64,000 nt of DNA, taken from assembly GCA_951406725.2 (NCBI GenBank), contig OX597828.1, positions 29,698,001-29,762,000 of the forward strand. Direction: 5' to 3'. The notes under the pieces were generated by a model. The model was not told the origin of the DNA. It did no database searches and worked only from the letters and a program-made list of their open reading frames with translations. Below are positions 1-64,000 of this stretch, piece after piece. How positions within the stretch are numbered: the stretch's first letter is position 1; every line of letters starts with the position of its first letter. Source of the DNA: Octopus vulgaris (taxonomy: Eukaryota). The translations under genes and the position numbers were made by a program.

Positions 1-99
1 AGGTAGTGTTTTGGGCCTTTTTCATTGTCTGGAATAGGTGTTTCCATTTCTAATATTTACATGAAAATATTAGCTGTCACATTAGAAGTTCGTTTAGTA

Positions 100-295
100 T
101 TAGGTACAGTTCTATATTTAAGAGATGAGGAATTATATACATTAGTTACATTATTTACATTCGACGGATATTTCTCCTCATCTTGTTTGTTGTTAACACA
201 ACATTTCGGCTGATTTACCCTCCAGTCTTCTTTAGGTGTCTTGGGGAAATTTCGAACCTGGGTTCTCATTCCTAAGGTATTTTTCGATGTTGTTG

Positions 296-328
<33 letters not shown>

Positions 329-417
329 TTATTGTTAGTGTTCAGATCAATGCTTGAAATGGAACTCGGAATCTTGGGGTTAATAGCCCGCGCTCTTAAC
401 ATCTACGCCATATGCCC
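100..417 (-). mobile_element. PLE terminal-repeat unit (tRNA-like head + (AAT)n + degenerate hammerhead), inverted copy
   Basis: Reverse-complement match to 848-1095 and same-strand match to 39645-39911. Minus strand reads gggcatatggcgtagatgttaagagcgcgggctattaaccccaagattccgagttcc, then (AAT)n, then gacac-CTAAAGA...cagcc-GAAAT-GTT-gtgtt. Confidence 0.75.
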
Positions 418-423
418 ACGAGT

Positions 424-822
424 AACACAACACTTCGCCAATATCTTCTTCGAGTAAAACCACTAATAGAAAAGAATGTGACCAAAGACTGCGTGTACTC
501 CTTCCCATGCAGCTGTGGTAGGTTATACAAAGGCTAAACATGCCGCCCCCTCAAAATAAGGGTAGACGAACATCGCAAAGCTGTGACACGAGTAGATATT
601 GATAAATCGGGTATAGCTGATCATGTATGGAAAAATGGAGATCACCTTCCCCTGTGGGATGAAGTTAAAATTATAGACGGAGAACACCACTGGAAAATAT
701 GAAAACTAAATGAAGCAGCACATATGCTAGGACTGAACAACCTCCTAAGCAGACCGAGTGGAGATATGAGCAGAATATGGGAACCGGTATTAAGGAAGGA
801 TAGAAAAATATTAGAGTTATAA
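424..822 (+). pseudogene. Penelope-like element GIY-YIG endonuclease relic
   Basis: One frame reads NTTLRQYLLRVKP...KDCVYSFPCSCGRLYKG*TCRPLKIRVDEHRK...SGIADHVW...WDEVKIID...WKI*KLNEAAHM. This fits the CVY/CxC/YxG/EH pattern of PLE GIY-YIG domains. Stops at 535 and 700. Confidence 0.88.
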
Positions 823-847
823 GCCCTGAAATTCACTCCATAATTGC

Positions 848-1095
848 CCACGGGTATATGACTTAGTGGTTAAGAACACGGGCTGAACACTAATAATAGT
901 GACCTGAACACTAATAACAAGCAGTGACCTGAACACTAATAATAATAATACCATCAAGAAATACCTTTGGTATGAGAACCCAGGTTCGAAATTTCCCCAA
1001 GACACCCGAAGAAAGCTGAGGGGTATATCAGCCGAAACGTTGTGTTAACAACAAACAAGATGAGGACAAATATATGTCGAATGTAAATAATGTAG
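848..1095 (+). mobile_element. PLE terminal-repeat unit downstream of the GIY-YIG relic, with hammerhead-like motif at 1001-1046
   Basis: Truncated tRNA-like head, then gacac-CCGAAGA-aagctgaggggtatatcagcc-GAAAC-GTT-gtgtt and an aatgtaaat tail. Confidence 0.75.
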
Positions 1096-1520
1096 TATTA
1101 AGTAGTTTAGAATTTCTTTATTTTCAAGTGGTTCTTTTTTTTTCTTCCAGCCAAAATATGAGACCACACTATGTTAGACACAAGAGTAGACATTTTTCGG
1201 GTGTTAAGTGGCTGAGAAATTATCTGTGAAAAAAGTGTAAGATGCATGTGTAGATAAGATTCTTAGTTAGAAAGGAAAAATTGCAAGAAAAAAGAACCAA
1301 GAAATAGCAGGATGAGAAACTAGACTAATACATTTGCAGGCTTTAATTTTGAGGAAAAAAAAAAAAAAAATTGACGTGTTTTATTTGTTACTGACAGAAA
1401 ATTTTTTCTGTCAATTTTAAATGGGTTTCGAACGTTTTATGTTTCAGACTGTAGCTGCTAATTTATAATTTTATTTTATTTGAGAAGATATATCTTATAT
1501 CAACTAGAGCGTGGAAGGCT

Positions 1521-1815
1521 CTTGTTATTAGTGTTCAGGTCACTGTTATTAGTGTTCAGGTCACTGTTATTAGTGTTCAGGTCACTGTTATTAGTGTTCA
1601 GGTCACTGTTATTAGTGTTCAGGTCACTGTTATTAGTGTTCAGGTCATTGTTATTAGTGTTCAGGTCACTGTTATTAGTGTTCAGGTCACTATTATTAGT
1701 GTTCAGCCCGCGTTCTTAACCACTTAGCCATATACCCGTGGGCAATTATGGATTAAATTTTAGAGCTTATAAATCTTATATTTTTCTATCCTTCCTTAAT
1801 ATCGGTTCCCATATT
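1521..1815 (-). repeat. Inverted PLE fragment with 21-bp tandem array (ttattagtgttcaggtcactg, about 8.5 copies)
   Basis: Array at about 1524-1705 explains the LLLVFRS ORF. 1705-1815 is the reverse complement of about 770-885. Confidence 0.85.
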
Positions 1816-1979
1816 CGTCATTCATAATCAGAAAAACTGTTAATTTCTCTTAGTGCAACCGTATCAGTGTCCAGCTCACAGTTAAAGCGACGAAAAAGTT
1901 CACACCCAATAATAATTGTTTGAGCAAAGCAAAGGGGATTTGTGTGTATTTGAATGGCTAATGTGCTTCTGTCAGGTAA

Positions 1980-2195
1980 GGCGCCGAGTTGGCAGAAACA
2001 TCACAGCGTCAGACAAAATGCTTAGCAGTATGTCTGCAGACTTAACATTCTGAGTTCGAGTAACACCGAGGCGGACTTTGCATTTAATCCTGTCAGGGTC
2101 GATAAAATAAGTACCAGTTAAATACTGGAGTCGATGTAATCGACGTACATCTCACACACCGAAATTGCCGGTCTTGTGGCAAAATTTGAATTCAA
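1980..2195 (+). mobile_element. tRNA-derived SINE family B, diverged
   Basis: ggcgccgagttggcagaaac...gagttcgag...gccgagg(c)ggactttgc...ggtcgataaaataagtacc, matching the copies at 27090 and 40671. Confidence 0.75.
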
Positions 2196-3202
2196 TATCT
2201 TGGCTTTGTGTTCTCTTCCATAAAACTTATACGTGTGTGTGAGTGTATGGGCGCGTATATACATATAATATGGGTGTTAACACGTATGTATTCATATGCG
2301 TGCGTGTGCATGTTTGTATATAGGTATATATGTATGTTTATGTATGTTTGAATGTATGCACATTAAACAACATATGTTTTTATTCGTTTTGTGAATTCCA
2401 TTAGAGTGATATGAAATTGCTGAGACGTTAAGTTAACCCGATGAAAGTATCAATATGACCTAAAGAAGAATGGCTCTCATAAAATTTCATTAGAAGTTAA
2501 CTAACAACGTGTGTTTTATTTGTTCAGCTCTCTATAGCCCAGGAAGAGCCAACAAGAAGCCAAAGTAATGTGTTCTAAGTTAATCATTATACGAAGACCA
2601 AGTTTTCATTAATGCCCTAACGGCCAGCTGGGTTAGGTAACATTATCTTATGTTTGTTTTGTTTAGTTTTCTTTTTTAGTTTTCTTTTTTAACTTCTAAC
2701 CACGACTGAACATTATAAACTTTACTCTGGAGTACCATAATTGTTTCGTCTCCTTTTGTACCAGCATCATAACGGTTGGTTGTGTAAAGAGTCTAAAATA
2801 GCTGTATAGATGCGGAATGCATACTGATACAACAAAACAATGTTTAAGCAACCTATTGGTAAAGAAGATATTTACACGAAGATTTATGATTTGAAAATAA
2901 ATGTAAAATCAGCGCGATAGTTTTTTCGACAAACCGAGCTGAATCAATATTTATTTTCTTGCCATCGTTCTAATATGTAAATAGAACAATTACTCCCGCA
3001 GCTATTTCATAGTGGAACACAAAGAACATATGTGTGATGTGTGATGATTACTTTTACGAAATGTAAAGATTTGTATGAGAGTCTTACAATCCATCTATCG
3101 TTGCAGTAAAGTAAACGGCTGGGTGCTAATAAGTTATTTATCAATCACTTCTCCTCCCTTACAACCTTCTTGCTCCAGTCCATCTCCACACCCTAAAACA
3201 AA

Positions 3203-3418
<216 letters not shown>

Positions 3419-5645
3419 AAAACATTGTATCTTAGGGCGTTGTGGTAGAGGGTACCGGGTGACTTCGAAACGTATATAACAGCGAACCAAAAACCATTCT
3501 ACTTCGTGAAGAAGACACGTGATCATTAGTTTGTATGACAAGAGACCCTCTTATCTCTCCTTTGCAATAACATCTTTCAGCAAATAAAAGAAGGTAGAAA
3601 CTTTGCTAATATTTTTGGTATTGAATTATTTGTAACGGTATGAAACCTTTGAGTAAATATATCAACGTTATTTCACCGTTGTTTGTTGTTTCGTTTTGAA
3701 TGTTCTTCATGCTCTAGAGAAAAATAATGTGAGATCCATTCAGACCATTCCATGTAGTGATCTATCGTTAATGCTGCAGCTTTGCACTTTTGAAAAATAA
3801 CTTATCATTTCGAATCTACGTTCCAAGTTTTATTTATTTTTGATATCCCTCTTTTTTATTTTGTTTAGAGAAGGGTCGTTTTTGTTTTAACACTGTGTAT
3901 GTGCGTGTGTATGCGTATGTGTGTGTTTTGCGCTTCGTTCTGATATGTAGAACTTTCTGGTTTAAAACTTTGCGGAATTTTTTTTTTACACAGGTTGTGC
4001 TAGAGAGATAAGCTTCAATAATAACATCCATCAGAATTTTAAGAAAATCTATAAAATTTGATAAATGTTAGTTTTAAATTAAAAATCGCCTAAAAATTTC
4101 TACAATTTTATCGATGAATTTTACTTTTAAATCTTTAAAATTCCTGGTATTCATTTGCAATCCCACTACTGAAATTTTCTCTTTTCTTTTTTCAGAAAAC
4201 AAGAGGATTACTATCCTTAGAAATCTCGTACTCTTTATTTTTTAATCTGTTCCAGCAAAATACTTACACGAACACTTGAAGCTAAATATTAAACACAATC
4301 CTATCATTGCTATATTACTAGAGCTTCCAGCAAAGTCATTCTTAATCAAAAACTACAGTAAATATAAATTTAGATAGAAAATATCAGAAGCAGGATAAGT
4401 CGACTTAATTCAATTCCTGCAGCAGAATATGAAATTTAAAAGTTGTGTGCTGCGATTCAAGAGTGTATATACACGGAATTCTAACAGATAGCAATAGAAC
4501 TGTAGGGAAATATTGGAGGGGTAATTAATGATAATGAAACTATTAATGATGATAATCACATCCTACTCATGATACAGCACATGCTCGACAATTCTCTCCT
4601 TCCTTGGTGATTATTTTGTAGCATAAAAAACTGAATTTTGTCTTCCAAGAAAGATCGAAGTGTGTAATATATATATTCGACACATTATAACACATATTGC
4701 CAGATGTATTATAACACATATTGCCAGTTGTATTTGTCTGGCAAGTCATTCGATGTGAGATCATAGGATGGCACTAAAACAATCATAATGCAGCGGAATT
4801 TGAACTCAGAACGTAGAGACGGACTAAGTAGTTTGTCCGACGGTCTAACGATTCTGCCAGCTCGCTGCCTTACAAAACCAACACATTGACTGAACGATTT
4901 AGTCAAATTCTTCCAAAATAATGATCATTTCTAAGAGAAATTTATTGCAAGAAACAGCCAAATTCAGTCGAACTGTCTTGAACTGCCACTTATTGCTTAT
5001 TGGGGGCAGAAGGTGAAAAAAGATACCGGCCGATTTCCATGGAAAATGAACACGGAAACTAAAGTGGCATATGTACATAGGAAAGGTTCTTTGTGCGACG
5101 TTTTCTAGTAGCATCATCCATTGTACGGGGTAATAAAGGATGCATTCAAAGTTCAGGTAGAAGGCTTCATTCGAAAAACGTATTTCAGCTTCCACTCCAT
5201 CCCTGTACAACCAGCAAAAAGCCTGCAACTTAATCTGGGGGATGTGGGTCGGTCGGGAAGCATAAAGGATGTGTGTCTCGGGGGGCACAGAATCGGTTTC
5301 AGAAGAAGCTAACAACCTTTAGTAATTGACGACAAGAAAACAGAAAACCTAATAACGTTTGAATCTGATTGGACATTATGGAGGAGGTTCTATTCACACG
5401 ACATTCCCTCTCAGAAATTATGCACGGAGGAAATAGATGGATGGAACGATAATAATGCAACCTAAACAAAATAAACACCTAATAGAGATTTTACGTTCTT
5501 CTCAGCCTACTTGTCGCTAATCTCAGCCTACATACATGCAATTTGAAGTGCGTTTTATTGCTTAACTCCCGAGCCATCTCTGATTGATCTTGCCTGAAGT
5601 TGAATAGTTCCCAATTGCAGTTATCAAGTTTTTTTCATTTTTTCA

Positions 5646-6068
5646 GGCGCAGGAGTGGCTGTGTGGTAAGTAGCTTGCTAACCAACCACATGGTTCCGGG
5701 TTCAGTCCCGCTGCGTGGCATCTTGGGCAAGTGTCTTCTGCTATAGCCCCGGGCCGACCAATGCCTTGTGAGTGGATTTGGTAGACGGAAACTGAAAGAA
5801 GCCTGTCGTATATATGTATATATATATATATGTGTGTGTGTGTGTATGTGTTTGCTTGTCTCTGTTTGTTCCCCTAGCATTGCTTGACAACCGATGCTGG
5901 TGTGTTTACGTCCCCGTCACTTAGCGGTTCGGCGTAAGAGACCGATAGAATAAGTACTGGGCTTACAAAGAATAAGTCCCGGGGTCGATTTGCTCGACTA
6001 AAGGCGGTGCTCCAGCATGGCCGCAGTCAAATGACTGAAACAAGTAAAAGAGTAAAAGAGTAAAGAGT
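5646..6068 (+). mobile_element. tRNA-derived CORE-type SINE family A, full length
   Basis: A box tggctgtgtggt, B box ggttcagtccc, CORE-like cttgggcaagt, internal (TA)(TG) tract, (gtaaaaga)n tail. Near-identical copies at 27464, 60209 and 25358(-). Confidence 0.92.
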
Positions 6069-6759
6069 ACTGTTTACTCAGTATGTTATTCCCTTTTTTT
6101 TATAAGACGGTAAGATTTGATTTGAGGGAAATTTGCTTGCTATAGTTTGCATACCCAGAGACATGTCGATACTTATTTGGCTCACATTTTCTGATATTGT
6201 TTAGTTAATCTTTTTCTCTGGTGCTTGTTGTATGGATTGCCTCTCAAGAGAATTTGACCTCAGCCTTTCAAGGCAATGATAAATATGTAGTATGCTGGCA
6301 CATGCTTCTTCGGTATATTCATTAATTTCTGTATTGCATTGTGGGCACAAATTGGGTTAACTGTAAGGTTATCGGATACAGATTTGCAGCGATGCCGTCA
6401 CGGGTTACTTTGTTATTGAAGGCCAGAGTGACAGGTGATTGGTTCTCCAATACAATGCAGCACAGACCCCTCAAGGGATCAGTGAAAAAATATGCACACA
6501 CGCAAACATATACATAAGGTAGCGAGCTGGCAGAATCGTTAGCACGTCGGACGAATTGCTTAGCGGCATTTCTTCCCGTACCTATGGTTTTGAGTTCAAA
6601 TCCCACCAACACATACATATATACGAACTTACACGTGTACAGTGCATGTAAACATACAGACGTATAACAAGGTAGATTAAACATGTAAGAAACATTTAAG
6701 AAACATATAAGAAACATGGATTGAATAAACATGTAAGAAACATGTTGGAAAAATGATAC

Positions 6760-7210
6760 AAAAATGAAGGAACTGATAACAACCAATGTGTCTACAATGA
6801 AAACAAATATACAAATGGAGAGTTGCAGGAGAGGATGTCATACTCCGAGTTATACATTTTGGAAAGAAAAGTAAAAACATCAAAAGAACAAAGAGAAAAA
6901 GAAACGAGAGCAACACTAAATTTTTGATGTTTGTTTACTTTTTACTTACGCATGTTTTTTCATACGCACTTATGTGTATAATGGGAAAATTGTGGAAGCA
7001 GAGAAGTCACAATGCTCATCATAAGAAGTATACAATATCCGACATGGCTGGTAGTGAAGACTAACATTTCTCGATTCTTTATTTCTGATGATGGACATTT
7101 GTGTTTGAAATATATAAAGGTTATGAATTGTTTTTCTGTTTCGTATTTCAAGAAGCTGTCTGTCTTCACTATTTTGTTAAGGTATTTCTTTATCGCGATG
7201 CTTCAATCAA
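6760..7210 (+). mobile_element. Probable PLE 3' end with hammerhead-like motif at 7082-7120
   Basis: Frameshifted ELIT..C..NENKY resembles PLE ORF termini. Downstream: ttt-CTGATGA-t-ggaca-tttg-tgttt-GAAA-TAT-ATA-aag. Confidence 0.45.
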
Positions 7211-7231
7211 GTTTCAATACTGTTCTTTAAG

Positions 7232-7720
7232 TATGCATTCATGTATGTATGTGTGTATGTATGTATGTATGTATGTGTGTATGTATGTATGTATGTATGT
7301 ATTTGTGTATATATGTATGTATGTGTGTATGTATGTATGTATGTATGTATGCACGCATGTATGTATGTATGTATGTATGCATGTATGTATGTATATATGT
7401 ATGTGTGTGTGTATGTATGTATGTATGTATGTATGTATATATGTATGTATGCATGTATGTATGTGTGTATGTATATATGTATGTATATATGTATGAATGT
7501 ATGTATGTATGTATGCATGTATGTATGTATGCATGTATGTATGTATGCATGTATGTATGTATGTGTGTGTGTATGTGTGTATGTATGCATGTATGTATGT
7601 ATGTATGTGTGTGTGAGTATGTATGCATGTATGTATGTATGTATGTATGTATGTATGCATGTGTGTAGGTACATGTGCCAGTGTATGTGTGTGTATGTGT
7701 GTGTATGTGTGCGTGTGTAT
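7232..7720. repeat. (TATG)n compound microsatellite
   Basis: Direct inspection. Similar tracts at 10565-10760, 12071-12257, 17400-17537 and 51805-51895. Confidence 0.95.
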
Positions 7721-7958
7721 GCAAATAACAGGTCTTCCCAGTTTCCGTCAACCGAATTTCCATTCACAGAGAATTGTGTACGGCTGAGATATAACGGAAA
7801 GTAATTAGCTGGGCAGCCGAGCAGTTGGATTAAACCTGGGGCCAATGTATTTGTGAAGCGAAATCTGCTTCTTAGTGGCATAAAATAGCTTGAGAGACAA
7901 CATTGCTGTTACAACGAATTCAAAAGACACACACAAATATGCACACACACACAAATAT

Positions 7959-7997
<39 letters not shown>

Positions 7998-8969
7998 CAC
8001 ATAGACACACAGACACAAACAAGCAAACAGACACACCCACAAATACAGAGGAAAGCAGTTATATGAAAAGTCAATTATACACAAGGACACAAGAACATTT
8101 CAGTATTCGATTACTTTTTTTCATTATTGTAGATATTGAATAAAATATGATTTTGTTTCACATACGTGTAATGTGATCACATACATTAGGTTGCCATTGT
8201 ATTCAAGCGCTATAATACGAATTAATGAAAGACTTAAAATATTATTTGCATAATTAATTTCATGTGCATGTACAGCATCGACTTTCCTGATCCGTACTAA
8301 TTTACAAGCAGGAACTACAAATTCCAGTGGCCACCTGACTATTTCCCTGCTACCTTGTGCAATACGGTATTAATAGACTTGTATTGCTTATACTGATGTA
8401 CAGGTAATCTGTATTTCATTTAATTATCGAAGTAAATTAAATATTGGTTTAATTTAGATTACTTCGACAGTGATGATCACCCCTGGTTCAGAAGAGTCAG
8501 TCATTCGGAATGACTTTAGAACCAAATGTTCTGGAAAATTGATGTCATTCTATTATGTATCATTGCTGCTTTTATATTAAGAAAACTGACTTATACTTTA
8601 GTGAAATGTTTTTCCGAGCCGTAATTGCAATAATTTTTACATGTTTTCTTTCGTATGCTTTTATTTCCGATCCAACAACGGGAACCTATTATGTTATTTG
8701 AGTATTTCTAGTTTCCTTATATTTGATGATATAATCAACGAGTGAGGTTTTATTATATCACTCAAAATCTGAGTGTAACAGTGTGAACTGAAATTATATG
8801 CAAGCATATCTAAGGTATTGCAGTTGAAATTCAAATTGTACAGCATTGTTACACTCTCTGATTCACTGATTTTTCTTTAGAATTATGTTAAGGGATACTC
8901 CACCACTCGCACGCCAAATCAATGTGAGGGTATTTTCCTTGATCGAAAATATTGAATTCTAAACGTCGA

Positions 8970-9637
8970 AAGAAAGCTGACCAGAAAAGAAAGACACTAA
9001 AGAAAGCTGACCAGAAGAGAATTAATGCATTCGAGCTTTGGTGTTGGAGAAGGCTTTTACGGATTCCATGGACAGCGAGGCTCACCAATGGAGAAGTTCT
9101 TAAGCAGATCAGGCTGAAAATTTCGCTAGAAGCTAGGATCACCAAGCATAGATTGGCATATTTTGGCCATATTATGCGGAGAAAATCCCTGGAGAAGGAC
9201 ATCATGCTCAGAATGGTCAGTGGCAAGAGAGGAAGAGGCCGACCAAGAACCCGCTGGCTTGACACCATCAAGAGTGATACCGGAATGGACATAGCCAATC
9301 TGAAAGAAGCGGCCCAGGATAGAACTGACTGCAGGACACTGATCCATCGAGTAACCGAGAGTCGACTTCGCTAGAAGCTAGGATCACCAAGCATAGATTA
9401 GCATATTTTGGCCATATTATGCGGAGAAAATCCCTGGAGAAGGACATCATGCTCAGAATGGTCAGAGGCAAGAGAGGAAGAGGCCGACCAAGAACCCGCT
9501 GGCTTGACACCATCAAGAGTGATACCGAAATGGACATAGCCAATCTGAAAGAAGCGGCCCAGGATAGAACTGACTGGAGGACACTGATCCATCGAGTAAC
9601 CGAGAGTCGACTTCGATTGGGCGGATAGATAGATAGA
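8970..9637 (+). mobile_element. RTE-clade LINE 3' end with 245-bp internal tandem duplication and (GATA)n tail
   Basis: INAFELWCWRRLLRIPWTAR.TN.EVL...LAYFGHIMRR.SLEK.IML..V.GKR.RGRPRTRWLD is typical of RTE/BovB C-termini. 9122-9366 is repeated at 9367-9611. Confidence 0.92.
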
Positions 9638-10233
9638 AACGTCGATACCGACGGAGAACCATCGGGAAGTTATTTATTTCAATGGAAAGTTTGGTGTCTG
9701 TATCTAATATCTTGAGACACCATTGAGTGATTGCCTTGATGGGTTAAGCAAAGAGGTTCAACGAAAATAAGATAGCAACCAGGGGTACTATATTGTAGCA
9801 GAAGTTACGCCGAAGCTATTATGATATACCTTATAATAATATTTGTAAACTGGATAAATATCATTGAAACCTATTTTTCTTCTATAATGCATTAAAGATT
9901 TTGTACCTTGTCAATAAAAATCAATATGTCACAATCTCATCTGAATTTTCATTATTATTATTATTATTATTATTATTTTCGCGGAGGCGATGTCAAAAAA
10001 AAAAGAAAGAAAAAAAAAATCAAAAAAAGAAGAAAAAAGAAAACGGTGGGAGAAATGTATGTATTTTCCCCATGCGAAAATAAAGGGACTTCACAATTCA
10101 TTGGCAAACTCAAGTGAAGTATGAAGATAAAATGCTATAACTTATTTTAATATTGTGGGTTTTCTGGTAAATGTATTTATTTTTATATTTAATATTTCAT
10201 ATTCTTTTATTTCATCCCACTTACAAATATAAA

Positions 10234-10294
<61 letters not shown>

Positions 10295-10567
10295 TCTTTC
10301 TCTCTTTTCTCTTTCACACACACTTTCGCTCACACACAACCACACACACACACACATACACACGCACACATACTCACACCTTATGTACGTACATACGTTT
10401 GTATGTACATACGAGGATATCGAAGGAAAACAAAAAAATATGTGTATTGCACGAGGGGAGAATGAGAGGGATAACAAGGGATTGTAAGGCGCCTTTGTTG
10501 CTGTGACAGCCAATGGTTACAGTACAGAAGTGATGAGGTACGGATAGCAGGGCGGCGGCGTGCAGTG

Positions 10568-10598
<31 letters not shown>

Positions 10599-10678
10599 GT
10601 CAAGTGTACGTAAATAAATGTATGTATGTATGTATGTATGTATGTATGTATGTATGTATGTATGTATGTATGTATGTA

Positions 10679-10711
<33 letters not shown>

Positions 10712-10918
10712 GTGTGTATGTATGTACGTGTGTGTGTATGTATGCATGTGTGTATGTATATCGCAGTGTCAGTGGAATGGTGGGTGTGATAGGTATTTTG
10801 AGGGATTCGCTCCAATGTGCAACCTACGTCATTGTGTGCTTTCAATACGTATAGAGCAATGGGCTTGCGGGATATTGTGAATTGGGAGAATCAGAGATGG
10901 AGAGAGAAAGAGAAAAAC

Positions 10919-10969
<51 letters not shown>

Positions 10970-11329
10970 TAGGCGAAGTCAAAGTACGTGGAGTAAGAGA
11001 GAAAAGTGAAATGGAGAGACAGTGCGAAAGACGCCGATAAATAATGTTAGCGAAGGCATAGAAATGAACGTATGTAAATATACATTAACACATGAATAAG
11101 CTATAGAATGAATGTAGATATAGAAGTGTGTTTATCGTTTAATGTTTGTATGCGAATGCGACAACATCAATATATATATAGGAAAAAAATATGGAAACAC
11201 AAACAATGCAGAATTATATAAACGCATGCAGATACCCAATATGGTGTTTGCTTGCATATGTATGCAGCATGTTTAAATATGTAGGTATATATGCATGAAT
11301 GTATATATATGTAATATGTAACCACACAC

Positions 11330-11361
<32 letters not shown>

Positions 11362-11759
11362 CGTGAATGTGTATATGATGGCGAACTTGTTTGGAAAAGG
11401 GACTTTTATGCGTTTAAGTATATACATGTTTTAATATATTTAGATGGGTGCCTTAGGAGAATGAGGTAACACGCCAAAGATCACATGAATGAACCGACTT
11501 CAGAACAAACCTAGAAATATAATCTAGTATACGTATATATGTGTGTGTGTGAATGTGTATTTGTGTGCATATATCTATATGTATGTATGTATACATGTAT
11601 GTAAGTATGTATCTATCTATATATAAATGCATACACACACGATAATATGTGTGATTACAAAGTGTATGGGTGTATACTTATTTATCTTTCTCTCTTTCTA
11701 TCTATCTGTCTATCAATCTGACTTTCTGCCAATCTGCTTGCCTCTATATATTATATATA

Positions 11760-11810
<51 letters not shown>

Positions 11811-12069
11811 AACATGGTTTATATAACAAACATAAATTGCCATTGTACGTGTGTGTATGTTCCGCTTATATGTGTAAGTGTGAGTCGCACGCATGCGTGT
11901 GTGTGTGTGTATGTTTTACATGTACGTATTTTGCTATAAGCAGTGACATCTAGCGACCAAACTTTAATATGGCACAATAGTAGATGCGTCATCAATCAAA
12001 CATCTGTTGATCCACTTGTTAAAATGCATAGCATCGCCTTTGACAGAAACACATAAAAAGCCACGTCGA

Positions 12070-12100
<31 letters not shown>

Positions 12101-12158
12101 TACATACATACATACATACATACATACACACACACTCATACATACATACATACATACA

Positions 12159-12192
<34 letters not shown>

Positions 12193-12539
12193 CATACATA
12201 CATACATACATACATACATACATACATACATACATACATACATACATACATACACATGCATTCGCAAAATTTGGAACATTTCCTTTAAAATTTCTGCCGC
12301 ATGAAAATATTATAACGGGCATGATACAGATGGTCGGGAGAGAAACGAAATATCTAACAATAAAGAATGATACAAAAATAATGGAGGTTGGCCGACAGTT
12401 GCAGGTGAACACGTCGTCCAAAACCAGTTAGAAGGAAATATGCTTCGAAAACTTGAGTTTATACACACAGCATCTATACCTCTAATTAATAGGGTAATTG
12501 TTCAGTTTAGTTATATAAAAAAAGTAAATAAAAATTAAG

Positions 12540-12921
12540 GGGGAGATAAGTAGTAAAAAAAGCAAAGGGTCATTGGTTATTCAGTGGCATAGAGAGAGTC
12601 TCAAGAAAGTGTTTTTTGGTCGAAGTACCTGACCGCTCAAAAGAAACATTAACTAAATTGATACAAAGGTGGATTTTGCCTGGGTCTCACATAATCAGCG
12701 ACGGATGGCGAGCATATAATAACACTGGTATCCTCAATCACGAGGTGATTATACACCAATAACATTTTGTTGATCCTCATGATCAAGATGTCCACACACA
12801 AAATTTGGAAATTAAGTGGATGCGGGTGAAACGGAAGCTGAGACGACAGTTTGTTACATTGGACGAACAGTTTGTTTCATATCTGTATGAGTTTCTCTGG
12901 CGTAATTCCACTGAGAAATAG
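12540..12921 (+). pseudogene. Merlin (IS1016/ISXO2-like DDE) transposase relic
   Basis: Frame from 12565 reads KGHWLFSGIERVSRKCFLVEVPDRSKETLTKLIQRWILPGSHIISDGWRAY...H..IIHQ*HFVDP...VHTQNLEIKWMRVKRKL...SYLYEFLWR. One internal stop. Confidence 0.88.
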
Positions 12922-13566
12922 AAGAGATTTGTTTATTTTCTGGCGGCAAACCTTATACAAATTTGGAACACAAAACAATAAACATTAATTTTCAAACGAT
13001 ACAAAAATACGCACACCTTAAAGGATTATCTGCTATATTCAGTATTTGGTGAGTTCGCCCTTGCTTTCAATGACTGCATTAAGTCTTCTGGGCATAGAGT
13101 CAATTAAATTTACACATATAACCCACGGGGTGATATAACCTCTAGTGAAACCACTTCCTTTACCTTTTCATACGAAGTAACATTTTTACGTTTATTTAAA
13201 ACGATGTATTAAACATTTCCAAATACATACAAATATATATCCTATGATTTTTGTGTGTTTTGTGGGGGAGAGGGCAGTTGTATTGAAATGTCACATACGA
13301 TTCAGTTTTCTGATGCAGAGAGGCAAGAATCTAATCATATTTGGTATATTAAGTTTATAAATACCTCTGTTTTGTAGATGTTTCTGCAATTTTCAACAAC
13401 CATTTAGGGTTTAGTTTGGAGTACATTTAGTTGAGAATTTCCCTTAAAAACTTCTGAGATGATTATAATGCAAAGTACTATGCAGCCCTGATTAGTTTTT
13501 TTTTTTAATTATGTCATTTATGCGATAATTATCTAGCCTTCATTAAATAATATGCAAGGCGTGGAA

Positions 13567-14147
13567 GTCGGCGAGCTTGCAGACACGTTAGCACACCAGG
13601 CGAAATGCTTAGCCGTATTTCGTCTGCCGTTACGTTCTGAGTTCAAATTCTGCCGAGGTCGACTTTGCCTCTCATCCTTTCGAGGTCGATAAATTAGGTA
13701 CCAGTTACGCACTGGGGGCGATGTAATCGACTTAATCCATTTGTCTGTCCTTGTTTGTCCTCTCTGTATTTAACCTCTTGTGGGTAGTAAAGAAATAGGT
13801 TTTCGTGTGCCGCTACGTTCTGAGTTCAAATTCCGCCGAGGTCGACTTTGCCCTTCATCCTTTCGGTGTTGATAAATTAAGTACCAGTTACGCACTGGAG
13901 TCGATGTAATCGACTTAATCCGTTTGTCTGTCTTTGTTTGTCCTCTCTGTGTTTCGCCTCTTGTGGGTAGTAAAGAAATAGGTATTTCGTCTCCGTTACG
14001 TTCTGAATTCAAATTCCACCGAGGTCGACGTTGCCTTTCATCATTTCGGTGTTGATAAATTAAGTACCAGTTGCGTACTGCGGTCGATCTAATCGACTGG
14101 TCCTTTCCCCCAAAATTCCGGGCCTCGTGCCTAGAGTAGAAAAGAAT
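13567..14147 (+). mobile_element. SINE family B with the body repeated three times in tandem
   Basis: One head (ggcgagcttgcaga), then three units of about 185 bp, each with gagttcaaattccgccgaggtcgactttgcc...gataaattaagtaccag. Confidence 0.88.
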
Positions 14148-14269
14148 ATGCATGGTATGTTGAATATATTGTCGTCTAGATTACGCAAAAATGAAAATAA
14201 CCCTCTCATTTTAACAGACATATTTACCAAAATTACATAAAAATATTTTGATATACTAAAGAGTAAATT

Positions 14270-15033
14270 TATTTAAATATATCGCCATTTGCTTCAACCA
14301 TGGCCTCTAGACGACATCGGAATTTCCTGCAGCTCTTCGGGGCAGTCTCCTTGTTTAAGTTGGTGAATGCTGCCATAATCTTTGCCTTCAGTTCATCTTT
14401 GGTGTTACAAGGAGTTTTGTTGGACTCCCGCTCAACTGTGCTCCACACATAATAATCAAGGGGGCTGCAGTCTGGGGAGTTAGGTGGCCAGATGTTAGGG
14501 TTGATTGGTCACAGAAATTGTCGGACAGCCATGACTGGGTTCTCCTGCTTGTGTTGCATGGTGCAGAGCTCTGTTGCCAGACACAGGCTCCTCCAGCAGC
14601 CACACACTTGGCTCAGGGCAGCACTAACTTATCCCGGCGCTTAATGCAGGCATCCCTGTTGAGTATGAGACCGTGCGGGAAGATGAAAAGAGGTATAACC
14701 TTGCCATCATTAGTGATCACTCCAAACACCATGATGTAGACTGGATGTTTGATTTCTATCACAATCGGTACAGGTTTTGGGGACACGGTAGGCCAACGGT
14801 TGTGCTGTCTGCTCACCATCTGTTCGTATTGGAGCTTCCGGCGCGAATGCCCAGCAGTACAGAATGTCGTTTCTAAATTTCTGCCAGAATGAATGGCATC
14901 ATGGTACTGTTTTTCTGACGGGCGGTACCCAACTGACCCTACCATACTGTGTGGTTGACAAAATCAAATGTAAACAATGAGCAAGCGTGAAAGTAAAAAT
15001 ATAAAATCACGACAATTCACCCATCGCACCCTG
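14270..15033 (-). pseudogene. Tc1/mariner-superfamily (maT/DD37D-like) transposon relic
   Basis: Minus-strand motifs KHPVYIMVFGVIT, VWQQSSAPC and WPPNSPDCSPLDYYVW. Terminus TA-cagggtgcgatgggtgaattgtcg at 15033. Confidence 0.82.
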
Positions 15034-15075
15034 TATATGTTGCGTTGTGTATTACTTAGTATGCTTTAATATATA

Positions 15076-15710
15076 TAAGGGTCGGACAACATAACATAAA
15101 ACACTTTCTTAAAATTAGTATTTTACTATTTGATACGGCGTTGGTCCACCTTTGCTATAATTCACAGCTTAGATTCTTCAAGGAATTGACCCGTAACGTT
15201 CCTAAACGGGTTTAAGGGAATATCGAGCCATTCTTCAAATAAAATCTGCGTTAGTTCTTTTAGTCTGGCTGGCGCCAGTAGGGGCACCTCCCTTGCTGCT
15301 GCAAAATGCACCATAAATGTTCGATTATAAAGAAATCCTGTTGGCGTGGAGGCCAATCTAAGTGGTCCACTTCACTCTTTTGCTCTTTATACCAACTTTG
15401 AATAACCTTCGCCATGTGGTACAGAACGGCATCTTCATGGAAGATTGCTCTACCATAAGGGATCAATGTAGAACGGACCAAAATATTCAAATAATCCTCG
15501 ACTTTGACTTTGCCATGGAATAGCTAAAGGACCAAAAGAATTCCTGGTTACGACAACCCAAATTATTACAAAACCAAATCCATGCTTCACGACAGGAGCT
15601 TCCGGCGGTCGGCAGAAGTAAAGTCGGCCCGAAGTGGGGAAAAAAGGGCGGATGATGTTACAGCAGGAGAAATGACATTATTCCATTGAACAATAGATGC
15701 GTACACCTAA
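15076..15710 (-). pseudogene. Tc1-like (DD34E) transposase relic
   Basis: Minus-strand VVKHGFGFVIIWV, FHEDAVLYH and DWPPRQQDFFIIEHLW resemble Tc1 TVKHGGG, FQDDNAP.H and WPxQSPDLNxIExLW. Confidence 0.72.
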
Positions 15711-15894
15711 CTATCAAAGTTTGGAAGTATGCATGCATGTATGTATGCATGCATATCATGCGTAAATGCATTATGTATCTATGCATCTACATATACACAC
15801 TTACATAGACAGCAGAAGTACACACGCGCATGCACACACGCATACGCACGCATACGCACGCACACAGATGCACGCACACTGACAGACAGACAGA

Positions 15895-15933
<39 letters not shown>

Positions 15934-16121
15934 TGATTCGGCTTGTCAGATAACAAGCAGACGAACTTAAGTAGTTTGTCATTAACATATATCCTGATTG
16001 AATTGATCGATCTAATGTCTTATGAATGCTTGGTATACGCTGAACATGATACTTTTAAGTTACAATGTATTATCATTATCTCGCGATATCTTTAGATATA
16101 TCTTTACACTACACACACACA

Positions 16122-16202
<81 letters not shown>

Positions 16203-17217
16203 GCCGTTGTACTGTTATTAAGTATACCATTTTCCTTGTAACCACCTACAACTTATTACACAAATAACCATATACTGCCACACACACAGACGCTCAGATA
16301 TCTACACATAACCATCGCTGTTTGTTCTAATAATGCCTAAGTCACGATGTATTCTATAAGTTATTTACTTATTTACTTATTTGCTTATTTACACTACAGG
16401 CTACAAAATACTTTGCTTTTGTTTGTTGGCTGTCATTTTTGCTTTTGTCTTTGTTTTCGATTTTTCAGTGATTTTTTCTTTCGTTTTGTCTTTCTCTCCT
16501 TCACTCTCCACAGAATGCCTAACAGCAAACCATGGGCAGAGTTTCTTACTTATAACTTACTCTATCTTTCTTTTTCTTTTAAACTTTTCTCTACATCCTG
16601 TCTTTTGATTATGCGTATTTGTAACCAACTCACATTTATGCTTATCTTTGTTCTTTCATTGTATTTTGCATATGGTTGCCGTTATGTTTCATCTTCTTCT
16701 TTTGGTGTCTCTCTTTGTCATTGGTGTTTATAAATTTGATAAATTTCTTCTTTCTTTTGTAATACCGACGAGCATTGTTGTCTTGTCTTATAGCTTCGCA
16801 ACTTTTATGCCTCCAAACTATTTATCAGATTTTAGTGAAAATTTCCTACACAGCCTAGGGAAGGTCACTCGCCTCGGCATGTGATGCAGTAAGCCATTCA
16901 GCTGCTTTCCATTGGTTCGTCTTGCTGCTTTCCTTTCCGTTGTCACTGCCGTCGTCAGCGCCACCACCAACACAATCCACATCGTCGTCGTTGTCATTTT
17001 AGTCCATTGCCTCCTCATTTTCGTCCTTGTCATCGTCGTCATCACGATGCTTATTCCGATTTCTGTTGTTGATATTTTGAATAACTTTCTGATTTTGCGA
17101 ATGTTATTGGTTCTTTATGTTTCACCCGATGTCCATTACTATCGGCGAGGAATACGAGAAGCCCTCCAAGCGTAGCCTTCCCTTTATCTGATATGCGCGC
17201 GCTCAAACACACACACA

Positions 17218-17254
<37 letters not shown>

Positions 17255-17462
17255 TTATATATGTATGTATAAAATTAATGAGTGCGTGCGTTACATAAAT
17301 ATTTTTCAGGATTAAATATTTTCATATATATATATATGTGGGTGTGTGTGTATGTGTGTGAGTGTGTGTGTATGTGTAGGCATATTCATGTATGCACACA
17401 CACACACACATATATATATATATACATACATACACACATACATACATACATACATACATACA

Positions 17463-17532
<70 letters not shown>

Positions 17533-17537
17533 TGTAT

Positions 17538-18300
17538 AACCAGCGCAAGACTATATCCACTAAAAACAGAGCTAAAAGTGAAAAAAACGTGGTCATCCTA
17601 ACTGTGGAACATGCTCCCACCTGTTGGAGGGTTCAGAATTCCACTTCAAACAAGGTGAAATATTTAAGATCAAATCAAATTTCACCTGTGCCTCGGAAAT
17701 TCTAATCTATGCCATGACATGCTTAGGATGTGGTAAGCATTATATTGGACAAACAGGATTATCACTCCCTCGAAGAACCACCTTCTACAAAGAACAAATC
17801 AGCCACCCACAATACAGACAGTTACAGGTTAGTGAACACATAGAAAGGTATGCTAGGAATCATAATCCTAATTTCCAAAGTTTACCCTTCTATCAATGTT
17901 CACAGAACACCTCAATGCAACAAACATTGAATAAAGAAACACTTTTCATCAATAAATACCTTCCCCAACTAAATATGAACACATAACATAATACAGAACA
18001 CTAGTAACCCTTCAATTTATACCAGTAACCACCATACATCCCTTACATCATTCACATTACAATTCTATATCTAATCTAACTGCACAAAATCCAGAACTAC
18101 TTACCTCCCTTACAAATAATCTTTTTACTGATGCCGTTCATTAGCCGGTGTTCATTCAAAGCAATGAATAGACTTATGAAACCGCGGTATGCTTGAATCT
18201 CTTCAATAATCTCATAATAATGACTTTTATTACTTTTATTACTACCTCAGTTCATCTAATTGTATATATCTGTCGTTACCTTTCATAAAACGCTTTTTCT
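17538..18300 (+). mobile_element. Neptune-like PLE 3' portion: Zn-knuckle linker + GIY-YIG ORF (to 17986) + 3' UTR
   Basis: (C)GHPNCGTC..L linker, then FTCASEILIYAMTCLGCGKHYIGQT...R...K...VSEHI...KETLFI..Y.PQLN. Begins in a (TA)n tract and has a frameshift in the A-run at about 17581. Confidence 0.88.
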
Positions 18301-18394
18301 TTTTTATTTACAATGTGCATTTTCGTTGATTTTTTAAAACTTTCCCCATACATTTCCACGTGTAGTTTCAATTTTCTTTTTGCAACATATTTCC

Positions 18395-18609
<215 letters not shown>

Positions 18610-19051
18610 CGTTTTGGGAATTGGTTTGCATGATTCTTTATTTGAATGTGTCATATTCTGTTGCGTCTGGAGAGAGTCATTCTCTTTTGGCGCTTTATAT
18701 TTTAACACTCTCACCGGTAAAATTTCTACTTATTTATATTTTCTTTTTTACTAAAATTTTCGTTGCGTCTTGCAATCTTTTCAATACTTTTGACTCTGTC
18801 AGTTACTCACACTGCGTCCCTTTTTGTTTGTTTGTCCTCATGTGTATGGATCAGTGTGTGTGTGTTTTGCAACTATGTACCGTGTTTGTATGTATTGATG
18901 TGCTTCTCCATGTGTGTGGACGTGTGTTTCCATATGTGTCCTTGTATAAAAGTAATAAGTGGAATAAAAAAGTAATAAGTGGAAATTTTACCGGTTAGTG
19001 TGTTAAAATATAAGGTACCGACAGAGAATGACTCTCTCCAGACACAACAGT
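18610..19051. mobile_element. (TA)n-embedded element with inverted arms of about 78 bp, PLE-terminal-repeat-like
   Basis: 18655-18733 is an imperfect reverse complement of 18973-19051. Hammerhead-like motif on the minus strand at 18749-18788. Confidence 0.6.
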
Positions 19052-19054
19052 ATA

Positions 19055-19091
<37 letters not shown>

Positions 19092-19294
19092 GATGCCGAG
19101 GTGAGAATCCACGCCGCCATCTCTTCAGTTATCCGACCATTGGAAAAAATGATATGAAAAATGACCGTTATACAAAGAGAAATTTCTGTGTGATTGACCG
19201 TTATTATATGCACGCACTCAAATACATATTTCAAAATTCTTTTATTTATTTATATGTTTCAGCCTTGAGCCTGCGGCCATGCTGAGGCACTGCC

Positions 19295-19590
19295 ACTGTA
19301 ATCACCTTTTAATTCTTTAAATTGGCCAATTCTATGGAGTTGGCTTTTGGTGAAGGGGGGGGGGAATTTGATGCCACTGCTCTCTTTTGAATTTCGTGCA
19401 TTGATATTGGTTCATCTGGGATCTTGGATAGCAAGAGATCAAGATATTTCTTGAAAATATTTACTCAAATTCCACGGAGATCTCTCAGATATGTTGACAA
19501 GGACAGATAGCTGTGGGCCCTTGAATCCCGAGCTATTGTAGTACCTGGTCCTCGCCTTAGATGAGGCAGTTGAAACTTTTGGAACTGCAC
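19295..19590 (-). mobile_element. CR1/L2-type LINE 3' fragment
   Basis: Minus strand GPQL...LRDL.G...FKKYLDLLLSKIPDEP resembles the C-terminal motif of CR1/L2-group LINEs. Confidence 0.6.
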
Positions 19591-19871
19591 TGACGTTCAT
19601 TAAACAGCCAAACTGCTTATATACTCAACAAATGTAGCAGTTACTCTATGAAGGAGTCCCTAATTTGCATACTTTAATCGATTTTCGAACCTTCTTGGGT
19701 TCTCATTAGAGGCGTCTACATCATTCTGGCAGTCTCCAGAGAAACATGCAGCCAAACTGTTTTCAACAAATGCAGCAGTTACTCTATGAAGAAGACGTCC
19801 CTAATTTGCATAATTTATAGCTTTTAACGCTATAAATACCAAGTACATATATGAATATGTATGTATCTCTC

Positions 19872-19928
<57 letters not shown>

Positions 19929-19983
19929 GCATACATACAGACATGCTTACATAAATACATATATACATAATACATACATATAT

Positions 19984-20043
<60 letters not shown>

Positions 20044-21799
20044 CACACCCACATACACACATATATACATGCATACACACACACACTATGGTTCTAGTGA
20101 GTGATTTGATGGAAACATGAGAGTTTCGATGCTTAACTGATGCTGTAGATGTGTTGTGTCAGTAATGATTACCAAATCTAATTCCACATTTCTACTCCGG
20201 TTCTAGTATATATTCGTTGAAACAAATACGCTGTTAAATACCTTGGGAAATTATTTGAAAGAAGGTGGCATAAAAAAAAAACAGGCGTGATGATGTAAGG
20301 TGATCTGAAACAGATGATCGTAAAGCATATGTACAAAGAATTCTTAATTTACTGAAATTAATTGATTAATTGTAACACCCATTTTAGTTGTAGTGAGAAA
20401 ATATAAGCCTGGCACTAATTGTCGGCGACTCTCAGAGTAAAATGGAGTTGTGTTCAAAATTATAACAATTAATTTCCGAAAATTTTATTTATATGCTTAT
20501 TAGAAATACAATCTGTGTAGAGACAAGGAGATTCTCTTGTCAGCAAAGTATATCATAAGCATTAAAATTCCCCAGCATAATATAATGGATTCAGATAGAA
20601 TAAATGGAAGTTGATTAATATGTTCATAGCAGTCTTAATCCCTTTCACTGAGAGTGCCGTAAGTTTCAACAGCAACAGAGAATTACTGTCACTTTTAAGA
20701 ATGAATTATAGATTCCGAAAGAAAAAGAAAAAGCAAAGAATACAATAAAGAAAAACATCAACAAAACATAATGCCATAATGTCATACCAACTAATAACTT
20801 AAGGCCTTTATAAAAATTTCTTAAGTTATTTGCTGTGGCGACATTCATTGAGGATATTTTTTACTCATAAGAAAATGGTTACAGGTTGGATGGCGGATTC
20901 AAGTAAGTCTGCAGTGACAACGCATACAAAAACTATTGCAACTCTTTCAGAATATGCTTTAAGAATATAAACACCATCATTGGAGGAAAAGTGATTTCCA
21001 GTATAGAGAAAGAGGCCACGTTCTCCAAAGTTATTTCACCAAATTAAATCAATGGCTCCGTTTGCTCTGTGGTCGTTGCCGAGAATGGCCGAAGATCTTC
21101 TAATTGTTGACTTCTAGTTAAAGTTCCTCGAGTGCATGCATGTTTGGAGGTAGTCAAGACTTGTTAGAGAAGATTTTCTGGGGACTCTCTGTTTTGTCAT
21201 CTGAGTATTTGAGCCATGGTGAAAATCGGAGATGCTTTCTGTCTTGAGTCGGACGAGATTCAATTCTATACCACTTATTCATTCAGGTCTATATTTATGT
21301 GTGTGTGTGTGTGTGTGTCTGCACATATGTGTATTTATGTGTGCATTTGTGTGTTTGTATTTCTACCCTTCTCTCTGTGTATGTTTGTGTGTATGCGAAT
21401 AGCCAACACGAATCTTTTATTGTGTTTCTGTATGTCTCATAAATAAACGTGATAGAAATCTCCACTCGACTGTTTCCTCTCGTAGTGATTCGCGAAAGCG
21501 TGATCAAATATATACATTTCTTTAGGGGATAAAACAGGAAATATTGCCTACAATTTTCCTAATGGCTACCATTCTCTGTCGAAAGTAGATCGAAGAGAAT
21601 ATTCACTGGGAATAGACATTCTCAAACCTACTAGTATCACATAGAAAACACAAAACTAATACGAATTTCATTTACGTTATTTAACACAATATCAATAATT
21701 TATATTCAGGGCACATATTTAATTCAGTCGAACTTAACTCATGCCTGGCATTTAAATGTAATCCAATGAGACCGAGAGCTCAATTGAAACTTAATAAAA

Positions 21800-22192
21800 C
21801 TAGCAGTATCGCCCGGCGTTGCTCGGGTTTGTTTCGACCCTTTAGAATTGGAATTTTTGAAAAGTAAAAATTTTGCATTATGTAGCTTGTTATTCTCTTT
21901 AAATGAAAATTTTTTTTATCGTTGAAATACACCGAAAAATGGCGACACAGCAGTCAAAAACTCGTAAAAATTAGGGATTATCATAGAAAAAAAGCACCTT
22001 TTTGATGTTAATAATTTTTGGTGTTAACATGGTCCGATTTGTATTTTTTCTTCTACGGAAGGAAGAGCAAGTCTTCTTCTATCATACTCTCAATTTTGGT
22101 GAACTTGCGCCGCAGGGTCTCGGGGGAGATAGTGTTAGTTGAAGGCTACCAAACCTGCCATACACAGACAACTTCAGTTTTATATATAGAGA
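21800..22192 (-). mobile_element. Non-autonomous Helitron-like element
   Basis: Minus strand starts TC(tatatataaaa) and ends with hairpin cccgagc-aac-gccggg 8 nt before CTAG, followed by T. Confidence 0.72.
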
Positions 22193-23301
22193 GGTTACAA
22201 TCCGACTACAGAAGCTAAATAAAAAATTCACAAATTTCAACAACTCTGCGAGAAGCAGCGTAATAATAGTCATATAGATTAGCTCCATAATCTCCGCAGT
22301 TTCCGTCGATAAACTGAACTTGCTTCTTAGAAATAAGAGGTCGAGTTTCCGAAGTCGCGTAGATGCTTCATGTATTTCACGAAGAAACTCATCGTTAGAT
22401 CATGTAACAACGTAAAACCTTTGACTTACAGGCAGAGTCACTATGACTGGCTTGCAAACAGTTTCTCTCAAACTGGAATCGCTCCCAGAACTGGAATCAA
22501 CTTACGATCATGATTGAAAGACCCCTGTCAAAGATGGCTATGGTGGAATCGAACCCAAGACCTATTCATTAGGAAGCCAAATTCTTAACCAATCGGTCAT
22601 GCCTATGATCAATACAATTGTTTAATTATCACTATCAGGGTATATAATTATAAATATTCGTCAGAGAGTTATTTCCCTTATAAAACTGACGTATATGAAT
22701 GCGGGTATAAACATATGATATATATAAATATACATATATATATATAAATATATACATAAACACACAAACGTATATGTCCATCCGTCCGACCGTCCATCCA
22801 TCCTTCCATCCATCCATATATGCATATATATATATATGGCTGTGCGTGTACATGTGTATATGCATGTACGTATGTGCATATATATATATATATGAATACA
22901 CACATACACACACAGATTGAGAAGTATATTTTTGATCGAAATTAGCGATCGATAATGTACTCAAGATATAACTGCAGTTCGCTTAAATGTAAGGAAGTAT
23001 AAAATAACCATTCACTATTCTCTGTTTTCCAGTTCTTTCTCTGCTTTCACTGGATTCCGTTCAGACTAAGTGGTCAAAGATAACAGACCATTGTCTGGTG
23101 TCTCCTTGCTTCATATCTCGTCGAACGCAGTTTGTGTCTGGAGTCGCCGGAGTTAATTCTACTTGTTACCTTATCTATTCAACCAAACCGATTCTAAGGA
23201 CAATCATCGATTTTGTAGACGTCGGCATAATGGCAAGCGCAGTACGATGTGCGAGTGTGTGTTTGTGTATGAATGTGTGTGTGTGCGTGCATGTACATAT
23301 A

Positions 23302-23350
<49 letters not shown>

Positions 23351-23371
23351 AAATCCATATATATACATATA

Positions 23372-23412
<41 letters not shown>

Positions 23413-23600
23413 ATAAATATATATAAATATATATATATATATATATGTGTATGTATGTATCTATGTATGTATCTATGTATGTATCTATGTATGTATCTAT
23501 GTATGTATCTATGTATCTATGTATATATATATATATATATATGTATAAATATATATAAATATAAATATATATATAAATGACCGTGTATAAATATATATAA

Positions 23601-23632
<32 letters not shown>

Positions 23633-23635
23633 GTA

Positions 23636-24166
<531 letters not shown>

Positions 24167-24178
24167 GCACACACACAC

Positions 24179-24239
<61 letters not shown>

Positions 24240-24734
24240 CACAAATATACATACACACACTGACACACGCATGTGTGCATATATGTATGTATGTATGTAT
24301 TTATTTATGTATGTATGTATGTATAGATGTATGTACGTATGTATAAATGTATGTATGTATGTATGTATGTATGCAACATGTCATGTGTGCGATTAGCTAG
24401 ATAGCAGACATTCATTTGAAATGGCAATGGTTTATAGTTTATTACCGGTCATGCTGGAGCATTTAGTCGATAAATACTCGAACACAAACAGTTGAATAAT
24501 AGATATGTGTTAGGCAGTTAAAAGCCTCCGCGTGTGTTGCTGTTGTTTGCTGAAAGCCAGATGTATTCCTGTAGATCTATGATAAATGACATTCCATCTG
24601 TGACACTCCCTTTTGTTTTAGTGCACTATTCACGACAACATTCAGTGTAGCTTAATTTAAAAATGGTTGTTATTTGAGCGGTACTGAGTTGCTGAGGTTA
24701 TGAGGTCAAGCAACCATATTAGGGCTCCCTTATT

Positions 24735-25340
<606 letters not shown>

Positions 25341-25357
25341 AACATATATATATATAT

Positions 25358-25558
25358 TACTCTTTTACTTGTTTCAGTCATTTGACTGCGGCCATGCTGA
25401 AGCACCGCCTTTAGTCGAGCACATCGACCCCAGAACTTATTCTTTGTAAGCCTAGTACTTATTCTATCGGTCTCTTTTTGCCGAACCGCTAAGTTACGGG
25501 GATGTAAACACACCAGCATCGGTTATCAAGCGATGTTGGGTGGACAAACACAGACACA

Positions 25559-25610
<52 letters not shown>

Positions 25611-25781
25611 CATATATACGACAGGCTTCTTTCAGTTTCCGTCTACCAAATCCACTCACAAGGCTTTGGTCGACCTGAGGCTATAGTAGATGACGCTTAC
25701 CCAAGGTGCCACGCAGTGGGACTGAACCCGGAACCTTGTGGTTGGTAAGCAAGCTACTTACCACACAGCCACTCCTGCGCC
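25358..25781 (-). mobile_element. SINE family A, full length
   Basis: Reverse complement of 5646-6068. Confidence 0.92.
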
Positions 25782-25899
<118 letters not shown>

Positions 25900-27089
25900 C
25901 ATGTATGTATGTACACACACATACACACACACACGCATATATATATATATATATATATATGTAGGCGCAGGCGTGGCATCTTGGACAAGTGTCCTCTACT
26001 GAAGCCTCGGGTCGACCATGTGACGCCCTTCGGTCGTGAAATTTACCCCCCGAGGCACAAGTCCGTGCAAGGTTGTTTATGGATGATCAGCATTCGCCTA
26101 TGTGCACCGATGTTATCCAAAGGAAAAACAAAGACCGATACAGCTTGGCACCAGTGACGTCGTAACACATTTCTACAGCTTCCTTCTTCCTGCTTTCTAT
26201 ACTTCAGCTTCGATCCTGACCTTCCTCTCCTTGAAAGCCTTCTTCTTCCATTATTGGGAATGGGAAGAACCAACACCTTGCCATTATCTGCATGTAATCT
26301 GAATGAGGTCGCGTATCTTCAGCATGCTTTCCCCGCTTTCAACCTCAGCGAGTGCCGTGCTGGCTACCCAACTTCACCCAGACCTTGTTGCGAAATCTGC
26401 CTGTCTTACACGCTCATACTGAGAGTCTCACTACATCATTCTTATGACCTTGAATTCCTCTATCAAGGGTAGAATTTGGAGTTGTCAAGATCTTATGTAC
26501 AGGTGTTTTGAAGTGAAGCTTCGAGGGACACCTTATCAGCCTCGAAGATATTTATTTAACTTTCTCACCACCCTTTTTGTATAATGTGCATATCTGTGTG
26601 TCCGTCTCTAACGAGGTGTTCATCTCGTAAATGATATAGGAAAGTCATCTCACATACAAAGCATAGTTGATATGGTAATGATGGTTAACAGAAGAAACCG
26701 AAGGAGTACAGGCAGTATCAAAATTAGTTTCTGTATTTGACAACAACAAACGGTCACCGCATATTAATATCGTTGTTATTAAAACAATGTGAGACAAGTG
26801 CACGCTACTGTATAAAGCAGTGAGAAATATTTTCCTGCATCATCTATTTACCGATACGTGTAGTAGACAACTGGGAGTTAACTATCTTTCCTACGGACAC
26901 ATTACAATGCCGGCGGCAGTGTAAGTAGCGGCCACAAAATCAATAAACATCCTACCAACTCCATCGTCTTAGACTGTCACTGGCATACATACATGCAGCG
27001 ATAGTCTGATGTATGAATATGAAAGTGTGTGTATATTTTTAGGAAACATCACTGCCATACTTGAGAATAAGTCTTCGGTTTCAAATTAG

Positions 27090-27328
27090 GGCGGCGAGCT
27101 GGCAGAAACGTTAGTACGCCGGGCGAAATGCTTAGCGGTATTTCGTTTGCGTTACGTTGTGAGTTCAAATTCCGCCGAGGTCGACTTTGCCTTTCATCCT
27201 TTCGGGGTCGATAAATTAAGTACCAGTTACGAACTGGGGTCGATGTAATCGACTTAATACCTATGTCTGTCCTTGTTTGTCCCCCCCCCTCTTGGTTTAG
27301 CCCCTTGTGGGTAATAAAGAAATAGGTT
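27090..27328 (+). mobile_element. SINE family B (Meta-domain-like core)
   Basis: ggcggcgagctggcagaaacgttag...gagttcaaattcc, then gccgaggtcgactttgcctttcatcctttcggggtcgataaattaagtacc. Confidence 0.9.
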
Positions 27329-27463
27329 TCAGCAATGTTACATTCAGAAGAATGAGAGTAAAATACATTGCGATTGAAAATTCTCAACCATACGGGTAGA
27401 GTGTTTTGTGTAATGATTTAAGATTATGTGTGTTTAAAAATATGTTTGAAATACGATTCTCAA

Positions 27464-27868
27464 GGCGCAGGAGTGGCTGTGTGGTAAGTAGCTTGCTAAC
27501 CAACCACATGGTTCCGGGTTCAGTCCCACTGCGTGGCACCTTGGGCAAGTGTCTTCTACTATAGCCTCGGGCCTTGTGAGTGGATTTGGTAGACGGAAAC
27601 TGAAAGAAGCCCGTCGTATATATGTATATATATATATATGTGTGCGAGTGTGTTTGTGTGTCCGTGTTTGTCCCCCTAGCATTGCTTGACAGCCGATGCT
27701 GGTGTGTTTATGTCCCCGTCACTTAGCGGTTCGGCAAAAGAGACCGATAGAATAAGTACTGGGCTTACAAAGAATAAGTTCCGGCGTCGAGTTGCTCGAC
27801 TAAAGGCGGTGCTCCAGCATGGCCGCAGTCAACTGACTGAAACAAGTAAAAGAGTAAAAGAGTAAAGA
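27464..27868 (+). mobile_element. SINE family A, full length
   Basis: Near-identical to 5646-6068. Confidence 0.92.
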
Positions 27869-28380
27869 GAAGTAGCCATCACTTTACAGAGCAGCTTCTC
27901 AGTCTTACAGGGAAGTAGAATAACAAATAAGTTTAGTGTTAAACGTCTATCGTAAATGCGAATGTTGATACACAGTCCTAAAGAGCAAATTTAGAGCTGG
28001 CGCGCACACACACACCTGTATATCTTGTTTATGTTGGCACTTCTGGCTCATTTAATCTGATGTCTGTCTCATTCTGTCTTCCATAACTTTTTTGCAAGAT
28101 ATACATCAATAAATTTCAGCACCGAAACAGAGAGAGAAAGGGGAAGAGAGAGAGAGAGAGGAGAAAAGGAGGTTAGAGAGAGAGAGAGAGAGAGAGAGAG
28201 CGGAAAAAAGGGAGGTTAGAGAGAGAGAGAGAGGGGGGGAGAGATGTAGGTTGTTACTGCTGCCTCTCTGTGTACATAGAATTAAAAGCGATGCGAGGGA
28301 GTCAAGAAAGCCGGTTTATAACAAAAAGAACGAGTGTGTCAATTAATAAATTGATGGCAATCGCACGGGCTCGCTCAGAA

Positions 28381-28456
<76 letters not shown>

Positions 28457-29369
28457 AGAATCACACATATACTCTCCTCGCCGTCTCATACCCATTCTAG
28501 GCATCCCGCGTCCGATTTAGCAAGCATTTCGGCTCTAATTACAAGACTGGTTTGGTTTGTATATAAATTTGCATCAGTTCTGCAAAAGATTTTTTTTTCT
28601 GTTTGTCTGCAAATTGCCAATTCATATAAGCAATTCTCAAGATAATTGAATATATGGCTAATTAACTATCTTAACGAAGTGTCAGCTGTTCATTTCCACA
28701 AGGTGTGAACTGCCACTCACTATAGCAGATATACTTCGTTAGTCACTCTTTTAGATGTACTAAACGTCAAAGGAATGAACGAGAAAGCTTTTAGATAGTC
28801 ATGTTACTTCTTTGCTAGAAATAACAGTCAAATTTCTCTCAGATACAGCCTCTTGTTTTGAAAAGATACTGTTTTGGATAATTGAATTCTAGATGCGTGA
28901 TATCTAACATAAAGACATTGTAGATCACTATGGAACTTACTTAATCAAATACCATTTTAATGAAGGCGATCTAGGATTAAAGAAAAACAAGAACAAAATC
29001 AGCAATGACAACAACAACGACAATGTCAACAACAACAACAACAGTGCCAGCAGCAACAACAACAGCAACAGCAAGAACAACAACAACAACAACGATAGCA
29101 ACAACCACTATATGTCCTCATGGTTAACGCAGTAAAGAGTGATTGGTGCATAGTTGCAGATGGTTCGTTCTCACTCAAGCGAAGACTGAAAAATTACAAA
29201 ACTAAATATAAATATATCTTACACGTTGTGTGTAGTTGAAAAACCAGAGGTTGGGGTTTCCGTCTGGGAAAGATGCTTTTTATAAACATGTCTTGGAAGA
29301 AAAAAAAAAAAAGGCACAATATTTTTCAGAGTTAAGCGAAATGAAATCATCCCAGAAATGACTGCGTGT

Positions 29370-29414
29370 GCGACAGATATATATTTCGCTGTTGTTGCGG
29401 CTTCTCAGTGTCAC
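29370..29414 (-). ncRNA. Degenerate minimal type I hammerhead motif
   Basis: gtgaca-CTGA(-)GA-a-gccg-caacaa-cagc-GAAA-T-ATAT-ATC-tgtcgc. Stem I gtgaca/tgtcgc. One core nucleotide is missing. Confidence 0.55.
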
Positions 29415-32400
29415 GTATTTGTGTCATTTACGTTATAAAACCAGGAACAGCCCGTCTGAAATGTAGAGAAATAGTGTATAAACTATACACTGATTTGCAG
29501 ATGGGAGGACAAATATTGATCTCATTACCATAGAGAGAGTTCTTCAAGTCAAGCATAGCATGAACTTCAGTTTTTCACATGATTGTTATGTATATTTCTG
29601 CCAGGTCTTGAAATGACATCTCCACTTTTACAATTTCACATAAATTTAGGCTCAGCAAATATTTTCTCGGTACATAATATAGTTAAACTTACATTAGTAT
29701 ACACATACATCATTTTGTGCACGTTGAAGATTTTGTACAGTATAGTAACGATGAATAATCAGAAAAAAACAAACTCTATTTCCTCGTAATGGGCGGCCAC
29801 GAGTTTCTTCTTCATACAGAGGCATGAGCATGGCTTCCATCATTGCAAAGATAACGCTATATCGGTTTGGAAGATATGTTCCGCAACGTGAGTCAATACG
29901 CTGATATCTTCATGGAAATGCTTATGGCTGGAAAAAAAACAACTTAGTTAACGAAAACTGTTTCCATCGAAATACTCTGCAATCTGAAATATTGCAACTA
30001 CACATTTTGATGAGATTGTCCAACATACACTTAGAAGGACTTTTCTCTTATTTTACTGTGCCAAAAATGAAAAAAAGGCAACTAAAAAAGGGCAAAGACA
30101 AAAAAAGGTCAACAGCATTGTGGGAGTTTTACACTTACATCTGGGATACGTATAAATTCATGTAAAATAACTCCGAGTCCTTTATGATGATGATGATGAT
30201 GATGATCGTCATCATCATCATTAACAGCAGCAGCTGTAGCACCACCAACACCACTGTCACGCTCCGCCCCTTCATTATCATTAATAACGTCATCACCAAC
30301 ACCGCCACCCCCGCTTCAATTGCCGCCATGCTCCACCTCCCTGTCATCGTTGTTGTCTCCGTCGCTATCATCATCATCATCATCAGGTATCATGTTTCCT
30401 AAGCGTGTTGACAACCAGAGAACACTAAAGCGGTCTCATCCTCTCCTTATATAGACACTGTATTTGACAATCGGTCTATTTCTCGATATCATCCATTCGT
30501 TATGAATTTTCTCCTTCCTCATTTTCCATTTAATTTGTCTTCTATTAACAATTTTTGTAATCTACTTTTTGCTAATTAACCGTCCAAAGATATATCGCGC
30601 TAATCAACAAATGACATTCCTTCACGTAACTATTTTTTTTTATTCCCTAGACAAAGCATCTCTTAAATATTTCCTTGGATAGTTGCTTTTTATAGACTAT
30701 AAAATGAGAACAACCCTGCTTTATTATTTCTACGGTGAAAACAAGACTCGAAAATCTAGGAATGTTCCTTAGTTTTCTGTAATGGTGAAGCGAATTTCAA
30801 CATCTTTGAAGTCACCCAGATGTAAAGCAGCTTCCTTGCTAGAGTCCAAGCATGTGTTATTTTGGAGTAATCTCAGCACCAGAAATACACTGGGATCTAG
30901 TCTTTTTTTTTTGTTCATTCGCAAAATCATCCCCCTTTATTTCGCTCAAATTGCTTTCAATTTTAGTGTATCGATGCACCGCTGAATTTTTATTACGATC
31001 AACCAATTACTTTATCTCGTAAATTAAAGAATCCGATGTTATTTGGAATTAATGTTGGGAAATGTGGGTAATTTTAGCCAATCAACAGACATTGTAACAT
31101 TAACAGCTTGTCATCCTGTTTCACTTCAACCGCATGTTGTGTTGATTCTTCACATCACGAGATTTACTTCACCCACGTGCTTTCTTTTAATTAAAATTGG
31201 TTTATCAATTAGAATTTTATCATAGAAATTTTTCGCCAATTGTCTTCATATTTTACATATTTTTCATATATAGCAAAAGTTGCTTGCGATGTTTATACAG
31301 TTTCTTGGCATAATGAAGATGAGTGGAAAATGTGAACTTAGTACACAACCGCAAACTTACACTTCAAGCACAGTATTGAAAAAGCATCGGTGACTCATCG
31401 ACTCAGTATTATCAAGCTTCAGGTTCTCATTGACTCAGTTGGATTTATGACTTCACTAGGTTAATTCTATTCATAAACATTTAAATTAGGAGTATTCCTT
31501 AAACCGTTGGATTCACATTTCAACACCTTAACTGAAATTTAGCCCATGTAACAGGAACTGAGAGGGATATTGTGGAACAGAGAAAGTGTAGGTGATACAG
31601 ATAATTTGACATTATTTTTGAATAATTCTGCATGCAAAAGCATATAAGAGACAGGTATTCTTTTTCTTGGGACAAATTCTTTGTTGACCAGTGTTATTCT
31701 TATCGTTGTTTATAAATCCAGGCATGAAGTTTTGGAGACAGACACACACACATACACATACACTTACACACCCACACCCACACACACACTCTGTCTCTCA
31801 CACACAAATGCACTTATATATTAATTATGTATACAAATACATGACAGATGTACATAATCCTGGAATACGCATAAACACATTCAGACAAATACATTTATAC
31901 AACAAATATAAGAAATAAAAAACATATAATCAATGAAGAGATAAAAGAAACATTAAGATAATAATGTTGATTTTATTAAGTATTTCTGTTTATTTATTTC
32001 TACAATGAAATTAGGTATTTCTGTTTGTTTAGAAACCTACATTGAACAGGTCATTTCACAGACGCTAAACTATAAATTTCACAGGGTACAACCTTAAAGT
32101 TGAGACCGCTCCGCTAAACGCAGAAAATTTATCTCTTTAATGACTAAAATTACACAGATTTTTCTATTTTCAAACTTCTGTAACTTATTCCTCCAATATC
32201 TTCTTCACAGCACCATACCTTCATAGCAATAAGACTGGAAAACTATATTATTATAGCCGATTTTCAGATTTGTTACTGTCCTTTAAAAATGAATATTTTG
32301 TAAATGGAAAAACTAGATCCATATATTTCATCTGATTAACGATTTACTGGATTTCTCCTCAAAAACTATAAACTGCAAGCTCTGTATGTCATTACATTCT

Positions 32401-32943
32401 ACTGAAATCCAGCGACTCTTAAATATGACGTTTCGAACGGCCAAGTGTGACAGCTAATTGGAACACTGAGGATTATACTGGTTTGTATTATAAATGTCCG
32501 CAACAAAATACTTGCCTTCTATGTGCATTGGCTTTTGAAAACCGATATGACATTTTCTCCACTATTACACGCATAGTTATAGAAGCGAGTTTTACCTTCA
32601 CTATCCTACATTTTCTGTTAGGATAGAGATGTAGTGTTCATTCTCTCTCTAGAGTTAAGTACATTAGTATGATGATTAAACGATATTTCAATGCATGCTC
32701 TGTTAATCCAGAATAATTTTTATTGGATATGCAAGTTCCGTTTGCGGTCGGAAACATGTCCATTACTTAACTCTTCTCCACTCCCAATAACGCCGCAAAA
32801 GAACACTAACGCTCACCAAACTGAACTACGAACTACAATCAATTCTGAAACTGAGATTAGTGACAAATTGTTTCATCAGCTTTACACGAATAAATCAACT
32901 CTGCTACATGCCTTCCGTACTTTTTCCTTCTTTAGATTTTTAA

Positions 32944-32982
<39 letters not shown>

Positions 32983-33435
32983 AGAAAAGAAACGGAGGCG
33001 GACTAGAAGAACAACAGGAAAAAGCGAGGAGAGAGAGATTTAAAACATTACACAACAATTCATCCCACGTGTCATTGCAATAAACACAACCAATTATTTC
33101 ACGTTTAGATGAATGAATCATTATGGATAATCGGATAATGAAACCTGTTACTACTGATTTGAAGTTGATCCTCAGGATTTTTATAAAATCAATAGACTGT
33201 AACCTAGCGGTTCGAGAGATAAAGTTTCAATCCTGTACTAGAGTCGTTTCTTCGAATCACATTTTTCTTCTAACGCTTTTTTCTCTCCGCGGCGTTTGGG
33301 AGTTCGTTGTGCAACCGCGAGGTTCTGTCTTCGATCTCAATGTGCACAACACTGGGCAGGCGTCTCCTACTGTAGCTTCCAGACAGAGAAATGTTTTGTT
33401 AGCGAATTTGTAGAGGGAAACTCAAAAAACCTCAC

Positions 33436-33506
<71 letters not shown>

Positions 33507-33620
33507 CATAAAACTGCTATTGCAAGTTGATATTATTAGCCTGCACAATAAAATAGGGGCTTTATGTGAATGCTCAAAAACGTCACCTGTAAATGAACCT
33601 AAAGCATATATATACGCGCG

Positions 33621-33654
<34 letters not shown>

Positions 33655-33730
33655 CACACAAAAACATATATACACACTCACGCACATATATATCTATACA
33701 CACAAGCATATATACACACATATATATATG

Positions 33731-33764
<34 letters not shown>

Positions 33765-33848
33765 CATACATCTATACACACACACATATACGCACACATA
33801 TATACACACAAACACACATACATATATATACACAGACACACACACACA

Positions 33849-33963
33849 GGTGTATGAAAAGTTTTGAGACTCCAAAAAAAAACATGGTAAAGACGCCAAG
33901 TACTGTATACATAAATATATACACATGCATATTGAAGGCTCAAAACCTTTCATACACCCCTCG

Positions 33964-33966
<3 letters not shown>
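33849..33966. mobile_element. Mariner-type MITE / internal-deletion derivative
   Basis: ggtgtatgaaaagttttgag ... ctcaaaacctttcatacacccctcg-TA inverted ends. Confidence 0.6.
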
Positions 33967-33995
<29 letters not shown>

Positions 33996-34174
33996 ATGGA
34001 CTCCCTCGTCGTTACATGAGGTATGTGGGATCGACAATTTCTTACAGAACAATGACACAGATGATTTGATTAAAGTGATCAAATGCTTGTGTAGACATAA
34101 ACTCAATCACTCCATCAAATTGATATTTACCTTTATAGGTGCAACTGGGTGCTGCATATCAGATGTCGAAATCA

Positions 34175-34299
34175 CCGCAGAGCAACGTGAAATGAAGTGC
34201 TTTGCTCAAGAACACAACGCAACGCCCGATCTGGGAATCGCACTCGCGATATAGCAATCGTGAGTGAAACACCTTAACCACTGAACAGTGCGCCTTCAC
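34175..34299 (-). mobile_element. Third tRNA-derived SINE family (C), head fragment
   Basis: Minus strand gtgaaggcgcactgttcagtggttaagg...cgattccc...gtgttcttgagcaaagcacttcatttcacgttgctc gives a tRNA head plus a CORE-like block. Confidence 0.6.
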
Positions 34300-34511
34300 A
34301 TACACTTATATATACATAAATACATATATATATATATTTATACACACACACACACATGTATATATATATATACTCACATATATATAGATACATAAATATA
34401 TACACATACATATGTACACATATTTATACACAAACACACACACATATATATATATACATATATTTATATATACATATATACATATATATACATGCAGATA
34501 CATACATACCT

Positions 34512-34578
<67 letters not shown>

Positions 34579-34588
34579 TATACATACA

Positions 34589-34713
34589 TTATTAAGAGAA
34601 CTGCAAAGACATCGCAAAAGCTGTTACCCAGTGTCTCATATTCCCGTTCGACAGACGGCAACGTGAAACTCTGAGTAATAGGTTTTGTGAAGTATTTGCA
34701 GCTTTATTAATAA
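34589..34713. mobile_element. Imperfect fold-back (arms about 60 bp) centred on a degenerate hammerhead
   Basis: Minus strand: gccgt-CTGTCGA-acgggaatat-GAGAC-actgg-GTA-acagc. The plus arm has GAAAC-tctga-GTA. Sits in a microsatellite. Confidence 0.6.
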
Positions 34714-34788
34714 AGCCTGTTACTCTACCTCCGATATTCCAGATCTATTTTTCTACCTTGTTTCACATTTAAGTGGTTACTTTGCTAT

Positions 34789-34829
<41 letters not shown>

Positions 34830-34995
34830 GTTCAAATTTACAGAAAACAAAAGACGAATATTAGTGTAGGAACAAGAAGCTGGTGTACTGGTTTAAAGCT
34901 CGGGAAGTGAGAAAGTCTTTTAGGTTTTGAGCCTGCGCTCATCACCAGAAAGGAACACAGAAATAAGCAAAGAGAAAAAATAAAAAAAGGTTTAG
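34830..34995 (-). mobile_element. PLE-terminal-repeat-like fragment with degenerate hammerhead (34917-34952)
   Basis: cttt-CTGGTGA-t-gagc-gcag-gctc-AAAAC-CTA-aaag. Its relative at 25045-25075 retains GAAACGTT-aaag. Confidence 0.55.
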
Positions 34996-36354
34996 TGGCT
35001 AGCGATCAATCATGTATACAATATTATATATATGCATGTATGTACATATATATGTGTTACTGTCTGTGTTTGTACCGAATCACCGTTTGACAATTACTGA
35101 TGTTTGTTTACGACCCTGTAGTGTAGTGGCTCAGCAAAAGAGACGGTAAGATAATTAACCGACTAAGAATATAAATACTAGGGTGGATTTCTTCCGACTA
35201 ATTCCCTTTGAGGCGGTGCTTCAGCATGGCCACGGTTCAATGACTGAAACAGGCGACGTGTAAAACATCAGACCTAGAAAATAATGCTCGAAGTACATCA
35301 TATACCAGGACGGCGCTCCTATGAATCATCAGGTGTTAAAATTCCACCACCTTTATTTGAAAGAGAAAAAAAGCGAAAATAATTGGTTTCAGGACAGGAA
35401 ATGATTGCAGACGCGATTAAATCAGATTTGCTGCAGAAAAATTAATAACGGTGCCAGGACTTTTTCTTTCTAAAACAACTGATCATATTGGTTGAACAGA
35501 TAATAGGCAACTGAAAATTGCTTGTATAAGAAAAGAACGATTGTTGTTTATCCTAAAATCTAGGATGAAAGACATATTACGTAAATTCTGAATTGATCGA
35601 CCATTAAATGTGAAGTGATTATCACCAGCTTAAGAATTAGTAATATAACAAGAAATAGGTGATATAACAAGAAGTAATTATTTATTCCATTATTAGTATT
35701 TTAAAGAAACGCTAGAAAATAGCTTGCAAAATATTAGCGATGGTCGTTTTTGAATATTCGTAGGTGATCAAGTGACCTATTAGAAACACCGTAGAAAATT
35801 CCCATAAATCACACTATAGTGTTTTAAAATGCTAAGATAATCTGAATAATGGGGGCACCCTTCAGGAATGGCTTACACGTCGGAAGTTGCATTTCCTCTG
35901 GCACTTTACGATCTCATTTTAACTCCTGCTGTGGCCAACTTTGCCTTTCATCCGGTGCCGGTGAAATAAAGTAACAGCCAACTGCAGTTGTTGATGCCAT
36001 CGATGTGTCCCCTCCTCTCAAAATTGTTTGCCATGAACCCCGTAATGTGACTGTGTACTCTTCAGGGGGAACATCGGGATTTCGGTCAGAGAAACTGGTA
36101 TAATCGGTCTCATGAGTCCTAGGCTTCAAAAGCAAAAAAATTCTGTTTTGAAAAAAAAACGCCTGGATGGTCATGGTTGGAATGCTTGTGACCTCAGGTT
36201 TTACTGAATCGGAGATAATCTAGAACTAAACAATAACATTAACTTCTACTGAGGTAAAACATTCAGCTGGTTTCGATTCCCGATTTTTGTAATAAAACTT
36301 AATTTAGACTGCTAGTACAATATATCCAACTTTTTAAAAAACCTGTGTTCAGTG

Positions 36355-36515
36355 CCAAAATTTATAGAATCACAAGGAGCTTGATCGTGACACCAAAATT
36401 TATAGAATCACAAGGAGCTTGATCGTGACACCAAAATTTATAGAATCACAAGGAGCTTGATCGTGACACCAAAATTTATAGAATCACAAGGAGCTTGATC
36501 GTGACACCAAAATTT
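36355..36515. repeat. 38-bp perfect tandem repeat, 4.2 copies
   Basis: ccaaaatttatagaatcacaaggagcttgatcgtgaca at 36355, 36393, 36431 and 36469, partial at 36507. Confidence 0.97.
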
Positions 36516-37579
36516 GAATTAAACAATAATTAGTTTGAGAATTTTGGTCGCTATTACAGGTGCAATTGTGACAAAGATAGAGCATTTCCACAGCATTGTG
36601 AAACAGAAGAATATTTCAAGCCTTACTAGAGGCCAGTTCATTAGTTTTTGGTAGTTATTTGCACACGTTCCTCTGTAGCTTAGGACTTATATTGTGGTGG
36701 TGGTGGTGGTGGTGGTGGGGAAACAGGTATAGTCGATTCTAGAAATATTCAATACGTTGATTCATCAACAGTTCGATAACACTCGTCCTCTGTCCAACAT
36801 TTATTTGGTTAGAAATAACACCATCGTAAATAGAATGACTCAAGCTCGTAGAGTTATCTCGGACCAGGGTTTCGTAAAGTTACGACTGAACTACTGTTCT
36901 AGAGACTGAAGTAAATAGCATTACTTTTCTATTTTTGCTTGATTTTTTTTTCTCCTCACAGAAAACACTACAATTTTCTAAGAGACGAAGAATCTATATT
37001 AACCATGTTAATTCAGTGATCGATATAGACACACAAGAAACCGAGCTCTCATAACGTAAGATAAATGTAATTGCACATCATCAAACTCTTACATTGATTT
37101 CTTTCTTAAACACAACAGCCATATATTTATAATGGAGTGAAGAAACGTGGTTGTGTAAGGTTTATGCGTGTTGAGGACATTAGCGGCGTATGTGATGTGA
37201 ACTGGTTTTAATCGATTATCAATAATATAAAGAACGACGACAGACAAAACGACAAAACCGAGTGGTAGTAGTAGTAGTAGTAGTGGTAGTAGTGGTAACG
37301 GCAGTAGCAGTAGCAATATTAATAGTAGGAGAAGCAGAGAAGTAGTACTAGCATTTAGTAGTATTAGTAGTAATAGTAGTAGTAGTAGTAGTAGATCAAG
37401 ACAAACAAGAATTAGAAGAGAAAAGAGAGGAAAAGAAGATAGTGATGATGACGATGATGATGATGAAGAGGAGGAGGAGGGGGGGACGTTGATGAAGATG
37501 AAGAAAAAAGAAGGAAAGTTCGGTTTTCCTGTCCACCATTTCCGCGAGCTCAACAATTACTTTTCATATATTTATAGCA

Positions 37580-39330
37580 TAGGCATTGCTGTGTGGTTAA
37601 GAAAGTCGGTTTCCAACCACATGGTTTCGGGTTCAGTCCCGCTACGCGGCACCTTGACATGTATTTTACTGTAGTCCTGGAACAATCGATTCCTTGTGCA
37701 AATATGGTAGAGAAAAGCTGTCAAAACCGATCGTATACGCACCACACACCTATATATATATATATGTATATATATATATTCATATATTGGGTTATCCCAT
37801 AAATAATGCGGTTTCTTTTATACTTCTTTCTGTTTTCAAAATTAAGATAAAGAAAGTTCTTTTTTAATGTAAAACATACTCTCCATTTTCTACAATGCTC
37901 TTCATTCTATCTGGTAGACTTGAAAGATCCTTCTTCAAAAATTCACTTGTCCGTCACGAAAAGTGCTCCTCCAGTACTGTTCTGACCTCGACTACAGAAT
38001 TCATATTTTTTTTCCGGCTAAATGATTTTGAGGACTGTAGAATAAATGATAATCAGATGGTGTAATATCCGGCGAACATGGTGGGTGGGGCATCGTTTCC
38101 CATTCAAACTACTCCAGCCTTTCGAATGTCATCTTCGCTGTATGTGGTAGAGCATTATCTTGATGGAGCAACACCTTTCATCTTGAAACCAAAGACGGTC
38201 GTTTTTCGTCTTGCGCTGACTTAAACTACTGAAGCTGCTCGCAGTAGAACTCCTTTGTTATCGTTTGGTTTGGGATCAAGAAGTTCTAGGTGGACTTAAC
38301 CTTTCATATCCCACGAAACACATAACAACACCTTACGTGGATGTAGACCTTCTTTAGCCTGGGGTGCCGGTGTTTCTCCTTTCCCTACCCAGTGTGTTCG
38401 GCGATTGACATTCTTATAGAGAACCTATTTCTTGTCACCAGTCACTATTCAGTTCAAAAAACGTTCATTTGTGAGATACATTAGACACAGGAAGTTTGTG
38501 AGAAACCCATTGACCCAATTTGTTGACATTTCAGATGGTACGCAGGTGTCCATGAATGGTTGAATGACCAAATCCAAGCTTCTTTGATAGTTCCTCAACA
38601 GTTACGATAGGAGTGTGATCCACCGGGGTTTGCAGGACGTTCTTGTGGAGCTCTACAGATCTTCCAGGATGAGTCTCGTCTTCTAGGCTGTAGTTTCCAG
38701 CTCGGAATTTCTGGAAACACCGTTAACACTGGCTTACGATTATTGTCCGATCCCCATATACTGCATTAATATTCCTCGCACTTTTCCATTGCTTTGCTAC
38801 CTTTATTGAACTCATAAAGCAAAATATGCCGAATATGCTCCTTTGTCACTTTCATTAGAGCTTTGAAAAAATAACTGTTAAAATCAAACTGCACTCTTCA
38901 AAACTCACACTAAGAATAAGGACAAAGTAAAATTACTACCTGCTTTTATAGCAAGTTGATGCAGGTAGTTTATCCCATCCCCCTCCGGTGTTTAGTTGAT
39001 GCAATTGAAAAAACTGCATTATTTATGGGATGACTCAATAAATATATGCACAGACACAAATATGTCTCTGTGTCTGTGTTTGTGCATTCTATAACTTGAT
39101 AATCGGTATTAATGTGTTTAAGTTCCCGTAGTTAGATGTTCAGCAAAGGAGACACAGAATAAGTACTAGACTTCTAAATAACACAATAAAAACCCAAAAC
39201 AAAACAAATAAGCAAAAACAGAATAAAAACAACAAGAAATTCATAAAGTCCATCTTTTTTGAGAAAAACTCGCTTCAAAGTGGTTTTTCAATATGGCCGC
39301 TGTCCAGTGATTGAAACAAGCGATAAAACA
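37580..39330 (+). mobile_element. Old SINE family A copy split by a mariner insertion
   Basis: Head at 37580-37785. The 3' half (cttgataatcgg...gaataagtact...atggccgc...gaaacaag) lies at 39060-39330. Confidence 0.7.
37787..39038 (-). mobile_element. Full-length degenerate mariner (DD34D) element with TIRs and TA target-site duplication
   Basis: TIRs ttgggttatcccataaataatgcggttt and aaactgcattatttatgggatgactcaa, each flanked by TA. ATG at 38855 (MKVTKEHIRHILLYEFNKG). Motifs VTGDKK*, HPRKVLLCVSWD, HQDNALPH, SPDITPSDYHLF. Confidence 0.93.
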
Positions 39331-39644
39331 TCAAGATACTAACCCTCAAGCACATGATTTGCCTAAAGTGTGTAGTCTGGTGTCTCTTGTAAGAAATCAA
39401 TATTATTAATAGCAACGTAGTAGATAGGTAGTGCTTTTTAAGAACCAGCGATATTTAGTTCTTTCTGAATTTCATATTTCTTTCAGTTCTATAAAACTGA
39501 AGTTATTGCGTACGGAAAATTTACTAATGAAATTCAAATTTACTCACTGTTCTTACCGAAACCAGTAGCTTTAGTAAATCAAATATCTACTCAAACTATT
39601 AATAGTATGGTTTTCAAAATGCTTTGGCAAAATAAGGCATTGTA

Positions 39645-40380
<736 letters not shown>

Positions 40381-40670
40381 TTGTAGCTTAATTATTTTGA
40401 TTAAAAGCAAAGATCCAGTGCTACATATTTGGCCTTCTCAAAACATGCCTGTATTCCGATTTTAAGTCTTGCAGAGTTCATATCTTACCGAGTGAGGAAC
40501 TTACCCTTCCTGAAATATAGTAACTCGTACAGCGCAAAGTAAGAATGAAAAGTAACATGTGGTATTGTACATACGAGTTTTTATTTTTCTTGGGTTACCT
40601 AGGGAATGACAGGCAGCGGTCCTTTGGGTTTTGAAGGAGTCAACTGACGAGTGATATCCGTGTAGTTTAA

Positions 40671-41024
40671 GGCGGCGAGCTGGCAGAAACGTTAGCACGC
40701 CGGGCGAAATGCTTAGCGGTATTTCGTCTGCCGCTACGTTCTGAGTTCAAATTCCGCCGAGGTCGACTTTGCCTTTCATCCTTTCGGGGACTTAACCCGT
40801 GTGTCTGTCCTTGTTTGTCCTCTCTGTATTTAGCCCCTTGTGGGTAGTAAAGAAATAGGTATTTTGTCTGCCGTTACGTTCTGAGTTCAAATTCCGCCGA
40901 GGTCGACTTTGCCTTTCATCCTTTCGGGGTCGATGAAATAAGTACCAGTTACGCACTGGGGGTAGATTAAATTGACTATCCCCTTCCCCAAAATTTCAGG
41001 CCTTGTGTCTATGGTAGAAAAGGA
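40671..41024 (+). mobile_element. SINE family B with duplicated body
   Basis: Matches 27090-27328. The second unit starts at about 40860. Confidence 0.9.
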
Positions 41025-41270
41025 TATTTATGTAGGTGAGGTCCACTCCAACATCTGAAAATTGAAATGTAGTAGATGCAAGCACGGTTACGTGGTAAAA
41101 AGCACGTTTTGCAAATACGTGGCTTCGGGTTCAATTCCTCTGCACAGCGCCACAGGAAAGCGACTTCATCTATTGCGATGGCATTCTTTCTAAATACTTA
41201 TCCAATTTCATATATTTCTCTGATTTCCCAAAGTTGAGACAGAAAGACGAAGAACTATACTGCAAAACGT

Positions 41271-41316
<46 letters not shown>

Positions 41317-41517
41317 TATTATTAATATTTGAGGGAATAAAATTTTATATACGTTATTATATATACGTTATTATTATTATTATTTTTTGTTTTGGAATTT
41401 ACTTAATCACTGACATTTTATTGTTATTTTAATGTTAATATTTCTATTGTATGTAATTTTCTAGATGGTGTAATTTAATTGTTCATTTTAAATTAATAAA
41501 AGGTGTTTTTTTTTTCA

Positions 41518-41597
<80 letters not shown>

Positions 41598-42919
41598 TTG
41601 TCCTGACAACCAATGGTTTGTTTACGTCTTCGTAACTTAGCGGTTCGGAAAAAGAGACCGATAGAATAAGTACTAGGCTTACAAAAAATATGTCCTGGGG
41701 TCGATTTCTTCGACTAAAGGTGGTGTTCCAGCATGGCCGCAGTGAAATGACTGAAAGGAGTAAAAGAGTAAAATGTAAAAGAGAATAAATACCACACTTG
41801 AATACAAAATAAATACTGCGGTCGATTTGTTGGACAAAATGCTTCAAGACGGTGCTCAAGCGTGGCCGCAGTCCAGTGACCGAAACGCATATAACAAAAG
41901 ATAACAATAGATAATTACTATTTGGGGAAAATACGTTGGGATGGTCAAAACTAGAACGACGTTATTCAGCCATGTGGTCAGTGAAAGCCTCGTGGACATT
42001 CAATAACAACAATACCAACAACAGTTCTGTTTGTTTATCAAATTAAGTAGCGTCTGTGTCGATTCTTGGCCTATAAGAAATGAGAGCTATAATCTCTCAG
42101 AAACTACATTGTAGTGTCTTGGGGAAAAAGGACATATTGGATAATGTAATCCTAAATATAATAGGTCTATGAAGAACACAAAATCCGATAGGTCAAGAGT
42201 AGAACTTCTTTAATCATACATCCTATCGACCAGTACTGATCGGGAACAAACAGCAGTGAAAATAAACCTAATTCTGTCCATTACGCAGCCTACATATCTA
42301 GTTGTGTATAGATCTAATGATATATACTAATTTTAGGTCCATCCATCCCACACCAGAGGAATCAATGTGAAATTATGATTATAAGTAATTAAATTTGTTT
42401 GTTAGGCTATATGTCAATGATGTAACAACTTGTAGTCATAGATTATCGTCTCACAGATAATAGAGGCTGGCCCCAAAATGGATGTTATACATACACACAA
42501 ATACACAGATATCTATGTAGCTGTGTAAATAAAAAAAACTCAGTATACAATCACTGCATTTCGGGTTCAGTCCCACGGCACGGCGACCTGAACAGGTACC
42601 ATCTATTATAGCTCAGGTCCAACCTGTGCCACTTGAGTGGACGGAAATTGTGTGGAAGTCAGCATGTCATTGTGGCTGTTTGTTCGTTCCTACCGCTTGA
42701 CACCTCACGTTGGTTTGCTTACGTAACCCGTAAATTGGGGATTTCGACAAAATGTACTGAAGGAATAAGTAATAAACTTGAAAATAAGTATTGGAGCTCA
42801 ATCTGACTCTTCAAGGCCTTACACCAGCGAGGCCGCAATCTGCAAGCAAATGTTAAAAACGTCTATGATATGGTTGTAGTATGTATGTGTAAATCCATAT
42901 ACACACATACATAAAATGT

Positions 42920-43137
42920 ATCTATCTATCCGTTCAGTCGAAGTCGACTCTCGGTCACTCGTTCGATCAGTGTCCTCCAGTCAGTTCTATCATGGGCCGC
43001 TTCTTTCAGATTGGCTATGTCCATTCCGGTATCACTCTTGGTCGGCCTCTTCCTCTCTTGCCACTGACCATTCCGAGCATGATGTCCTTCTCCAGGGATT
43101 TTCCCCGCATAATATGACCGAAATATGCCAATCTATA
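42920..43137 (-). mobile_element. RTE LINE 3' fragment, same family as 8970-9637
   Basis: Reverse-complement match including the (GATA)n tail, with an internal deletion. Confidence 0.85.
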
Positions 43138-43656
43138 CATAAAATAGTGAGGTCAATTATGGTTCGATCCAAACGTTTCAAAGAAATTCGAATCTGATGT
43201 TACAGGAGTCATTCACCATCGAACAGTATCTGCCGTGTTACTAATCCTAGTTTTCATATCAACCATAAACGAATACGATACACTGCGCCTTTTAGGGGAT
43301 TGAAATTCCTAGTGTAATATAAATAAAGCTGTATGAAATATCTCGCCACTCCACTGTCCCTGACACGTGATATTCAGTTAGAGTTAACATGACAGTGTGT
43401 GACGCACGTTCCATCTGATAAGCTTTTAGTGCTTGACCATCTATTCAATTTTATTCATAGAGATCCGATCGATTCAAGGTTATGGTAAACGACACTTAAA
43501 AAGATGTCACAAAGTGGAATCAAAACAAGGAATTATGTTTGCATAATTACTTGCTGCGTCCATATACATTTTATACTCCTAGAATTGATCTTAGTTTTAT
43601 CAATACATCATACCAGAAATTTGATAGACTAAAAGTGTACAAGGAGACGTTGTGCA

Positions 43657-43660
43657 TCTG

Positions 43661-43738
<78 letters not shown>

Positions 43739-43791
43739 CATCCATCCATCCATCTATCTATCTATCTATCTATCTATCCATCCATCCATCC

Positions 43792-43842
<51 letters not shown>

Positions 43843-43875
43843 CATCCATCTATCCATCCATCCATCCATCCATCC

Positions 43876-43934
<59 letters not shown>

Positions 43935-43951
43935 CATCCATCCATCCATCC

Positions 43952-43991
<40 letters not shown>

Positions 43992-44015
43992 ATCTATCTA
44001 TCCATCCATCCATCC

Positions 44016-44081
<66 letters not shown>

Positions 44082-44088
44082 ATCTATC
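43657..44088. repeat. (TATC)n/(CATC)n compound microsatellite
   Basis: Direct inspection. Confidence 0.97.
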
Positions 44089-44328
44089 TAATTACTTTTT
44101 TGGAACTGTGAATATGGTAGTAGATAAAGCTATAGATAATAATGTAAAATTATTAGGTTAGAATACCCATGGAAATAAAACGTCATGGTCTATCGACGCA
44201 AACCCACATCTTCCGTAAACGCGACAGATTTTCTACCATTAGACCAAAGTAATGCTAACCATAATACTTACATATATACATACATACGATATATATGTGT
44301 CTGTGGGTATGTGTGTGAATGCATATGT

Positions 44329-44367
<39 letters not shown>

Positions 44368-44619
44368 CATGCGTGCACATGTACATACTTCCAAATATAT
44401 GTTGCTCCAACAATAACCTCGATCTTCATCCCTGTAGTTCTCATGTACATTTTCAGTGACTGCGATGAAGATGTGTATATATAATATCGAACAACAGATC
44501 GACTCCTCAATATTCGGTATTTTGTGGAAAAGATTAAGTCTCTCCCGTCTTTGGATTGTGACCACTTGTATGTCGATGACTGTAACCTGGGTTCACATTC
44601 TGCAACACTTTTGGCCTCA

Positions 44620-45900
44620 CAGCTTTGAAAGAACTGTTGTAATGCACCAACTTACGCCTAGATTGCCATACATAGACCAGGCTATCTTTGCCGGTGGCCA
44701 CAAACTGAAAGTGGTTGGTAAGTTTACTTACTTGGGCAGCACTATGGAGCGATACTTCTCTTTAGACGAAGAGATCAGTGCACGAATAAAAAGGGCCACT
44801 GATTCCATTGTCGCTCTGAAGGTTCGAGCCTGATCTCAGAGAGGCTTCAAAACTAATACCAAGACGGTAGTCTTCAACCCCTGCGTGTTGACATGTCAAT
44901 TACTTTCGTGTGAAACAAGGGTAGCCTCATGACAAGACCGTTTAGGTAATGTCGAGATACCACCGATCTTGCAAACATCCTGGCATCTACGGAATGAATC
45001 ATACTCCTGGTGCGGAGGCTTTATGGCAGTGGTTCCCAAAGTGGGCGCTATTCGTTTGGGTCCCCTTGGGGGCAGTGGAAAGTCCCAAGGGGGCGTTGAA
45101 GAAAAGTAGGGAGATAATAAGGTAGCGATTCAGTTGCTTTGAGTTTGTGATAGTTAGTTAGGGTGGAGGCGCTAGGAATATGGCCTGGGTGTCAAGGGGG
45201 TAGCAGCCCGAAAATGTCTGGGAAACTCTGCTTTAGGGCGAGCCAATGCAGTGAGTATTGAGACCAACATCCACTGTCGCCGTGTTCGTTGGGTTAGTCA
45301 CTTTTTGTCTCTTGAAGACAGCAAGACAGCAGAATTTCCAAGAAAATGTTGTGTGATGGACTGTCGAAAGGCATTTGGCGGCAACTTAAGCCAAGAAAGT
45401 GATTCAAGGGCAACTTTGTGAGATTTCAGAATAGGAGTGGGGGAGGCATATCACATGATAGAAAAAAAAACAGGAAGCATCGAGTCTATGGCTGAGTGAG
45501 CACATTCCAGCAAAATGCAAACGAGTGGTCACGCTTGAGATCAGTTCGAAAGGTAAATCCATTGATGTTATTGTCTCTCACTTAGCCTGTGAAATCTGTG
45601 GTCGCGTATGTATATCTTGCGTAAGCCTGGTCACTCTCCAGAAAAGCATAGCAGAAAGGCCTTTTACAAACTACATCTATTTTCATGCTGGGGTCAACTT
45701 CGTAAGCACTGTCTGTGAGAGAAAGGGTATGGCTCGTTCAGATTTATCAAGGTACATAAAGGTGCACGGAGGAAAACCATCAGAATCATCCGGAATAACC
45801 AAAAAGTCAGATGAATTTATATGAATATCGAATCTGCAACAAGTTCTGCAAGTCGCTGGCGGGATTCCTGAGCAATTGTTATTCTCACAACAAGTAATGC
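44620..45900 (+). pseudogene. Degenerate RTE-like LINE ORF C-terminus with zinc-finger remnants
   Basis: LKVVGKFTYLGST...SLDEEISARIKRA...TK..VF...VL..LL..CET; SIE...RVRWVSH; CEICGRVC; VCERKGMARSDLSRYIKVH; ICNKFCKSLAGF. Confidence 0.72.
45027..45230. mobile_element. hAT (Charlie-like) MITE inserted in the LINE
   Basis: Ends cagtggttcccaaa and tctgggaaactctg. The 8-bp target-site duplication ctttatgg / ctttaggg matches 7 of 8. Confidence 0.8.
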
Positions 45901-46341
45901 TGTGATATACCCTACCATAGCCATACTCGTTTAGCGAATCAACAGTCATACCAGGCTCAACTTAAAGTAATGGTCGATAGATTACATATACTCAGTAGCG
46001 ACTTTAACTTGCCTTATCCCATGTTCAATAAAACGAGTATCAACCAAATAAAAGTTCATTTCAATCGACTGCAACGTCTTCCAAACGGATGGCTTGTGTT
46101 AATGTTTGAAATCAATGATACAAGAAAGGTGAGAATTGCGAATGTGTTACGCCGCAACAGGAAATAAGGATCTGCTCGGTTTGATGCTTATTGCGTGTTT
46201 GGAATTTGGCAGACTGACACACACAAACACAGACACACATAATATATATATATTCAGTTGAATATGGTACTTAAGTTAAAGGTACCAGGATTCAGTGTAG
46301 TATTATCCATATAATTCAATATATATATATGTATATATACA

Positions 46342-46408
<67 letters not shown>

Positions 46409-46410
46409 GG

Positions 46411-46461
46411 AGCTTCTACAGGACTAGTACTGTTTCATTCAAGAGAAATCTTCAGGAAGCT
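46411..46461 (-). ncRNA. Type I hammerhead ribozyme motif within a perfect 39-bp inverted repeat (46405-46498)
   Basis: agcttc-CTGAAGA-t-ttc-tctt-gaa-t-GAAA-CAG-tactagtc-CTG-TA|gaagct. Stem I 6 bp, stem III ACAG/CTGT, GUA cleavage triplet, weak stem II. Confidence 0.72.
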
Positions 46462-46575
46462 TGAATGAAACAGTACTAGTCCTGTAGAAGCTCCTTCTAT
46501 ATAATAACTTAATTTTACTCTGCTATGTATTGAGTACCTTACTTACTGTGGTTAACCCCGAATCAACCCGGGACC

Positions 46576-46632
<57 letters not shown>

Positions 46633-46673
46633 GTGTGTGTGTGTGTATGTAAGTGTGATTGTTTCAGCGAGAG

Positions 46674-46732
<59 letters not shown>

Positions 46733-48019
46733 GAGTGAGAGTTTTGTATGTGTGTTTATGTTTCTTTGTCCACAAAAACCCATCGTTGAATCGAAAGCAA
46801 AATTTACCGGCGTGATAAATCTCAATCGACAGAATTTGCACCCTACTAAAATTAAATCTCTGATTAATATGATAAAAGAAAACAGAAAAAAATGGTGAAA
46901 TCACTGAAACTTTTGCTTCAGTATGACCGCACTACTTTGACTGAAACGCGTTAAGTACGAAAAACGTAACAGCATTATTTTGGCGATTAGTTTTAGTTTG
47001 AAGATAAGTTTCTACTGTCTGTAACTGTTAGTATGAACCTTATTTAAAATGCGCTTCTTTTCGTTTTATTGCAGCTGCCTGTGTATAATTGGACAGGAGA
47101 ACAATTGGGTAGTCGACTCGACCACGTCGTTTTAATTTTCATTTGAAAGCGAACTGTCTTCACATGTGCTATTGGCGCTAAAGGTATGAAATTAACAATA
47201 ACGCTCACACGCACGTATCGTGTTGGTCTCTAATACAAACACATACACACACACACACGTGCACACAAATTTACGTCATATGACTGTATTAGAATGTTTG
47301 TGTCTATGCGAATATGTGTCTATTTGTGCGTACGTGTATGTGTCCCTGTAGGTAGAAGTCTTTGCATGTGTTCTTATATGAATTTTGTGAGTGATTATAT
47401 ATGTAACTAATGATGAGAATAACGCAATTTTAAGTCTGAATGTGTGTAGAATGAACGAACGAGAAAAGAATTTCGTTGCGATCGCATGAAAACAAATTTA
47501 CAATCCCGAAGTTAGAAGCACGTATTAACACCGTTCTTTTGTTCATTGTCTCGTGACGATTAGTTCATTAAGTTACATGTGTTCGTATTCCACCAGAAGG
47601 TACAGTTGGAATATTAATATGAATAAGAACAGATAGAATAAATAAATTGAATGTGAAAGTGAATAAGTGAATAAACAAATAAATATGAGAATAAAGGAAG
47701 CGATACAAGAGATTAAGAAAAAAGTATATGAAAATACAATACGCACCAACATACAGAAATTCTGAACATTTTTCTATTGTTAATATAGAATTCCGAAGAT
47801 CTGCGCATACATCCATCCACACGAATTCACAGTGAATACGATGTGGCAGTTATCTGAAGAATATAAAGTTCTCAATACATGCCAGCATACATGCATGCAT
47901 ACCTACACACATGCATACATACATACACTCACGCATGCTTGCGTACTTATATACATGCATAAATACATGCATACATACGTACATACTTACATACGTACGT
48001 ACGTACCTACGGGTACAAT

Positions 48020-48203
48020 GTGACGTTTACTTCTTTCATTCCTTGGATTGCTGTCATACTGGGACACCGATTCAAAAAAGTCTTACGGAGTAAACAGACA
48101 TCTTGAAAAGTCTGGTGTTCGTTCTATCACTATCTTTTCGCCGAGCCGCTAAGTTACGAGAGATAAGGAAACCAAGCGGTGGTGGATGACAACAGCAAAC
48201 ACC

Positions 48204-48241
<38 letters not shown>

Positions 48242-48405
48242 CTCTCTCTCTCTCACACACACACACACATTATATGCACACATATATGACGGGCTTCTTT
48301 CAGTTTCCAAATTTACTCACGAAGCTTTGGTCGCTCGGGACTGTTGTAGAAGACACTTGACCATGCCACTCTGTAGGACGGAACCCCAAACCATCTGCAC
48401 CTATA
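48020..48405 (-). mobile_element. Old SINE family A copy
   Basis: ccgctaagttacg, gacgggcttctttcagtttcc and agaagacacttg motifs in reverse orientation. A similar old copy lies at 56655-57195. Confidence 0.65.
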
Positions 48406-48649
48406 TCTATGATTAATTTGGGGCAAAAACTGACACGGCTTTTTTTTACACATTATATCACGTTGATTCTACCTCTAGAGATATGTGTCTGTGAAATGCT
48501 GAAGCATTAACATGTGAATTCAGGAGCAGGTAATTCTATTCGAACAATTGAATGATCTTTGTCGAGAAACGGAGGTCCATCTCCACAAATGCTTATACAT
48601 ACATACAAATGTATATATTTGTGTTTTCGTGTTTGTATATGTACCTCTG

Positions 48650-50420
48650 GGTTCGTAGGTGAGGAGATCAGGAGTGCATATATCTTGAGGAGTCCATTGT
48701 AAACCCTTAAGGTCTTGTTCACTTCACTTTTCAGCACTTGTTTGATGTTTGATGTATTGCATTTTGCTGTTATTGTTGCTGTGTGAACGTAGTTATACGG
48801 CCCTCAACGTCTGTCTGTTATTTTTATACTGCATTTCTTTTCATACTGCATTTATAGACATTGCTGCTTCTGTGGAAATTTGGAATCAATGTCAATATTT
48901 TGCTGGTTTGACGGTCTAAAACATGGTTTTAATCAATAGACCAGTCGATTACCCCAAATGTTGGTAGCAGTACGAGTGTTACAAATGGATCATAAAATAT
49001 TGTCTTCTTCTAATGAAAATCTCTGATCTCCATATCTTTTAAAGTCTGGGATAATAATATTTGGTACTTGTTGCACTCATTTTGTTCATTGACACAAAGA
49101 TTTCAGCTTTAGGGAGCTGTTGTATCCTGTTTAATTTTTAAAGAAGAACACTTCTTTTGGTCTGACCCCTTTCCTCTATCAGCAGAAAATATAAGTCCAG
49201 CTATTTTTCGGCGCTGTAAATATTTCGTGCACAGGTCCTTAAATCTTATACGAATAAATTATGGTAATATTTAATATTTAATACTTATATGTCTTGCTGT
49301 CGCAGACCCTTAGATATAACAAGCAGATATTTGTAGAGGGAATGACAAGGGATTTAGGACCAAAATAATCAGAAACACTGACAGACTTGCTTGGAATTCC
49401 AGTTGAAACATTACTAGAATCAGAGACAATTGTTCCTCTTTCAGCTATAAGAGACAATTGTTTCACTTTCACTTATAATGTGGAGATTGTGGACCAGATC
49501 TCCGAGAAGCTTTCGTTGGCAGCAACTAAGTAGCAATACTTTTGCCAGCTGTTGAGATTTCAGTTGCTATGCGTATGAAATGAATTCAAATGCCTTTCAG
49601 CGTTTCTGCGGAATTTTTCGCCATCAAAAAGTAAAGATTCATTTACCAACAATTGTTCCGCGCATCCCAATACTCTTCCCTTTCTGTCTGCTCGTCAGCA
49701 ACAATATAGTTGAACTCGAAAGGGCTTGGGTACAATTAGCACGTAATGTTAAGACAGGCTATGGACCGATAACTCTCTACTGAAACAGTGTTTACTACCT
49801 TTTCCATAATATTTGTTCATGTATGTCTATCTGATATTTTATATTCTATTTTTAATAAGTCCCTTCCTATAACAAGTAAAAGACTTTAAACAACATCCGA
49901 CTATGAGGTTTCTTCCTGGTGCCTTCTATTTAAGTAGCGTTCCAATAAAATTGGAAAAAAGTTTCATCTGGAATTGTATGTTTTATTGTTGATGTTGCTG
50001 CAGTATTGTCGATTTATTATATCTAGTGATGCTGCATTCCCCTAAAAAATCCTTGCTTTTGTTCCGGATCATAAACTTGAATAAGTTTAGATCTTCCTGT
50101 GAAGAAGCCATTTTCATGACATTTTCCCTTTTAATCTCTTTCCGTGTGCAACTTTCAGGTTAAAAGAGAACTTGTAGTTTATGCTGGTTCATTGTGATAC
50201 TTTCTTTAACCTTTCCTAAGATTTAGAGTAAAATATCCTTACATCTTCGTTTGCTTTCTCGGGAGTTAGTGGTGTGCTGTGAACTTAACGCCATCTTTAG
50301 CATTTCATTGCCTTATTCTGCGTCATAAAAGCTTTGTGACTTCTTCTGGCGATCTTATCCAGCTGGGCTGCTTGTGATGGGTTATTTCACTGCTGTCGTT
50401 TAAGCAAATATCTCCCAGAT
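48650..50420 (-). mobile_element. Highly decayed LINE reverse transcriptase region
   Basis: Only scattered motif-like remnants on the minus strand (KAF near 49590, AQLDKI near 50360). No long ORF. Confidence 0.35.
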
Positions 50421-52815
50421 GTTCCTTCAGAGTAACAACAGCGGTATACAGACAGGTAGGCAGCGATATTCCGATACGTGTGTTATTTTCACATTTTTTA
50501 AGATTCTCCTACAGTATTCATAACTTTTATCAAGAGAGTGGTTAGTCTTCTTCCAACTCTCATCTTAAAAGCTCTGTTGTTTAAATACAGATTATAGAAG
50601 CAGGTAAAGTTGTTTACAAAGAGTTTTTTCAGCTGCGTTTACTCCGTAGTTATCTCTTCCGAGTCCGTAAACGGAGATAACTATCCGATAGAGTCGTCTG
50701 ATGAATGCGCTACCAGTGTCTGTTTTTGCCGATTTCAGTGACATTTTTTGTTGGTTTGGAATATTGATAGTAAGACGAGTAGTATTACCTGAATTCTGAC
50801 TATCTATTACCGTTTGAAACAGCCATTTTCCGGTTAAAGAAACACCTGTTGTAGCAGCTGTGAAGCTGTCAAGTGGCGTAACTTTGGTGTTATTCGTCCT
50901 AATATTTTAAAAGTTATCTTCTCTAAACTTCGTTTTTTTTTGTGTGTATTCTCACCTGTGAATATGACTTTTGGGTAATAACGAAAGAGGACGGTCGCGA
51001 AAAGGAACGGCCGAAATGGGGTTCCTCCAAATTCCCCCAAAGGGTCTTCTAGAGTAACGGTACTCGACTGTGTCGATAGCTTGTAGATCAGGGGAGTCAC
51101 TCCAAGTCGAGACACTACCCCGTATTGACAAGTCACAATTTCAATTCTACGGACATATGATTAGGTTGTCACAGGAGAAAAAAAATCACAAGAATCTTCA
51201 AGCCAAGCCCAACCGACATGAGACCTAGGAGCAATGCAAGAACGAGATGACAGGATACTTTTAGTAGTCTCATTTGGTTGCGGTTAGGGTGGCAGCTGGA
51301 AAACCTAATGACGATAGCTTCTGATAGGACCCTATGGCGAAATTACATAGGAGTCTATTCCCATGGCCCTCACTGGAATAATGCGTGGATGAGGCTGATA
51401 GACGAATGAATTTTTGTTACTACTTTATGTAATCGTCCATGGAATGTTCTCGGGAATTCTGAAAGCATCGAAGAACATTCTGATTTAATTGCAAAGACCC
51501 GATGAAATGAGAATGGTTATTTACGTTTTCTAAGATAGCTCAGACGTATAGTTGCCGTGTCGATGTCAATATTGGTGATATTGTTGTTATTGGTGTTCAC
51601 AGAATAAACGAAATTCCATGTGAGTGAAAATAGTTTTAAAATTCTGGTATGGATGAAGCGAAGTTGCATAATAAATTGTGTTTATTTTGTTTGTAAAAAT
51701 AAGAAAAGAATCTCGGTTGGCATAAATACAGAGAAAAGTATTGAATAAAACATTTTAAACAATTCGCAGCACCGCATCTCTGTCTCTTACCAGATGTGTT
51801 TACATATGTGTGTATGTATGTATGTATGTATGTATGTATGTATGTATGTATGTATGTATGTATGTATGTATGTATGTATGTATGTACGCATACATAGACA
51901 CATACGGGCATTCATACATATGACGGAGATATGACGCAGGTGCGTTGTAACAAAAACAATGGCTGCACAGAAGACACTTGTTAACCATTCTCAACCACAC
52001 AAAAACTGTTTTCCTCACTAACACGTGTATTGTTTGTAAAATGGTGTCGAGCTTCAGGTGTCTGAAGCTAATAGATTTGATGTATATATAAACAGGTTGG
52101 CTATACTTTCATTGGAATTGGTCAAGTGATGTAGACATCACCAATGAAAACCCAAGATATTGTCGAATGGCTATTCATCAAAGTTTCTATCTACGGAGAA
52201 ATAGGTAAAACTGACATGTGTGTGTGTCTGTTACTTACGTTCACACACACACATACATACATACGTATATATATATATATATAAATTGTGAAACAGGTCA
52301 GTTGATTCTAAATTCTTTGTAAACTAAATATATCTCTTTCTGCGTATATATATATATACTACCAAACTATGACCTTTTTGAACTTATAATTTTGTGTGTA
52401 TATATATATATAGATACCGCCAAACAAACATAGGTTTTATGAACTTGTTAATAATTTCTCAAAAAAGTTTTCTGTAAACTGTTTTTAACATTTTCGTATT
52501 ATTATCAAAGAATGTATATAAGTATTGCAACATTTTGTGCCCAATATTTTAATGAACTTTTTTTATATTTTCCCAAGATTTTTCCTTGTAAACTGTTTTT
52601 AACATCTTCGTATTATCATCAAAGAATGTATATATATGTATTGTAATATTTTGAGACAACCAGTACCTACCACAACAAAGCTTTTACATGTTACTTTTGA
52701 CAATCTTTTCCTAAAAAAATGAAACCGGTGAAGTAAATAAACATCTTTTAAAACTGCATTTTCAAACCTTCTTTCATATATAATTCTACTCGTGCGGTAC
52801 CTTACAACTTCACTT

Positions 52816-52919
<104 letters not shown>

Positions 52920-52932
52920 GTAAATTTATACA

Positions 52933-53870
52933 TACGTGGTTTGTAAATAAACTAATGAGACTAGTCTGGCAATACTGCGAGGTTCCGCTTCCCGGTGTTA
53001 CCACGTCAGCGTCTCCTATATCTTCAGTTCAAGCAGCAACTTCTGTGTACCCTGAAAAATGAGCGAGAACAGTAACGAGCAACGTCGTGCGATCAAGTTT
53101 CGTTTCAACCTCGGACAGAAATGTCAATGAAACTCGTGCAAAACTTCAACAGGCTTACGGGGAGACTGCTTTATCAAGAGCACAGGTTGTCAGTAGTTTC
53201 AAATCCTATTTACAAGGCCGATAATCTGCTGAAAATGTCCCCCTGTCAGGAAGGCCATCAGTTTCAAGAAATGACGAAAATGTGGAACGAGTCAAAGACT
53301 TCATGCGATCTAAGAGTCAGCTAACCGTTAACTTGATTGCAGAGAAGCTGAATTTTACCCACACTACAGTTCAAGTTTTGACCAAGGAATTGAGAGTGAG
53401 GAAAATTTCTGCGCAGTTTCTCCCCAAAAATCTCACTCCTGAGCAAAAAGAAAACAGGAAGGGTGTTGCAATCCATTGGAACGGATAGAAAACGACCAAG
53501 ATTTTCTCACAAACGAAATTACGGGTCCTGAATCATGGACTTTCGAGTACGATCCAGAAGCAAAACATTAAAGTAAGGAGTGGCACATTGCAAACTCACC
53601 GCAGCCGACAAAAGCGGGAATTAGCAAAAAGTAAATCAAAACTATGCTCACTTGTGACAGCAATGGACTCGTCTATAAAGAATTCGCGCCTCAAGAACAG
53701 ACGGCCAATCAGCATTTTCCCCGTGAGGTTCTCGAAAGGTTGCTAAGAATCGTTGCTTGCATGAGGCCACACATCAAAGACAACTGGATGCTGGATCACG
53801 ACAATTCGTTTTGTCACGTGACGCTTTCGATTACAAAGTTTTTGTCATGGAAAAGCATCCTTGTCCCTGC
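52933..53870 (+). pseudogene. Mariner (irritans/Hsmar2-like) element, 3'-truncated
   Basis: MSENSNEQRRAIKF.FNLG, VRKISAQFLPKNLTPEQK, ITGPESWTFEYDPEAK.*SKEW, DHDNSFCH. Frameshifts and stops present. Confidence 0.88.
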
Positions 53871-54825
53871 AGGGATCTTCTAGAGAGAAAATATAATGTA
53901 GCGAAAAGTATAAAGTTTAAGGCTCATAGTTCATTCTGTTCCGGGGGGAATGGGGTTTTAGCCTTATTTCCGTGAAGGTGTACCTCCTTACGTATAATCA
54001 CAGGTAAGTCCATAGTTGAGAAAGTAGGTTGAGTGATACATCTAGTTGAGAAAATAGATGTAGCAGCTTAATGCTGATGCGGATAATGGGTGCGAAGGGA
54101 CCAGGGGGAGAATACAATTTGAGAAAGATAGTTAGATAGACAAAGGTATCATAATAGATACGTAGATCTGAGTGAAAGTGTTTGTAAATAACGATAAAAA
54201 CAAGGATAAAACATATATAAAGAAGATAAAGAATAAAATTAAGAATAAAAGATAAAAAATAAGGAATAAAATAAGATAAAAGAAGTGGATAAATAAATAA
54301 TAGAGAGGCTGGAATTATTCTTCAACGGGGATGAGAATTCATAGGGATTGATAAAGTCAAGGAGAAATAAAGATAGTATTTTATGGCTATCAAGGGTTAT
54401 TAAATGGAGGTATAAGGCTAAATACATAGTTAAGGACAAATAGATGGGTTTAGTGTGGTCAGAAGGATTATTATAATTTTTTTTTTTGCTGTGACTTACC
54501 AGCCAATAATGAGAGCTAGAATGCTAGAAATAGATGTCCAACTATAAGAAGGGGGCTTTGCAATTTAAAGATTAAAATCAAAATTATATGTATGTATACA
54601 ACTGGCTTGCGCATAGCTTTCATCCACTAATCGCTTTAGCAGAACACACTTGCTCAAATTAGCGTGCAGTAGGACTGGACTCGAAAACAGTGAGCCTCTT
54701 AACCACATATTGGTGCCTGAGCTTATAGAAAAATAAAAGGTACCACCTTATTTGAGACGGCTGGGTTCATATTCTTCCATACTGTCATTCGAATACTTTA
54801 ATGACCTTGCTAATATATCAACATA

Positions 54826-55030
54826 GTGGAGAAGGACATCATGCTCGGAATGGTCAGTGGAAAGAGAGGAAGAGGCCGAGCAAGAACCCGCTGGCTTGAC
54901 ACCATCAAGAGTGATACCGGAATGGACATAGCCAATCTGAAAGAAGCGGCCCAGGATAGAACTGACTGGAGGACACTGATCCAACGAGTAACCGAGAGTC
55001 GACTTCGACTGAGCGGATAGATAGAGATAG
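54826..55030 (+). mobile_element. RTE LINE 3' fragment
   Basis: Near-identical to 9435-9630, including the gatagata tail. Confidence 0.92.
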
Positions 55031-56449
55031 TATGTACATTAAAGCAATATTTTTTTTATTCTATTATTCTTTTACTCAGTTGGCTTATATCGTCTGCCAC
55101 AGGTTTTTCTGATAATAGATATCAGAATTATTATTATTTACTCCCTCCCTTTTTACAATAGTTAACCTTGACAGCATAGTGCCAAGTTTTACGATCTTAC
55201 ATGTTTATGCACCAGTACAAAATTATCCAGTGAACTTTCATTGAATAAAACAGTTGGGTGTTATTTGATGGAAACATGGCTGTTGTTTTCTGACGGGTTT
55301 GATAATCGCGTAGAAATGCCCTACCAAACTCGTATTTACTATATTTCTTTGATTATGTAACACGCCCTGTGAATCTTCATTGACATTTCACTATCTTGTA
55401 ATATGTTAAAGGACATTAACTGCTTCGTGTTTTATCATTCAGACTTCTTATTTTTTTCATGTATTTCTCTCTAGTATCTCATTATTAATTAAGAATTTGC
55501 TTTTTATTTTAATTATGTTTCATTATTTGTATTGTTTCTTATAAGTTCTGTTTATTATCCTTTTCTGAGGTTGTTTGTATTGCCCTGCTTATTATCCTGT
55601 TTATATTTACTCTTAACGTTCTCACCATATGTTATTCAAGTATGAGTTACTTTAGCTGATGTCCTTTCGTATTTATTTATTTTCCTTCCTGCTTCGTTGT
55701 GTTGCTTATTTACCTCTTTTCACAAAAATAATTACAATATTGGACATACCGGATATTAATTCTTTTGTTGCATACATTAATTTATTTATAACAATTATAT
55801 TTCATTTTACTGTTTTGTTAATATATTCAGTACGTTGTTTCATTAATATTTTACTTTAGTTTTCATAATTTACCATAGGAGAATTTTGCATTGACCGTTG
55901 AAAAATGATTAAAATTGGTGCTTCATGAATTTTTCAATTAAATTCTATCGAGAGTAAACTTCATTTCATAAAATATCGTTTAATGATTAATCGAAACTGC
56001 CGAAATGGATAAGGTACTAGTCTATCGATTTTTCCAGTCTCAACCTTATTTCCATTCCGCTAGTGTATCACTCTTATCAATCAATGTCCAAAACACGTCA
56101 CTCATATCTTTACTTCTAGATGCAATTAGACATCAGCACATTCCATGAGTGTATTGGTGTGGAATTTGCCTGGGAATATCGATTCGATCCCGTTGGGTAA
56201 TACACAGAACAGGAATACGCTACCGTAATTTCAGGTTCATGTACACACACAATTTCATGGGTGACAATGGTATACACACACACACGCACATATACTTATA
56301 TACACTCACAACCGCATACATTTATACACTCCCATACACATATCGCGCGCGTGTGTGCGTATATATATATATTTATATTCTTATCTTGATCTATTTATCT
56401 ATCTATCTATCTAGCTAGCTAGCTAGATATGTACATATACATATATATG

Positions 56450-56506
<57 letters not shown>

Positions 56507-56554
56507 AGATATATATATATATCTACATATGTATATATGTATGTGTGTATGTGC

Positions 56555-56602
<48 letters not shown>

Positions 56603-57859
56603 CACACACACATCTTGTATCCTGCAACTCTAGTAATTCTTTCTTATAGTTTGTCTTTTGCTTGTTTCTGTCATTTGAACCGTGGCCATACTGGTGCAGC
56701 GACTTGAAAGGATTTTGTCGAAAGAATCCACGGATGTATTTTCTTTTTTTCACCCCAATACTTGCTCAATAGTTCTCTTATTCCGAACTGCTAAGTGACT
56801 CGGATGTCAATAAACCAACACCAGTTGTCAGGCAGTAGTGGTGGACAAACTCATTCTCAAAGACACACAGATACATATAGATATTTACATAGATACAAAC
56901 ACACACACACACATACACACACACACACACATATATATACATATATATATATATATATAGTTACCATGCACGCACGTATATATATATTTTATAAACACAC
57001 ATACACACACAGACACAAATACATACACATATATACGAGCGGCTTCTTTCGGTTTCCATCTACTAAATCCACTCATTTGTCCAACCCGGGATATTGTAGA
57101 CGACACCTGCTCAATACCTTGCGTAGTGAGATTGAAACTGAAATCCCGGTGATTGGAAACCAAAATCCTTACCAAACAGCCACACCCGTGCCTGCACGAG
57201 ATAAAAAGAAAAAAAAACAATACGAAAAATATAAATTAAGAAGCATGTTACACTAATTGCAAATTTAATTAGCGAGAGTGTTGTAAAGTGTTTCTTTATA
57301 TCACTGTAATGTTTAAATACTAGGAATATGTGTCACTTGGAGAAGGCTGGGGAGGTGTTCAATCTCTTTGCTCCGCTGCTTTCATTTCACGTCGATAAAG
57401 ACTTGCAGGTAGTGATGGCAGAAATCACAATGCAACATTGATTCCACATCCAATTTTACATGATATTACCACTGCTGGTATATTTACATTATCAGTAGCT
57501 ATTGGAGATGCAAATGGTAAAAAGTTAATATCATTGCCATTTTCGTATTTACTTTCAGAATGTTAGGTATCCTTTTTTTTTTGTTTTCGTGTTTTTATGC
57601 TTTTCCACCTCATACGATGTGTTTTTGATTCAAAACTGTGCACAAAATATCGATATTTAAATATATGATAATCAATCATTGATACAACCGCACAAACCCA
57701 CAGAGACACGTACACACACAGACATACATACGCGTGCGCACACGAACACAAGTGCACGCAGAAAAAACATAGACAAACGAAAATTTCTTTTGAACATTTC
57801 TGCCGATGAAAATAAATATATATATATAATTCAAATTTAGGCCTTGTGATTTCAGTAGA

Positions 57860-57904
<45 letters not shown>

Positions 57905-57961
57905 CATAATCATCCTCATCATCATCCTCATCATCATCATCATCATCATCATCATTATTAT

Positions 57962-58527
57962 TAATATTTAGTGAGAGAGCAGCGCATGCCATCAAAATGA
58001 CACTGGGGTACAAATATACGAAGTCCAATATACCCATCATGACATCCTGTCTGATAATGGTACATCAGACATAGGTATCACAACCATATGTACGTGACAT
58101 GGTGATCTCATATCAAGATAAACAGCGCATAACCTTGCAAGTGGAGCTCAGTAAGAATTTTCTTCTGCTCGAGTAGCCTAGCCCATTCAAAAGGTCCTTG
58201 AATATGACTTGTTTGAGGATGTTGAATGAAATACCCATATTTCCAGAGGTGAATTATTCAAACCTCAAAACATTCCTCTCCACACATGGCTATGATGCTC
58301 CCCGGCTACTTCTGTTCGTGATCAGAGACTCGCATGTTTTCAGCCACCAAGGGACATGCTCAACTGGTTAAGGTCAAACAACTGACAGGTAAATCTGTTG
58401 TATTGAACAGAATATTTTCTGTAGTTCATCATTTATACCAAGAAAAGCATGTAAATGATAACACTTTCAATGAGTTAAGACCAGAAGCCATGAAAGACTC
58501 TGCTTGGTACTGCATCAGGGCGTTATG
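57962..58527 (-). mobile_element. Unclassified retroposon-like repeat ending in a (TAA)/(TGA)n tail
   Basis: Higher-complexity block abutting a trinucleotide tail. No second copy in the window. Confidence 0.35.
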
Positions 58528-58548
58528 ATTTTTTAAAATTTTATTTTC

Positions 58549-58905
58549 ATTTCACTGTGCGCGTAAGCGAAAGCAAGGTGTTTTAGTCGCTCGACTTTGT
58601 GTGTTTGCAAAATAACGGGAAAACGGCCGAATGGAATTTCACCAAATTTGGCTGAAATACTCATTGGCTCGAATGGCTCGAACTCGTCATTTTAGTTTGA
58701 TTATCTTCAAAAATGGCGGACGGGTGAATTAAAATGTTTTTTTTCTTCTTTCTTTGTTACATATGCACAAACGATAAACAGGGGAAATAACTGTTGATGT
58801 AATTTTGTTGAAATATGAATTCGACTGCGATTACTCAATTAAATTTTATTCTATTATTGTGTGCGCAGGAAGTGTATGCATCGCCCGTCCGATGCTGTTT
58901 CTTTT
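58549..58905 (+). mobile_element. Helentron/HINE (DINE-1-like) non-autonomous element
   Basis: T-rich ends, sub-terminal inverted motif cactgtgcgc / gtgcgcaggaagtg, and 3' hairpin gcatcg-cccgtc-cgatgc. Confidence 0.5.
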
Positions 58906-58939
58906 CATTATTATCATTATTATTATAAGCATATTTAAC

Positions 58940-59450
58940 CTGGGGAGGGGCATTATGTCGGTAATAATAAACACACGCACTGGTTCGGTCCTTGATTGTT
59001 AGTTAATGGGTTAGTTACTCCGTTAACCAATTTATCGATCAGCCGGTTTTTTACTTGCTTTTCAAACTCATATGTTAAACACTTCGGTCAAACAGGTAAT
59101 CGTTCAAATGTTCAGAATTTTTAGTGTTATTTCTTTTTTTCTTGTCAAATAATTATTTCATTGCATTGTTGCAATCTCTTCAGTGACACGTCTCTCTACT
59201 TCGATTGTAATGAAATGGAAGTAGAGAGACGTGTCACTGAAGAGATTGCAACAATGTGATGAAATAATCATTTAATAAATAAAAAAAAAGAAGTGACAAC
59301 TCTAACAATACAGAACATTTGAACGATTAACTGTTTGGACAAAATCGATAAAATGGTTAACGGAGTAACTAACCCATTAAGTAACAATGACAATAAGGGA
59401 CCGAACCAGTGCGTGTGTTTATAATTACCGGCACAATGCCCTCCACCCCA
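58940..59450. mobile_element. Palindromic element of about 500 bp made of two divergent hammerhead-bearing units
   Basis: Arms are alignable over about 230 bp. The inner 39 bp (59164-59202 / 59218-59256) are a perfect inverted repeat. Confidence 0.85.
59143..59188 (-). ncRNA. Minimal type I hammerhead ribozyme motif
   Basis: tgtca-CTGAAGA-g-attgc-aacaat-gcaat-GAAA-T-AATT-ATT|tgaca. Stems I and II are perfect 5-bp stems and stem III is palindromic. Confidence 0.75.
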
Positions 59451-59629
59451 CCAAGGTTCAATGCTATTTCTTTCAAAACCCGAATTCACATCAAGAATCT
59501 TGCAAATCAAATACAAATACGAACTATTATAATCATTATTATTATTGAGCAGAAGTTTTTTGTTGCTCAAGGATCGACTATTAATGATAATGATGATAAT
59601 AATAAAATAATAATACTTTCTAGTAAAGG

Positions 59630-60043
59630 TACAAGGTCTGAAAATTTGGTGGAGGGGGCTAGTTGTTAATATCGTCCCCAGTGTTTCACCGGTACTATTT
59701 TATCGACCACAAAAGGATGAAAGATAAAGTCGATCTCGGTGGTATTTGAGCACCGAACATAAAGACGGTCGAAATACCGGTAAGCACCTTACCTGGCGTG
59801 CTAACGATTCTGCCAGCTGATCGACTAATCAACAACAACAACAATACTAATCGCATCAAATTTTGTCACAAGGGCAGCAATTTTGTGGGTGGAGGGTTAA
59901 ATCGATTACATACTTATTTTATCGACCCTCAAAAGGATGAAAGGTAAAGTTGACCTCGGTGGAATTTGAACTCAGAATGTAGTGGCAGACAAAATATCAC
60001 TAAGTACTTTGCGAAGCGTGCTAACGATTCTGCCGGCTCGCCA
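59630..60043 (-). mobile_element. Two diverged SINE family B copies
   Basis: Reverse-complement matches (ttatcgacc...aaaggatgaaag...gctaacgattctgcc) at about 59630-59820 and 59860-60043. Confidence 0.78.
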
Positions 60044-60075
60044 CATTAATAACAGCAACAACAACAACAATAATA

Positions 60076-60171
<96 letters not shown>

Positions 60172-60208
60172 GGACATGAGTTAAAATAATAAAATAAGAA
60201 CAATAATA

Positions 60209-60373
60209 GGCGCAGGAGTGGCTGTGTGGTAAGTAGCTTGCTAACCAACCACATGGTTTCGGGGTCAATCCCACTGCGTGGCATCTTGGGCAAGTGTCTT
60301 CTGCTATAGCCCCGGGCCGACCAATGCCTTGTGAGTGGATTTGGTAGACGGAAACTGAAAGAAGCCTGTCGTA

Positions 60374-60418
<45 letters not shown>

Positions 60419-60640
60419 TTGTGTGTCTGTGTTTGTTCCCCTAGCAATGCTTGACAACCGATGCTGGTGTGTTTACGTCCCTGTAACTTAGCGGTTTGGC
60501 AAAAAGACACCGATAGAATAAGTACTGGGCTTACAAAAAGATTAAGTCCCGGGGTCGAGTTGGTCGACTAAAGGCGGTGCTCCAGCATGGCCGCAGTCAA
60601 ATGACTGAAACAAGTAAAAGAGTAAAAGAGTAAAAGAGTA
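60209..60640 (+). mobile_element. SINE family A, full length
   Basis: Near-identical to 5646-6068. Confidence 0.92.
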
Positions 60641-62325
60641 TAATAATCGGTTACCATTCCACTGATGATCCCTATCCTTGTAGTCTGTTTATTGCTTCTG
60701 AGGATTTGACTCTGCTGTCGTCTTGGTATGGCTACCTATTCTTTTCGTCCATTCTCAGGCCAGCTCTCGTCGAGAATGTTTATTATGAAAAGCTTTAATG
60801 GTGTGTCCAATTCTCTTTCGTTATTGAGGACAGCATATTAAAATTTATCCTTGATATATAATTTGGCTGCCACCACTAGTCATCAGTCTTAGAAGTGAAT
60901 GAGATTGATTCCAACCTAGACGCGAAATCGCGACAGGAATTATCTTCCTAAATTTCATTTCACATCATCTCGAGAATGATATCACCATATCTATATCTTC
61001 ATCAACAGCATATATATTGTAGTTAATATTTAGCATATTTATGAAAGTATGGCGATATATAATACCCCAGTGTCCAATTGTTCTGTATTGACTATTCACC
61101 AACATGAAATATGAGTATTCGACAAGACATTAGTGTATGTTTCAAACAACTGAGGGAATCGAAAAATAATTCTTTGTGCGTTACCTGCAGAGATAAAATT
61201 CGAACGTTTTGCAAGAAGGGGATATCTTTAACTATAGAAATTTCTTCTTAAACCAAGACATGCGCATTTGGATATGCAGTAACATTAACAGCCACAATTC
61301 GACACAAAATTCTCTTTTCTCTTTCCCCTTAATGGTCATTAAGTGATATGGTCTGAACTAAGTTTCAGCTTTCTCTTTCAGTGATTATCAATCTTGGTTT
61401 CTTGCTACAAAAGCATTAAATTGAGAAGAAACGCTCAATGATTATTTCTTGACATCTATCTCGTGATTCACCGAACATTATTTTGTTGGTTTGTTTCAGA
61501 TTAGATTTTATTTCGCCATAGCAGTGACAACAGATTTCCGGAACAAATAAACAAAAATTGTCCTGTATAGTAGAAATTGTTCTATTGCTTTCATACCACT
61601 TTATGGTATGGACATTAAAAGCATTTAAGCGTTAAACCTATCTCTACGTGTAACACTGGAAGAAATATGCAGTGTTATATGATTTACACCTCAGAAAATG
61701 TGGGATCGAATCTAATTACAATTTCGTTTATCTAATTTCAACATATGTTTTATGTAAGCTATTTGCTCAGCGATACATTTCGACTTTTAATAAAAGATCT
61801 ATACGAACAAAGTGCGTTAAAAGAGCTGTGCAGGATTCAGTTGAAAGACAACAGTTTTAACCCAGTATGCCTAGATATATTTACCACCAGTTTTGTATGT
61901 AGGTACACATAATACCTGATATTACTGGGAAGTCTGTAATCAGTGTGGCAATAGTTTATAGTGTTGTGTTCAAATATTTGTATTGGTTTGGATTATTACA
62001 AGGACGGTCTTAACGAAGTTCATTTGCACGCGGTGCACATTTACAAACGACGTTCAATGAAGTGCTATCTTGAAACACACTTTAACACACTGCATATATA
62101 TATTTATACATTGAGATATTAGCTTAAAAACATTCAACATTCACTTATAAGGAAGTGATGCAATGTTGAGCAACGTTCAAAAGATAATACAAAATATAAC
62201 CTGGCTAATCTCTCTCTGAAACGATTGTCTCACAACTGTAATCTTGGCCATAGAAAGACAGATAAAGTATCCTACACTTCATCGAAAAGTTCACAACTGT
62301 TATGGTTTATCCTCATTTGAATATG

Positions 62326-62395
<70 letters not shown>

Positions 62396-62411
62396 TGTAT
62401 GTATAGGTATA

Positions 62412-62499
62412 TATATGAAATACAGTGTACATTTAAACACATTAAGAGGTTTCCATCATAGGAGGTTAATGTGTTTAAATGTACACTGTATTTTATATG
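62412..62499. repeat. Hairpin with 28-bp perfect arms and a 20-nt loop
   Basis: 62418-62445 is the reverse complement of 62466-62493. Confidence 0.9.
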
Positions 62500-62593
62500 A
62501 ATAATATATAGTCTATTGACTAATTTTTCTCTACGTTAGGTCACTGGTATTACCCTGATATTATTAATTCTCTCTCTATATATATTCTATAAT

Positions 62594-62672
<79 letters not shown>

Positions 62673-62700
62673 GTGTGTATGTGTGTATATATATATATAT

Positions 62701-62741
<41 letters not shown>

Positions 62742-62861
62742 AAAAGCAATTAAGATTCAAGTCAATTCCAATGAATTTACTTGAATGTGGTACTTAACTT
62801 AGATGCACCAGAAAACTATATGGTGTTAACCATACAGTAATGTGGGGTGATTTATATTCTC

Positions 62862-62903
<42 letters not shown>

Positions 62904-62907
<4 letters not shown>

Positions 62908-63446
62908 CAAAAGGGACATTAGCCATTTGAATGTGGCTAGGGACAGGGCAGGGCGGTGGGGGTGTTACTGATGCATTTAACCCCAGGCGATCATCAACGT
63001 CACCAGATAGGCTTGACACCATCACGGTGTCCTCTATCCTGCAAAGGGAGATCATTCCCCGAAGAAGCGGATGCCACATACGGACCCAGGTTTCAAGGTG
63101 TTTGCCTCTCGTCAACGTATTGTAGGCACCGCCCCTCGACGAACGACTCTCTGTGCAGGATATTTATATATAAATTTTCACGTAAATACATTTACTGATT
63201 TCGAAAATCTGTTCAACAGCAATAATAATTCTCTAAACGAGATATAGACAGTAACTGCTCCATAACAAAAGGGACATTAGCCATTTGAATGTGGCTAGGG
63301 ACAGGGCAGGGCGGTGGGGGTGTTACTGATGCATTTAACCCCAGGTGATCATCAACGTCACCAGATAGGAATGATCTCCCTTTGCAGGATAGAGGACACC
63401 GTGATGGTGTCAAGCCTATCTGGTGACGTTGATGATCGCCTGGGGC
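62904..63446 (-). mobile_element. Hammerhead-bearing 358-bp unit with partial tandem and inverted copies (PLE pLTR / retrozyme-like)
   Basis: 62904-63011 is repeated at 63262-63369. 63368-63445 is the reverse complement of about 62980-63058. The element abuts (TA)n. Confidence 0.8.
63078..63120 (-). ncRNA. Minimal type I hammerhead motif (C3U variant)
   Basis: atacg-TTGACGA-gagg-caaaca-cctt-GAAAC-ctgg-GTC|cgtat. Confidence 0.7.
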
Positions 63447-63589
63447 TTTCGTTGCTAATCTTCTACTGTGAGATCTAGATGTCATTTATAAAAGGGCGGA
63501 TAAAAAACAATATAAAATTAATGAAAGGAAATGCGAAGCCCTCTATTCTGAAACAGCTTGCGCTAACATGATGATACAAAAATACTTTG

Positions 63590-63960
63590 GGCCAAAAAGA
63601 GCGGCATATCAATGCGTGAACTGGGGATATATATGAACAACAAAGCCTCATTTCATGTGCATATCACTAAGTTGGTGATGTCCAGCCGAATGGCACGATG
63701 GATTCTGAGAACTTACATAATATGCCACTAGGAAACTATAATGGTTCTACGGAGAACAATTACTCTGACAGTCCGGAATGCTTCTCTGAACTCCAGGCAC
63801 TCCACAGTGTCAACTGAATAGCAGAACAAGAGGCAGTACAGGGTTGCTACACCAAGAAGATTGCTACACCAAGAAGACGGGAGAGATAGGGAGTAATATA
63901 TGTATGGAAGATCCTGGAAGGGTTGGCACCAATCTTTGGCATCAAACCCTCGAACTGAAC
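63590..63960 (+). mobile_element. CR1/L2-type LINE fragment
   Basis: RRRER*GVIYVWKILEGLAP resembles the RRERYxIIYxWKIxEG motif. Confidence 0.6.
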
Positions 63961-64000
63961 GTCAGTATACTGTTTCAAATGTCCCAGCTATTTCGTCTAG

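Follow-up and report, generated by a model that had tools for sequence, protein, structure and literature searches.

The window analysed here, 64,000 nucleotides of Octopus vulgaris DNA (contig OX597828.1), contains five pieces of one repeat in which a tRNA-derived head precedes a hammerhead ribozyme motif. The locus raises the question of what such a unit is: the terminal repeat of a Penelope-like element (PLE), a self-cleaving SINE able to move alone with the help of the PLE enzyme, as an earlier note on this DNA had suggested, or an ordinary SINE that happened to insert into one PLE copy. The answer favoured here, and held to be likely, is that the head of the PLE pseudo-LTR acts as an RNA polymerase III (Pol III) promoter and that the PLE reverse transcriptase (RT)-endonuclease copies the transcripts from two sites in the tail, which would give rise to ORF-less, SINE-like copies.

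The window locus and its parent element

The sequence at ~103-1094 is one insertion, made up of an inverted unit (copy A), a 5'-truncated ORF end and a direct unit (copy B), so that the earlier description of a unit directly behind a GIY-YIG relic, and again inverted before it, is borne out (Table 1). The relic aligns with the C-terminus of the PLE protein P0023 (54% identity, E 4e-42); Pfam searches with the ORF pieces of the window returned no match. The copy noted near 39,849 is likewise real and belongs to a second inverted pair, with copies C and D forming an ORF-less inverted insertion (39646-40374), and a fifth, partial copy (E) is added here. The nine 21-bp tandem units of copy E (1522-1706) are built from the end of the head and the start of the spacer.

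No copy in the window is intact, and every hammerhead there has a core or stem defect; the core reads CUAAAGA and GAAAUGUU in copy A and CCGAAGA in copy B, which also lacks the anticodon arm and the B box. The four-part unit of the first description is a composite of these copies: all of its parts exist at the level of the family but not at the window locus. Its fourth part has to be redefined, since the supposed (aatgtaaat)n tail is no SINE tail: it is coding sequence from the start of the ORF, and it stops at the first of the two end points of the PLE. In other copies of the family, the frame from the start codon continues through the hammerhead and the tail into the PLE protein.

Table 1. 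Parts of the PLE-derived copies, in window coordinates
Feature	Position	Strand	Remark
Likely target-site duplication TAGTATTA	95-102, repeat at 1093-1100	+	Sequence reading; short and AT-rich, hence only likely
Copy A, inverted unit before ORF relic	105-417	-	
Copy A tail, post-hammerhead ORF-start sequence up to the long PLE end point	105-194	-	
Copy A minimal type I hammerhead motif	195-240	-	Mutated core
Copy A likely family ORF start codon	267-269	-	P0023 has a homologous N-terminus
Copy A (AAT/AAC)n spacer	290-340	-	Sequence reading
Copy A tRNA-derived head	341-417	-	Starts (+1) at 417, with the A box at 400-410 and, mutated in copy A, the B box at 356-367
PLE ORF 3' end, endonuclease domain	421-822	+	5'-truncated, two premature stops
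Copy B, direct unit after ORF relic	852-1094	+	
Copy B head remnant: palindromic edge plus initial 33 nt	846-884	+	Anticodon arm and B box deleted
Copy B rearranged spacer through short end at 1094	885-1094	+	
Copy B start codon	972-974	+	
Copy B hammerhead	1001-1046	+	Mutation at U4; cleavage predicted after 1041
Copy E, partial: ORF end, head deletion as in B, nine 21-bp tandem units	1522-1816	-	
Copy C: spacer, hammerhead and long tail behind a head that starts at about +15	39646-39912	-	
Copy C hammerhead	39699-39744	-	Intact core; stem II weakened, 3/5 stem II pairs
Copy D: expanded (AAT)n and short end behind the 3' part of a head	39913-40374	+	
Copy D damaged hammerhead	40266-40308	+	Without G12

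Elsewhere in the window lie members of other tRNA-derived or SINE-like repeat families, unrelated to the PLE unit (5679-5714, 23658-23699, 24740-24777, 25713-25754, 27499-27532 and 37595-37645, and likewise about 1975-2140 and 40670-40960). Two long hairpins (25243-25451 and 59142-59280) are head-to-head repeat pieces or MITE-like, with microRNA-model scores below threshold.

The repeat unit is the pseudo-LTR of an autonomous PLE, real and genome-wide, and the PLE family is old and high-copy. The monomer, of ~2.64 kb, runs from the head (75 nt) through an (AAT/AAC)n spacer, the start codon, the hammerhead, the tail and an ORF of ~840 codons to 29 nt that lead into the next head, with the hammerhead motif inside the first ORF codons. 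Walking upstream from the ORF end reached the RT motifs and the ORF N-terminus, which is continuous with the tail and body. Tallied copies give a single frame of about 840 codons, and one fragment (L221) has a Pfam match to RVT_1 (E 7e-07). Body and tail run into the ORF N-terminus after the head in L194 and in L204, a partial tandem, whilst L194 and L207 start at the head and continue into the ORF. The endonuclease shows a C-x-C..H..H pattern by eye; Pfam GIY-YIG matches the relative P0107 and neither P0023 nor the window pieces. No zinc-finger linker between RT and endonuclease was seen in the translations, the quick-search tree contains no named reference PLEs, and a search of the PDB gave only a weak group II intron-like RT match. 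The genome was searched for a sister family lacking the head, and the four top matches to P0023 all belong to the same family. Since none of 150 scored RT matches has a full-length open frame (the longest is 569 aa), the family looks extinct in this genome.

The head is a constant component of the PLE's terminal repeat and not a one-off SINE insertion. In the 2.8-Gb genome, exact matches to 24-mers number 3,033 (head), 227 (ORF-head junction) and 10,488 (body); these are lower bounds, with copies differing from the majority by a median of 5.6%, and reversed-pattern controls gave zero. A search with the ORF end found the head directly behind it in 25 of 30 loci (BLAST), the first head bases being visible in the remaining five, and the claim that the head belongs to the PLE terminal repeat is upheld. 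A search with the head found the hammerhead body no more than 1.5 kb downstream in 27 of 30 loci, an ORF end lying nearby only at the window locus. The body is downstream of the head in 77 of the first 92 of the 3,033 head matches; this sample, like the 40-copy sample used below, consists of first matches on two contigs and required an exact 24-mer. The other 15 have, by inspection, (AAT)n followed by other or unrelated sequence, seven of them carrying pieces of two shared repeats with differing start points. Head and hammerhead do not, then, occur mostly independently of one another, and the family core is intact.

The spacer, of 7-352 nt in 42 parsed copies, is a landing site for (AAT)n-targeting elements. 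Inside it lie 5'-truncated pieces of another retroelement (L117, L153, L165 and L099; 99-100% identity among three) and a second shared repeat (L111, L154 and L167). Seven other loci (L162, L163, L190, L199, L201, L207 and L217) have internal deletions in which the ORF N-terminus jumps to the head or the tail, and are candidate true non-autonomous PLEs because they retain RNA beyond the tail.

As in SINE2-type elements, the repeat begins with a tRNA-derived 5' head with A and B boxes. The A box starts 8 nt into the head; the stems are not kept, pairing having been lost in the T arm and the acceptor stem. Scored with a profile of 12 tRNA genes from the same genome, seven good copies reach 21.8-23.4 bits, the best reversed-sequence control (334 kb) 6.3. 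The tRNA-like nature claimed for the head holds against this profile. ARAGORN made no tRNA call, whether in the window, at 14 loci of the family or at 53 relative loci, and Rfam found no tRNA or hammerhead match in the whole window, four short stretches or good copies. The closest tRNA is Arg(TCT) (53/80 columns, z 7.3), followed by Arg(TCG) (z 7.0). A tRNA-Arg source is tentative, since the 12 genome tRNAs cover only seven amino-acid types.

The head as a probable promoter

Transcription from a type 2 Pol III promoter is expected to start just before +1, ahead of the A box. Among the 92 head matches, 12 extend into the ORF, 25 begin inside the head and 55 begin at its 5' edge. With a strict cut, 67 copies reach +4 and 40 of them end at -9..+4, where the truncation rate on the ORF side (0.0046 per nt, from the first 40 of the 227 junction loci) would predict 3.9 and the rate within the head 9.1; the gapped end-caller extends copies with a fold-back stub to -10..-19 via a palindrome, and those 15 are counted only in the looser 55. 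General truncation is high, because 25 of the 92 copies start inside the head. Most simply, these ends would mark where an RNA begins, shortly before the tRNA +1 and 10-13 nt upstream of the A box, and the head is probably used as an internal Pol III promoter.

The main confounder is the head edge itself, an imperfect palindrome (GCCC-AC-GGGC) that could favour truncation or fold-back. The head might then be passive. The pile-up of 5' ends could come from the palindrome, if RT stalls there or if cDNA made on long RNA from Pol II or read-through folds back or anneals to other cDNA; a Pol II start or a cut in RNA processing at that point are further possible sources. Promoters in PLE pseudo-LTRs are reported anyway in the portion of PMC6765202 available. 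Such a stub is present or possible in 30 of the 55 edge copies, and one ORF-linked copy (L080) has a hairpin junction. A passive head is nevertheless unlikely, given that 25 of the 40 strict edge copies have no stub, many of them abutting unrelated flank, that the step in 5' ends is about ten times the ORF-side expectation, and that the ends fall mostly just before +1, where a type 2 start is expected; the unpaired T arm and acceptor stem count against a cut by RNase P. A perfect hairpin join at the head edge has 180 exact matches, compared with 227 for the ORF junction, and in 30 hairpin loci one arm is usually whole and the other a stub that jumps downstream.

The preferred account, with the head as an active promoter, could run as follows. 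A tRNA-Arg-like SINE or a piece of tRNA would have entered the pseudo-LTR once and then been kept. Pol III would start ~2-6 nt ahead of the tRNA +1, and RT would start at two internal sites, ~55 and ~85 nt past the GUU of the hammerhead, one for each nicked target strand. At the RNA 5' end the cDNA would fold back or anneal via the palindrome. Solo copies would mostly be dead ends, and the hammerhead would be an ordinary PLE motif that does not cut out a mobile unit.

It is possible, though doubtful, that the whole autonomous element is a Pol III unit, a coding retrotransposon on a captured tRNA promoter, of which the metagenome locus L296 (below) may be an independent case. This reading draws on the position of the head just before the start codon and on the lack of a TTTT terminator: in the 2.6-kb monomer no TTTT site is common to at least 40% of the covering copies, and AAAA sites number 30. 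Synonymous shuffles would be expected to have 3.0 TTTT runs (P0 0.021), or 4.7 (P0 0.003) if Phe codons follow the element's other NNY usage, and LINE-type ORFs from a few families of the same genome have at least two in 30 of 30 cases. As proof of Pol III transcription, the absence of TTTT was rejected, since GGGG is likewise absent from the element and 5 of 34 relative loci also have no TTTT in the aligned part of the ORF; the two of those five whose pseudo-LTRs were counted, or read from one family, are T-rich there. The absence is at most a weak hint at transcription of the whole element by Pol III.

In three RNA-seq runs that contain the repeat there is no pile-up of read starts or ends at it. 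Mate directions are equal, 66-71% of reads extend into unlike flanks, and the ~2-fold depth step at the head is not above that of DNA contigs (~3-fold). The signal looks like passive transcription, in libraries of unstated strandedness and of a kind that loses short Pol III RNAs.

Tails, hammerhead and ORF-less copies

The 3' ends of 354 body arms fall into two clusters, ~55 and ~85 nt beyond GUU (143 and 158 arms). Of 70 inverted pairs, 57 have a long tail on one arm and a short tail on the other, the rest being long/long (10) or short/short (3) (P 5e-8 against 0.5), by a tail motif caller that is noisy and miscalls the window's own inverted pair. The partial-tandem pseudo-LTR, inverted 5' arm and one-ended tail of PLEs are thus all seen in the family (L204 and the 57 pairs). 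According to the text available of PMC11167929, an anole PLE protein cuts and extends both strands, and two RT start sites bound the tail; on this basis two priming events per insertion may be inferred, the long and short ends matching the two start sites found in vitro. One start site per nicked target strand would explain why inverted arms end one short and one long.

The ORF is absent from 80 of the 92 head copies. Since the long and short tails of inverted pairs give ORF-less copies the PLE signature, these were made by the PLE machinery, and the claim that the terminal repeat has moved without the ORF is supported to that extent.

Of 71 parsed hammerhead copies, 20 match the family core, GACAC-CUGA(U/A)GA-A-stem II-GAAA-CGU-U-GUGUU, perfectly, and the perfect motif combines stems I and II of 5 bp each with one additional base behind the core and a palindromic CG at stem III. 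PLE minimal hammerheads are listed with these features in the part of PMC4209133 available; the pseudo-LTR holds a minimal type I hammerhead motif. At related PLE loci the core is kept, and stems I and II change on both sides together. Single-strand folding of five hammerhead copies gave a stability not above that of shuffles, which is to be expected where the motif is minimal, and in a two-copy cofold the swapped hammerhead dimer was not the best fold. The mobile unit is not bounded by the predicted cleavage site: only 1 of 30 early 3' ends lies at the GUU, and among 104 internal 5' starts 10 lie near it (4.5 expected), several of these being microhomology joins. As part of the account preferred here, the hammerhead is likely to be an ordinary PLE motif and not one that excises a mobile unit.

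A true self-propagating SINE, transcribed by Pol III, self-cleaving and re-copied in trans by the PLE enzyme, would accord with the excess of solo over ORF-linked copies, which is about 7 to 13 fold, and with the existence of internal-deletion derivatives. The GT-loop arm is complete in about a third of the 30 hairpin loci, which could mean second-generation sources, but mismatch repair of annealed cDNA ends could give either loop orientation. Four variant sites carry no solo-specific variants: solo and ORF-linked copies have the same ratios (Fisher P 0.35, 0.79, 0.78 and 0.30), in a comparison that uses 40 junction-pattern loci, the first 30 ORF-end loci having been dropped because they were chosen by likeness to the window copy. 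At these sites there is no sign of the separate non-coding lineage with its own source genes that defines a SINE2. Because solo copies have PLE tails and inversions, and variants in common with ORF-linked ones, both are likely, as judged from four sites only, to derive from the same masters. Solo copies also stop at the tail, and the anole PLE protein required RNA up to about 55 nt past the RT start in vitro (PMC11167929, portion available); solos are likely to be mostly dead ends because they lack this post-tail RNA. With copy ends that ignore the cleavage site as well, the self-cleaving SINE of the earlier note, understood as a self-propagating unit, is improbable and was not sustained. The weakest alternative, insertion of an ordinary SINE into a single PLE copy at the window locus, has a negligible chance of being right and is refuted by the genome-wide junctions and head-body linkage given above, no donor SINE with the same head and another fixed body having been seen.

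Known systems and relatives

The element resembles the Penelope/Poseidon PLEs, including anole Poseidon PAc, as described in the available parts of PMC11167929, PMC8557442 and PMC4209133. These have a single ORF with RT and a C-terminal endonuclease, a pseudo-LTR, a minimal type I hammerhead that overlaps the ORF start (at the ORF start in the anole PLE, PMC11167929) with an extra base between 9 and 10.1 and a palindromic 15.2-16.2, a tail of 30-40 nt at one end, inverted 5' arms and AT-rich targets. Unlike them, the octopus PLE has in its pseudo-LTR a tRNA-derived head with A and B boxes, an (AAT)n spacer and a sharp 5' end at the head; the same parts of these papers describe no tRNA or Pol III feature for PLEs.

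A Pol III promoter derived from a small RNA is also found in the terminal repeats of the TRIMp3 elements Cassandra, Helenus and Ajax, whose origin by SINE insertion into the repeat is proposed in the text available of PMC10886601. The same text argues that the autonomous partners of TRIMp3 must use Pol II and do not share the repeat. TRIMp3 elements are non-autonomous LTR elements with PBS and PPT, unlike the octopus element, which is a PLE, is autonomous and itself shares the tRNA-headed repeat. That repeat overlaps the PLE ORF and has PLE tails, and the two LTRs, PBS and PPT of a TRIMp3 are not found.

The combination of a Pol III-type promoter and a type I hammerhead recalls the Schistosoma Sm-alpha repeats (PMC6765202), and non-coding, PLE-related hammerhead units moved by PLE enzymes recall the animal non-LTR retrozymes (PMC7229834; bioRxiv 10.64898/2026.07.22.740005), all as far as the available portions of these sources go. 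Sm-alpha and retrozymes form tandem arrays that the ribozyme cuts into monomers, whereas the octopus copies lie scattered, singly or as inverted pairs, with the head and the PLE tail sites as their limits, and, unlike for Sm-alpha and retrozymes, a coding parent with the same head is present in the genome. Head-to-tail tandem units with ends at the ribozyme cut, as in retrozymes, are not seen.

Octopus reportedly also harbours the tRNA-derived retroposons of Ohshima and Okada (1994). To go by title and citing passages alone, these resemble the present copies in being short and tRNA-derived; the citing papers, in the passages available, class OR1 and OR2 as CORE-SINEs and mention no link to a PLE or hammerhead.

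What is new here is the fixed tRNA-derived head in the pseudo-LTR of a PLE. No such PLE turned up in the literature searches, although the family may be listed under a SINE or PLE name in Repbase, Dfam, SINEBase, bioRxiv supplements or subscription papers; the short copies are probably filed in repeat libraries as SINEs or PLE fragments. SINE-like elements are known to parasitise LINEs, and Pol III heads in terminal repeats are known only from non-autonomous LTR elements. In octopus it is the autonomous PLE that bears the head, and short arms in the tens of thousands stem from it. This shows one way for a SINE-like repeat to originate, namely as a by-product of the parent element. For the study of PLE insertion, the family is also a large natural data set.

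Searches found 319 relatives, the closest at 60-74% identity; P0023, a full-length relative, keeps the same hammerhead-encoded N-terminal residues. Among 79 metagenome loci, the readable pseudo-LTRs have no tRNA-like head, with the exception of L296 (2759-3090). In this tandem PLE, which is intact, words resembling the A and B boxes, AATAATAAT and a hammerhead follow one another as they do in the octopus family. The L296 head scores a weak 7.1 bits against the tRNA profile (control 6.3). Each 2.8-kb monomer has two TTTT runs, both just after the hammerhead (shuffle mean 5.9). L296 groups apart from the octopus family in a quick tree and may be a lead for an independent, similar capture of a tRNA head in a distantly related PLE.

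Strong tRNA-like matches also lie near other PLE relatives (L305:1742-1809, L328:2451-2509 and L344:2203-2257); that in L328 interrupts a pseudo-LTR that is uninterrupted in L313 and is an ordinary SINE insertion. At L232 (138-2854), seven tRNA-Cys-like genes are clustered within 3 kb.
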